Source: Candidatus Altimarinota bacterium (GTDB lineage: Bacteria; Patescibacteriota; Gracilibacteria; UBA1369). Taken from it: a stretch of DNA of 32,000 nt. This document shows positions 1 through 32,000 of the stretch, piece after piece. The number at the start of each line of letters is the position of its first letter. Positions within the stretch are counted from its first letter, which is position 1. The DNA lies in the NCBI GenBank assembly GCA_041659405.1, contig JBAZYK010000009.1:1-32000 (forward strand), in the 5' to 3' direction. The notes beneath the pieces are model-generated. The model saw only the letters and a list, made by a program, of their open reading frames with translations, had not been told where the DNA came from and ran no database searches. The translations under genes were made by a program, and so were the position numbers.

Positions 1-300
1 AAAAGCGATGCGCCGCGGCGGGAACCGTATTTAAGTGATGTGTTTTTATGTGTGGCGGAGCTCTGGCATTGGGCCTTATTACGGTTTGAAGCCCACAAAT
101 TCCCTGAAGCCTGTGAACGGCTTGCCGTAGAGCGATTTGACGACTGGGGGGGGGCGTTGTGGAACATACTTTGGCTGGTCAGAGGCAGTACCGGGGCGAT
201 GGTGTTTGCGGAGGAAGTTTATGTGCGTAAATAACACAGGTATCCTCGTGCATCACTAGATTGTAACTAAATTACCCGAAATCCGGCTCAAAGACAAATT
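1..300. other. GC-rich, structure-prone, non-coding-looking segment. Possibly the tail of an rRNA operon or another structured RNA; identity unresolved.
   Basis: Positions 1-240 are 128/240 = 53% GC by my count, against about 40% in the rest of the window. AGCGATGCG (4-12) and GAACCGT (22-28) resemble the 3'-terminal helices of bacterial 23S rRNA, but the conserved GTACTAAT is missing. GCCGTAGAGCGAT...TGGGGG (124-150) loosely resembles the 5S helix V/IV region, but no C-run is present to pair with the G-run. Local helices include 61-67/178-184 and 211-215/243-247. The only ORF (40-234) is Trp-rich and looks atypical. Confidence 0.3.
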
Positions 301-354
301 TCAGTGGCTCAAAAAAAATCCAAAAAGTTCTCAACCACTCACTATTTTATTAAG

Positions 355-492
355 GTTTTCTGGGGAATTATTTCTTGGCGACGTTGCGAGCGCAGCCAGT
401 CGAGCATCATGATGCGAGACTTTCGTGAGGGCGTACATGCTAGCCCGAACGAACCGGCGAAGCGTTCGCCAAGAAATAATTCCCCAGAAAAC
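355..492 (+). repeat. Conserved-core / variable-arm hairpin element, copy A
   Basis: Perfect 26-bp stem: 356-381 (TTTTCTGGGGAATTATTTCTTGGCGA) pairs with 466-491, plus G355-C492. The stem encloses an ~85-nt GC-rich core shared with 9811-9895 and 18807-18890. The core includes the palindrome GCATCATGATGC (404-415). The element is intergenic, upstream of rny. Confidence 0.85.
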
Positions 493-544
493 TCAATGTA
501 AAAGCTAGTAAGTGGAGACTTAATGTGTACTTATTTTAAATCCA

Positions 545-553
545 TGTTACAAT
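545..553 (+). promoter_or_regulatory. Possible extended -10 promoter element (TGTTACAAT) for rny
   Basis: TG at 545-546 and TACAAT at 548-553 match the TGnTATAAT extended -10 pattern. The element overlaps the first ATG (552), which favours the downstream ATG at 585 as the real rny start. Confidence 0.3.
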
Positions 554-2162
554 GCCCCTCGGGCTTTTGTTAAACAAAAAATCAATGCCAAACGAATTAA
601 TTGACCTTATTATTATTGCCGGCGGATTGGTAGGAGGAGCTATGGTTGGACTATTCCTTTTAAAGCCAAAAGCAGTCGCCGATCTTGAGGCTGTTCAAAG
701 AAAAAGTGAAGAACTTTTAGCTAAAAGTAGTGAAGAGTCGGTAGATGTCCAAAAAAGGGCACAGGCCGATATTGAACTCATGCAAAAAAGAGGAATAGAT
801 CACGAAGAAAAAAGCAAAATCCAGGCTGAAAAAATTGAAAAATTAATCCTTTCCAAAGAAGAACAGCTTAAGGGCAAAGAGCAAAAAAACGCGGAAATAA
901 AAGGCCTTTTAGACCAGGAAGAAGCCGCAATTAAAAATCTCGAAGAGAAAAATAAAGACCTGGAAAAAGAGATGACCCTAAAGTTGGCTCAAAAAACCGG
1001 TTATACTCTTGAAAGTGTTAAAGATGACCTTCTCAACGAGTTTGATCGCGATTTGGAATTGCAAAGGGAAGATCGCCTCCACAAATACGAAGAATATTTA
1101 AAAGAAGAAAAAGAGCATATCGCCAAAAACCTGATCACGCAGGTCATTCAAAGGTATTCAGCCCCAACCTCTGTCGAGAAAAAAAGCTCAACCTTAACAG
1201 TCACCCGTGATGAAATTAAGGGCAAATTGATTGGCGCAAAAGCCGAAAATCTTTTACTTATAGAAGAACTTACCGGCGTTGATATTATCTTTAATGATTC
1301 CCCGGACACCATTATTGTTTCCTGTTTTGATCTGGTAAGACGCCATATTGCGCGCGAAACGATCAGTAAATTAATGAAAGAACGCATAGTCAATCCGGAT
1401 AAAGTTCGTGAAAAATTAAAAGAAGTGGAGTTTGAAACAGATCGAAGTTTGATTAAAATTGGCAGAGACACGGTCAGAATGCTGGGCTTGGAACATCGTC
1501 AATTTCCGCCGGAATTTATGAAAACAATCGGGCGTTTAAAGTTTAGAACAAGTTACGGGCAAAATATTCTTAAGCATTCTTTTGAGGTCGGCTACTTCAC
1601 GCTTATGCTTGGTGGAGAGCTTGGCGTTAATATGGTTGATTGTAAAATTGGCGGATTTTTTCACGATTTGGGAAAAGCGATTGACCAGGAAGTTGGCGGG
1701 TCACATGACGTACTTACTAAAGAAATTATGGAGAAATATACCTTTTCGGAAGACGAAATCCATGCCGCTTGGGCGCATCATGATGCCATTCCACAGCGCA
1801 CTGCCGAAGCCATGTTGGTTAAGGCGGGTGATGCAATTTCCGCCGGTCGTCCGGGTGCACGTCAGGAATCACTCGAAAAATATATTGAACGCATTCAGGC
1901 TATTGAACGCATTTCCAATTCTTATGAAGGTGTAAGTAAATCTTTTGCGATTTCCGCCGGACGTGAGGTTCGTGTAATTGTTGAACCTCAAAGGTTAAAA
2001 GACGACGACCTTCCTTATTTAGCAGAAAACATTGCCGAAGAAATCCAGGCAAACGTGGGGTATCCTGGAAAAATTAAAATAAATGTTATTCGCCGAACCA
2101 AGAATATTGATTATGCTAAAGCCAAAGATGGCTCGGTGGTTTTACCAAAATTTAAAAAATAA
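552..2162 (+). CDS. rny: Ribonuclease Y (N-terminal TM helix, coiled coil, KH domain, HD domain)
   Basis: 536-aa ORF. It has a hydrophobic N-terminus (LIDLIIIAGGLVGGAMVGLFLL) and a long Lys/Glu-rich coiled coil. A KH-like segment (IIVSCFDLVRRHIARETISKL) is followed by the HD motif GGFFHDLGKA...AHHD. The start may instead be ATG 585 (MPNELIDL...), which places the TM helix at the very N-terminus as in characterised RNase Y. Confidence 0.9.
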   Translation: MPLGLLLNKKSMPNELIDLIIIAGGLVGGAMVGLFLLKPKAVADLEAVQRKSEELLAKSSEESVDVQKRAQADIELMQKRGIDHEEKSKIQAEKIEKLILSKEEQLKGKEQKNAEIKGLLDQEEAAIKNLEEKNKDLEKEMTLKLAQKTGYTLESVKDDLLNEFDRDLELQREDRLHKYEEYLKEEKEHIAKNLITQVIQRYSAPTSVEKKSSTLTVTRDEIKGKLIGAKAENLLLIEELTGVDIIFNDSPDTIIVSCFDLVRRHIARETISKLMKERIVNPDKVREKLKEVEFETDRSLIKIGRDTVRMLGLEHRQFPPEFMKTIGRLKFRTSYGQNILKHSFEVGYFTLMLGGELGVNMVDCKIGGFFHDLGKAIDQEVGGSHDVLTKEIMEKYTFSEDEIHAAWAHHDAIPQRTAEAMLVKAGDAISAGRPGARQESLEKYIERIQAIERISNSYEGVSKSFAISAGREVRVIVEPQRLKDDDLPYLAENIAEEIQANVGYPGKIKINVIRRTKNIDYAKAKDGSVVLPKFKK

Positions 2163-2164
2163 TT

Positions 2165-3097
2165 ATGTACGATGTCGCAATTATTGGCTGTGGACCGGCC
2201 GGTTTAATGGCTGCCGTTTATACCTCCCGCGCTCAATTGAAAACGGTTATTTTTGGCGATTATAAAAAAGGTAATCTTTATAAATCTCATGTTATTGCCA
2301 ATTTTTTAGGATTTCCTGACTCGATTACCGGGCCTGAATTAGCCGCTAAAGGAGTGGAGCATGCCAAAAAATTTGGCGCAGAAATTTTAAGCAACGAAAT
2401 TGTTGATATTAACATCAATGAAGATGGGACTTTTACCCTTAAAACTGAGCAGCAAAAAGATTTTCAAACCAAAACGGTTATCATTGCCACCGGCCAAAGT
2501 TATGCTTTGAGTGGCATCAAAAACGAGCAGGAATTAACCGGCAAAGGTGTTTCCTATTGTGTTATTTGTGATGGATTTTTCTTCCGCAATAAAAACGTGG
2601 TGGTTGTTGGCAGTGGCAACTATGCCGCCGAAGAAGCTTTGCAACTGATGAATTATACTAAAAATGTGACTGTTTTAAGCCACGGCAAGGACTTTGCTTT
2701 TTCTCCGGAAATGCAAAAAGAAGTTGAGGCAGCCGGAATCAAAATGCAAAAAACCGCACGCATTAAAGAAATAACTGACTCTTTGGGGAATGCCGTTCCC
2801 CTCAAAGCTGAAAAAATTATTTTTACGGATGGTCCGGAAATGGCTACGGAAGGTGTCTTTATGGCAGTTGGCGTGGCGGGCGCAACAGCTTTTGCCAAAA
2901 AACTTGGAATGGAAATGACCAATAACTACATTAAAGTCGATTTTGAGGGCAAAACCAACATCCCGGGCCTATTTGCGGCCGGTGACTGTACCGGAAGTCC
3001 TGCGCAGGTTGCCTCAAGCGTAGGTGCGGGTTGTAATGCGGCGCTAAGTGCGATAAAATTGCTAAGAGGTTCAAAGGTTTATATTCAATATAACTAA
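2165..3097 (+). CDS. trxB: Thioredoxin-reductase-like FAD-dependent disulfide oxidoreductase (low-Mr TrxR family) with an atypical pyridine-nucleotide site
   Basis: Motifs: FAD GxGxxG (IIGCGPAG), redox CxxC (CVICDG versus E. coli CATCDG), second Rossmann motif (VVGSGNYAAEEA) and C-terminal GLFAAGD. The HRRxxxR NADPH motif is replaced by SHGKDFAF (H173 at 2681-2683). Confidence 0.75.
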   Translation: MYDVAIIGCGPAGLMAAVYTSRAQLKTVIFGDYKKGNLYKSHVIANFLGFPDSITGPELAAKGVEHAKKFGAEILSNEIVDININEDGTFTLKTEQQKDFQTKTVIIATGQSYALSGIKNEQELTGKGVSYCVICDGFFFRNKNVVVVGSGNYAAEEALQLMNYTKNVTVLSHGKDFAFSPEMQKEVEAAGIKMQKTARIKEITDSLGNAVPLKAEKIIFTDGPEMATEGVFMAVGVAGATAFAKKLGMEMTNNYIKVDFEGKTNIPGLFAAGDCTGSPAQVASSVGAGCNAALSAIKLLRGSKVYIQYN

Positions 3098-3102
3098 TTC
3101 CC

Positions 3103-3486
3103 ATGTTTGGATTTGGTAAAAGAAAGAATAAAGACCAGGACAGAAAAAAGTCTAAGCTCGACAAACTTGTAATGGGAGCCATTGTTGGAGGTGCCATCGG
3201 TTCCGTAATCGGCATGACTATCGCTCCCCAAAAAGGCGCGGAAACCCGTGAAATGTTAGCTCAAAAAGGGAAAGATGTATACGCAAAAGGCAAAGAAGTC
3301 GGTGGGCAAATTCAGTCATCATTAGAAGAAAGGCTTGCGGATCGAAAAGAAAAAATGGGCTCCGTTCCAAAAAAAAAAGGTTTTTTTGGTCGTCTAAAAG
3401 ATAAAATTTTCCACAAGAAAATTAAAAATAAACAAATCTCGCTCAACGAAAAAGATTTCAAAAAGATCCCCCACGAAATGGACTAA
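3103..3486 (+). CDS. YtxH-domain small membrane-associated protein
   Basis: 127 aa. A Gly-rich hydrophobic helix (MGAIVGGAIGSVIGMTIAPQKGAETRE) is followed by a charged helical tail, the typical YtxH/general-stress layout. Confidence 0.55.
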   Translation: MFGFGKRKNKDQDRKKSKLDKLVMGAIVGGAIGSVIGMTIAPQKGAETREMLAQKGKDVYAKGKEVGGQIQSSLEERLADRKEKMGSVPKKKGFFGRLKDKIFHKKIKNKQISLNEKDFKKIPHEMD

Positions 3487-3501
3487 GGATTGGGCCCAAG
3501 A

Positions 3502-5385
3502 CTAGATCGCCTTTAATGGAGCCACCGTAGTTTTAACCGGTGTTTTTAGCGTTGAAGCAGGTTGAACATTTGCCGGAACCGATTGTTGAGTGCTTGAAAC
3601 AATAACCTGCTGGGTCTGTTGAGTAGGTGGCGGTATTGGCTTATAAGTGCTGGCAATAGGCTCCTTTTTGGTCTGACCATCCTTGGTTATAAGACGATAC
3701 CAAATATAATTCATTCCCCCACCATGCGGCCCATCCAGGGCTACGCTACGGCCATCATTGGTGCCATAAAACTTAAAGTAAGCATTAGAGCCTTCATCAT
3801 AAGCCTGAATCAAAAGATAGCTGGGAGTATCGTTTAAAAATTTTAAATCATGAGACCCCGGATAAATGGTTGCATCAAGCCCATGGCCTCCAATTTGGGA
3901 ATAATACGTAACTTTCCAGGAATGAGGGGCTCTTTCTATAATTGGCAATCCTGCCCATAAAGCCGCCCGATATAACGTCGTTGAAACCTGACAAATTCCA
4001 CCACCAACCTCAAGCTCTATTTTATTCTGCTTGATAACTTTTTCAGGTAAATATCCGCTTGAATAGTCCACTTGCCCCAAATATTTGTTAAACGAAAACT
4101 GTTCTCCCGGCTTTACCAGCAATCCATTATATTTTTGAATGCCAACGTTTATATTATGCATACGATTTGGCGGAGATCCATAATATGATGTATGTCCGGT
4201 TGCAAGCAATTCTTTAATTCCCAGGTCTTTCAACTCATCGGAAATATTAACTTTGGCCTTGTCTTCATGTACCGGGATTTCAAACCCGCGAATGCCCGTG
4301 TTCAAAGCTAAATTCATGCCGGCAACCAATTTAGCCGATTCAACCGACAAGCCATTTTCGCCCCGACCCTCTATCACAACCTCCCCTTTTTCGTCCTTAT
4401 AAATTTTCACATCTTCGGTGTTTTTATTAATCACAGAAACAACATTTTTCGCCAAAAATGGCCAAATTGCAGATGAATCAAAAGCAATTCGCGGAACAGT
4501 TTTTAATCTAAAATCATTATTTTCTCCCACAATATCTTCTCCCAAAATAACCGGCAAAGACCATCCCAATTTCTTAAATTCCAGGATTTGTTCATCTTCA
4601 AAAACCAACGAATCACTATGTATCAACGGGTCAATTTTATAATTCCGCCCGTCATACTTCAAAGTTATTGGGCTGGTCATCGCAGCCTGAAAACGCCCTT
4701 GCCCAGCGGTTAAAGTAGTGGCCGTTATGCTTGCATTTTCGGGTATTATATTCAATTCAATCACCCCATTTTGTAAATTTTGAGTATATTTTTCCAGCAT
4801 TCTCAAAAGTTCCGGACGATCAAAAACCGTTCCGTTCACCTCCGGCTGAATTTCCAGTTTTTTATTTTTGGAAATTAAACGTGCATTTTTTGCTCGTTGC
4901 CCGGTGATGCCAAATTTTTCTTCAAGAACATTCAAAACCTTTTCGCCATCCATGGCATATGCCAAAGCAAAATGCTCTTCTTTCAAAAATCCTCCAACAA
5001 AAGAAAGTGCTTTAGAAGCGGTAAAATGATAAATCGGCAAATTATTTATTACGCGCTGATTGGCAAAAGTAATCCCCAGTTCTTTAGGTGTTACGGCCAA
5101 CTCTTTTCCCTGGAAACTGAAAACGATTGGAGTTGTTTCATATGTTTCGACCTTCTTGTTTAACAGTGTCACCGCATCATCTGTAGTCAGATAACCCAAA
5201 GCCACAGGACCGGCATAAACCCTTGGGTAAACGCGCTGATCGGAATGCAGATCAACCACTATCAAAATAGAAGACACAGCAATAATTCCGGCAAAATAAA
5301 GACCACCACGAAGCAGCTTTTTTTTTGCTCCGTTTTTCACAGTATTCCACTCGGGAATTTTCGAATTTTTTTTTGGTGAAGTCAT
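3502..5385 (-). CDS. VanW family protein (N-terminal TM anchor, C-terminal Pro/Thr/Gln-rich tail)
   Basis: 627 aa. The VanW-domain signature is GGGICQVSTTLYRAALWAGLPIIERAPHSWKVTYY. There is an N-terminal TM helix (LYFAGIIAVSSILIVV) and a low-complexity C-terminus (PPPTQQTQQ...). Confidence 0.8.
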   Translation of the reverse strand: MTSPKKNSKIPEWNTVKNGAKKKLLRGGLYFAGIIAVSSILIVVDLHSDQRVYPRVYAGPVALGYLTTDDAVTLLNKKVETYETTPIVFSFQGKELAVTPKELGITFANQRVINNLPIYHFTASKALSFVGGFLKEEHFALAYAMDGEKVLNVLEEKFGITGQRAKNARLISKNKKLEIQPEVNGTVFDRPELLRMLEKYTQNLQNGVIELNIIPENASITATTLTAGQGRFQAAMTSPITLKYDGRNYKIDPLIHSDSLVFEDEQILEFKKLGWSLPVILGEDIVGENNDFRLKTVPRIAFDSSAIWPFLAKNVVSVINKNTEDVKIYKDEKGEVVIEGRGENGLSVESAKLVAGMNLALNTGIRGFEIPVHEDKAKVNISDELKDLGIKELLATGHTSYYGSPPNRMHNINVGIQKYNGLLVKPGEQFSFNKYLGQVDYSSGYLPEKVIKQNKIELEVGGGICQVSTTLYRAALWAGLPIIERAPHSWKVTYYSQIGGHGLDATIYPGSHDLKFLNDTPSYLLIQAYDEGSNAYFKFYGTNDGRSVALDGPHGGGMNYIWYRLITKDGQTKKEPIASTYKPIPPPTQQTQQVIVSSTQQSVPANVQPASTLKTPVKTTVAPLKAI

Positions 5386-5398
5386 ATTGCAAATTCCA

Positions 5399-6166
5399 TT
5401 ATGGCAGATCTTTCAGCATTTTAACAGCATCCTCATTGTCCGGAAACATGGCCAGTACCTCCCCTAAAATGTGCTTTGCCTCGGTTACCGTCCCCTGATC
5501 CTGATAAAACTGTGCCAGAGTTAAAAGGTAATTCAGATTTTTTGGATCCATATCTATAGCTTTTTGAAAATGCACTAACGCCTTATCGGTTTCATTCATT
5601 TCATGCAGTATTTGGCCCAGGCTAAAATATCTTCCGGCGCGCCCATGGTCCAATTCAATGGCTTTCTCGTAACAAGATTTCGCTTCCGGCAATTGTTGTT
5701 GATGATAAAGTGTCAGTCCCAAATTGCTATGATAAGAAGCCTCATCGGACTTGGCTGAAACAAGTTTTCGGAAAAGCATTTCCGCTTTTTTATATTGAGC
5801 TTGCTTAAGATAAATCAGCCCAAGTTTGTTATAAGCTTCCAGATTGCTCGGGTCCAAAGAAAGGCTTTGAATAAGCAACTTTTCGGTATCATTCAACTCC
5901 CCTTTTTCCAAAAAAGCTTCAGCGCGTTTAAATAAAGACTTTCCCTTTACCGCATTTTTAGGATTAATGGACTCCGGCGAAGGAATCATCTCTTGCGCTG
6001 TAACTTCATGTTTTTCCTCGGTTATATGATGAAAAAGCTGAGAGAAAACTCGCTTGCGTTTACTAAAAATTTGCCCTGCGGCAAATCCTTTTTCGGTGAT
6101 CTGATAGCGACGAACAAAAATCACCAGCAAAAGTGCAACCCCTATAACAAACAAAAATAATTTCAT
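5399..6166 (-). CDS. TPR-repeat protein with N-terminal membrane anchor
   Basis: 255 aa. N-terminal TM helix (LFLFVIGVALLLVIFV). Repeated 34-aa TPR-like units follow (AYNKLGLIYLKQAQYKKAEMLFRK; YHSNLGLTLYHQQQLPEAKSCYEKAIELD; YFSLGQILHEMNETDKALVHFQKAIDMDP). The start overlaps the holB stop by 4 nt. Confidence 0.75.
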   Translation of the reverse strand: MKLFLFVIGVALLLVIFVRRYQITEKGFAAGQIFSKRKRVFSQLFHHITEEKHEVTAQEMIPSPESINPKNAVKGKSLFKRAEAFLEKGELNDTEKLLIQSLSLDPSNLEAYNKLGLIYLKQAQYKKAEMLFRKLVSAKSDEASYHSNLGLTLYHQQQLPEAKSCYEKAIELDHGRAGRYFSLGQILHEMNETDKALVHFQKAIDMDPKNLNYLLTLAQFYQDQGTVTEAKHILGEVLAMFPDNEDAVKMLKDLP

Positions 6167-7092
6167 AAAGCGAGCATTAAATTTTCCAGAGCCAAACGGG
6201 CATTAATATTTCTTTGGAGCAGATCAGCGGTCTTTTGCAGGTCAAGAATCAGCTTAACCCGTTTTTTTACCAGGCCTTCATCCAATTCATTTTGCGCGGA
6301 AAGTTTTAACAATTCCTGTCGGGCAACTGCCAAAAAAACCTGGAAGAAATCATCATATGGCAGCTCCTCCTTAATCATTGTAGCGACATATAGAAATCTT
6401 TCAACCCGGTCCTCTTTATCCATTAACAAAATAAGTTCTTCATACATTTTTTTATAATTACGAAAAAGTTCATCATTCTCGGCAAGTTGAATGACCTTCC
6501 CCGGCTTTCCCAAGGCCAAAGAAGTTAACGCTTCCAGTTCCTGGGTATTCTTCTCCGGATAACGAATTTTTAAAAAATCAGCAAGTTCAGTGGTCTGTAA
6601 ATTTTGGAATTTCAAAAGCCTCACGCGTGAAATTATCGTTGCCAAAAGCGCTTTAAGGTTACTCGTAGTCAACAAAAAAATCACATTTGGCGGCGGATCT
6701 TCCAGTGTTTTTAAAAGCGCATTTGAAGATTCCAAAGTCATCCTTTCAACATTTTGGATCAAAACAACCTGATACTTACTTTGCGTAGTTGTATTTAAAC
6801 GCATAATCAGCTCGCGAATCTGGTCAATTTTAATCGATTCGCCGTCATCAGTAAGCTCTATTGTGTCAGGGTGATAGCCCTTTTCTATGTGATGACAAAT
6901 CTGACAAACATGACAGAAATTATTTTCGCACTGCAAAATTTTGGCGAGCGTTTTCATCACACTAAACTTACCAACCTGCTGCGGCCCGGAAACAAGATAA
7001 GCGTGCGAAAGATTATTTTGAGCAAGATCCTGCTCCAATTCCGCAAGCTGTTTTTGATGTCCAATGATGTCCCATTTATAACGTAGATTCAT
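6163..7092 (-). CDS. holB: DNA polymerase III subunit delta' (clamp-loader AAA+)
   Basis: 309 aa. Features: N-terminal HAYLVSGPQQVGK (degenerate Walker A), a Cys cluster (CENNFCHVCQICHHI, zinc module), a Walker B-like YQVVLIQNVERM, and SNALLKTLEDPP (sensor-1 region). Confidence 0.75.
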   Translation of the reverse strand: MNLRYKWDIIGHQKQLAELEQDLAQNNLSHAYLVSGPQQVGKFSVMKTLAKILQCENNFCHVCQICHHIEKGYHPDTIELTDDGESIKIDQIRELIMRLNTTTQSKYQVVLIQNVERMTLESSNALLKTLEDPPPNVIFLLTTSNLKALLATIISRVRLLKFQNLQTTELADFLKIRYPEKNTQELEALTSLALGKPGKVIQLAENDELFRNYKKMYEELILLMDKEDRVERFLYVATMIKEELPYDDFFQVFLAVARQELLKLSAQNELDEGLVKKRVKLILDLQKTADLLQRNINARLALENLMLAL

Positions 7093-7184
7093 GTTTTAAA
7101 ACAAAATTATTATTTGGGATAAGCCACTTAAGGCTCGTCTCCACGCACGAAGTGCCTATTTCTACCGCAAGCCCAGCCCCCAGC

Positions 7185-8483
7185 CTATTTCCAGGCTTTA
7201 TCCTGCCGTACTAAAACCTCATCGGCTTTTTCCGGATTTTGCATGAGCGCTTTGATCAATTTTTCCAGACGCACATTGTTTTGTGAGCCTTTCACCAGCA
7301 TAATATCACCTTTTTGCAAAAAAGTTTGCAGATAATAAGCCGCCTCTTCCGAGTTTTGAAAGTGCCTTGAAAGACTTTCCGCTTTAGCCCCTGGCTTTAA
7401 TTGAGCCCCAGCTTCCACACCGTTTTTTTGAGCCGCATCAAAAATCCATTCAGCCTGATCCCCGATTGTAATTAAAATATCCGCCGTTTCACACGCCGCT
7501 TTTCCCACTTCGCGGTGATATTTTTCAGCATGAGCACCCAGTTCATTCATGCTGCCAAGCACAGCAATTTTTCTTGCCCCGGGGAAATCTTTCAAAACCA
7601 GCAGAGCCTCTTTCATGGCTTCCGGAGAGGCATTATAAGAACTATCAATAATAATTGCTCCATTTATTCCTTCGATTAAATTCATTCTTCCCGGGGGCAA
7701 TTGATAACTTTTTAAAGCCTCGCAGGCCTCTTCCAAAGTAAATCCCTGCGAAAGTGCCACTGCCAAAGCCGGCAAAACTACATAAATTTGAAATTTACCC
7801 GGCAAAGCCAATTCACATTCCTGAATCGCTTCTTTGAAAGAAATCGTAAAGCGAATGCCATTTGCGGTGTTATCCAGGCTCAAAACCTTTAAATCGGCAA
7901 TATCGGAAAATCCATAAAAAAGTTTTTTACATTTCAAATTGTTATATAGCGCAACAATGTAAGGATCATCCGCGTTCAAGATTGCAAAGCCCTTTTCCGG
8001 CAGCCGATTAATCAGTTTCCGTTTTTCCAAAAAAATATCTTCCAAATCTTTAAATTGTCCCGGCCCCAAATGAACAGGTTTAATGGCCGTCATTACACCA
8101 ATTTGCGGCTTCACCAGCTTAAGCAAAACATCCATATCCCCCGGCTTATCCACGCCCATTTCCAAAACCATCATTTGGATGTTGTGACCTCCCCAAAAAG
8201 CTTTCCCGAAACTCCGCAACAAGGTTTTAACCCAGCCCCAAGCCGATGAAAACCCCGATGATTGTTCTAAAATTGCCAACGGCAATCCAAATTCCGTATT
8301 ATAACTTTTTTCATTTCGTAAAACGTTATAACGTGTCTTCAATATGCTGTAAATTGCATCTTTAGTACTTGTTTTGCCAACCGAGCCGGTAACCCCTATA
8401 ATAAACGGGCGCAATCTTCTAATTCGAACGCAGGTCAAAAAATACAGAAGCCCAAAAACAAGTTTTTTAAAAGTTTTTTTCAT
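7185..8483 (-). CDS. murF: Mur ligase family protein, MurF-like (UDP-MurNAc-tripeptide--D-Ala-D-Ala ligase-like), lacking the usual N-terminal domain
   Basis: 432 aa. The P-loop GVTGSVGKTSTKD sits at about residue 31. Other MurF-like motifs are EMGVDKPGDMDVLLKLVKPQIGVMTAIKPVHL, DSSYNASPEAMKEAL, LGSMNELG and VKGSQNN. The N-terminus is a hydrophobic segment, not the ~100-aa domain 1 of E. coli MurF. Confidence 0.65.
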   Translation of the reverse strand: MKKTFKKLVFGLLYFLTCVRIRRLRPFIIGVTGSVGKTSTKDAIYSILKTRYNVLRNEKSYNTEFGLPLAILEQSSGFSSAWGWVKTLLRSFGKAFWGGHNIQMMVLEMGVDKPGDMDVLLKLVKPQIGVMTAIKPVHLGPGQFKDLEDIFLEKRKLINRLPEKGFAILNADDPYIVALYNNLKCKKLFYGFSDIADLKVLSLDNTANGIRFTISFKEAIQECELALPGKFQIYVVLPALAVALSQGFTLEEACEALKSYQLPPGRMNLIEGINGAIIIDSSYNASPEAMKEALLVLKDFPGARKIAVLGSMNELGAHAEKYHREVGKAACETADILITIGDQAEWIFDAAQKNGVEAGAQLKPGAKAESLSRHFQNSEEAAYYLQTFLQKGDIMLVKGSQNNVRLEKLIKALMQNPEKADEVLVRQDKAWK

Positions 8484-8616
8484 AAATAATTAAGCTCCAA
8501 ATCGGGTCAACTCATTCGACTTAGACAGGCCAAAAGATAGCAAAATAAAGCCAAAAGATCAAGCCTAAGGCCGGCGTCACACTTGCAAAAATAATCAATT
8601 TTTTAACCTTTAAATT

Positions 8617-9378
8617 ATGCAAATATCTGCATCTTCCGGGTCAAATTTATTCGGCGCAAAATTAATGTTAAGCGCAATCATCTTAAGCTCGTTCCTTTTG
8701 CAGGGCTGCAGCAACGGAGTAAAGGAAGTCAATCTGGGTTCAATAAACACTCCTCAACCTTCTCAAGCAAGCCTCACCTCCGAGCCAACTCCTAAAATTA
8801 TTCAAACCACTATTACCCAATATTCTTCCGATATGATCAAAAAATATCCACAGCTCGCCGCTCCTAAAAAAGGTGAAACAATCGCCATTATCGAGACCGA
8901 TTTAGGAACCATGAAAATGAAAATTTTCGACAAACAGGTTCCGGATCTGGCCAAAAATTTTACCGAACTCGCTAAAACCGGCAAATACACAAACGTTCCT
9001 TTTCATCGAGTGATCAAAGATTTCATGGTTCAAACCGGTGACTTCACTAACGGCAACGGAACCGGTGGTTACAGTTATAAAGGCCCGGGAAAAGAACTTC
9101 CAAACCAAATTGTTAAGGGAATTGTGCATCTTTATGGAACCGTTTCCATGGCTAAAACAAGCGCTCCGGTTTCAATCGGCAGCCAATTTTTCATTGTTAC
9201 CAACAAAGATGGTACGCCTTTTTTAGATGGAGGATACTCCCCTATTGGCCAAATTTATGAAGGAATGGAAGTTGCCATGGCAATCCAGGATTTACAAATC
9301 CCAGGCGCGGAAGCCCCAAGTCAGGTTGTAAACATCAAGAAAGTTACAATTTCAAAATACGATCCGGCTAAGCCATAA
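8617..9378 (+). CDS. Cyclophilin-type peptidyl-prolyl cis-trans isomerase, probable lipoprotein
   Basis: 253 aa. Lipobox LLQGCS follows a hydrophobic signal segment. Cyclophilin motifs are FHRVIKDFMVQTGD, GTVSMA and SQFFIV. Confidence 0.85.
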   Translation: MQISASSGSNLFGAKLMLSAIILSSFLLQGCSNGVKEVNLGSINTPQPSQASLTSEPTPKIIQTTITQYSSDMIKKYPQLAAPKKGETIAIIETDLGTMKMKIFDKQVPDLAKNFTELAKTGKYTNVPFHRVIKDFMVQTGDFTNGNGTGGYSYKGPGKELPNQIVKGIVHLYGTVSMAKTSAPVSIGSQFFIVTNKDGTPFLDGGYSPIGQIYEGMEVAMAIQDLQIPGAEAPSQVVNIKKVTISKYDPAKP

Positions 9379-9416
9379 TCGGCCCAAAATTTCCACGCGT
9401 TTCATCAGGTATTCTT

Positions 9417-9692
9417 ATGTTTAAAGAAGCCCATCTCAAAATTTTTGGCCGGGTCCAAGGCGTTTTCTATCGAGCGGAAGCTCAGGAAAAAGCGCAACAA
9501 CTCGGCCTTAAAGGTTGGGCTAAAAACGCCGCAGACAGCACTGTAGAAGTGCTTATTCAAGGTGCGGAAGCCTCATTACAGGAATTCATTGTTTGGTCCA
9601 AAAAAGGCCCGGAAATGGCCCATGTTACAGAAGTAAAAGTGGATTTCACAACTCTGCCGGCAAAACTGTACGACGAGTTCAGAATTTTTTAA
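9417..9692 (+). CDS. acyP: Acylphosphatase
   Basis: 91 aa. The acylphosphatase signature is IFGRVQGVFYR, followed by GWAKNAADSTVEVLIQG. Confidence 0.85.
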   Translation: MFKEAHLKIFGRVQGVFYRAEAQEKAQQLGLKGWAKNAADSTVEVLIQGAEASLQEFIVWSKKGPEMAHVTEVKVDFTTLPAKLYDEFRIF

Positions 9693-9781
9693 TCCGGCTT
9701 AGGTTTAATCCCATGGTCATACTGCGAAATATTTGTAGTAGGCTATTGTTTTGTATGGTTCAACGCTCACTGGTTTATCTA

Positions 9782-9924
9782 AGTTTTTGTAGGGAATGGC
9801 ATCCTGGCGACATTTGCGAGCGCAGCCGGTCGAGCATCATGATGCGAGACCTTCGCGGAGGCGTACATGTTAGCCGCAGCGAATTGGCGAAGCGTTCGCC
9901 AGGATGCCATTCCCTACAAAAACT
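9782..9924 (+). repeat. Conserved-core / variable-arm hairpin element, copy B
   Basis: Perfect 28-bp stem: 9783-9810 (GTTTTTGTAGGGAATGGCATCCTGGCGA) pairs with 9896-9923, plus A9782-T9924. The core 9811-9895 is homologous to copies A and C. The element lies between the convergent acyP and rplT genes. Confidence 0.85.
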
Positions 9925-9969
9925 CAACGCAAAAACAGGAACAGTTACACATTAACAAAGGTTGTTTAT

Positions 9970-10008
9970 TAAAAACAAAAAGCTGGAAGTAAATTAATAC
10001 TCCCAGCT
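9970..10008 (-). terminator. Rho-independent terminator of the infC-rpmI-rplT operon
   Basis: On the minus strand the stem is AGCTGGGAGTA-TTAATT-TACTTCCAGCT: an 11-bp stem with one G-U wobble that exists only in the minus-strand RNA. It is followed by TTTTTGTTTTT, about 35 nt downstream of the rplT stop. Confidence 0.65.
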
Positions 10009-10043
10009 CACATTCTAAATGCAATTCTCAATTCCGGGTGGAA

Positions 10044-10391
10044 TTAAGCTTTTACGATTTCCAGATATTTTGTGAAAACTTCCGGATTGTTTACAGCAAG
10101 TTCAGCCAAAATTTTGCGATCAATCTTGATTTTAGCCTTCAACAAGCCACTCATGAAACGGCTATAGTTCATTCCAGCTTCACGGCAAGCAGCATTGATG
10201 CGAGTAATCCACAAACTGCGGAAATCGCGACGACGAAGTTTGCGACCAACGTAGCTGTTTTGTCCAGCCTTGTGGGTGGCATTCTTTGCCCATTTTACTG
10301 TGCGATTTGCAAGGTTCTTATAACCTTTTGTACCCTTTAGAAGTTTTTTATGTCGGCGATGAGATGCAACGCCACGTTTTATACGAGTCAT
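10044..10391 (-). CDS. rplT: 50S ribosomal protein L20
   Basis: 115 aa. MTRIKRGVASHRRHKKLLKGTKGY...INRKILAELAV is a canonical L20 sequence. Confidence 0.95.
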   Translation of the reverse strand: MTRIKRGVASHRRHKKLLKGTKGYKNLANRTVKWAKNATHKAGQNSYVGRKLRRRDFRSLWITRINAACREAGMNYSRFMSGLLKAKIKIDRKILAELAVNNPEVFTKYLEIVKA

Positions 10392-10416
10392 GACAATTTT
10401 TTAATAAAGATTAAAT

Positions 10417-10611
10417 TTAGGCGTAAGGAAGGAGTCTACGGAAATTTCTCGTAGCTCTGAGAGTTAAAGGTTTACCATCTTTAAAAGCCTTTTTTTGGCG
10501 CTTTGATTTGTTGGTCAACAAATGTTTTTTACCGGACTTTTGAAAACGCATTTTGCCTGTTCCGCTTACCTTTACGCGTTTTTTGCTGGCACTGTGTGAT
10601 TTAAGTTTCAT
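10417..10611 (-). CDS. rpmI: 50S ribosomal protein L35
   Basis: 64 aa. MKLKSHSASKKRVKVSGTGK...HLLTNKS is a canonical L35 sequence. Confidence 0.95.
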   Translation of the reverse strand: MKLKSHSASKKRVKVSGTGKMRFQKSGKKHLLTNKSKRQKKAFKDGKPLTLRATRNFRRLLPYA

Positions 10612-10633
10612 GTTATTGGGTTTTGTGAATAAA

Positions 10634-11143
10634 TTATTTTAGTGGAGTTAAAACCATGAACATCGAGTTCCCCTGCTTCTTTGGTTGTTCTTCAACCTGC
10701 GCAATATCCTTCAAACCCTCTATAAAGTAAATCAATTTTTCTCTTCCAAGCTCCGAGTGAGAAGCTTCTCTCCCTTTAAAAACGAGAGTTACCTTCACGC
10801 TGTTTCTATCTTCCAGGAACCCACGTGCCTGGCGGACTTTAGTGTCCAAATCGTGCTTATCAATGCGCAGACTTAAGCGAAGACCCTTCATTTCCGCCTG
10901 TTTTTGCATTCGCTTATGCTTTTGTTCGATTTTGCGTTGTCGATATTGGTACTTCCCGAAATCAAGTATTTTGCAGACCGGAGGGTTAGCCATTGGCGCC
11001 ACCTCCACAAGGTCAAGTCCATGTTCCGTAGCTAATTGCAGGGCTTCTTCCAATGTTTTAAGGCCGAGCTGGTTATCCTCCTCGTCAATAAGGCGGACGT
11101 TTGGAACACGAATTTGCCTGTTTATACGTAGATGTTTGCTAAT
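10634..11143 (-). CDS. infC: Translation initiation factor IF-3, non-canonical ATT start
   Basis: The tracked ORF starts at a TTG (11053) that would remove the conserved N-domain. Reading the same frame upstream gives I-S-K-H-L-R-I-N-R-Q-I-R-V-P-N-V-R-L-I-D-E-E-D-N-Q-L-G-L-K-T-L-EEALQLA, a typical IF-3 N-terminus. That extension is bounded by an in-frame TAA at 11147-11149. No ATG/GTG/TTG is available, so ATT at 11141-11143 is the likely start (ATA at 11123-11125 is the alternative). Confidence 0.9.
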   Translation of the reverse strand: MSKHLRINRQIRVPNVRLIDEEDNQLGLKTLEEALQLATEHGLDLVEVAPMANPPVCKILDFGKYQYRQRKIEQKHKRMQKQAEMKGLRLSLRIDKHDLDTKVRQARGFLEDRNSVKVTLVFKGREASHSELGREKLIYFIEGLKDIAQVEEQPKKQGNSMFMVLTPLK

Positions 11144-11186
11144 ACTTTAGGAATAAATATCTAAAAATGCGCTAGAAGGCTTGAGG

Positions 11187-11215
11187 ATAATAAACAAATC
11201 GTGGTTTTTAGTCAA
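11187..11215 (-). promoter_or_regulatory. Sigma70-like promoter for the infC operon (TTGACT-N17-TATTAT)
   Basis: On the minus strand the -35 TTGACT is at 11215-11210 and the -10 TATTAT at 11192-11187, with an exact 17-nt spacer. The promoter lies about 40 nt upstream of the ATT start. Confidence 0.4.
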
Positions 11216-11279
11216 GATGTCCTTCGCAATTTCACTTTTTCGTTTTCAGTTAATCAGCAGCTCCCCCGGCCAAAACACC

Positions 11280-11307
11280 TGGACAATCAGTCAAAAATGC
11301 TTATAAT
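11280..11307 (+). promoter_or_regulatory. Possible promoter for dxr (TGGACA-N16-TATAAT)
   Basis: -35 TGGACA at 11280-11285 and -10 TATAAT at 11302-11307, 27 nt upstream of the dxr ATG. Confidence 0.3.
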
Positions 11308-11333
11308 AAAGCCACTTTGATCATTCTTTACAA

Positions 11334-12464
11334 ATGAAAAAAGGCATTACAGTTATTGGTTCAACTGGCTCACTTGGCCGGCAAACATTGGATGTTGTTC
11401 GCGCGAATCCGGCAAGATTTAAAGTTTTTGCGCTTGCTGCAAACAAAAACATCCAACTTCTAAAAAAGCAGCTCGAAGAATTTAACCCACAAATGGTTGT
11501 GGTTTTTTCCGCGAATGAAGCCAAAAAACTGCAAAAAGAGCTTCAACCAAAGCCGGACAACCGGGCTCGGAAAATCACTTCATCAAAAAAAATGTCTCAA
11601 GGAGTGGCATTATCCAAAATCCGCCCTCAAATTCTTTCAGGAGTTTCCGGACTTGAAAAAATTTCCACCCATAAAAGAGCCGACCAAATTGTTTTTGTGA
11701 GCAATGGTTTATCAGCGCTTTCTGCCCTATGTAAAGCCATAAAAGCGCACAAGCAAATTGCCATTGGGACAAAAGAATTAATCGTGGCCGAAGGCAAAAA
11801 AATCATGGCGCTTGCGCGTAAAAATAAAGTTCAAATTCTGCCGATCGATTCCGAACACTCGGCGATTTTTCAATGTCTTCAGGGGGAAAATCCCGCCAAT
11901 GTTGAAAAGGTAATTCTGACCTGTTCCGGCGGACCTTTTTATGGAATGTCAAAAGAAACCCTTGCCAACGTTACGCCTGCACAAGCCCTAAATCACCCCA
12001 CGTGGAAAATGGGTGCGAAAATTTCCGTGGATAGCGCGACCCTTATCAACAAAGGTTTCGAGAAAATTGAAGCCATGCATCTTTTCAATTTAAAAGAAAA
12101 TCAGGTCGAGATTTTGATCCACCCCGAAAGCGTAATCCATTCTTTTGTAGTATTTAAAGATGGCAGTATCAAGGCCCAAATGGCCACTCCGGATATGCGC
12201 CTGCCAATAAGTTATGCGCTCAGTTATCCGGATCGCCTGAAAAATAATTGGCCCAGTTTTGATTTTACTAAAATGCAAAAACTGACATTTTTAAAGCCGG
12301 ACTTTTCAATTTTAAAAGGCCCGGAACTGGTTTGCACACTCGCCCAAAAAGGACGCACCTCAGCCAAAAAACTCATTCAAGCCAACGAAAAAGCTGTTCA
12401 AAAATTTCTCAATAATGAAATCTCATTCCTGGAAATCTACAATGAAATTATGCAAATTAAATAA
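11334..12464 (+). CDS. dxr: 1-deoxy-D-xylulose 5-phosphate reductoisomerase
   Basis: 376 aa. Motifs: NADPH-binding ITVIGSTGSLGRQTLDVV, ILPIDSEHSAIFQCL, HPTWKMGAKISVDSATLINKG and IHPESVIHSFVVFKDGS. It carries a Lys/Ser-rich insertion (KPDNRARKITSSKKMSQ...) relative to E. coli Dxr. Confidence 0.9.
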   Translation: MKKGITVIGSTGSLGRQTLDVVRANPARFKVFALAANKNIQLLKKQLEEFNPQMVVVFSANEAKKLQKELQPKPDNRARKITSSKKMSQGVALSKIRPQILSGVSGLEKISTHKRADQIVFVSNGLSALSALCKAIKAHKQIAIGTKELIVAEGKKIMALARKNKVQILPIDSEHSAIFQCLQGENPANVEKVILTCSGGPFYGMSKETLANVTPAQALNHPTWKMGAKISVDSATLINKGFEKIEAMHLFNLKENQVEILIHPESVIHSFVVFKDGSIKAQMATPDMRLPISYALSYPDRLKNNWPSFDFTKMQKLTFLKPDFSILKGPELVCTLAQKGRTSAKKLIQANEKAVQKFLNNEISFLEIYNEIMQIK

Positions 12465-12470
12465 CGCTAC

Positions 12471-12809
12471 TTATGAATTTCCCTTTTCTGATTGCTCGGC
12501 CGCGATTTTTCCGGATCTTCCCGCATAATTTGGATCTTTTGCCATTTTAGCAAACTCATCCCTGACCATTGCCAGTTCGTCATAAATACCGCTAATTTCT
12601 GCTCTTTCATTATCACTCAACTTGTTAAAATCAAGCCCCAATAAATATTCGCGACTACCAAGAACAGCAAGTAAGTTCTGTATTTCCGCATGCCTCGGGG
12701 TATTTGATTCTACTGTTTCTCTAAGTGCCACCCCTATATTTTCCAGGTCATGGATTTCATCCATTATTATCCCTAGAACCTCTTCGGGGGGAAGTGTAAA
12801 ATCAACCAT
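12471..12809 (-). CDS. Hypothetical acidic helical protein
   Basis: 112-aa ORF that fills the dxr-ispDF gap on the opposite strand. I recognise no motif; it is called on ORF length and lack of a competing frame only. Confidence 0.35.
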   Translation of the reverse strand: MVDFTLPPEEVLGIIMDEIHDLENIGVALRETVESNTPRHAEIQNLLAVLGSREYLLGLDFNKLSDNERAEISGIYDELAMVRDEFAKMAKDPNYAGRSGKIAAEQSEKGNS

Positions 12810-12839
12810 ATTAAAATAATTAAATCACCAAATTATATC

Positions 12840-14126
12840 ATGAAACCTCAAGTAAAAGCCATCCTATTAGCTGCCGGCAAGTCTACACGATATGGGGGAA
12901 ATAAGCTTTTTTTGCCTGTACTGGGCAGTCCTCTTATCTATCACTCACTTTTGGCTATTCACGATTGCCCTGAAATTTCTGAAGTATTTATAGTTGCAAA
13001 TGCATCTGATTTCAAGCGGATTCAAAATCTGGTTAAAGAAAGCCACTTCCCCAAAGTAAGTAGATTATTGATCGGCGGCAAAACTCGTCAAGAATCAATG
13101 GTCAAAGGCCTTGGAGCCCTCTCGGTTAACCAAAATCCCCTTTCTAAAGAATCGACTACTGATGATATCATCCTGATCCACAACGCCGCCAATCCCCTTG
13201 TTACCGAAGCCGAAATTTTGGCTGTAATAAAGGCTGCGCAAAAATATGGTGGAGCCATTTGTGGTAAAAAAATTGTTGATACGGTAAAGGAAGTTGAAAA
13301 CGATTTTATTATTAAAACGCATAATCGTAATGATTTACGGGCTGCCCAAACTCCTCAGGCTTTTCAGTATGGGGTTTTGAAAAAGGCCATCTCTAAGGCA
13401 AAAAAGACCCACAAAGATTTTACCGATGAAGCTGGTATGGTTGAGGATTTTATCGCTGCAAAAAATTCCGCCTCCGCTAAAAATCTCGACTCACCAAAAA
13501 ACAATTTCAATCACTTCAAAATCAAATTCGTTTCTGCTTCCGAAAATAATTTCAAAATTACCACGCCTGCCGATTATGAGCGTCTAAAAGCCATTGTCGG
13601 CGACGCGCCTAAAGATTTTTTGGTCGGCATTGGGCAGGACAGCCATGAGTTTGAAAATTCAAATGACCGGCAAAGCCAAAGTCCACCAAAGCATAAGCAG
13701 AATTTAATTCTTGGTGGTTTTAACATCCCAAATGTACCAAAATTAAAAGCCGATTCCGATGGCGATGTGGTCATCCATGCGCTTTGTAATGCCATTTTAC
13801 AGGCTCTTGGCGAAAAATCCCTGGGCTATTTTGCAACGCCTTTGTTTAAAGAAAAAAATGTCACAGATAGCAGAAAATATTTGGCAAACGCTTTGGCCAA
13901 GGTTACTCAAAAAGGTTATATCCTCAACAATATTGGCCTGATGATTGAGGGCAGAAAGCCAAAAATGGACGAACTGAGTAGTCGGATCAGAACTTCTTTG
14001 GGCAAACTCGTAAATCTAAATCCCCAAAGAATTGGACTTACCGCAACCACCGGCAAAAACCTGACTGCGTTTGGAAAAGGCAAAGGACTCCAGTGTTTAG
14101 CAATTGTGTCACTTAAAAAAACTTAA
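12840..14126 (+). CDS. ispDF: Bifunctional IspD/IspF (MEP cytidylyltransferase / MEcPP synthase)
   Basis: 428 aa. The N-terminal IspD part has AILLAAGKSTRYGGNKLFL and AQTPQAF. The C-terminal IspF part has GIGQDSHEF, LILGGFNIP, SDGDVVIHALCNAILQALG and TATTGKNLTAFGKGKGL. Confidence 0.9.
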   Translation: MKPQVKAILLAAGKSTRYGGNKLFLPVLGSPLIYHSLLAIHDCPEISEVFIVANASDFKRIQNLVKESHFPKVSRLLIGGKTRQESMVKGLGALSVNQNPLSKESTTDDIILIHNAANPLVTEAEILAVIKAAQKYGGAICGKKIVDTVKEVENDFIIKTHNRNDLRAAQTPQAFQYGVLKKAISKAKKTHKDFTDEAGMVEDFIAAKNSASAKNLDSPKNNFNHFKIKFVSASENNFKITTPADYERLKAIVGDAPKDFLVGIGQDSHEFENSNDRQSQSPPKHKQNLILGGFNIPNVPKLKADSDGDVVIHALCNAILQALGEKSLGYFATPLFKEKNVTDSRKYLANALAKVTQKGYILNNIGLMIEGRKPKMDELSSRIRTSLGKLVNLNPQRIGLTATTGKNLTAFGKGKGLQCLAIVSLKKT

Positions 14127-14130
14127 AAAT

Positions 14131-15075
14131 ATGCAAAAAGGGTATCTAAAAATCAAAGCTTCGGCCAAAATAAATCTCACACTGGACGTGTTGGGAAAAG
14201 TTGAAAATGGATATCACCAAATCTCAACTATTTTTCAGGAAATTAATCTTTTTGACGAAATTATTTTTAAAAAACTTTCAACTCCGGGAATAAAATTAAT
14301 AATCAAAGGTCCGGAATCAGCCACGCTGAAATCCTCGCATGAGTTAGCCGAAAATTCAATTTTAAAAACCATCAAACTCCTTCAAGGAAAATATCCACAA
14401 CTTAAAAATATTGGCCTCAATATAACTCTCAAAAAAAACATTCCGGTTGCTGCAGGATTAGGCGGCGGTAGTAGCAACGCAGCCGCCACTTTAAAAGCCC
14501 TCAATCAGCTTTATCATTTAAAAATCACCAATCGCCAATTGCAAAACCTTGCAAGCAAGATCGGCATGGATGTCCCGTTTTTTATTATGGGCGGACTTGC
14601 TTCGGGTAGTCATTTTGGCGAAAAAATTTCTTCGATTTTCCCATCTTCAAACACGCACAAAGTAAATCTTTCTACTGCGAGTGGGGCGAGCTTCCTCAAA
14701 AATATTCTCATTCTTCTCCCAAAAAATGTGCAGAAAATTTCCACTCAAGATGTTTATCAGCAATTAGATGAAATCCCAAAACCACAAAACAAACAAAGCA
14801 CAAAAGCTCTACTTAAAGCCATAAAGTCACAAGGCCAAAACGCGAACTTAAAAGACATCACTCAATTTTTTTGCAATGATTTCAACCTTCTTTATCAAAA
14901 AAAATTTGCGTCATTGCAAAAAGAATTGTTCCAATTGGGAGCAACAAACGTACAACTTTGTGGCGCCGGCCCGGCTTTATACGCAGTTTTTTCTACTGAT
15001 GAAAAATTAAAAACCGCCTATCAAAAATTAAAACCAAAATCCAAAGTGTGGATGTCATCTGCTACTCAGCTTTAA
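14131..15075 (+). CDS. ispE: 4-diphosphocytidyl-2-C-methyl-D-erythritol kinase
   Basis: GHMP-kinase motifs: KINLTLDVLGK...GYHQISTIFQEI, IPVAAGLGGGSSNAAATLKALN and GAGPALYAVF. I prefer ATG 14131 (MQKGYLK...) over the tracked alternative start at 14104, which overlaps ispDF. Confidence 0.85.
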   Translation: MQKGYLKIKASAKINLTLDVLGKVENGYHQISTIFQEINLFDEIIFKKLSTPGIKLIIKGPESATLKSSHELAENSILKTIKLLQGKYPQLKNIGLNITLKKNIPVAAGLGGGSSNAAATLKALNQLYHLKITNRQLQNLASKIGMDVPFFIMGGLASGSHFGEKISSIFPSSNTHKVNLSTASGASFLKNILILLPKNVQKISTQDVYQQLDEIPKPQNKQSTKALLKAIKSQGQNANLKDITQFFCNDFNLLYQKKFASLQKELFQLGATNVQLCGAGPALYAVFSTDEKLKTAYQKLKPKSKVWMSSATQL

Positions 15076-15120
15076 AAAGCCCTTCACTTTTTCTAATTGG
15101 AACAAAAAACTTGGCGCGCC

Positions 15121-15807
15121 CTACGACGCATACTCCTGGCGCCCCTGCATCGCTTTGGACAAAGTTAATTCATCCGCATAATCAAGATCTCCGCCAGCCG
15201 GAAGCCCACGTGCAATTCTGGTTATACTAATTCCCATGGGTTTTAATAGGCGCATCAGATACATAGCGGTGGTTTCACCTTCAAGACTTGGATTGGTCGC
15301 CAAAATGACCTCTATTTTAGGTTTAGAGGTAGCTGGCTGTGCACCCATCAGTTGATCATCAGCCTGTTGATCAGTTTGTGGAGAATTTCTTTCCGCCAGC
15401 ATTGTTTTTAGTCGATCCTCCAATGCCTGAATTTTAAGCTGTTCCGGGCCAATACCGTCCACTGGCGATAAAACCCCATGCAGCACATGATAAATCCCCT
15501 TATATTCAAAAGTTTTTTCCAAAGCAACAACGTCCAAAACCTCTTCCACCACGCAAATTTGATGCTGATTACGGCTGATATCACCGCACAACCTGCACAA
15601 ATCCCCTTCAGTAATATTCCAGCAACGTTTACAAAAAGAAAGGCCCTTTTTAAGCCCGGAAACCGCATCCGAAAGCTGTTGCACGCGAATTTCCGGCGAA
15701 TACAACAAATGCATAGCCAACCGCTGCGCCGATTTCGGCCCAACCCCAGGCAAGCGCGAAAACTCCTCAATTAACTTCTGAATAGATGGCGGTAAAAAAG
15801 AACTCAT
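15121..15807 (-). CDS. recR: Recombination protein RecR
   Basis: Motifs: LIEEFSRLPGVGPKSAQRLAMHLL (HhH), a C4 zinc finger (CKRCWNITEGDLCRLC), and Toprim (ICVVEEVLDV...ILATNPSLEGETTAMY). The start is set at ATG 15807 (MSSFLPPSIQKL...), which aligns with the RecR N-terminus. The tracked TTG at 15870 adds 21 hydrophobic residues and runs into a hairpin arm. Confidence 0.9.
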   Translation of the reverse strand: MSSFLPPSIQKLIEEFSRLPGVGPKSAQRLAMHLLYSPEIRVQQLSDAVSGLKKGLSFCKRCWNITEGDLCRLCGDISRNQHQICVVEEVLDVVALEKTFEYKGIYHVLHGVLSPVDGIGPEQLKIQALEDRLKTMLAERNSPQTDQQADDQLMGAQPATSKPKIEVILATNPSLEGETTAMYLMRLLKPMGISITRIARGLPAGGDLDYADELTLSKAMQGRQEYAS

Positions 15808-15868
15808 AAGAAACAAAAATACAATATTACTTATAACAAAATCCCCCCCAATTAACCAGAAATAACTC

Positions 15869-15952
15869 AAAATCTAAAAAATAAATATTTCACTGAGCAC
15901 ATCCGGGGTAGGGGCCCTGTGTGCGAAGGGGAATATTTATTTTTTAGATTTT
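15869..15952. repeat. Long intergenic hairpin (21-bp perfect AT-rich stem, 38-nt GC-rich core) between folE and recR
   Basis: 15869-15889 (AAAATCTAAAAAATAAATATT) is the exact reverse complement of 15932-15952. Inner pairs are T15890-G15931 and C15891-G15930. The core is ACTGAGCACATCCGGGGTAGGGGCCCTGTGTGCGAAGG, with an internal GCACA/TGTGC helix. Confidence 0.8.
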
Positions 15953-15959
15953 CGAAGCC

Positions 15960-16514
15960 TTACTTCCCGATTAATTTTAGGAATTCGCTACGTGTGTTTT
16001 GTTCTTTCTTAAACAGTCCCAAAAGCGCCGAAGTCGTAACTTCGCTGTTTTGTTTTTCCACGCCGCGCGCCATCATGCAAAAGTGTTTTGCCTCCATAAT
16101 CACACCAACACCTTTTGGCTTCAGGATCTCATATAAAGCCTTAGCAATCTGATTAGTCAGACGCTCCTGATTCTGCAATCTGCGTGCATAAATTTCCACC
16201 AGACGTGGCAATTTGGAAAGCCCAATAATTTTTCCATCCGGAATATAACCAATGTGAACTTTCCCAAAGAATGGGAGAATATGGTGCTCACAATTTGAAT
16301 AAAACTCGATATTTTTCACCACAATCATCTCGTCATAAAGCTCATCCCCAAAAACCGTTAAAACATCTTCCGGTTTTTGTTTGTAGCCGGAAAAAAGCTT
16401 GTCATAAGCCGCAATCACCCGTCTAGGAGTATCTTTCAACCCTTCTCTTTCCGGATCTTCCCCCATGTGTTCAATCAACGCACGAATCAATTTTTCCGAA
16501 TCTTTTTGAGACAT
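15960..16514 (-). CDS. folE: GTP cyclohydrolase I (FolE type I)
   Basis: 184 aa. Motifs: [39 protein letters not shown] and HFCMMARGV. Confidence 0.9.
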
Positions 16515-16595
16515 AATAAAAACTAATCAAGGTAAAAAGCGTCATCTGCAGGCACTTTATAGCACTAATTCGAATTTTAGAAAACCAATTCCTGA

Positions 16596-18677
16596 TTAAG
16601 AAACTTCTTTTACCGGATATATTCGCGCGATTTTACCATCTGCAACGATTCTGACTTTCTTATGACCGGCAAAATCATTGCTTAATCCCAAAGCCCTTTC
16701 CCCCAAACAGTTACGGATAACTTCTCGAGTTTTTGCAATAAGTGGATTAGCAGCTCCCTTCGCGTAATCTTTAATTAGAATATTTCTATCATGAAAAAGA
16801 AGAGTTACCCCTCTTTCCAATGCCAATGTTTCAATATGTCCTCGACCTGGTTCAGTTGCATAAACAATCATCGCAGCGCCCTCTTTTGGCATCGCTCTAT
16901 CCAACGTGGGCGTTTGCGTTGAGCCCATCCAGCTAGTGGCATATACCACTAACCCTTTTTTATCATTGTTATTATCATAAACATTCAATAAATCTAACTC
17001 TTGATCACAAATACCTTCAGCTGAACATTCATAAATTGGGTGCATATCTTTAGGAAATTCAACCGGAGGTGCATTAAACATTTTTGCTGGCAACGGTCTT
17101 GCCTGTAAAAAATCAAAACTTAGCCTCCCCTTGCTCCATTCGTGTTTAAACGAGAACTCAATTTGAACCGGCCGCCCATAATATCTTTCCAGTATGCGAG
17201 CAAAAGCAATAATGTCCGTTGACTGAAATTCTAAATGATCCATCTGCCAAAACTCACCCTGTACGCGACTTGCACATTTAAATACCTCTACCCCACTTTG
17301 GTCTAAAAATGTCAGTTTATCAAACTCAGGAGTATCAAAAATAAAAGGGGCCCTTTGATTTTCACCCTTCATATCCACAGTATCATCTGAATATGGTCTT
17401 GTTGAATTGATATACCTAAGATCAGGGTCTTCGATTCGTTCCTGAACGACAAGCCCCATAAGCTCTTCTTCAACACCATTATCCGCTCTATATTTTTTTG
17501 CAATCTCAGAATCACAACTTTCATAAACTTTTTGAACGGCCTCCAAAAATTGTTGAAAAGTGGCATCTTCTTCAAGTGGAACACTCAAATAAATTCCCGC
17601 ACCGGTCATCTTTTCTCCATCCTCGGAATAAACTGCACTACTACGGACCATCATTGGTTTTTCCTTATACATTTCATATGTTGCTCGAAGGTTTTCTGTA
17701 ACATCTTCTTTATTTTTCCATTTTTTATAAATGTCTATTCCTACAAGGCTGAATGGAGGAATAGAAATATTAGCCGCAAGCTGCCCAAATTGAGTCCCTT
17801 TAAATTTTGGAAGGAGTTTTTGTACTGCTATAAGATTTGCCCCTTTTGCCCCAAATAATAAGCGATCTCTATTAACTTCAGCATGATCAACGTTGCCAAG
17901 TGCATCCATCAATTTTTTCTCTGCTTCAATTGCTTTAATTACTTCAACCACATACCTAAGACTGCCCATTGACTGCCCTCCATTTGTAAAGTTGAAATTA
18001 ATGTCATCATATCGGGATAATCCGTAAACGCCTTCTGGGGTTAGAGGTTTTCCTGATTCATCATCAGAATACCTTTTGTGTACTGATAATTTTCCGCTAG
18101 AAGCTATCCAGGCAATTCCTAAATTTAAACTCTGGGCCAATTGGTAACGTTGTGCAAGTGGCATTTTAGGATCAATTGCGTCGGCTTCTTTTTCAAGAAT
18201 TTTTACAGGAGTTAATTCCATTTCTTGAATAATTGATCGCAAACAATCAATACTAAGGTCAATTGCGTGATATATTTCCCACCTTGGGTCCTCATTTCCC
18301 TCCTCATCATCAGAGCTTTCCGCATCTTCATTAAGCTCATCATTTACATCTTCCTGATCAGGATTTTGCTCTGTATAAACATCACTTACTTCTAAGAGAT
18401 TTTTTTGTTCAGCTAATTTAGCCGATACTTGGCTAATAAAGGCCATATAACCGTTTTCATCTAAAAATGATCCTTGAATGGAAGAAAAAGCTTTGTCTAT
18501 AATTGCCCAGGAACTGTCACCAAAACCCTTAAGATCCGTAAAGTAAGCCCTCATGTCTTCAACGATTCTCGCAGCAACTTCTTCGGAATTAGTTGGGTTG
18601 CCACCTTCAAAATGAAGTTCCTCCAAAGCATTTGTAATACCTGATTCTAATTGATTGTCCCTGACTTGCGCTTCCAT
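16596..18677 (-). CDS. PEP-utilising-enzyme-like protein: unknown acidic N-terminal region, then PPDK_N-type ATP-grasp, then swivel phospho-His domain, with no PEP/pyruvate TIM barrel
   Basis: 693 aa. LLFGAKGANLIAVQKL resembles the GGKGANL nucleotide-binding start. MMVRSSAVYSEDGEKMTGAGIYLSV resembles VRSSAxxED...AGxxxT.L.V. Also present are LMGLVVQERI, GRPVQIEFSF and FLQARPLP. The C-terminal GAAMIVYATEPGRGHIETLALERGV...VRIVADGKIARIY resembles the mobile His domain (candidate His614 at 16836-16838). The first ~270 aa include a poly-acidic tract (DQEDVNDELNEDAESSDDEEGNED). Confidence 0.6.
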   Translation of the reverse strand: MEAQVRDNQLESGITNALEELHFEGGNPTNSEEVAARIVEDMRAYFTDLKGFGDSSWAIIDKAFSSIQGSFLDENGYMAFISQVSAKLAEQKNLLEVSDVYTEQNPDQEDVNDELNEDAESSDDEEGNEDPRWEIYHAIDLSIDCLRSIIQEMELTPVKILEKEADAIDPKMPLAQRYQLAQSLNLGIAWIASSGKLSVHKRYSDDESGKPLTPEGVYGLSRYDDINFNFTNGGQSMGSLRYVVEVIKAIEAEKKLMDALGNVDHAEVNRDRLLFGAKGANLIAVQKLLPKFKGTQFGQLAANISIPPFSLVGIDIYKKWKNKEDVTENLRATYEMYKEKPMMVRSSAVYSEDGEKMTGAGIYLSVPLEEDATFQQFLEAVQKVYESCDSEIAKKYRADNGVEEELMGLVVQERIEDPDLRYINSTRPYSDDTVDMKGENQRAPFIFDTPEFDKLTFLDQSGVEVFKCASRVQGEFWQMDHLEFQSTDIIAFARILERYYGRPVQIEFSFKHEWSKGRLSFDFLQARPLPAKMFNAPPVEFPKDMHPIYECSAEGICDQELDLLNVYDNNNDKKGLVVYATSWMGSTQTPTLDRAMPKEGAAMIVYATEPGRGHIETLALERGVTLLFHDRNILIKDYAKGAANPLIAKTREVIRNCLGERALGLSNDFAGHKKVRIVADGKIARIYPVKEVS

Positions 18678-18761
18678 TGGATTTTAGCTTACATATCCTG
18701 CTCACGATCACCCTGTAGAGAGGGTAGAACTCTATCACTAAAAAGGCGTTGGTCAAGCAAA

Positions 18762-18938
18762 ATCACCAGTTTTTCAAAGTTTCCGGAGGGAATGTTTTTT
18801 TGGCGACATTGCGAGCGCAGCCAGTCGAGCATCATGATGCGAGACTTTCGGAAAGGCGTACATGTTAGCCTTTTCGAACAGGCGAAGCGTTCGCCAAAAA
18901 AACATTCCCTCCGGAAACCCTCATTGAAAACTGGTGAT
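18762..18938 (+). repeat. Conserved-core / variable-arm hairpin element, copy C (longest stem)
   Basis: Perfect 27-bp stem: 18780-18806 (TTTCCGGAGGGAATGTTTTTTTGGCGA) pairs with 18891-18917. Beyond a small internal loop there is a further ~15-bp extension, 18762-18777 with 18924-18938, carrying one bulged T. The core 18807-18890 is homologous to copies A and B. The element fills the carB to 693-aa-gene intergenic region, and its right end touches the carB stop codon. Confidence 0.85.
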
Positions 18939-21900
18939 CATGTATACTCCGCCCACTCTTTAATCTTCAAATCCTCCAGTTTGTATCTCGATAAAGCCTC
19001 AACAATCACACCCGCAACCTGCAAATTGGTCACCAGCGGAATGTTTAAGTCGATGGCTTTACGTCTGATCAAATAGCCATCAGTCACCTCTTCACGACTA
19101 TAATTTTTTGGGATATTGACCACAAGATGAATTTTTCCGCTGCCCAAAAGATCCAACAAATTGGGTTTTTGTTTACCGCTGATTTTGTGTACCAAAGTGT
19201 TGCGAATTTCATTTGCATCCAAAAACGCCGAAGTCCCTTCCGTGGCAAAAAGTTCAAATCCAAGACTCTGCAATTTACGGGCAGACTCCAAAAATTCCGC
19301 TTTATCTTCAATTTTTCCAATGCTCAAAAGTACGCGTTTTTCAGGAATCTTAAATCCAACCGAAATCATTGATTTCAAAAATGCTTCATACATATCATTT
19401 CCAAAACAAGCGACTTCGCCAGTTGAAGCCATTTCTACGCCCAAAACCGGATCGGCACCCTTCAAACGTGAAAAAGAAAATTGCGAAACTTTCACACCAA
19501 CATGATCCAAATCCAAAGTCCTGTAATTTTGTTTACGGAAATAGCTTAAAGATTTTCTGCCAAGCATTGCCTGGGTCGCAATTTCAATAAAATTATAGCC
19601 TGTAACTTTGGATGAAAATGGAAAAGATCGGCTCGCCCGCAGGTTACACTCGATCACCTTAATTTGGTTACTCTTAGCCAAAAATTGGATATTGAAAGGC
19701 CCGGTAATTTTAAGTTCGCGCGCGATTTTTCTGGTAACATCTTTCACTCTGCGAATCGTTTCAATATAAAGTTTTTGCGGAGGAAGCACGATGGACGCAT
19801 CTCCGGAATGCACACCCGCATTTTCAATATGTTCGGCAATCGCATAGATCAAAATATCGCCTTTCAAAGCCACGGCATCGACTTCAATTTCTTTGGCCCC
19901 GGTTTCAAATTTGCTCACCACCACCGGCGCATCAGAAGAAATTCGCGTCGCTTTATTTAAAAACGCCATCAAAGTTTCATCGGTGTGTGCCACGCTCATT
20001 GCCGCACCGGAAAGCACATAAGAAGGTCTTACCAAAACCGGATAACCAACATCTTTCGCAAACTTTTTTACCTGATCAATGCCTGTAAGCTCTTGCCATT
20101 TTGGCTGATCAACTCCCAGTTTATCCAACATTTGTGAAAACTTATGTCGATCTTCGGCACGATCAATATTTTCCGCAGTCGTCCCCATAATTTTAATTTT
20201 TTCCTGCGCAAGTTTAAGCGCCAAATTGTTGGGAACCTGTCCTCCCATCGACACAAAAACGCCTTCAGGATTTTCCTTTTCAATAATATCCATCACTCTT
20301 TCCAAAGACAGTTCATCAAAATACAACTTATCCGACATATCATAATCGGTGGAAACGGTTTCCGGATTATAGTTAATCATGATCGTCTCGTAACCACATT
20401 TTCCGACGGAGGTAAGCGCATTAACGCAGCACCAGTCAAACTCAACCGAAGTTCCAATCGCATAAGGACCAGACCCTAAAACAATCATTTTTTTCTTACC
20501 ACGCGCAGAGCCTTTCTTCTTGCTGAAATCCACATCATCCTCTTCCCCATGATAAGTCAGATAAAGATAATTTGTTTTTGCCGGATATTCCCCCGCCATC
20601 GTATCAATCTGTTTTACCACGGGAATCACACCAAGTTTTTTGCGATAATTGCGAAGATCTTTTTCGGTACGGCCGGTAATTTCGGCTAACTGCTTATCGG
20701 AAAAGCCTTCCTGTTTTACTTTTTTTAAAAGATCCCGCGGCAAATCTTTATGTTTTTTTACTTCCGCTTCCGTCTCCACAATATTTTTTAATTTATCCAA
20801 AAACCACAAATCAATTCCGGAAAGTTTATTGATTTTTTCCGTAGACATTCCTTTTTGCAGAGCTTCCGCAATTGCCACAATGCGGCGAGGAGTTGGATGA
20901 CTTATTTCATTCTCCAAATTTTTGTGTTGGATTCCAAGTTTATCATTTGCCACAAAACCATAAAGCCCAATTTGCAGCATACGCAAGCCTTTTTGCATCA
21001 CTTCTTCAAAGCTTCTGCCAATGGCCATAATTTCTCCAACCGACTTCATTTCGGAAGAAATTTCCTGAGAAACCATGCGGAATTTATCCAAATCCCAGCG
21101 TGGAATTTTCAAAGCAAGATAATCAAGCGCCGGTTCAAAGCAGGCAGTTGTGGTCTTGGTAACGGCATTTTTTAATTCAGGCAAGGTATATCCAAGCGAC
21201 AATTTTGCAGCCACATGAGCCAAAGGATAACCGGTAGCCTTACTCGCAAGGGCCGAACTGCGGCTTAAACGCGCGTTTACTTCAATAATACGATAGTCTT
21301 CAGATTTTGGATCAAGCGCGTATTGAATATTACATTCACCCACAATTTTCAAATGTCTGATTACCTTAATCGCAATTTCACGCAAACGGTGATATTCATG
21401 ATTGGTTAAAGTCTGGGAAGGCGCAATTACAATACTTTCGCCGGTATGAATTCCAAGCGGATCAAAATTTTCCATATTACAAACCGTAATGCAGTTATCG
21501 GCCGCATCACGCACCACTTCATATTCAACTTCCTTCCAACCTTTCAGGTTTTCTTCAACCAAAACCTGTGGGGAATAAGCAAAAGCAGTTTCCAAAAGTT
21601 CATCCAATTCTTTTTCACTGTAAGCAAATCCGGACCCCTTTCCTCCAAGTGCAAAAGCCGCCCGAATAATTACGGGATAGCCAATTTTTTCAGCTGCGCG
21701 CATACCTTCCGCTTTGTTTTTACAGGCCAGACTATTTGGCACCTTCATGCCAATTGAAACCATTTCTTTATTGAAAACTTCACGATCTTCCGTCTTTTGA
21801 ATCGCTTCAACCTGGGTTCCTAAAACGCGAACATTGTGTTTCTTTAAAATATTTTTTTCATGAAGTTCAACTCCACAATTAAGCGCTGTTTGCCCACCAA

Positions 21901-22198
21901 AAGTCAGCAAAATACCGTCAGGTTTTTCTTTTTCGATAACCTTCGAAACAAAATAGGCATTCACCGGCAAAAAATAAATTTTATCAGCCAAACCTTTGCT
22001 GGTCTGATTTGTGGCGATATTTGGATTTATGAGAACTGTAAAAATCCCCTCCTCTTTAAGGGCTTTAATGGCTTGAGAACCGGAATAATCAAATTCACCC
22101 GCTTCACCAATTTTCAACGCTCCAGACCCAAGGATTAAAACCTTTTTTGGATGGGCCCTTTTAAGCGATTTTTTATTAGAAGTAAGGGATGAAACCAT
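18938..22198 (-). CDS. carB: Carbamoyl-phosphate synthase large subunit
   Basis: 1086 aa with duplicated ATP-grasp halves. Matching segments include VLILGSGALKIGEAGEFDYSGSQA..., IIEVNARLSRSSALASKATGYPLA, MIVLGSGPYAIGTSVEFDWCCV and IKVIECNLRASRSFPFSSKVTG, plus a C-terminal MGS-like domain. Confidence 0.95.
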   Translation of the reverse strand: MVSSLTSNKKSLKRAHPKKVLILGSGALKIGEAGEFDYSGSQAIKALKEEGIFTVLINPNIATNQTSKGLADKIYFLPVNAYFVSKVIEKEKPDGILLTFGGQTALNCGVELHEKNILKKHNVRVLGTQVEAIQKTEDREVFNKEMVSIGMKVPNSLACKNKAEGMRAAEKIGYPVIIRAAFALGGKGSGFAYSEKELDELLETAFAYSPQVLVEENLKGWKEVEYEVVRDAADNCITVCNMENFDPLGIHTGESIVIAPSQTLTNHEYHRLREIAIKVIRHLKIVGECNIQYALDPKSEDYRIIEVNARLSRSSALASKATGYPLAHVAAKLSLGYTLPELKNAVTKTTTACFEPALDYLALKIPRWDLDKFRMVSQEISSEMKSVGEIMAIGRSFEEVMQKGLRMLQIGLYGFVANDKLGIQHKNLENEISHPTPRRIVAIAEALQKGMSTEKINKLSGIDLWFLDKLKNIVETEAEVKKHKDLPRDLLKKVKQEGFSDKQLAEITGRTEKDLRNYRKKLGVIPVVKQIDTMAGEYPAKTNYLYLTYHGEEDDVDFSKKKGSARGKKKMIVLGSGPYAIGTSVEFDWCCVNALTSVGKCGYETIMINYNPETVSTDYDMSDKLYFDELSLERVMDIIEKENPEGVFVSMGGQVPNNLALKLAQEKIKIMGTTAENIDRAEDRHKFSQMLDKLGVDQPKWQELTGIDQVKKFAKDVGYPVLVRPSYVLSGAAMSVAHTDETLMAFLNKATRISSDAPVVVSKFETGAKEIEVDAVALKGDILIYAIAEHIENAGVHSGDASIVLPPQKLYIETIRRVKDVTRKIARELKITGPFNIQFLAKSNQIKVIECNLRASRSFPFSSKVTGYNFIEIATQAMLGRKSLSYFRKQNYRTLDLDHVGVKVSQFSFSRLKGADPVLGVEMASTGEVACFGNDMYEAFLKSMISVGFKIPEKRVLLSIGKIEDKAEFLESARKLQSLGFELFATEGTSAFLDANEIRNTLVHKISGKQKPNLLDLLGSGKIHLVVNIPKNYSREEVTDGYLIRRKAIDLNIPLVTNLQVAGVIVEALSRYKLEDLKIKEWAEYT

Positions 22199-22340
22199 TG
22201 ATTTATGAAAAGTTTACCAGAGTATAGCGAATGCCTGGAAGCGGAGCAATAGAACTCCAATAAAATTCCCCAAAATCACAAATTTTTTAAGAAATGTTAA
22301 TTTATGCTATGCTCATAACCAAAATTCAAGAATTGCACCA

Positions 22341-23336
22341 ATGAAAGAATTTACCAGACAAATTAAGGATTTTGCCAATTCCATCGGCGTTGACCTTATT
22401 GGCATTGCCCCGGCGGAATATGATGAACAGGGCGAACAAAAATTAGCGGATTTTATTCAGGAAGGCCGGCATGGACAAATGACCTATCTTGAAAATTATC
22501 AAAAACGGGTCCGCCCCCAAGAACTATTGCCGGAAGCCAAAAGCGTGATTGTGATTGCGATCAATTATTATCGCGAAGTTCCGGAAACTGCACAGCTCAA
22601 CCGGCAAAGTCCACGGACTCAGCTCACTCAACAAAATCCACCGGCGCAGCCCGCAGTTCCAGAAGGCCGCATCGCCCGTTACGCTTATGGCCGCGATTAT
22701 CACAAGGTCCTTAAAAAAATCCTTAAACAATTAGCCGCTTTTATTCAGCAAAATTCGCCGGATGCCCGCACCCATTTATGCGTGGATTCAAGCCCTATTT
22801 TAGAGAAAAGTTTTGCCGAAAAAGCCGGTCTTGGTTTTATTGGCAAAAATACCACGCTTATTACGCCGGAATTTGGCTCATTTGTGCTCCTTGGCGAAAT
22901 AATTACCACTCTTCAGCTTGATTACGATCAGCCGCGCGTTGGCACCTGCGGCACATGCACTCGCTGTCAGGATGCTTGCCCCACCAAAGCCATTTTAAGC
23001 CCGGGGCAATTGGACGCACGCCGCTGCATTTCGTATCTCACAATCGAAAATCGCGATGAAATTCCCGAAGAGTTCCACAAAAAAATAGGCAACCTGATTT
23101 ATGGCTGCGATATCTGCCAGGAAGTTTGCCCATACAACAAAGCCAATGCCAAACCACTTACTTTAAAAGCTTTTACGGAAGTCAAAATCGCCGGATCATC
23201 AATCCCTCTTCAAGAAATTCTAAATCTAAAAACCGACGAAGAATTTTTGGCACGCTTCGCCGGATCACCGCTAATGCGGGCCAAAAGAAAAGGTCTGCAA
23301 AGAAACGCGCGGATTGCTGCTCATAACGCCATATAG
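22341..23336 (+). CDS. queG: Epoxyqueuosine reductase (tRNA queuosine biosynthesis)
   Basis: 331 aa. Motifs: IARYAYGRDYHKVLKK, VDSSPILEKSFAEKAGLGFIGKNTTLI, two 4Fe-4S motifs (CGTCTRCQDACPT and CDICQEVCPYN), and RRCISYLTIE. A Gln/Pro-rich insertion sits at about residues 85-105. Confidence 0.85.
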   Translation: MKEFTRQIKDFANSIGVDLIGIAPAEYDEQGEQKLADFIQEGRHGQMTYLENYQKRVRPQELLPEAKSVIVIAINYYREVPETAQLNRQSPRTQLTQQNPPAQPAVPEGRIARYAYGRDYHKVLKKILKQLAAFIQQNSPDARTHLCVDSSPILEKSFAEKAGLGFIGKNTTLITPEFGSFVLLGEIITTLQLDYDQPRVGTCGTCTRCQDACPTKAILSPGQLDARRCISYLTIENRDEIPEEFHKKIGNLIYGCDICQEVCPYNKANAKPLTLKAFTEVKIAGSSIPLQEILNLKTDEEFLARFAGSPLMRAKRKGLQRNARIAAHNAI

Positions 23337-23353
23337 GCATTTTTGGCCTAGCG

Positions 23354-24214
23354 CTACAAATATTTCTGCATCGGATTACTGATGTCTATGTTTGAAATAT
23401 CCAAATCCACAGCCGCAACCGAAGTATGTCCCGGGTCCTCTTCTTCATAAGTTGGACGATCAGCTCTATAAAAAATTCCAGTCGGGATTTTGTCAGTCTG
23501 CAAAGCTTTTTCCATCGCCATTCCAAAGTTGGTTGGATCATAATTTGGATCACTTTCCAGCTTGTAGCAATTTTGCATAAAGTAAGCGTACGTGTTGATT
23601 TTGTTGAAGGTTACGCAAGGTTGCAGAATATCAACCAGCGCAAAACCCTTATGTTTGATGGCTTCTTCAATAATTTTCGTCAACTGAATTGCATCTCCGG
23701 CCGACCCGCGCGCAATAAAAGTTGCCCCGGCCGCAAGCGCCAACGCAATCGGATTAACTGGTTGTTCAATCACCCCAAAAGGCGTTGAAGGCGATTTATA
23801 TCCCTTTTGACTGGTCGGAGCAGCTTGGCCCTTTGTGAGCCCATAAACCATATTGTCGTGCACCAGATAAGTCATGTCCACATTCCTGCGCATGGTATGA
23901 ATAAAATGTCCCATTCCAATGCCATAACCGTCACCATCGCCACTATCGGCAATTACCGTAAGTTTTGGATTCGCGAATTTTACCGCAACCGCAGGAGGCA
24001 AAGAACGGCCATGCAATGCATGCAAACCGTAAGTGTCCACCCAGTGCGTTAATTTGCTGCTGCAACCGATTCCGGCCACAATCGCCACATTATGCGGCTC
24101 AATTTGCAAATTAACCAAAGCCTGTTTAACCGCAACCTGTATACCAAAATCACCACATCCCGGGCACCAATCCGGCCTTGCTACCGTATTAAAATCTTTA
24201 AGTTCTACTGGCAT
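23354..24214 (-). CDS. 2-oxoacid:ferredoxin oxidoreductase, beta (TPP-binding) subunit
   Basis: 286 aa. Motifs: WCPGCGDFGI, GIGCSS, the TPP-binding GDGDGYGIGMGHF, and VYGLTKGQ. Confidence 0.85.
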   Translation of the reverse strand: MPVELKDFNTVARPDWCPGCGDFGIQVAVKQALVNLQIEPHNVAIVAGIGCSSKLTHWVDTYGLHALHGRSLPPAVAVKFANPKLTVIADSGDGDGYGIGMGHFIHTMRRNVDMTYLVHDNMVYGLTKGQAAPTSQKGYKSPSTPFGVIEQPVNPIALALAAGATFIARGSAGDAIQLTKIIEEAIKHKGFALVDILQPCVTFNKINTYAYFMQNCYKLESDPNYDPTNFGMAMEKALQTDKIPTGIFYRADRPTYEEEDPGHTSVAAVDLDISNIDISNPMQKYL

Positions 24215-24224
24215 AATAATTAAT

Positions 24225-26126
24225 TTAATTAATTTTCACATCAATCAAATCCGCAACAATCTCTTTGGTTCGATCAAAAATTTCATGTGCGGTAAATTGC
24301 CTGCCGCTATATTTCAAAATTTTATGAGGGATGAAGAACCCGGTTTTTTCTGATATTAAAGCCGCCAATTGAGCCTCACTATTCATCTCCACATCAATCA
24401 TCAATTTGCACGCTCGCAAAATTTCATTAATTTCTTTGGAGTGAAATGGCGACATATAAACAATTTGCAACATTTGTGCGTGCACTCCTTCCGCTTCCAA
24501 CATTTCCATAACTTCCAAAACCGCATCTTTTGGCGATCCCCAAGTAACAAAAGTAATGTCAGCTTTGCTCGCATCTTTTAACGAAACCGGTACGCGCTTC
24601 AAAACAGAACTTCCCGCGGTTCCCTTATCATCATTAATTTCCCTTTCCACTCTTATCAAATGTGGCGCAGGAATTTCCACCAAAGCTTTTTGTAATTTTA
24701 GAGCACGTTTTTCAACCATCCTGCTGCGATTTTCCTCGGTTTCGGTTAAATCGCCCGTTTCATCATGTTCATCAGTCGCGCTGCGATGAATGCCACCTTT
24801 CATTCCTGGAATTGTTCGATAAGAAACGCCATCGTCGGTAAATTTATAACGCATAAAATTATCATCCGGCGTTAGATATTCTTTCTTTGTTCGCAGTTCC
24901 TCAAGCCCCTTCTGGCTCAACAGCTTTCCACGATCAACTTTTAGTCCCTCAGTATTAAATTGCTCAACCGTTTTTACGCTTTCCGCCAAGTGTTTATCGC
25001 TCAAAATTAAAACCGGCGTTTGATATCTTTCCGCTTGATTAAAAGCTTCAAAAGTTAAATAAAAACACTCTTCAAAATCACCCGGCGCCATCACAATTCT
25101 TGGGAATTCACCCTGTGATGCATGCAAAACAAATTGCAAATCGCACTGCTCCGTGCGCGTAGGTAAGCCCGTAGAAGGACCCGGTCTTTGCACATTTACG
25201 CAAACCAACGGCACTTCGCACATTCCTCCAAACCCCAAAGCCTCCACCATCAAAGAAAATCCGCCGCCACTTGTTCCCGTCATCGCGCGCACTCCGGCCC
25301 ATCCGGCACCAACAACCATATTCATTGCCGCAATTTCATCCTCGGTATGTTTAACAATAATGTTGTAATCCTTGGCATGTGCAGCCATAAAATGCAGGAT
25401 GGAAGAACTTGGCGTCATCGGATATTCGGCCACAAATTTGCAACCCGCTTTCAACGCGCCCAAACATAAAGCATCATTCCCCGTGAGTAACATGCGCTTA
25501 GGTTGGTCTTCAACTTTTTGTAATTTATATTCAAATTTTTCGGGAGCACCCGCTGCATGTCCACCGTCTTTATAATTTTCACGCACATAATCATACCCTG
25601 CTTGAGCCGCAGCCAAATTATTGGCCACCATCTGCTCCCCTTTGCGCCCAAACATTTCCCTCAAAAGTTCAAATAAAATTTCCAAATCATAATCAACAAG
25701 AGCAAAACACGCCGCCACTCCAACCGTATTTCTGGTGATGTCCCCTTTCCCTTTTTCAATGGCGATTTTTTTGAGTGGCACCGCAAAAACCTTTACACCT
25801 TCAGGTATTTTTATAGTTTCCGGTTTGATCACATCCATATCAAAAACAACGCCTCCGCCCTGCACAATTTCTTTTAAATGCAGATCCAAAGTTTCTTTAT
25901 TCATGGCCAGTAGCAGATCCAGACGTTCTTTATGAACCATCACTTCTCGGTCCGCCACACGAATCACATCGCTGTTATGCCCGCCACGAATCAACGAAGG
26001 ATACTCAGCAGTTCCAAAAGCCTGCAAGCCTCCACGGGCTGCAGCAAGCGCAAAAATATGCCCGGCGCTCTGGATTCCAAATCCGGCTTCGCCACCAATC
26101 ATCCAAGTTAAATCGTTGAGTTTCAT
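24225..26126 (-). CDS. 2-oxoacid:ferredoxin oxidoreductase, fused gamma-alpha subunit
   Basis: 633 aa. The N-terminal gamma-type domain has IGGEAGFGIQSAGHIFALAA...YPSLIRGG. The alpha domain follows, with LLTGNDALCLGALKAGCKFVAEYPMTPSS and TSGGGFSLM. Separated by 10 nt from the beta subunit gene. Confidence 0.85.
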   Translation of the reverse strand: MKLNDLTWMIGGEAGFGIQSAGHIFALAAARGGLQAFGTAEYPSLIRGGHNSDVIRVADREVMVHKERLDLLLAMNKETLDLHLKEIVQGGGVVFDMDVIKPETIKIPEGVKVFAVPLKKIAIEKGKGDITRNTVGVAACFALVDYDLEILFELLREMFGRKGEQMVANNLAAAQAGYDYVRENYKDGGHAAGAPEKFEYKLQKVEDQPKRMLLTGNDALCLGALKAGCKFVAEYPMTPSSSILHFMAAHAKDYNIIVKHTEDEIAAMNMVVGAGWAGVRAMTGTSGGGFSLMVEALGFGGMCEVPLVCVNVQRPGPSTGLPTRTEQCDLQFVLHASQGEFPRIVMAPGDFEECFYLTFEAFNQAERYQTPVLILSDKHLAESVKTVEQFNTEGLKVDRGKLLSQKGLEELRTKKEYLTPDDNFMRYKFTDDGVSYRTIPGMKGGIHRSATDEHDETGDLTETEENRSRMVEKRALKLQKALVEIPAPHLIRVEREINDDKGTAGSSVLKRVPVSLKDASKADITFVTWGSPKDAVLEVMEMLEAEGVHAQMLQIVYMSPFHSKEINEILRACKLMIDVEMNSEAQLAALISEKTGFFIPHKILKYSGRQFTAHEIFDRTKEIVADLIDVKIN

Positions 26127-26231
26127 AATTGCAAAAAAATATTTTTAGTGAACCATGTTTTAGTCAAATTCTTCCGAAAAGGCCTTCCCTTAAGCCTCGC
26201 AAGCATACCCAAACCATATTAAAAGCGCAAA

Positions 26232-26576
26232 TTAATAATCGCACTCGGGCAAATCCTGATCCTCCTCCATTTTTTCGCAAGTTTCAATTTTTACAGTCTT
26301 AACAGTTCCCTCCCCAAATTTTTTATTGATAGCCTCCATAATCTGTTGCCGTTTCATCATTACGGTCTGCGCCCACATCGAATTATAAACACCAATTATT
26401 AAATTCGCGCGGCCCTCATCATAAGTTTTCGGAAAAGTTTCACGCACCCACGCCTCCGGAAATAATCCAGGCGCAATCTTTCGATATTCCTGACAAATAT
26501 GGATCGCCTTCATCTGCTTCGTAAAGCCATAATGGCCCGCCGCTTTAGCTAAGAAATTCTGTAATGGATCAAACAT
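26232..26576 (-). CDS. DUF721 / DciA-like protein
   Basis: 114 aa. The layout matches DUF721: I..W..I.P......T.P....EG..L.I.V.NS.WAQ......Q.I...N. Here that is ICQEYRKIAPGLFPE...ANLIIGVYNSMWAQTVMMKRQQIMEAINKKFG. The tail is acidic and Cys-containing. Confidence 0.5.
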   Translation of the reverse strand: MFDPLQNFLAKAAGHYGFTKQMKAIHICQEYRKIAPGLFPEAWVRETFPKTYDEGRANLIIGVYNSMWAQTVMMKRQQIMEAINKKFGEGTVKTVKIETCEKMEEDQDLPECDY

Positions 26577-26594
26577 TTTAAATTAATTATTGAT

Positions 26595-26742
26595 GATTTT
26601 TTACTCCTATTTTTTTGTGCAGACAACCTCGAGGCCGAGCGGGCATGGCTGCCGCAGGCAGAGCGAGGCCGAGAGCTTAGCGCGGCTCGACTCGCAGGGG
26701 CGAGCAAGCGGGTCTGCACGGAAAAATAGGAGTAAAAAAATC
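26595..26742 (+). repeat. Long intergenic hairpin (~30-bp AT-rich stem, 87-nt GC-rich core) between the GT4 gene and the DciA-like gene
   Basis: 26595-26624 (GATTTTTTACTCCTATTTTTTTGTGCAGAC) pairs with 26712-26742 (GTCTGCACGGAAAAATAGGAGTAAAAAAATC). The stem has one bulged A and two T-G pairs (26616/26720 and 26615/26721). Those are wobbles only in a plus-strand RNA. The core contains GAGGCCGAG twice and a CTGCC-GCA-GGCAG hairpin. The right arm ends in the GT4 stop codon. Confidence 0.8.
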
Positions 26743-27862
26743 AGTCCTGTTTATAAATTTTCAAAGTTTCCTGAGCCATTTTATCCCACGAGAAAAATTT
26801 CACCCGTTCAAGTCCACGGCGAATCAGCTCCTCACGCAGCGACTTTCGACTAATCACCTCAAAGATTTTTTCAGCCATATTTCGCACATTCATTGGATTA
26901 AAAAAGATCGCGTTTCCTTCTCCACAAATTTCCGGAATGCAGGAAGTATTAGAAGCCGCAACCGGAATTCCGCAGGCCATAGCCTCCAAAGGCGGCAACC
27001 CAAAACCCTCATACAATGAAGGAAAAACATACATTAGCGCGCCATTATACAATGGTATCAAATCCTCATCGGCAACCAATCCCGTAAAAATCACATCAGG
27101 TTCAAGCTGCAACGACATGGCTTTATCCACAATTTCAGGCGCGTACAAAGGATCTTGCCTGCCAGTTATCACCAAATATCCATCAAAACCATATTCATTT
27201 TTCAAAATATAAAAAGCCTCCAACAAATTCGTTAAATTTTTATGACTCCGCCAAACTCCGGTATACAGTAAATACGGCTTATCCAAATGATATTTCGCTT
27301 TTATCTTTTGTGTTTGAGCCGCGCTTTCTTCCACGCGTTTAAAATTTGATCCAACTCCTTCATAAATCACGGCGATTTTTTCTGCAGGAACTTTGAACAG
27401 TTTTTGCAGATCTTTGCTGGTATTTCGTGAAACCGCAATCACTTTTTCTGCCTTCTTCACCGCATGCCCAAGCGTTAATTGATAAGCAATTCTGTAAGCC
27501 GGAGAATTCATTTTTTTGCCCGGGTAAAAAGACAAAGTCAGATCATGAATTGTCACCACAAATGGCCGTCGATACAAAATTGGCGCATTAAAATGGGTAA
27601 AATGCATCATATCCAACTTTTCACGGTTCAGTATCCGCAAAAATTTCCATTGTTCCGCCATAGAATAATGTCGGGCATTCACCAAAACCTTTTTCACCCG
27701 CGGACTTTTTGGCTGAAACTTCTCAAATTCCGGTTCATTGAAAAACAAAACATACTCATTTTCCCGGTCGATTTCAAACAACCGGTCGGTTAATTCATGA
27801 ACATAGCGTCCAATCCCCGTAAAAGCCGATGAATACATCCGACAATCGATGCCAATTTTCAT
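26741..27862 (-). CDS. Glycosyltransferase family 4 (GT-B fold)
   Basis: 373 aa. Features: GIGRYVHEL near the N-terminus, and C-terminal YNGALMYVFPSLYEGFGLPPLEAMACGIPVAASNTSCIPE (the EX7E-type GT4 signature). Confidence 0.8.
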   Translation of the reverse strand: MKIGIDCRMYSSAFTGIGRYVHELTDRLFEIDRENEYVLFFNEPEFEKFQPKSPRVKKVLVNARHYSMAEQWKFLRILNREKLDMMHFTHFNAPILYRRPFVVTIHDLTLSFYPGKKMNSPAYRIAYQLTLGHAVKKAEKVIAVSRNTSKDLQKLFKVPAEKIAVIYEGVGSNFKRVEESAAQTQKIKAKYHLDKPYLLYTGVWRSHKNLTNLLEAFYILKNEYGFDGYLVITGRQDPLYAPEIVDKAMSLQLEPDVIFTGLVADEDLIPLYNGALMYVFPSLYEGFGLPPLEAMACGIPVAASNTSCIPEICGEGNAIFFNPMNVRNMAEKIFEVISRKSLREELIRRGLERVKFFSWDKMAQETLKIYKQD

Positions 27863-27870
27863 ATATGAGT

Positions 27871-28128
27871 TTATTTGTAAACGTCTTTTCTATGGCCAAC
27901 ATCATGTATTGTAATCAGATTTTGCTCTTTAATAAACAAAATTCTGTAATCGCCTACTCTTAAACGATATCCTTCTTTTGGAGCTCTCAATTTTTTAATG
28001 TTTAACGAATGGAATAATACAGGATCTGTTAATTTTTCAAGAGCGATTTGCGCGCGGTCCCTTAAAGATTTTCCCATCTTTAAAAATTGTTTCGAGGCCG
28101 ATCTTGTAAATTCCAATTTATAATTCAT
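27871..28128 (-). CDS. relE: RelE/ParE-family type II toxin
   Basis: 85 aa. The pattern YRLRVGDYRILF...ITIHDVGHRKDVYK is the classic RelE/StbE C-terminal pattern. There is a 4-nt ATGA overlap with the upstream antitoxin. Confidence 0.8.
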   Translation of the reverse strand: MNYKLEFTRSASKQFLKMGKSLRDRAQIALEKLTDPVLFHSLNIKKLRAPKEGYRLRVGDYRILFIKEQNLITIHDVGHRKDVYK

Positions 28129-28388
28129 CGGGTTTTCTTTTTTAAAGATTCCCAGGCAATATTTTTTTTACCTTTATTTTTAATGACAGATTTAACGAGT
28201 TTTTCGCTATCCACCTTGTCTTCATAAGCCTGCACTAAGCTATTATAGGTATCCAGATCAATCAAAACCGCCTGGATATTATCATTGGAAACAACCACGG
28301 GGTTGCCTTCAATAACCTGCTTAAAATAACTTGCCAATTTTTGGCGAAATTCAGTTATGCCTACATTTTTTTGGATTTTAACGTACAT
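28125..28388 (-). CDS. Phd/YefM-family antitoxin
   Basis: From ATG 28388: MYVKIQKNVGITEFRQKLASYFKQVIEGNPVVVSNDNIQAVLIDLDTYNSLVQAYE. This is the Phd/YefM N-terminal fold pattern. The tracked ORF extends to 28616, but that extension is low-complexity and hydrophobic and looks like non-coding sequence. Confidence 0.7.
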   Translation of the reverse strand: MYVKIQKNVGITEFRQKLASYFKQVIEGNPVVVSNDNIQAVLIDLDTYNSLVQAYEDKVDSEKLVKSVIKNKGKKNIAWESLKKKTR

Positions 28389-28515
28389 ATAAATGTTAGT
28401 TATAATGTAAATTTTAACGTACATTATAATAATATCTTGTAATGAAAAATTAGCAAGTCCAAGCATAGCAGAAGGATCATTAAAATAATCTAAAAAACTT
28501 ATTAAAAATGAACAC

Positions 28516-28544
28516 TTGCAAAAAAAGCCTCTCTTCATTATCAT
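28516..28544 (+). promoter_or_regulatory. Possible promoter for tRNA-Asp (TTGCAA-N17-TATCAT)
   Basis: -35 TTGCAA at 28516-28521 and -10 TATCAT at 28539-28544 with a 17-nt spacer, about 90 nt upstream of the tRNA. Confidence 0.3.
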
Positions 28545-28633
28545 TGGCAGGCAAATTTCGTGGATATATTCCAAAAAATGGTTCAATAAAGGCGCCCAAG
28601 GCTTATTTAAAGCCAAAAGGCAGGCGGAGACGT

Positions 28634-28710
28634 GGAGCGGTAGTTCAGCTGGTTAGAACGCCACACTGTCACTGTGGAGGTCGCGGGTTCGAGTCCCGTC
28701 CGTTCCGCCA
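28634..28710 (+). tRNA. tRNA-Asp (anticodon GUC), CCA encoded
   Basis: GGAGCGGTAGTTCAGCTGGTTAGAACGCCACACTGTCACTGTGGAGGTCGCGGGTTCGAGTCCCGTCCGTTCCGCCA. The 7-bp acceptor stem is GGAGCGG/CCGTTCC. The D arm is GTTC/GAAC. The anticodon stem is CCACA/TGTGG with loop CTGTCAC. The T arm has a TTCGAGT loop. It is nearly identical to canonical bacterial tRNA-Asp. Confidence 0.95.
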
Positions 28711-28713
28711 TGC

Positions 28714-29589
28714 CTAACTTTCTCCAAGCGCCTCCACAAAAATTTCTCCAATCTTTTTGATTTTTGCCGGATCCGGTTCAGTGTTAACCATGCTTAATGT
28801 TTTATCGCTCACGGAACCTTTGCACAAAAAACGTTTTGGGAAATCCATAACCAAAACTCTCCCCGGTCGGGCAATCATATAATCCGTGGTTTTGTGGATA
28901 TTTCTCTCGGCGGCATAAGGCTCATTTTCAGCCCACGGAATGCAATTTTTTTCAAAAAGAGTTCCAAAAATATCTCTCATTTTTAAATCAGCAAGATCCT
29001 CTTCGTCTTTTGGTCCCGTAATTATGTCCACCTTCGTTTCCGGCCCAACGCCAACGCCATTTTCGCGGGATAAAATATAGGCCTGAAGCTCTTTTTTACT
29101 AAATCCGGCTTTTACATCCGGTAACAGATTAGTATGCATACTATGTAGGCACAACATTTTTGCCGTCTCCGGAAGCACCGCCAACAATTGCTCAATTGAT
29201 TCAATAATCGATTCATGAATATCCAGCAAAATCTTTTTTGCATCTTCGGATATGTCCGGATTTATCACGGTGCCAAGCGCAAATTCGGGCCTGCGATTTA
29301 AATCCAAAATACCCCGGGCCACCTCAATACTTACCGCTATGCCCCCGGGAACATGGTTGATAATGTAATCAGTCAATGCCTTAGGCCCTTTATCACGTTT
29401 GATCTCCAAAACCTGTTTAAGCAGATCAACTTCTTTCGGAAAAAATTTCTTTACTTCATCCGGAAAAGCCAACCTGGAACTGTCATGCGGAACAAGCAAA
29501 AAATATCGCGGAGATGCGGAAGAAAGCGAATGCTGAACGCTAATCCAGCCCTTAGTTTCAGCCCGAGTTTTCGGAAGATTTATGCTCAT
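28714..29589 (-). CDS. N-formylglutamate amidohydrolase (FGase) family hydrolase
   Basis: 291 aa. Motifs in the order expected for PF05013-type proteins: LLVPHDSSRLAFP (N-terminal His), ARGILDLNR (the ...D.NR motif), LCLHSMH (the HS motif) and ENEPYA (the N.PY motif). Substrate is unknown. Confidence 0.5.
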   Translation of the reverse strand: MSINLPKTRAETKGWISVQHSLSSASPRYFLLVPHDSSRLAFPDEVKKFFPKEVDLLKQVLEIKRDKGPKALTDYIINHVPGGIAVSIEVARGILDLNRRPEFALGTVINPDISEDAKKILLDIHESIIESIEQLLAVLPETAKMLCLHSMHTNLLPDVKAGFSKKELQAYILSRENGVGVGPETKVDIITGPKDEEDLADLKMRDIFGTLFEKNCIPWAENEPYAAERNIHKTTDYMIARPGRVLVMDFPKRFLCKGSVSDKTLSMVNTEPDPAKIKKIGEIFVEALGES

Positions 29590-29651
29590 GATTTAATACT
29601 AACATTTCAAATCATGGCTGAACAAGAAAATTCATAAATAATTTAAGATTA

Positions 29652-29680
29652 TTGTACTAACATTGTTAGTGCATTATAAT
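29652..29680 (+). promoter_or_regulatory. Promoter with embedded palindromic operator for the DinJ-like/toxin operon
   Basis: -35 TTGTAC at 29652-29657 and -10 TATAAT at 29675-29680 with a 17-nt spacer. The spacer holds the inverted repeat ACTAACA-T-TGTTAGT (29656-29670). An extra half-site ACTAACAT lies at 29598-29605. Confidence 0.4.
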
Positions 29681-29709
29681 ATTGGCGGATATAATTTAAC
29701 TTCATCAAT

Positions 29710-29937
29710 ATGACCACATTAACCGTTCGCATAAAAGAAGATTTGAAAAATAAAGCCTTTAGTCATGCGGAAAAACTGGGGGTCCCGCTTACCTTGGTTG
29801 TCATCAATGCTCTGGAAAAATTTGTAAAATCACCACGGATTGTAATCGGAGAACCTGAAGCAATTGAGGTTACTCCCGCAATCCAGAAAAAAATGGATAA
29901 AATTAGCAAGTTACTCTCTAAAACCAAAAAAAAGTGA
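29710..29937 (+). CDS. RelB/DinJ-like (ribbon-helix-helix type) antitoxin
   Basis: 75 aa. LTVRIKEDLKNKAFSHAEKLGVPLTLVVINALEKFV follows the DinJ/RelB N-terminal pattern (beta strand, then two helices). There is a 4-nt GTGA overlap with the downstream ORF. Confidence 0.55.
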   Translation: MTTLTVRIKEDLKNKAFSHAEKLGVPLTLVVINALEKFVKSPRIVIGEPEAIEVTPAIQKKMDKISKLLSKTKKK

Positions 29938-30317
29938 AACTTATTATTACAAATGCGATTGATAAAGCTGAATTCGAGCCTTTGAAGAAGACTTTTAATC
30001 TGGAAATCATTAAAAATGCGGCAAGAAAATCGCTGCAAGGGCTAGGAAATGACATTAAAAGTTCTTTCAAAATTCCCGCCACTTCATTAAATAAAATTTA
30101 TTTAACTGGCCCTGGTAGCGCAGGAAGGGCCATGTTCTTGTTGAAGATTGGGGAGGCGAAGTCCGTTTTGGTAATGATTCGAACAAAAAAGGACAAACAA
30201 ATTGGTTTAAACATGACGATTAAAAATCCGAAATTTAAAAAAGCTCTCAATAAAAATTTAGGATTGATTATTGCTGACCTTGAACAAGGCAATTATCGTG
30301 AGTATGAGATTGTCTAA
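29934..30317 (+). CDS. Putative toxin partner, distantly RelE/HigB-superfamily-like
   Basis: 127 aa, GTG start overlapping the antitoxin stop. GPGSAGRAMFLLKIGEAKSVLVMIRTKKDKQIGLNMTIKNPKFKKALNKNL loosely follows the G.GG.R...... ...L...K.....N......LK pattern of DUF1044/Gp49-type RelE-fold toxins. The call is by resemblance only. Confidence 0.35.
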   Translation: MKLIITNAIDKAEFEPLKKTFNLEIIKNAARKSLQGLGNDIKSSFKIPATSLNKIYLTGPGSAGRAMFLLKIGEAKSVLVMIRTKKDKQIGLNMTIKNPKFKKALNKNLGLIIADLEQGNYREYEIV

Positions 30318-30327
30318 ATCATGCCAT

Positions 30328-30987
30328 CTACCCCTTTTTTTTCCTAAACAAAACATAAGAATAAACAATCGGCACCACTGCCACCAAAATCAAAACCGCA
30401 ATAGTTACAACCGCCATATTAAGTTGCAAAACCAGTGCATTTAAAAGGAAAATCAGCCCGCCAATCACAAACAATTTTCCGCCAAGGCGATTGGTTTTAT
30501 TCCAAACGTCTTCATTCGACAAAGTCCATGGTGTGCGCACGCCAATCATCCAATTGCTTTTGATTTTCCCCATATAATTGCCAATAATAATAAACAGAAA
30601 ACCAACCAAAACCAAAATCGCCCGGCCCATTGGAATATTGTAACCCAAAGCATAAGCGCCCGTCATAAAGTGCAGTACCGTCACAAATAAAACCACCACA
30701 TTCTTAAAAACATGATAAGGTTTTTCAAATTCAACATAACGTTCTTTTTTAGGATCGATAAATGGCACCAAAAGTAAAATTCCATAACACACAGCGGTAA
30801 TTGCCGGAGTCAAAAAAGCCGCAACCGCCGGCGATCCCCAGCCATTAACTTCCCCATCGATACCCCAATGAATCGGAACTGATTGCGGAAAATTCAGATA
30901 AAAATAAACCGAAACAACGAACGACAATATTATTAAACTCAGCGGAAAAATTTCCTTTTTAAAATCGATTTTGAAATTAGTTTTCAT
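30328..30987 (-). CDS. SdpI/YhfL-family integral membrane protein (DUF1648 + SdpI domains)
   Basis: 219 aa with about 6 TM helices. The DUF1648 motif is FPQSVPIHWGIDGEVNGWGS. The SdpI-type motif is KIKSNWMIGVRTPWTLSNEDVWNKTNRLGGKLF. Confidence 0.75.
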   Translation of the reverse strand: MKTNFKIDFKKEIFPLSLIILSFVVSVYFYLNFPQSVPIHWGIDGEVNGWGSPAVAAFLTPAITAVCYGILLLVPFIDPKKERYVEFEKPYHVFKNVVVLFVTVLHFMTGAYALGYNIPMGRAILVLVGFLFIIIGNYMGKIKSNWMIGVRTPWTLSNEDVWNKTNRLGGKLFVIGGLIFLLNALVLQLNMAVVTIAVLILVAVVPIVYSYVLFRKKKG

Positions 30988-31083
30988 GTGAAAGTAATTA
31001 AGATTTACGTTTATCGCCTTTATTCTACATCACTTTTCGTGCTAATAAATAACTTGTCATTTATTTTCTAAGATTGGCAGTAA

Positions 31084-31878
31084 ATGTTCTGGAAACACGT
31101 CATCAAGCCAAAACCATTGCGTCATAAAAGCAGAGAAAGCATTATCATTGAAGGAAAAAGTATTCCTTTTGAGTTGGTGCGAACCGCATCTGTGCGTGGC
31201 GCGTATTTAAAAATTACCGCCACGGGTTTGGAGGTGGTCATTCCTCTTCGCTATGATTCCGCGCGTCTTTCCAAATTATTGTACGAAAAAAAATCCTGGA
31301 TTTTAAAAAATCTTCAAAAGCATGCCGAACAAAAATCACAACATCAACATTTTCAGGATGGCCTAACTCTGCCTGTTTTTGGCCAATTAAAAATTATTCA
31401 TATTTATTTAACAACCAATAAGCGCGCACGAATTCGTGAAAACGAAAACGAAATAAATGTTTTCATCCCGCAAAATTTTAAAAGTGGAAACACTGAAAGT
31501 TTTCTGCCCCATAATCCGCAAAACCTGGCCAAATCCAAGAAATTTTTAGAAATTTTACTTCGCGAAAAAAGCAAAAAATATTTTCAGGAGCGCACGCGGG
31601 AACTCGGCAAAATCATGCAAACCGATTACGGAAAAATTACCATCCGTGACCAAAAAACGCGTTGGGGAAGCTGTTCTCGCACCAATAATCTCAACTTTAA
31701 TTGGCGCCTTATTTTTATGCCGTTACCTGTTACCGACTATATTATCATTCACGAATTGGCTCACACAGTTCACCATAACCACTCCAAAAGATTTCACGAT
31801 TTGGTGGAAAAATTCTGTCCGGACTACAAAGAAAAGCGCCAATGGTTAAAGCAAAATCAGCATACAGCCAATTGGTAA
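31084..31878 (+). CDS. YgjP-like M48-family metallopeptidase (DUF45)
   Basis: 264 aa. Motifs: RWGSCS, LNFNWRL and the zinc motif HELAHTVHHNHSKRF (HExxH). Confidence 0.8.
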   Translation: MFWKHVIKPKPLRHKSRESIIIEGKSIPFELVRTASVRGAYLKITATGLEVVIPLRYDSARLSKLLYEKKSWILKNLQKHAEQKSQHQHFQDGLTLPVFGQLKIIHIYLTTNKRARIRENENEINVFIPQNFKSGNTESFLPHNPQNLAKSKKFLEILLREKSKKYFQERTRELGKIMQTDYGKITIRDQKTRWGSCSRTNNLNFNWRLIFMPLPVTDYIIIHELAHTVHHNHSKRFHDLVEKFCPDYKEKRQWLKQNQHTANW

Positions 31879-31929
31879 GCCCGCCACACCGCCGGACGAT
31901 AGCCCCTCATCCGCTTCGTCTCAAACCAG

Positions 31930-32000
31930 CTAATTCAATTTCACCAACTGCATCAAAATTGCCGCAACTTGTCCGCGAGTGATTGAAACATTTGGATCAT
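31930..32000 (-). CDS. 3' end of an ORF that continues beyond the window
   Basis: The minus-strand frame reads ...DPNVSITRGQVAAILMQLVKLN, then TAG (31932-31930). The open frame runs to the window edge. The last residues resemble an SLH-type segment, but this is too short to call. Confidence 0.25.
   Translation of the reverse strand, partial: DPNVSITRGQVAAILMQLVKLN

What the first reader, a model, noticed from the sequence alone, without database searches (positions are those of the whole stretch)
355..492. Unrecognised conserved-core / variable-arm hairpin element (copy A of three in 32 kb)
Three intergenic loci (355-492, 9782-9924, 18762-18938) carry a shared ~85-nt GC-rich core, all in the same orientation. 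The core reads GGCGAC(A/G)TT(T)GCGAGCGCAGCC(A/G)GTCGAGCATCATGATGCGAGAC(T/C)TTCG..(A/G)GGCGTACATG(C/T)TAGCC-[10 variable nt]-GGCGAAGCGTTCGCC. By hand alignment copies A and C differ at about 10 of 91 core positions. The core contains a perfect 12-nt palindrome GCATCATGATGC (404-415 here), bracketed by GTCGAG/CGAGAC. That would give a helix with tandem G-A/A-G mismatches. In each copy the core is closed by a long, perfectly Watson-Crick stem (here 356-381 with 466-491, 26 bp, plus G355-C492). Weaker homology and imperfect pairing continue ~20-25 nt further out on both sides, giving about 180 nt in total. The conserved part is the centre and the variable part is the arms. That is the opposite of a MITE/IS, where the terminal repeats are conserved, and of integron attC sites. 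I cannot match it to REP/BIME, CRISPR repeats, a hammerhead, group II domain V, 6S, Y RNA or any riboswitch I know. A sequence-constrained core with structure-only-constrained arms is the pattern expected of a structured RNA, or of a DNA hairpin recognised by a protein at its core. Three copies per 32 kb in a compact genome is a high density.
Basis: seen in the sequence. Interest (0 to 1): 0.8.

Follow-up and report, generated by a model that had tools for sequence, protein, structure and literature searches.

The report
Hairpin repeat with conserved structured tip
Three copies of a ~185-base hairpin-shaped repeat sit between housekeeping genes of an uncultivated Gracilibacteria/Peregrinibacteria-like bacterium; its two-hairpin tip is nearly identical in distant relatives while its long stem keeps only its pairing, a layout that matches no catalogued RNA or repeat family.

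Summary
Three same-strand copies (about 335-514, 9757-9945 and 18762-18938) share an 84-85-nt core of 54-61% GC. Each core is closed by 27-29 bp of perfect Watson-Crick stem.

I found six more full copies in four other Peregrinibacteria/Gracilibacteria assemblies. Two parts are almost invariant in all of them: hairpin H1 (GUC-GA-stem-CAUG(C)-stem-GA-GAC) and the tip of hairpin H2 (GGC-GUACAUGYUA-GCC). The H2 base and the long arms change completely but stay paired.

Among the three window copies, 10 arm base pairs differ on both sides, 1 differs on one side, and none is broken.

Rfam 15, plasmid, phage and viral collections give no match.

The element behaves as a gained-and-lost repeat. Copy B is absent from a close relative. 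Syntenic genomes have spacers of about 10 nt at sites B and C. One copy is nested exactly where another copy's core should be. It lies in both orientations relative to genes.

A 94% relative keeps 27/27 visible core bases at orthologous site C, while the arm and flank diverged about 20%.

My reading is a REPIN/MITE-like foldback repeat whose strand-specific tip is the selected part. Single-stranded DNA versus RNA is unresolved.

The parts
335..514 (+). Copy A, whole foldback element (outer imperfect arms, perfect arms and core). It ends 37 nt upstream of the RNase Y start at 552.
   Evidence: Fold (MFE -88.5, z -10.5); alignment; Pfam of the neighbouring gene.
355..381 (+). Copy A left arm, 27 nt, perfectly complementary to 466-492.
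   Evidence: 27 nt, 100%.
466..492 (+). Copy A right arm.
382..398 (+). Copy A 5' core extension (CGTTGCGAGCGCAGCCA). It pairs CGC/GCG and GCC/GGC with 456-464. It is conserved in the window, L007 and L008 and absent in L005 and HGW-1.
399..420 (+). Copy A hairpin H1: GTC-GA-GCAT-CATG-ATGC-GA-GAC. It has tandem G.A/A.G mismatches and is invariant in 9 copies apart from one extra loop base or one extra G-C pair.
   Evidence: 7 pairs never vary.
422..453 (+). Copy A hairpin H2: variable basal stem TTCGT/ACGAA, internal loop GA/GA, and invariant tip GGGC-GTACATGCTA-GCCC.
   Evidence: 4 basal pairs changed on both sides; tip pairs invariant.
456..464 (+). Copy A GGCGAAGCG segment, which contains GCGAAGC (the GCGNAGC mini-hairpin motif). 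It can instead pair with 390-397.
   Evidence: motif definition from PMC13037366.
9757..9945 (+). Copy B, whole element, between the acylphosphatase stop (9692) and the L20 stop (10044). Arms 9782-9810/9896-9924; H1 9829-9850; H2 9852-9883.
   Evidence: The element is absent at this site in L002 and L004.
18762..18938 (+). Copy C, whole element, between a PPDK_N-like gene start (18677, - strand) and the carB stop (18938-18940, - strand). It is antisense to both genes. Arms 18779-18806/18891-18918; H1 18824-18845; H2 18847-18878.
   Evidence: An orthologous copy is present in L016.

Best explanation
This is a family of small, non-coding foldback repeats, similar in behaviour to MITEs and REPINs. 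As far as I could search, it is confined to Gracilibacteria/Peregrinibacteria-type (Patescibacteria) genomes.

Each copy is a rod-like hairpin. A 25-45-bp stem of arbitrary sequence presents an asymmetric tip of about 57-85 nt. On one strand only, the tip folds into two imperfect hairpins: H1 with tandem G.A pairs, and H2 with an invariant 10-nt loop. A short GNA-type hairpin follows.

Shown:
- Copies are gained and lost between close relatives and can be nested.
- The tip is under sequence constraint, both across lineages and at one orthologous site.
- The stem is under a pairing-only constraint and changes by two-sided substitutions.

Inferred:
- The tip is the cis-recognition module for a machinery acting in trans on the folded single strand. 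I think this strand is more likely DNA, as with HUH/RAYT-type enzymes on REP and IS200/IS605 hairpins, than RNA.
- The long arms serve to extrude and present the tip.
- The arms are kept perfect by copying from one arm to the other (quasi-palindrome template switching or gene conversion), not by slow compensatory selection.
For: Family and conservation:
- There are nine full copies in five genomes. H1 and the H2 tip are invariant. The H2 base changes from TTCGY/RCGAA to ATGGGC/GCCCAY. The arms are unrelated between genomes but always paired.

Arms:
- Among the three window copies, the 29-bp arm helix has 10 pairs changed on both sides, 1 changed on one side and 0 unpaired. It is 98.8% paired, against 33-47% when partners are slid.
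- Four of the 10 double changes are transversion-type. The perfect arms contain no G.U.
- Wobble pairs show no excess on either strand: 9 on + and 20 on -.

Strand asymmetry of the tip:
- The + strand of H1+H2 is 4-7 kcal/mol more stable than the - strand in six copies.
- The G.A mismatches are retained in all copies, even though arm-to-arm correction should erase them.

Gain and loss:
- Copy B is missing in L002 and L004, which encode an identical L20 protein.
- Syntenic MAGs L021, L022 and L027 have spacers of 10-30 nt at sites B and C. L019 is empty downstream of carB.
- In L010 a whole unit sits exactly between the arm remnants of another copy.
- The element lies sense in the korA-korB spacer of L008 and antisense in that of L007.

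Selection on the tip:
- At orthologous copy C in L016, the visible core is 27/27 identical, the arm 32/39 and the flank 45/57.

Orientation:
- All three window copies share a strand, as do all three HGW-1 copies. In 8 of 9 copies the structured strand is the locally C-rich strand.
Against: - No transposase, HUH enzyme or reverse transcriptase is seen near any copy.
- No target-site duplication or clean empty-versus-filled site pair could be defined. At site B the flanks also differ.
- Only 9 copies are known. HGW-1 shows only three exact pattern matches in a 998-kb contig.
- Conservation of the core at an orthologous site is not expected for a purely selfish, immobile copy. It fits a host function, for example an RNA, or gene conversion between copies.
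- If GC skew marks replication as usual, the structured strand is the leading-strand template. IS200/IS605 elements prefer the opposite strand.
- Contig breaks at the copies may simply reflect the palindromic arms. L003 also breaks inside the unrelated hairpin at 15869-15952.
Confidence: 0.4

Rival explanations
1. It is a small structured RNA made from a hairpin precursor. The GC-rich core is the functional RNA, which could be a protein-binding RNA or a ribozyme. The long perfect arms are a processing stalk cut by RNase III, as with the stems that flank rRNAs. The copies are paralogous genes that are occasionally duplicated or lost.
For: - The core is 54-61% GC in a 41% GC genome, similar to the tRNA at 62%.
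- The tip shows sequence conservation together with compensatory changes in H2 and in the junction pair 90-113.
- The + strand is consistently the more stable RNA strand.
- L007 has 4 G.U pairs in its arms, all compatible with the + strand.
- The core is conserved in place in L016 while arm and flank diverged.
- Two other hairpins in the window have the same AT-rich-stem and GC-rich-tip design with different cores.
Against: - No promoter-like or terminator-like signal was found at copy A, and I saw no shared one upstream of the other copies (flanks read by eye).
- Orientation relative to genes is inconsistent, including antisense between korA and korB.
- A nested copy and loss in a close relative are unusual for RNA genes.
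- The window arms have no G.U at all and carry transversion-type double changes.
- Wobble pairs show no + strand excess overall.
- No Rfam family matches.
Confidence: 0.33
2. It is a domesticated or passive cis-acting hairpin in mRNAs, of the REP, ERIC or Correia type. Co-transcribed copies would act as RNase III or exonuclease barriers that uncouple or stabilise neighbouring cistrons. On this view the core is conserved only because the copies descend recently from one master copy.
For: - Copies lie in operon spacers: korA-korB, RecJ-DHH, and upstream of RNase Y.
- The perfect stems of more than 25 bp are good double-stranded RNA substrates in either orientation.
Against: - Recent descent cannot explain an invariant H1 and H2 tip combined with completely unrelated arms and a replaced H2 base between genomes.
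- The strand asymmetry of the core would be irrelevant for a simple barrier hairpin.
Confidence: 0.12
3. It is an invertible DNA switch (inverton), or a double-stranded binding site for a dimeric protein, flanked by inverted repeats.
For: - Long inverted repeats flank an asymmetric segment.
- L007 and L008 carry the element in opposite orientations in the same korA-korB spacer.
- H1 is a near-palindrome.
Against: - Four partial copies from three further assemblies (L003, L015 twice, L016), plus the three full copies in the ENA contig L001, show the same orientation as the window.
- The repeat sequences are not conserved, and no recombinase is nearby.
- No promoter was found in the core.
- The centre of H1 tolerates a 4- or 5-nt loop and an inserted base pair, and it keeps GA/GA rather than GA/TC. 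That fits a hairpin, not a duplex dyad.
Confidence: 0.04

Closest known systems
REPINs / REP sequences mobilised by RAYT (TnpA-REP) transposases
   Same: - Both are short, non-coding, intergenic and dispersed.
- Both fold into a long hairpin in single-stranded DNA or mRNA.
- In both, the less conserved part of the hairpin evolves by compensatory changes (PMC3116915).
- Both are presumed to be recognised as a folded single strand by an enzyme acting in trans.
   Different: - REPINs are symmetric. Two inverted, highly conserved REP 16-mers sit at the two ends, and the middle spacer is variable.
- Here the conserved part is single, asymmetric and at the tip, and the ends are variable.
- No RAYT gene was seen.
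- Copy number appears low.
Bacterial MITEs (Correia/NEMIS, ERIC, Nezha and similar)
   Same: Small size, no coding capacity, inverted repeats, intergenic location, insertion polymorphism between strains, nested copies, and hairpin formation in transcripts.
   Different: - MITEs keep conserved terminal inverted repeats that match a parent IS, and they make target-site duplications.
- Here the termini are the least conserved part between genomes. No duplication or parent IS was found.
- The interior is conserved across class-level lineages.
IS200/IS605-derived palindrome-associated elements (PATEs)
   Same: There are two imperfect hairpins on one strand, strand-specific structure, and a hint of chromosome-strand orientation bias.
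   Different: - PATEs have no long inverted repeats.
- Their left-end and right-end hairpins resemble each other.
- They insert next to a fixed tetra- or pentanucleotide.
- None of these features could be shown here, and the skew-inferred strand is the opposite one.
Integron attC sites
   Same: Both function as a folded single strand, with pairing more important than sequence in part of the hairpin.
   Different: - In attC the conserved boxes are at the base of the stem and the tip is variable.
- attC sites flank gene cassettes next to an integrase.
- Neither applies here.
Processing stalks of rRNA precursors (RNase III)
   Same: Long complementary flanks enclose a GC-rich structured RNA. The flanks vary in sequence between lineages.
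   Different: This is known for rRNA operons, not for dispersed 85-nt units inserted in both orientations between protein genes. No transcript evidence is available here.

Membership tests
Bacterial MITE | Small (<~500 bp), non-coding, multiple dispersed copies | tested here: met
   The element is about 185 nt. There are three copies in 32 kb and three in HGW-1. The frames that stay open across the window-type core give different peptides in the other subfamilies, and a protein search with their translations found nothing.
Bacterial MITE | Terminal inverted repeats conserved within the family and shared with a parent IS | tested here: not met
   The arms are inverted repeats. However, they are only 69-72% identical within the genome and unrelated between genomes. 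No IS or transposase was found in 42 kb of this genome or in the HGW-1 loci.
Bacterial MITE | Target-site duplication flanking the insertion | tested here: inconclusive
   The only empty-versus-filled comparison (site B against L002/L004) has diverged flanks. No obvious direct repeats were seen at the ends.
Bacterial MITE | Presence/absence polymorphism between related genomes | tested here: met
   Copy B is absent in L002 and L004. Syntenic L021, L022 and L027 have no element. Copy C is present in L016.
REPIN/REP-RAYT | Two inverted copies of a conserved REP at the two ends of the hairpin | tested here: not met
   The conserved block is single and asymmetric and sits at the tip. Definition taken from PMC3116915.
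REPIN/REP-RAYT | Hairpin maintained by compensatory changes in the less conserved part | tested here: met
   Ten two-sided changes in the 29-bp arm helix, none unpaired.
REPIN/REP-RAYT | Cognate single-copy RAYT gene in the genome | not testable with these tools
   Only about 42 kb of this genome and 4-8-kb pieces of the others were available.
IS200/IS605 PATE | Similar subterminal imperfect hairpins at both ends, no inverted repeats, fixed flanking cleavage motif | tested here: not met
   H1 and H2 differ from each other, and long inverted repeats are present. The cleavage motif could not be tested.
Integron attC | Conserved R/L boxes at the stem base, variable tip, cassette and integrase context | tested here: not met
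   The layout is the reverse. The neighbours are housekeeping genes.
Any Rfam 15 family (including self-cleaving ribozymes, 6S, Y RNA, HEARO/OMEGA, riboswitches) | Covariance-model match at or near the gathering score | tested here: not met
   The gathering scan of the window found only a tRNA. E-value scans (E <= 10 on window copy A, E <= 5 on the L005/L007-L010 loci) gave only a generic long-hairpin hit (MIR7996, 28.5 bits against 119) and noise.
Inverton (phase-variable invertible promoter) | Both orientations present in a population; promoter inside; nearby invertase | tested here: not met
   The orientation is the same in all independent assemblies. No promoter or recombinase was found.
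Independent structured RNA gene | Covarying helices, strand-specific structure, own promoter and terminator, discrete transcript | tested here: inconclusive
   Covariation and strand asymmetry are met. No promoter or terminator was found. Transcript data are not available.

The most novel reading that the evidence does not exclude
The conserved two-hairpin tip is a previously undescribed functional nucleic-acid module of Gracilibacteria/Peregrinibacteria. It could be a new small RNA or ribozyme released from a hairpin precursor. It could instead be the recognition structure of a new kind of single-strand-acting mobilisation system whose specificity lies in the loop rather than the ends. The window's other hairpins with GC-rich tips (26597-26739, 15869-15952) would then be further cargoes of the same hairpin-carrier architecture.
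Probability: 0.3. Interest if true: 0.8.

Novelty: new variant of a known kind. Interest (0 to 1): 0.6.

Why it matters
Genomes of the Candidate Phyla Radiation are tiny and tightly packed, so 150-330-nt non-coding insertions between or inside operons need an explanation.

This family reverses the usual logic of bacterial repeats: the loop is conserved and the ends are free. It also shows an unusually clean case of two-sided arm evolution.

If the tip is an RNA, it is a new lineage-specific structured RNA class. If it is recognised as folded DNA, it points to an undescribed mobilisation machinery in a group where mobile elements are poorly known.

Either way, it gives a compact, testable 57-nt motif. 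It also gives a practical warning: these hairpins coincide with contig ends in metagenome assemblies.

Tried and rejected
- **Rfam.** The gathering scan and the permissive scans of the window copies, four related loci and hairpin D found nothing relevant.
- **Plasmid, phage and viral collections.** BLAST of the element against plasmids and phages, and three viral-contig pattern scans, gave only one chance hit.
- **Exact 22-mer in representative genomes.** No hits. A looser two-anchor pattern found the Peregrinibacteria/Gracilibacteria copies, plus one chance hit in a Gemmatales coding region.
- **Spurious-ORF trick.** I searched the protein database with concatenated translations of the core, to catch wrongly called ORFs over other copies. 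There were no hits.
- **Coding potential.** Three frames are open across the window-type core, but the peptides are not conserved in the other subfamilies. Rejected.
- **tRNA or tmRNA.** None at the loci.
- **Promoter or terminator.** None at copy A.
- **Arms without a core.** No arm-only copies and no degenerate cores in the window, L013 or L002, even with filters off.
- **Walking to more copies.** They yielded one extra partial orthologue (L016) and several empty syntenic sites.
- **Other half of orthologous copy C.** The attempt failed, because no CarB relative above 79% identity was in the hit list.
- **G.U versus A.C asymmetry in the arms.** This was meant to tell the RNA strand. There is no + strand excess, and my hand impression from L007 alone was not general.
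- **Hairpin D versus the A/B/C core.** Sequence similarity is not above shuffles.
- **Contig breaks at copies as evidence of repetition.** I withdrew this argument, because an unrelated single-copy hairpin also breaks a contig.
- **Literature.** Searches for a described Patescibacteria repeat or RNA of this kind found none.

Full report
**Observation.** The three loci are as described. Reading the sequence and aligning the copies shows a shared GC-rich block on the + strand in all three. The 22-mer GTCGAGCATCATGATGCGAGAC occurs exactly three times, and no match appeared in 100 shuffles. The perfect arms are 355-381/466-492 (27 bp), 9782-9810/9896-9924 (29 bp) and 18779-18806/18891-18918 (28 bp). 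Copy C has a further perfect 12-bp outer pair. Copy A with its outer arms folds at -88.5 kcal/mol, z = -10.5. The core is 54-61% GC in a 41% GC window.

**Host and context.** The neighbours are housekeeping genes: RNase Y, TrxB, acylphosphatase, L20/L35/IF3, a PPDK_N-like protein, CarB and Dxr. The window corresponds to an ENA metagenome contig (L001, L013). CarB's best named relatives are Patescibacteria, Gracilibacteria and Peregrinibacteria MAGs at 63-69% identity, and those MAGs are syntenic with the window. CarB is intact under the standard code. Copy A is co-oriented with the downstream RNase Y gene. Copy B follows acylphosphatase and converges with L20. Copy C is antisense to both flanking genes.

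**Relatives elsewhere.**
- The exact 22-mer is absent from 185,579 representative genomes and occurs once in JGI metagenomes (L005).
- A looser pattern found true copies in a Peregrinibacteria MAG (L007) and a Gracilibacteria MAG (L008). It also found three sites, 416, 488 and 880 kb, in the 998-kb contig of HGW-Peregrinibacteria-1 (L009-L011). It gave chance hits in GC-rich coding DNA as well.
- Plasmid, phage and viral collections and Rfam 15 give nothing.
- A covariance model of the minimal core (R1) finds only these nine full copies and four truncated ones at contig ends, in about 264 kb of fetched sequence. No degenerate copies appear even with filters off.

**Anatomy.** The part common to all copies is 55-58 nt.
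- *H1* is GUC-GA-GCAU-CAUG-AUGC-GA-GAC. Its tandem G.A/A.G pairs are invariant. The only variations are a fifth loop base in L007, L008 and HGW-1, and one inserted G-C pair in HGW-1.
- *H2* has an invariant tip, GGC-GUACAUGYUA-GCC, on a basal stem that is UUCGY/RCGAA in most copies and AUGGGC/GCCCAY in HGW-1. Its internal loop is small and variable.
- On the model-fitted alignment, 92% of cells are paired against 25-37% when partners are slid. Four H2 pairs change on both sides. All seven H1 pairs never vary.
- The window, L007 and L008 copies add a 5' block (TTGCGAGCGCAGCC) and a 3' block (GGCRAAGCG) that can pair with each other.
- L005 keeps only GGCGGAGCC at the 3' side. HGW-1 has CTGAAAGC in an internal loop at that position.
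- Five copies carry an exact GCGNAGC at this position. That sequence is known as an exceptionally stable DNA mini-hairpin at single-strand priming sites (PMC13037366). This is a lead, not a test.

**Arms.**
- Between genomes the arms are unrelated in sequence, but they always form 25-45 bp of stem.
- Within the window the arms are 69-72% identical and the core 85-88%.
- In the 29-bp arm helix, 10 pairs differ on both sides, 1 on one side and none is unpaired. It is 98.8% paired, against 33-47% for slid controls. No shuffle out of 500 reached the observed covariation.
- Four of the 10 double changes are transversion-type, and the perfect arms contain no G.U.
- Across all copies, wobble pairs are not enriched on the + strand: 9 against 20 on the - strand.
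- So the arms behave as a symmetric DNA palindrome, kept perfect by two-sided change. The strand asymmetry lies in the tip. As RNA, the + strand of the tip is 4-7 kcal/mol more stable in six copies. The tip also keeps its G.A mismatches, although any arm-to-arm correction would tend to erase them.

**Dynamics.**
- Two relatives with an identical L20 protein (L002, L004) lack copy B. Their spacer is about 100 bp instead of 351 bp, although the flanks also differ, so no target duplication can be read.
- More distant syntenic MAGs have spacers of about 10-30 nt at sites B and C. A 78% CarB relative is empty downstream of carB.
- A 94% relative (L016) has copy C at the orthologous place, cut by the contig end. 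The visible 27 core bases are identical, while the arm is 32/39 and the intergenic flank 45/57. The probability of 27/27 identity at about 80% identity is 0.002.
- In L008 the element lies between korA and korB in the sense orientation. In L007 it lies in the same spacer antisense. In the window, korA and korB are 10 nt apart with no element.
- In HGW-1 the element is the tip of a rod of about 250-330 nt with its own outer inverted repeat. In L010 a whole unit sits exactly between the left-arm and right-arm remnants of another copy, where that copy's core should be. L009 carries a duplicated right half.
- No transposase, reverse transcriptase or recombinase is near any copy.
- All partial copies from other assemblies have the window's orientation.
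- All three window copies share a strand, as do all three HGW-1 copies. In 8 of 9 copies that strand is locally C-rich.

**Interpretation.**
- The data establish a dispersed, gained-and-lost foldback repeat. Its selected part is a strand-specific two-hairpin tip, and its stem needs only to pair.
- The best fit is a non-autonomous element whose tip is recognised as a folded single strand by a partner acting in trans. The arms would extrude the tip and would be renewed by copying one arm from the other (confidence 0.4).
- The main rival is a small RNA released from a hairpin precursor (0.33). It is favoured by the GC-rich core, by conservation at an orthologous site, and by two other hairpins in the window with AT-rich stems and GC-rich tips. 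It is disfavoured by nesting, by mixed orientation within operons, by the missing promoter and terminator signals, and by the DNA-like arm evolution.
- A passive mRNA hairpin (0.12) cannot explain the conserved tip.
- An inverton or a duplex binding site (0.04) is contradicted by the fixed orientation and by the hairpin-type variation of H1.

**Comparison with known families.** REPINs are closest in behaviour. They show hairpin folding and compensatory spacer changes (PMC3116915). Their layout, however, is the mirror image of this one. MITEs, IS200/IS605 PATEs and attC sites each fail a defining feature that was tested here. I file this as a new variant of the hairpin-repeat kind. I give a 0.3 chance that the tip is a truly new RNA or recognition module.

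Noticed in passing
window 26597-26739: A fourth long hairpin with the same geometry but an unrelated core. The arms are 28 nt (26597-24 / 26712-39, 93% complementary, with two U.G pairs). They enclose an 87-nt core of 72% GC that is rich in CGAG words. It lies between the dciA and glycosyltransferase genes, which abut with no spacer in the distant relative L017. It has no Rfam hit and no similarity to the A/B/C core above shuffles.
   Followed up: partly
window 15869-15952: A hairpin with a 21-bp perfect, almost pure A/T stem and a 42-nt tip of 67% GC, between the recR and GTP cyclohydrolase I genes. Syntenic MAGs have a 0-8-nt spacer here. The 94% relative L016 has a different sequence after the stop codon. 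A Logan contig (L003) starts inside its tip.
   Followed up: partly
window A/B/C, L005 145-293, window 26597-26739: The distance between the perfect arms is 84-87 nt in the three copies, in the L005 variant and in the unrelated hairpin D. This may point to a preferred cargo or loop size.
   Followed up: no
L010 5421-5750; L009 4853-4899: In HGW-Peregrinibacteria-1 the element is embedded in a rod of about 250-330 nt with an outer inverted repeat (GCAATCTTATTCTG.../...CAGAATAAGATTGC). One unit is nested between the arm remnants of another copy. Another unit is followed by a duplicated right half that starts in the 3' strand of H2.
   Followed up: partly
window 520-529 (+) and 9946-9955 (reverse complement): The 10-mer TTAATGTGTA lies just outside the right end of copy A. 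Its reverse complement lies just outside the right end of copy B. Copy C has the similar TCATGTATAC. The meaning is unknown.
   Followed up: no
L015 ends; L003 ends; L016 start: Short-read contigs from other samples end inside copies A, B and C and inside the unrelated hairpin at 15869-15952. Long perfect inverted repeats may themselves break these assemblies, so elements of this kind may be under-represented in MAGs.
   Followed up: partly
window whole; L009-L011: The strand carrying the structured side of the element has negative GC skew in the window (-0.12), L007, L008 and all three HGW-1 loci (-0.23 to -0.33). The HGW-1 values hold regardless of gene orientation. L005 is the exception (+0.11).
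   Followed up: partly
window 23354-26126; L007; L008: The window's 2-oxoacid:ferredoxin oxidoreductase alpha and beta genes are 10 nt apart with no element. The same gene junction carries the element in L007 and L008. This may be a recurrent insertion site.
   Followed up: partly
window 28634-28707; 27871-28616: A tRNA gene (69.4 bits) lies here, next to a ParE/Phd-type toxin-antitoxin pair as called in L013. They are unrelated to the finding.
   Followed up: no
L023 1826-4955: In a 70% relative, CarB is called as two adjacent ORFs (517 and 535 aa). This could reflect UGA recoding (code 25) in Gracilibacteria. The window's CarB is intact under the standard code.
   Followed up: no

Follow-up and report, generated by a model that had tools for sequence, protein, structure and literature searches.

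A hairpin repeat of Peregrinibacteria and Peribacteria with a conserved core at the tip of a stem of variable, mutually matched arms

REPINs are doublets of REP sequences that fold into hairpins and are mobilized by RAYT transposases, with conserved ends and a variable spacer. MITEs carry conserved terminal inverted repeats that match those of a parent insertion sequence and have direct target duplications. The attC sites of integrons have R''/R' end motifs (RYYYAAC ... GTTRRRY), extrahelical bases and a variable center, and stand in cassette arrays beside intI, and the double-hairpin elements of fungal mitochondria are GC-rich mobile modules of two adjacent hairpins in an AT-rich genome. To our knowledge, the mobile elements of the Candidate Phyla Radiation have been little studied, and we know template switching as a process described for short hairpins and reporter genes, not as the maintenance of a repeat family with arms of 27-47 bp around an 85-nt core.

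In REPIN hairpins, compensated changes on the two sides are common (PMC3116915). Bacterial MITE-like palindromic repeats have been reviewed (PMC2229807); they lie within transcription units or at their edges, and some reach coding ends. Quasipalindromes mutate by template switching (PMC7202029), a process that is also able to generate hairpins and keep them intact (bioRxiv 10.1101/2021.04.15.439925, also PMC8794818). According to this work, copying between arms yields perfect complementarity in one step, multi-nucleotide "compensated" changes and extension of the stem (PMC7202029; bioRxiv 10.1101/2021.04.15.439925). Here we describe a family of hairpins that we class as of the palindromic-repeat kind, set apart from REPINs and MITEs, and that appears to be undescribed so far; a search of the literature on palindromic repeats or MITEs in Peregrinibacteria/Patescibacteria returned nothing relevant.

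The window, by which we mean the whole 32,000-nucleotide stretch of a Candidatus Altimarinota bacterium contig (JBAZYK010000009.1) that was analyzed, holds three copies of the element (A, B and C), all on the + strand as had been claimed in the original prediction. An inverted-repeat search returned perfect arms of 27, 29 and 28 nt at 100% complementarity, which bears out the three mismatch-free stems with diverged arms and the arm sequences that had been quoted for them. The arms enclose 84-85 nt in each copy, a GC-rich core of ~85 nt, and the whole element measures ~185 bases. The features to which we refer are as follows.

333 to 516, + strand: copy A, full element; perfect arms 355-381 with 466-492 (27 nt)
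9782 to 9810 with 9896 to 9924, + strand: copy B, perfect arms (29 nt); hairpin span 9782-9924
18761 to 18937, + strand: copy C, full element; perfect arms 18779-18806 with 18891-18918 (28 nt)
9761 to 9781, + strand: left outer segment of copy B (P0), homologous in A and C, poorly paired in B
9782 to 9810, + strand: left perfect arm of copy B (P1, 5' strand), AGTTTTTGTAGGGAATGGCATCCTGGCGA
9811 to 9895, + strand: core of copy B (P2, P3, P4)
9896 to 9924, + strand: right perfect arm of copy B (P1, 3' strand)
9925 to 9947, + strand: right outer segment of copy B (P0), CTCAACGCAAAAAC...
9417 to 9692, + strand: acylphosphatase gene acyP (PF00708), upstream of copy B, stop at 9692
10044 to 10391, - strand: rplT gene for L20 (PF00453), convergent with acyP
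10009 to 9980: rplT's own terminator, from a terminator scan

A 22-mer of the core (GTCGAGCATCATGATGCGAGAC) occurs three times in the window against zero expected, and the fold z-scores of the three copies were -9.5, -10.5 and -12.2. Homology among A, B and C extends ~20 nt past the perfect arms on both sides, into an outer helix that is paired in copy A except for two C-A mismatches, matches at 16 of 17 positions in copy C, where it adjoins the carB stop codon at 18938-18940, and is largely unpaired in copy B. The claim that every arm substitution is compensated thus holds for the inner 27-29 bp and fails in the outer helix of copy B. Copy A lies 60 nt upstream of the RNase Y gene (552-2162) and copy C is flanked by two - strand genes, to both of which it is antisense, while copy B stands between the convergent acyP and rplT genes, the latter with its own terminator, just as had been predicted. 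No core-less "empty" arms were found in the window, and an open reading frame across the element is not meaningful, three of the six frames being open in all copies. An intrinsic terminator was rejected as well: the scan found only the terminator of rplT itself, no U-tract follows the stem, and copy B is not trailed by a T-run on either strand. Around the three window copies, scans found no promoter-like site associated with the element, either in it or beside it.

The sequence GGCGAAGCGTTCGCC (window 9886-9901; 457-471 in A and 18882-18896 in C) forms a 6-bp hairpin by itself, so that TCGCC, with which the right arm begins, can pair either locally or with GGCGA of the left arm, a hint that the base of P1 can fold in more than one way. 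In the relatives, the P5 hairpin (GCGCGAAUGCGC) stands at the position of this local one. The window also matches an ENA metagenome contig (ERZ27249449, k141_182038), and Logan contigs of the same organism break within the cores of A and B, the ends of one of them (L004) corresponding to window 425 and 9843, exactly inside the two cores. Such breaks are typical of a repeat, as expected, and because the repeat breaks short-read assemblies, metagenome-assembled genomes (MAGs) may under-report the family.

Other hairpins were seen in the window. A fourth element, D (26597-26739), has the architecture of A, B and C, its AT-rich arms measuring 28 nt and its GC-rich core 87 nt. The arms have two mismatches, each of them a U-G on the + strand, the core bears no sequence relation to the cores of A, B and C, and D ends 2 nt before the stop of a glycosyltransferase gene (26741-27862, - strand). 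No second copy of D was present among the loci examined. A further hairpin at 15869-15952, between the recR start and the folE stop, has 33-nt arms that are 88% complementary and an 18-nt GC-rich tip; one arm contains GGGGAATATTTATTT, which is similar to the copy A arm, and the hairpin could be a related or decayed copy or a terminator. A ParE toxin/PhdYeFM antitoxin pair (27871-28616, - strand) adjoins a tRNA gene (28634-28707), and 28714-30317 contains several open reading frames without a Pfam match.

The family as assembled here comprises 13 copies, namely the three in the window, two on metagenome contigs and eight in four Peregrinibacteria/Peribacteria MAGs; metagenome contigs and the window aside, we found the element only in Peregrinibacteria and Peribacteria. 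A search with a pattern on the two loops (CATCATGATG-N13-17-GGCGTACATG) gave 19 matches, eight of which are true copies (L020, L024-L027, L030, L031 and L033), while the other 11 fall by chance within coding regions of unrelated phyla. An exact 20-mer of the core was found in no GTDB genome, no viral contig and one metagenome contig (L003), and six-frame peptides of the core, a search aimed at spurious ORFs called on other copies, gave a single weak match among 5.8 billion proteins, leading to the metagenome copy L014. No Rfam 15 family passed its gathering threshold on the element in the window or in 10 related loci, where only tRNA and SSU rRNA passed, and a permissive E-value search gave no family either; the best sub-threshold scores were 12.7 bits against 51.2 for EFASI and 19.2 bits against 36 for SAM_alpha. 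Plasmid and phage collections likewise gave no real match to the element.

Four syntenic relatives (L007, L010, L011 and L012; 79-91% L20 identity) have no element at the sites of A, B and C and no similar inverted repeat in 20 kb, so A, B and C are lineage-specific gains; at the copy B site, the intergenic DNA of the relatives is too diverged for an empty-site footprint to be aligned. Some of the closer L20 relatives are labeled Candidatus Peregrinibacteria or Gracilibacteria by their sources. Across the family, copies occupy tiny gaps at the 3' ends of genes, mostly directly after stop codons, with five of the 13 between convergent genes, and these contexts support the earlier statement that the element is not simply the 5' leader of one gene class. 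In 12 of 13 contexts, the core is in sense orientation relative to one neighboring transcription unit or more. GC skew on the core-sense strand, examined for core orientation relative to replication, was negative at nine copies and positive at four, which is not significant. No transposase, recombinase or other mobilizing gene was found near the copies.

In the predicted fold of copy B, P2 pairs 9820-9827 with 9886-9895, P3 is a hairpin (9828-9851) with a CAUG loop and a tandem GA/GA internal loop, and P4 is a hairpin (9852-9883) with a 10-nt loop, GUACAUGUUA. Twelve of the 13 copies share this fold, in which a copy-specific, AT- and purine-rich stem of 27-47 bp encloses P3 (..GAGCAUCAUGAUGC..), P4 with the same loop, and a third part that is a short P2 or P5 helix. 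The exception, L014 (10010-10213, - strand), has a 27-nt inverted repeat that precedes the core, encloses a terminator-like hairpin and includes in its left arm the stop codon of a class II ribonucleotide reductase gene; an inverted copy of the tail of that gene lies 5' of the core, and no matching 3' arm follows it.

P3 and P4 covary, scoring 0.25-0.29 in the 13-sequence alignment against 0.07-0.10 in shuffles, none of 500 of which reached the observed score, and against 0.03-0.13 in slid-register controls. Four pairs of P3 use two to four pair types apiece, and its tandem GA/AG alternates with G-C plus A-U. P4 retains non-Watson-Crick internal loops (GAA/GA, GA/GA) that have not been "corrected" to a perfect palindrome, and the + strand of the window copies folds 6-10 kcal/mol better than the - strand. 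The invariance of the two loops is partly an ascertainment effect, as the pattern that yielded eight of the 13 copies prescribes both loops, and it is independently backed by L003 and L014 only. The conserved loops hold palindromic hexamers, UCAUGA in P3 (window 9837-9842) and ACAUGU in P4 (9865-9870), and a 4-bp CAUG/CAUG loop-loop contact from P3 to P4 is possible; since both loops are invariant, covariation provides no test of it.

When the left arms are anchored at GGCGA, copies A and B differ at 7 of 26 positions and copies A and C at 8 of 26, and every one of these differences is mirrored in the partner arm, so that this right-anchored comparison reproduces the original counts. Three of the seven A/B differences are transversions, and not one of the 84 pairs in the window arms is G-U. 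Divergence among the window copies is 12-15% in the core, where it is concentrated in the inner stem of P4, and 21-31% in the arms, a ratio of ~2x instead of the threefold difference claimed before. The arms of A, B and C can be aligned at 69-79% identity with their GTTT, GGGAAT and GGCGA blocks in register; because these blocks are shared and homology continues into the outer helix, the three go back to a single ancestral arm and diverged later. Between genomes, arms are unalignable. On the core-sense strand, the arms of the relatives contain 12 G-U pairs and no A-C mismatches (two-sided binomial p about 0.0005). Neutral processes acting on DNA should give the two kinds equally, and this bias is one of the signs that the folded single strand matters.

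The most informative comparison is that of two orthologous loci, in Peribacteria Ike-200m-53 (L030) and Peregrinibacteria CG_4_10_14_0.2 (L031), which are collinear over 1840 nt at 82% identity. At both, the element lies between convergent genes for an S41 peptidase and a VirB4-like ATPase, and the core is kept at both and reverse-complemented between them. P3 differs by a 2-nt block, GA/GA versus UC. At empty sites in two other genomes, the peptidase and ATPase genes run into each other over 4 nt, a TTAA that holds both stop codons (L035 5020-5023; L036 4427-4430) and that represents an extreme case of genome compaction. By comparison with these, the element was inserted precisely between two overlapping stop codons. 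No direct repeat was seen flanking A, B, C or L030; the TTAA shared by the empty sites may have been duplicated and then mutated.

The right arm at L030 and L031 consists of the last codons and stop of the VirB4-like gene, which align codon for codon with the empty site, and the left arm is an inverted copy of this tail located just after the S41 stop. Most of the VirB4 homologues among the C-termini listed end in ...EELLKQREQA* or a close variant, and the tails at the filled sites are QREAK* (L030) and KQKDEQ* (L031). The arms of the two loci differ at 7 of 24 positions, and the partner arm mirrors all of these differences in L030 and most of them in L031. The coding arm and the non-coding one opposite it thus changed together while the core flipped. 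At L027 (4153-4310), convergent genes encoding a ClpP-like protein (...VKRK*) and an ATP-grasp/RimK-like protein (...SKRK*) both end at a mirrored TAA inside the arms, and the palindrome therefore supplies one tail and stop to both. The evidence for inversion and for host-derived arms comes from one orthologous pair plus two empty sites, and an inversion between perfect flanking repeats might in principle reflect misassembly, or polymorphism within a population, instead of a fixed difference. In the window, the arms of A, B and C are mutually homologous, and no host-derived part was identified in them.

Taken together, these results lead us to lean, by a modest degree, toward a multi-copy hairpin repeat that is gained and lost, whose arms are homogenized by DNA copying and whose core-sense strand is selected for folding as a single strand. 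In each copy, a conserved GC-rich core caps a long AT-rich stem that is free to change in sequence. Under this explanation, the two arms of the DNA palindrome would be copied repeatedly from each other, and this would be the main reason that the stem stays perfect. Likely routes are template switching during replication (quasipalindrome correction) and recombination between the arms, by gene conversion, reciprocal exchange or inversion. A change in one arm would be either erased or written into both; arm sequence would thereby drift at approximately the neutral rate, with full pairing regained in one step each time. Arm copying would also invert the core and appears to have extended the stem into neighboring host sequence. 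The route of arm homogenization is inferred, as is the mobility of the element, the latter from presence and absence only.

Judged on sequence, the perfect arms are best explained by arm-to-arm copying at the DNA level, which would account for the lack of G-U among 84 window pairs despite transversions, for the 2-nt block change in P3 between L030 and L031, and for arms that drift faster than the constrained core. We favor this origin because the core is inverted between orthologues, a coding arm changes in concert with its mirror, the window arms have no G-U pairs, and P3 changed as a block. The arms had originally been presented as direct compensatory covariation, with arm-to-arm gene conversion in a DNA palindrome as the alternative; the compensated change is real, and it is the alternative that the inverted core and the concerted coding arm favor. 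Selection on the folding of the core-sense single strand would act on top of arm copying. A purely neutral process at the DNA level predicts neither the strong wobble bias nor a core conserved between orthologous loci. Together with P3/P4 covariation, the greater stability of one strand and the internal loops kept in P4, these two features indicate, as far as comparative data go, that the core-sense strand is under selection to fold as a single strand, and we think that the folded form is more likely a transcript than single-stranded DNA.

The strongest competitor, which we regard as possible and on balance doubtful, is a functional structured RNA that acts either in cis, from a 3'-UTR or an intergenic position, or as a small RNA, in which the long P1 helix is held by purifying selection on the transcript and the arm differences are true stepwise compensatory substitutions. 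In its favor are the covariation of P3 and P4, loops conserved in copies found independently of them, 12 G-U against no A-C in core-sense arms, a + strand more stable than the - strand, a core retained at orthologous loci and, in 12 of 13 contexts, the sense orientation of the core relative to one adjacent transcription unit or more. It does not, however, sit well with a core whose orientation flips between orthologues, with a protein-coding arm that still changes in concert with its mirror, or with stems that have accumulated transversions and no G-U among 84 window pairs; nor is there an Rfam match, a U-tract after the stem, or a + strand promoter or terminator flanking copy C, which is antisense to both neighbors.

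A more speculative and rather unlikely possibility is that the double-hairpin core is a new mobile module which lands in minimal intergenic gaps, those at overlapping stop codons included, copies adjacent host sequence inverted into its stem, and afterwards flips and homogenizes it. The stem would then be an inverted rather than a direct target duplication, and the folded RNA or single-stranded DNA would be recognized, through its two invariant CAUG loops, by a putative protein of Peregrinibacteria.

We consider it improbable that the element is a conventional non-autonomous transposon (MITE or REPIN) moved by a transposase encoded elsewhere, for example an HUH/Y1 enzyme acting on the folded strand, with arms kept paired because only hairpin-forming copies transpose. 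The multiple copies, the presence and absence among relatives, the precise insertion between two overlapping stop codons and the homology that joins A, B and C along the entire ~185-nt unit, with its outer helix, would all fit a transposon, as would the compensatory hairpin changes known in REPINs (PMC3116915). The arrangement of conservation is nevertheless the reverse of that in MITEs and REPINs, with the termini most variable and the center most conserved, and there is no evident direct target duplication and no REP with a GTAG or CGTC tag. The ~80 kb of sequence read around the copies showed no transposase, and no Y1_Tnp gene was present in ~42 kb of the source genome and the 8-kb loci of other genomes. 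In addition, arms within the same genome differ by 21-31%, which means that no recent burst has taken place.

It is very improbable that the element is a programmed invertible switch (inverton), in which the arms serve as recombinase sites and flipping of the core alters expression of a neighbor. A core inverted between orthologous loci and bounded by perfect inverted repeats, of a length within the size range of inverton repeats, would suit such a switch, yet the arm sequences are not conserved and thus cannot be specific recombinase sites, the inversion is seen only between species, no promoter-like site lies in or beside the core, and no invertase gene was found among the neighboring genes. 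Finally, recent inverted duplication of local flanks without independent substitutions, which would agree with the part of the arm that is a native gene 3' end in L030/L031, L027 and L014, is barely credible for the window arms, and the suggestion that they are identical flank copies is contradicted for A, B and C by independently diverged arms that align at 69-79% identity with shared blocks in register and by homology that continues into the outer helix.

These observations have consequences beyond the family itself. As arm-to-arm copying of DNA gives the same pattern, a perfect stem is by itself no proof of a selected RNA helix, and "compensated" stems in repeated palindromes alone should not be taken as evidence for one; the L030/L031 pair is one of the clearer natural illustrations known to us of DNA copying that mimics covariation. 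Within the Candidate Phyla Radiation, the family is a candidate for a new motif, of structured RNA or of single-stranded DNA, or else for a new mobile element. Furthermore, insertion into a zero-length gap between overlapping convergent genes rewrites the tails of those genes, and this rewriting shows how very compact genomes can tolerate such repeats.

Among described systems, REPINs resemble the element in being multi-copy, extragenic, hairpin-forming, ~100-200 nt long and persistent in a lineage, and in forming a hairpin unit with compensated changes across its two sides. They differ in that here the center is conserved, the arms are variable and an arm can be partly host gene sequence. The conserved 20-40-nt end palindromes with a GTAG/CGTC tag that mark REPs are lacking, the ends being the most variable part and the foot untagged, and no RAYT was seen in the stretches read from the source genome (~42 kb) or from the other genomes (8 kb per locus). 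MITE-like repeats such as Correia/NEMIS, ERIC, RUP and the Rickettsia palindromic elements are likewise small, non-coding and palindromic and form long hairpins, whereas the present element has no conserved terminal inverted repeats and no clear direct target duplication; its arms, 21-31% different in the window and unalignable between genomes, are not the terminal repeats conserved among copies by which MITEs are known. Invertons share inverted repeats around a short segment found in both orientations, as in L030 versus L031, and differ in having a promoter, an adjacent invertase and a conserved repeat sequence, none of which was seen for the present element.

The fungal mitochondrial double-hairpin elements, with which the likeness is by description only, occur in a different host and have no long enclosing stem. 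Integron attC sites combine conserved structure with variable sequence in a hairpin and act as a folded single strand; attC identity was rejected, as the ends here (GTTT...AAAC) are in the reverse order, the neighbors are housekeeping genes, and there is no array and no intI. Quasipalindrome template switching, finally, is a mechanism and not a family, and the accounts of it on which we draw describe single-event copying between arms of the kind proposed here.

What the first reader, a model, noticed from the sequence alone, without database searches (positions are those of the whole stretch)
18762..18938. Copy C: ~42-bp composite stem filling an intra-operon gap between carB and the PPDK-like gene
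Copy C has the 27-bp perfect stem (18780-18806 / 18891-18917). Beyond a small internal loop it has a second ~15-bp helix (18762-18777 / 18924-18938, one bulged T). The last base of that helix is the first base of the carB stop codon (TGA, 18940-18938 on the minus strand). The element thus occupies most of the 260-nt spacer between two co-directional minus-strand genes, carB and the 693-aa gene. It would be co-transcribed in antisense orientation relative to its own + orientation. A near-perfect duplex of this length is a textbook RNase III substrate. It could act as a processing, stability or insulation element, functionally analogous to REP elements. The hairpins at 15869-15952 and 26595-26742 occupy the same kind of position (folE to recR; GT4 to DciA-like). 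Long hairpins therefore appear to punctuate co-directional genes in this genome.
Basis: partly seen in the sequence, partly recalled or inferred. Interest (0 to 1): 0.65.

Follow-up and report, generated by a model that had tools for sequence, protein, structure and literature searches.

The report
Replication-polarised hairpin repeat after carB
The long hairpin after the carB gene is one copy of a hairpin-shaped DNA repeat scattered through this small-genome Peregrinibacteria bacterium and its relatives, not a purpose-built mRNA-processing site. Its copies almost always point the same way relative to DNA replication, which hints at how the family spreads or works.

Summary
A 28-bp perfect stem plus a 15-bp outer helix encloses an 84-nt core and abuts the carB stop codon.

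The operon reading does not hold as the element's purpose.
- Copy C is one of 11 full, 2 variant and 2 half copies in this 1.5-Mb genome. Relatives occur patchily in Peregrinibacteria.
- The family avoids co-directional spacers (2 of 12 against 67% expected).
- The downstream 693-aa gene is lineage-specific and has a promoter-like site of its own.
- The same-genus genome has carB and folE but no element.

The dynamics are DNA-level. Arms are 98% Watson-Crick and differ between copies. The conserved tip is inverted between collinear flanks at orthologous loci.

New here: the tip lies on the C-rich (lagging-sense) strand in 15/15 copies here, 7/7 in a complete relative, 9/9 in other genomes and 9/12 on metagenome contigs. 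The only other exceptions are in one genus.

No Y1/RAYT or TnpB partner and no Rfam match were found.

This scan had already followed up copies A and B and similar conserved-tip hairpin families in other CPR genomes.

The parts
18762..18777 (+). Outer helix, 5' arm (ATCACCAGTTTTTCAA). It pairs with 18924-18938 with one bulged T.
   Evidence: 12 bp exact; 15 bp by reading. The region is homologous among copies but only about 61% identical.
18779..18806 (+). Left arm of the 28-bp perfect stem.
   Evidence: Arm identity among genomic copies is about 80%, yet each copy is internally perfect.
18807..18890 (+). Conserved 84-nt core (the tip). It holds the junction CATTGCGA and P2 (18815-18822 with 18881-18890), which encloses P3 and P4.
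   Evidence: Mean pairwise identity among copies is 88%. It is conserved across two families of the order.
18823..18846 (+). P3 hairpin AGTCGAGC-ATCATGAT-GCGAGACT, with a tandem G.A/A.G mismatch and a palindromic loop.
   Evidence: repeat I2. There are 26 distinct covarying versions: 158 Watson-Crick, 44 G.A, 3 G.T and 1 A.C pairs.
18847..18878 (+). P4 hairpin TTCGGAAAGGC-GTACATGTTA-GCCTTTTCGAA. In this copy it has one G.T wobble that is readable only on the + strand.
   Evidence: 22 distinct outer helices, all paired. The loop GTACATG is invariant.
18891..18918 (+). Right arm of the 28-bp perfect stem.
18924..18938 (+). Outer helix, 3' arm. Its last base is the A of the carB TGA stop on the minus strand.
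   Evidence: The carB C-terminus has the normal length compared with 17 relatives.
18938..22198 (-). carB (carbamoyl-phosphate synthase large chain, 1086 aa), upstream of the element.
16596..18677 (-). Lineage-specific 693-aa gene with a PPDK_N domain, downstream of the element.
   Evidence: It is found in only 2 of 36 family genomes and is absent from the same-genus genome at this slot.
18729..18756 (-). Promoter-like site TTGACC-16 nt-TAGAGT (preceded by TG), directly downstream of the element and 52 nt upstream of the 693-aa start codon.
   Evidence: This is a consensus match only: 1 found against 0.9 expected in the region.
339..510 (+). Copy A of the same family (arms 355-381 / 466-492).
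9767..9935 (+). Copy B of the same family (arms 9782-9810 / 9896-9924). It is absent at the orthologous site of the same-genus genome.

Best explanation
Copy C is a member of a Peregrinibacteria-specific family of non-coding, hairpin-shaped interspersed DNA repeats of about 175-190 bp. Each has a conserved three-way-junction tip on a long, fast-changing, perfectly paired stem.

Shown:
- This copy landed right at the carB stop codon, in a variable slot of the chromosome.
- It is not part of a conserved operon.
- Copies come and go between close relatives.
- The family avoids co-directional, operon-internal spacers.
- The tip can flip in place.
- The tip is polarised with respect to the replication strand.

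Inferred:
- The stem stays perfect and the tip flips through DNA-level template switching or recombination between the arms, not through selection on an RNA helix.
- New copies are made, or kept, in one orientation relative to the replication fork. This points to a single-stranded DNA stage in which the tip is the module recognised by a trans-acting protein that has not been identified.
- Any effect on carB mRNA (a 3' stem-loop, an RNase III cut, partial termination) is a side effect of where this copy landed.
For: Family: 11 full, 2 variant and 2 half copies in G000. The same architecture, with unrelated arms, occurs in 12 of 201 genomes of the order, in Peregrinibacteria/Peribacteria genome assemblies and on metagenome contigs.

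Gain and loss: the same-genus genome G126 has no copy. Its orthologous sites for copies B and C lack the element. None of 17 relatives has the element after carB.

Not operon-linked: the 693-aa gene is in 2 of 36 family genomes. Only 2 of 12 copies lie in co-directional spacers against 67% expected, p = 5e-4. A promoter-like site follows the element.

DNA-level dynamics:
- Arms show 844 Watson-Crick, 10 G.T, 5 A.C and 4 other pairs over 37 distinct elements.
- The tip is inverted between collinear flanks and arms at two orthologous loci of genus g68.
- A double substitution perfects the P3 palindrome in L047 relative to its orthologue L041.
- Template switching is documented to homogenise inverted-repeat arms and invert spacers (PMC8604942, PMC8794818).

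Polarity:
- The tip '+' strand lies on the C-rich strand in 15/15 G000 copies.
- The same holds for 7/7 full copies (29 of 30 matching pieces) in the complete genome G080.
- It also holds for 9/9 copies in other genomes and 9/12 on metagenome contigs.
- On one contig, copy A is sense to its neighbouring gene and copy C is antisense to its neighbours. In G080 four co-directional copies are sense. Orientation therefore tracks replication, not transcription.
Against: - No mobilising enzyme was found. Y1_Tnp is absent from G000, G080, G001, G062 and G071. TnpB is absent. G000 has no multi-copy IS.
- No target-site duplication could be defined. The filled-versus-empty comparison for copy B is not clean to the base.
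- At orthologous loci the tip is about 94% identical while the arms are about 67% identical. That degree of tip conservation after insertion suits a host-level function or a structural constraint as well as it suits a selfish element.
- The strand that folds better ('+': about 20 G.T against 6 A.C, with purine-purine internal loops) is the lagging-sense strand. That is not the lagging-strand template used by IS608-type elements (PMC5027513).
- Replication-linked orientation bias is also known for non-ssDNA insertion sequences (PMC3971601).
- In genus g68, 5 of 9 copies break the polarity rule.
Confidence: 0.6

Rival explanations
1. One reading: the element is a host-selected RNA device in the carB transcript. 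On this view it serves as an RNase III processing site, a 3' stabiliser or an insulator between co-transcribed genes.
For: The minus-strand RNA would fold at -101 kcal/mol with 28 + 15 bp of duplex. RNase III is encoded. Four U follow the hairpin on the minus strand. Correia elements of Neisseria are bound or cleaved by RNase III (PMC2649163).
Against: The family avoids co-directional spacers. Most copies lie in convergent or divergent spacers. The gene pair is not conserved, and the close relative lacks the element. The tip is conserved but would be irrelevant to RNase III. Tip orientation relative to genes differs among copies and genomes and flips at orthologous loci. The arms carry almost no G.U pairs. 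The terminator scan found nothing.
Confidence: 0.1
2. The element is a structured non-coding RNA gene. The '+' strand is transcribed, and the long stem presents a conserved three-way junction to a protein partner.
For: P3 and P4 covary widely: 26 and 22 distinct helices. G.T wobbles exceed A.C on the '+' strand (about 20 against 6). Purine-rich internal loops (tandem G.A) are conserved. Tip loops are nearly invariant across two families of the order.
Against: There is no Rfam match even at E up to 10. No conserved promoter was seen. The copy number of 13 and the presence/absence between congeners are unlike a housekeeping RNA. The '+' strand is systematically the lagging sense, so transcription would run head-on to replication. 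The 98% Watson-Crick arms and the templated double substitutions fit DNA processes. No transcript data could be obtained.
Confidence: 0.12
3. The element is a host DNA-level site that is read in a replication-polar way. Examples would be a binding or loading site for a replication, repair or chromosome-organisation protein acting on one strand. Copies are kept because they are useful.
For: Polarity with GC skew is strict in most genomes. The tip is conserved at orthologous loci more than the arms are. Copies are spread around the whole G080 chromosome. REP/BIME elements bind gyrase and IHF (my own knowledge).
Against: Only 12 of 201 genomes of the order have it, and the same-genus relative has none, so it is dispensable. 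Copy number varies from 1 to 13. Truncated and decayed copies exist. In genus g68 flipped copies persist.
Confidence: 0.15

Closest known systems
REP/BIME elements and REPINs mobilised by RAYT (Y1 HUH) transposases
   Same: Short, non-coding, extragenic palindromic repeats in many copies per genome. They form hairpins, sit near gene ends, can affect mRNA, and are thought to move as single-stranded DNA at the fork (PMC6006769).
   Different: In REP/REPIN the conserved sequence is the stem itself, with a 5' GTAG. Here the stem varies and a 84-nt structured tip is conserved. No Y1_Tnp gene is present in 5 of 6 element-bearing genomes tested.
Correia repeat-enclosed elements (CREE) of Neisseria
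   Same: Elements of about 100-150 bp with inverted repeats and a core. They are intergenic, are often co-transcribed, and are bound or cleaved by RNase III (PMC2649163).
   Different: CREE inverted repeats are conserved among copies, carry promoter elements and a TA target duplication. Here the arms drift, no target duplication was seen, and the element avoids operon-internal positions.
IS200/IS605 single-strand 'peel and paste' transposition (IS608, ISDra2)
   Same: Orientation is biased with respect to the replication fork, and recognition relies on imperfect hairpins with non-canonical pairs (PMC5027513, PMC3201880).
   Different: No TnpA or TnpB was found. The better-folding strand is the lagging-sense strand, not the lagging-strand template. 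The whole element is one hairpin rather than two subterminal ones.
Template-switch (quasi-palindrome) correction and spacer inversion at inverted repeats
   Same: It explains perfect arms that differ between copies, the double substitution that perfects P3, and inversion of the tip between collinear flanks (PMC8604942, PMC8794818, PMC7202029).
   Different: It is a mutational process, not an element. It does not explain tip conservation, multiplication or replication polarity.
T- or Y-shaped hairpin ends of parvoviruses (AAV ITR flip/flop); analogy only, from my own knowledge
   Same: A long palindromic stem is capped by small hairpins that form a three-way junction. Two orientations of the tip exist, and the stem is kept perfect because one arm is copied from the other.
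   Different: Those are termini of linear ssDNA genomes with a Rep nickase. Here the copies are internal chromosomal repeats with no Rep-like gene detected and no viral contigs.

Membership tests
REPIN / REP-RAYT system | A cognate RAYT (Y1 HUH transposase, PF01797) in the same genome | tested here: not met
   No match in G000 or in G080, G001, G062 and G071. There is one match, with an in-frame TGA, in G053.
REPIN / REP-RAYT system | The conserved sequence lies in the palindromic stem (with a 5' GTAG-type tetranucleotide), and copies are near-identical in the stem | tested here: not met
   Arms are 79-80% identical within G000 and unalignable between genera, while the tip is conserved.
REPIN / REP-RAYT system | Extragenic and multi-copy | tested here: met
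   There are 15 loci, all between ORFs or overlapping only gene ends.
MITE derived from an insertion sequence | Terminal inverted repeats shared with a parent IS that encodes a transposase | tested here: not met
   G000 has no multi-copy transposase-like gene; the only paralogous families are HNH-type proteins and a few others. No conserved neighbouring gene was found in 33 loci.
MITE derived from an insertion sequence | Target-site duplication flanking each copy | tested here: inconclusive
   Copy ends fade gradually (outer region 61% identical). The filled-versus-empty comparison for copy B is not clean to the base.
Any Rfam RNA family | Match to a curated covariance model | tested here: not met
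   The only hit at gathering threshold in the window is a tRNA. Only chance-level hits (E > 1) occur over 18700-19000.
Intrinsic (Rho-independent) terminator | A GC-rich short-loop hairpin followed by a U tract | tested here: not met
   The scan found none in 18500-19100. Only UUUU follows the 177-nt hairpin on the minus strand.
Integron attC site | Conserved R/L boxes at the stem base, a variable tip, and arrays next to an integrase | tested here: not met
   The layout is the opposite: conserved tip and variable base. Copies are dispersed between housekeeping genes.
RNase III substrate (functional class, not a family) | At least about 20 bp of near-perfect dsRNA in a transcript, and RNase III present | tested here: inconclusive
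   Duplex length is met in silico. The RNase III gene is present.
IS200/IS605-like ssDNA transposition (works-like) | Insertion orientation biased relative to the replication fork | tested here: met
   15/15 in G000, 7/7 in G080 and 9/9 in other genomes. Exceptions are mainly in one genus, g68, plus 3 of 12 metagenome contigs.

The most novel reading that the evidence does not exclude
The conserved tip is a single-strand-specific module that is read on the lagging-sense strand. This could make the family a new kind of replication-coupled mobile element that works without an HUH/Y1 transposase. Alternatively, it could be a chromosomal signal used by the replication or repair machinery of these reduced genomes. 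In either case the long self-correcting stem would serve only to extrude the tip.
Probability: 0.2. Interest if true: 0.8.

Novelty: new variant of a known kind. Interest (0 to 1): 0.5.

Why it matters
For this locus, annotators should not read the carB-to-downstream spacer as an operon processing signal. It is a repeat insertion in a variable slot.

For the family, three properties together are not described for REP, MITE, Correia or RPE elements in the papers I could search:
- a conserved structured tip on drifting but perfect arms;
- in-place flipping of the tip;
- near-complete polarity with the replication strand.

The polarity gives a concrete, testable handle on mechanism: a single-stranded stage at the fork, in bacteria (CPR) where almost nothing is known about mobile DNA or replication. 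The family is also a clean natural example of perfect compensatory-looking stems that arise from DNA template switching rather than RNA selection. That is a caution for covariation-based RNA discovery.

Tried and rejected
- Known RNA family: rejected. Rfam scans were negative at gathering threshold and at E up to 10.
- RAYT/REPIN and TnpB partners: rejected. The family searches were negative.
- Parent insertion sequence: none found. Paralogue clustering in G000 found only HNH-type proteins and a few other families. The half copies at C9:62928 and C14:15436 have no transposase nearby.
- Conserved neighbouring gene as a partner: rejected. Neighbours are ordinary housekeeping genes such as PFOR, ClpP, RimK, KsgA, the S41 protease and a VirB4-like ATPase.
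- Phage origin: no support. There were no matches in viral contigs.
- Consensus folding of a MAFFT alignment of the tip was uninformative because the alignment shifts register. Anchor-based pair counts were used instead.
- A covariance model was not built, because the pattern and nhmmer searches already recovered the family.
- The Herbaspirillum and Micrarchaeota-bin pattern hits are chance matches without the hairpin.
- Energy difference between the two strands as an explanation of polarity: RNA-parameter folds of both strands show no consistent difference.

Full report
**Observation**

The sequence is as described.
- One search finds perfectly complementary arms at 18779-18806 and 18891-18918. 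That is 28 bp, one more than reported, around an 84-nt centre.
- One search also finds an exact outer pair at 18762-18773 / 18927-18938. By direct reading it extends to 18762-18777 / 18924-18938 with one bulged T.
- The minus-strand ORF 18938-22198 is carB (CPSase_L domains). Its TGA stop shares base 18938 with the outer helix.
- The next minus-strand ORF (693 aa, PPDK_N domain) starts at 18677. The spacer is therefore 260 nt.
- The arm never occurs in shuffled sequence. The minus-strand RNA would fold at -101.4 kcal/mol, z = -9.2.

**It is a repeat family**

The window holds three copies with a nearly invariant centre and different but internally perfect arms. In the whole 1.51-Mb assembly (21 contigs), BLAST and an nhmmer profile find:
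- 11 full copies;
- 2 variants with other arms (C1:130925-131135 and C8:21590-21760);
- 2 half copies.

Within the genome, mean pairwise identity falls from tip to base. It is 88% for the core, 79-80% for the 28-bp arms and 61-62% for the outer region.

The family reaches beyond this genome.
- A DNA search of 201 genomes of the same order finds the core in 12, in two families. The one other genome of the same genus has none.
- A pattern scan of public genomes finds it only in Peregrinibacteria/Peribacteria assemblies, plus two chance hits that lack the hairpin.
- Metagenome contigs add 11 more. Viral contigs add none.
- In every relative the layout is the same. A near-perfect stem, up to 34 bp without a gap and unrelated in sequence between genera, closes a tip with two conserved hairpins.

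**Anatomy of the tip**

- P3 (18823-18846) is a hairpin with a tandem G.A/A.G mismatch and the loop ATCATGAT. Twenty-six distinct versions covary: 158 Watson-Crick, 44 G.A, 3 G.T and 1 A.C pairs.
- P4 (18847-18878) has the invariant loop GTACATG, a purine-rich internal loop and 22 different outer helices, all paired.
- P2 (18815-18822 with 18881-18890) closes the two hairpins into a three-way junction. In one relative (L036) it is replaced by a continuous 7-bp helix.
- No Rfam family matches, even at E up to 10.

**The locus is not an operon**

- The 693-aa gene is found in only 2 of 36 genomes of the family, whereas carB is in 21.
- In the same-genus genome G126 the order is carB, an unrelated 211-aa ORF, folE, recR. 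The slot between carB and folE is therefore variable.
- G126 has no trace of the element after carB.
- G126 also lacks copy B at its orthologous site. There, the two flanking genes and the bidirectional terminator are present, but about 275 nt including the element are missing.
- None of 17 relatives has the element downstream of carB. The carB protein ends at the usual place.
- Immediately after the element on the minus strand lies TTGACC-16-TAGAGT, preceded by TG (18756-18729), 52 nt before the 693-aa start. This is only a consensus match, but it fits an independent promoter.

**The family avoids operon-internal positions**

By my own ORF-based gene calls:
- 5 copies lie between convergent genes, 5 between divergent genes, 2 between co-directional genes and 1 at a contig edge;
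- 67% of adjacent gene pairs, and 62% of intergenic length, are co-directional;
- the depletion is therefore significant (p = 5e-4 by count and 2e-3 by length).

The genome has 28 exact inverted repeats of at least 18 bp, against none in a shuffle. They are of several kinds.
- Eleven belong to this family.
- About nine belong to a second family with its own conserved tip. The folE-recR hairpin at 15869-15952 is a member, and that family has at least 28 loci.
- The hairpin at 26595-26742 is a singleton.

**DNA-level dynamics**

- Over 37 distinct elements the long arms show 844 Watson-Crick pairs, 10 G.T, 5 A.C and 4 other mismatches. That is 98% Watson-Crick with almost no wobble. From my own knowledge, this is unlike selected RNA helices.
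- At two loci shared by congeneric species (G062 against G071 and G053), the flanking genes and the arms are collinear but the tip is reverse-complemented.
- At one of these loci, L047 differs from its orthologue L041 by two adjacent substitutions that turn the G.A/A.G mismatch of P3 into perfect pairs. This is the signature of a templated correction.
- Template switching between inverted-repeat arms is documented to homogenise arms and invert spacers (PMC8604942), and to create and maintain perfect hairpins (PMC8794818; see also PMC7202029).

The perfect stem of copy C is thus not in itself evidence for a selected RNA duplex.

**Replication polarity (new here)**

I call '+' the orientation of copy C on the window's + strand. 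The tip's '+' strand lies on the locally C-rich strand as follows:
- 15 of 15 loci of G000;
- all 7 full copies, and 29 of 30 matching pieces, in the complete 998-kb genome G080, spread from 77 to 948 kb on a chromosome whose + strand is C-rich throughout;
- 9 of 9 in seven other genomes;
- 9 of 12 on metagenome contigs, with one clear exception;
- in genus g68: G062 3 of 3, G071 1 of 3 and G053 0 of 3. These are the very loci where the tip has flipped, while the flanks keep their skew.

In G000 the skew is a strand property and not a coding effect.
- GC3 skew is +0.26 for genes on the G-rich strand and -0.20 for genes on the C-rich strand.
- The G-rich strand carries the 23S rRNA gene, 26 of 41 tRNA genes and 54% of genes.
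- By the usual rule, the G-rich strand is therefore the leading strand.

Orientation follows this strand and not transcription. On one contig, copy A is sense to its downstream gene and copy C is antisense to its neighbours. In G080 four co-directional copies are all sense.

**Which strand folds**

- Wobble pairs favour the '+' strand. There are about 20 G.T (10 in arms, 3 in P3, about 7 in P4) against 6 A.C (5 in arms, 1 in P3). The P4 script did not score A.C symmetrically.
- The internal loops are purine-purine on '+'.
- The usual deamination bias would push the other way.
- The better-folding strand is thus the lagging-sense strand. That differs from IS608, whose active strand is on the lagging-strand template (PMC5027513).
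- Replication-linked orientation is also known for other insertion sequences (PMC3971601).

I therefore infer only that a replication-coupled, strand-specific step exists. I do not infer which step.

**No partner found**

- Y1_Tnp is absent from G000, from two complete element-bearing genomes and from two more. It is present once, interrupted by a TGA, in G053.
- TnpB is absent.
- G000 has no multi-copy transposase, only paralogous HNH-type proteins.
- Genes next to copies in other genomes are ordinary housekeeping genes with no recurring partner.

RNase III is encoded (C5:69370-69768). If carB transcription reads into the element, a 28 + 15-bp duplex would be a substrate, as for Correia elements (PMC2649163). 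This remains possible as a side effect for this copy. The evidence above argues against it being what the element is for.

**Comparison and novelty**

The element works most like REP/BIME, Correia and other small palindromic repeats. It fails the defining tests of REPIN/RAYT (no RAYT; conserved tip rather than conserved stem) and of IS-derived MITEs (no parent IS). I found no description in the searchable literature.

Earlier agents of this scan already followed up copies A and B of this window. They reached the hairpin-repeat and self-correcting-arm reading. The scan has also met similar conserved-tip hairpin families that flip in other CPR genomes. I used those notes as leads.

- the operon-avoidance statistic;
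- the variable carB-folE slot;
- the replication polarity with its g68 exceptions.

**Limits**

- Gene calls are my own ORF heuristic.
- Copies related by descent are not independent, so the p-values are indicative.
- The leading/lagging assignment rests on the usual skew rule plus rRNA and tRNA orientation.
- There are no transcript or population data.

Noticed in passing
G080 whole chromosome (loci L103-L152; PGYE01000001, HGW-Peregrinibacteria-1, 998,424 bp): Cumulative GC skew falls monotonically across the entire single-contig genome, from -0.4 to -29.7 in 10-kb windows, with no origin/terminus turning points. Gene strands are balanced. Such one-strand disparity has been reported for some Microgenomates (PMC7143001), and that paper states that Peregrinibacteria have normal skew.
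   Followed up: partly
window 15869-15952 and at least 28 other loci in G000 (for example C3:55411-86863, C6:59022-77406): A second conserved-tip hairpin family (tip CACATCCGGGGTAGGGGCCCTGTGTGCGAAGGGGAATAT) on variable stems. Many copies are clustered in co-directional arrays on contig C3, possibly the attC-like sites of the cassette arrays noted earlier in this genome. Its orientation also leans to the C-rich strand (21 against 7), but the copies in arrays are not independent.
   Followed up: partly
window 16596-18677 (-) against L079:4306-4941 in G126: The slot between carB and folE holds a 693-aa PPDK_N-domain gene here and an unrelated 211-aa ORF in the same-genus genome. This looks like a small hotspot of gene turnover between conserved housekeeping genes.
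   Followed up: partly
G000 C1:140098-141132, C1:166737-167888, C11:7734-9074, C17:10235-11788 and about 7 more: About eleven paralogous proteins share a C-terminal HNH-like motif (C..PGC.. HHT.RF ... C..H..AH) and a conserved N-terminal region. They are the only large multi-copy protein family in the genome. No link to this element was found.
   Followed up: no
G080: 35-nt unit matching L097:4782-4816, at about ten further sites (for example G080:C1:120628, 652370, 679931, 925104): In this relative the element is embedded in a longer conserved unit. Its right-flank 35-mer (…CTGAGGTGCAATTTCCCGCTGGGG) also occurs alone, in small clusters 75-160 nt apart, all on the same strand.
   Followed up: no
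G053:C11:53326-53685 (-): This is the only Y1_Tnp (IS200/IS605-type transposase) match among six element-bearing genomes, and it carries an in-frame TGA. It may be a pseudogene or a recoded gene.
   Followed up: no
G000 C10:8017-8187: This copy overlaps the 3' ends of both convergent neighbouring ORFs, by 19 nt and 3 nt. As at carB, the element seems to supply or abut stop codons.
   Followed up: no
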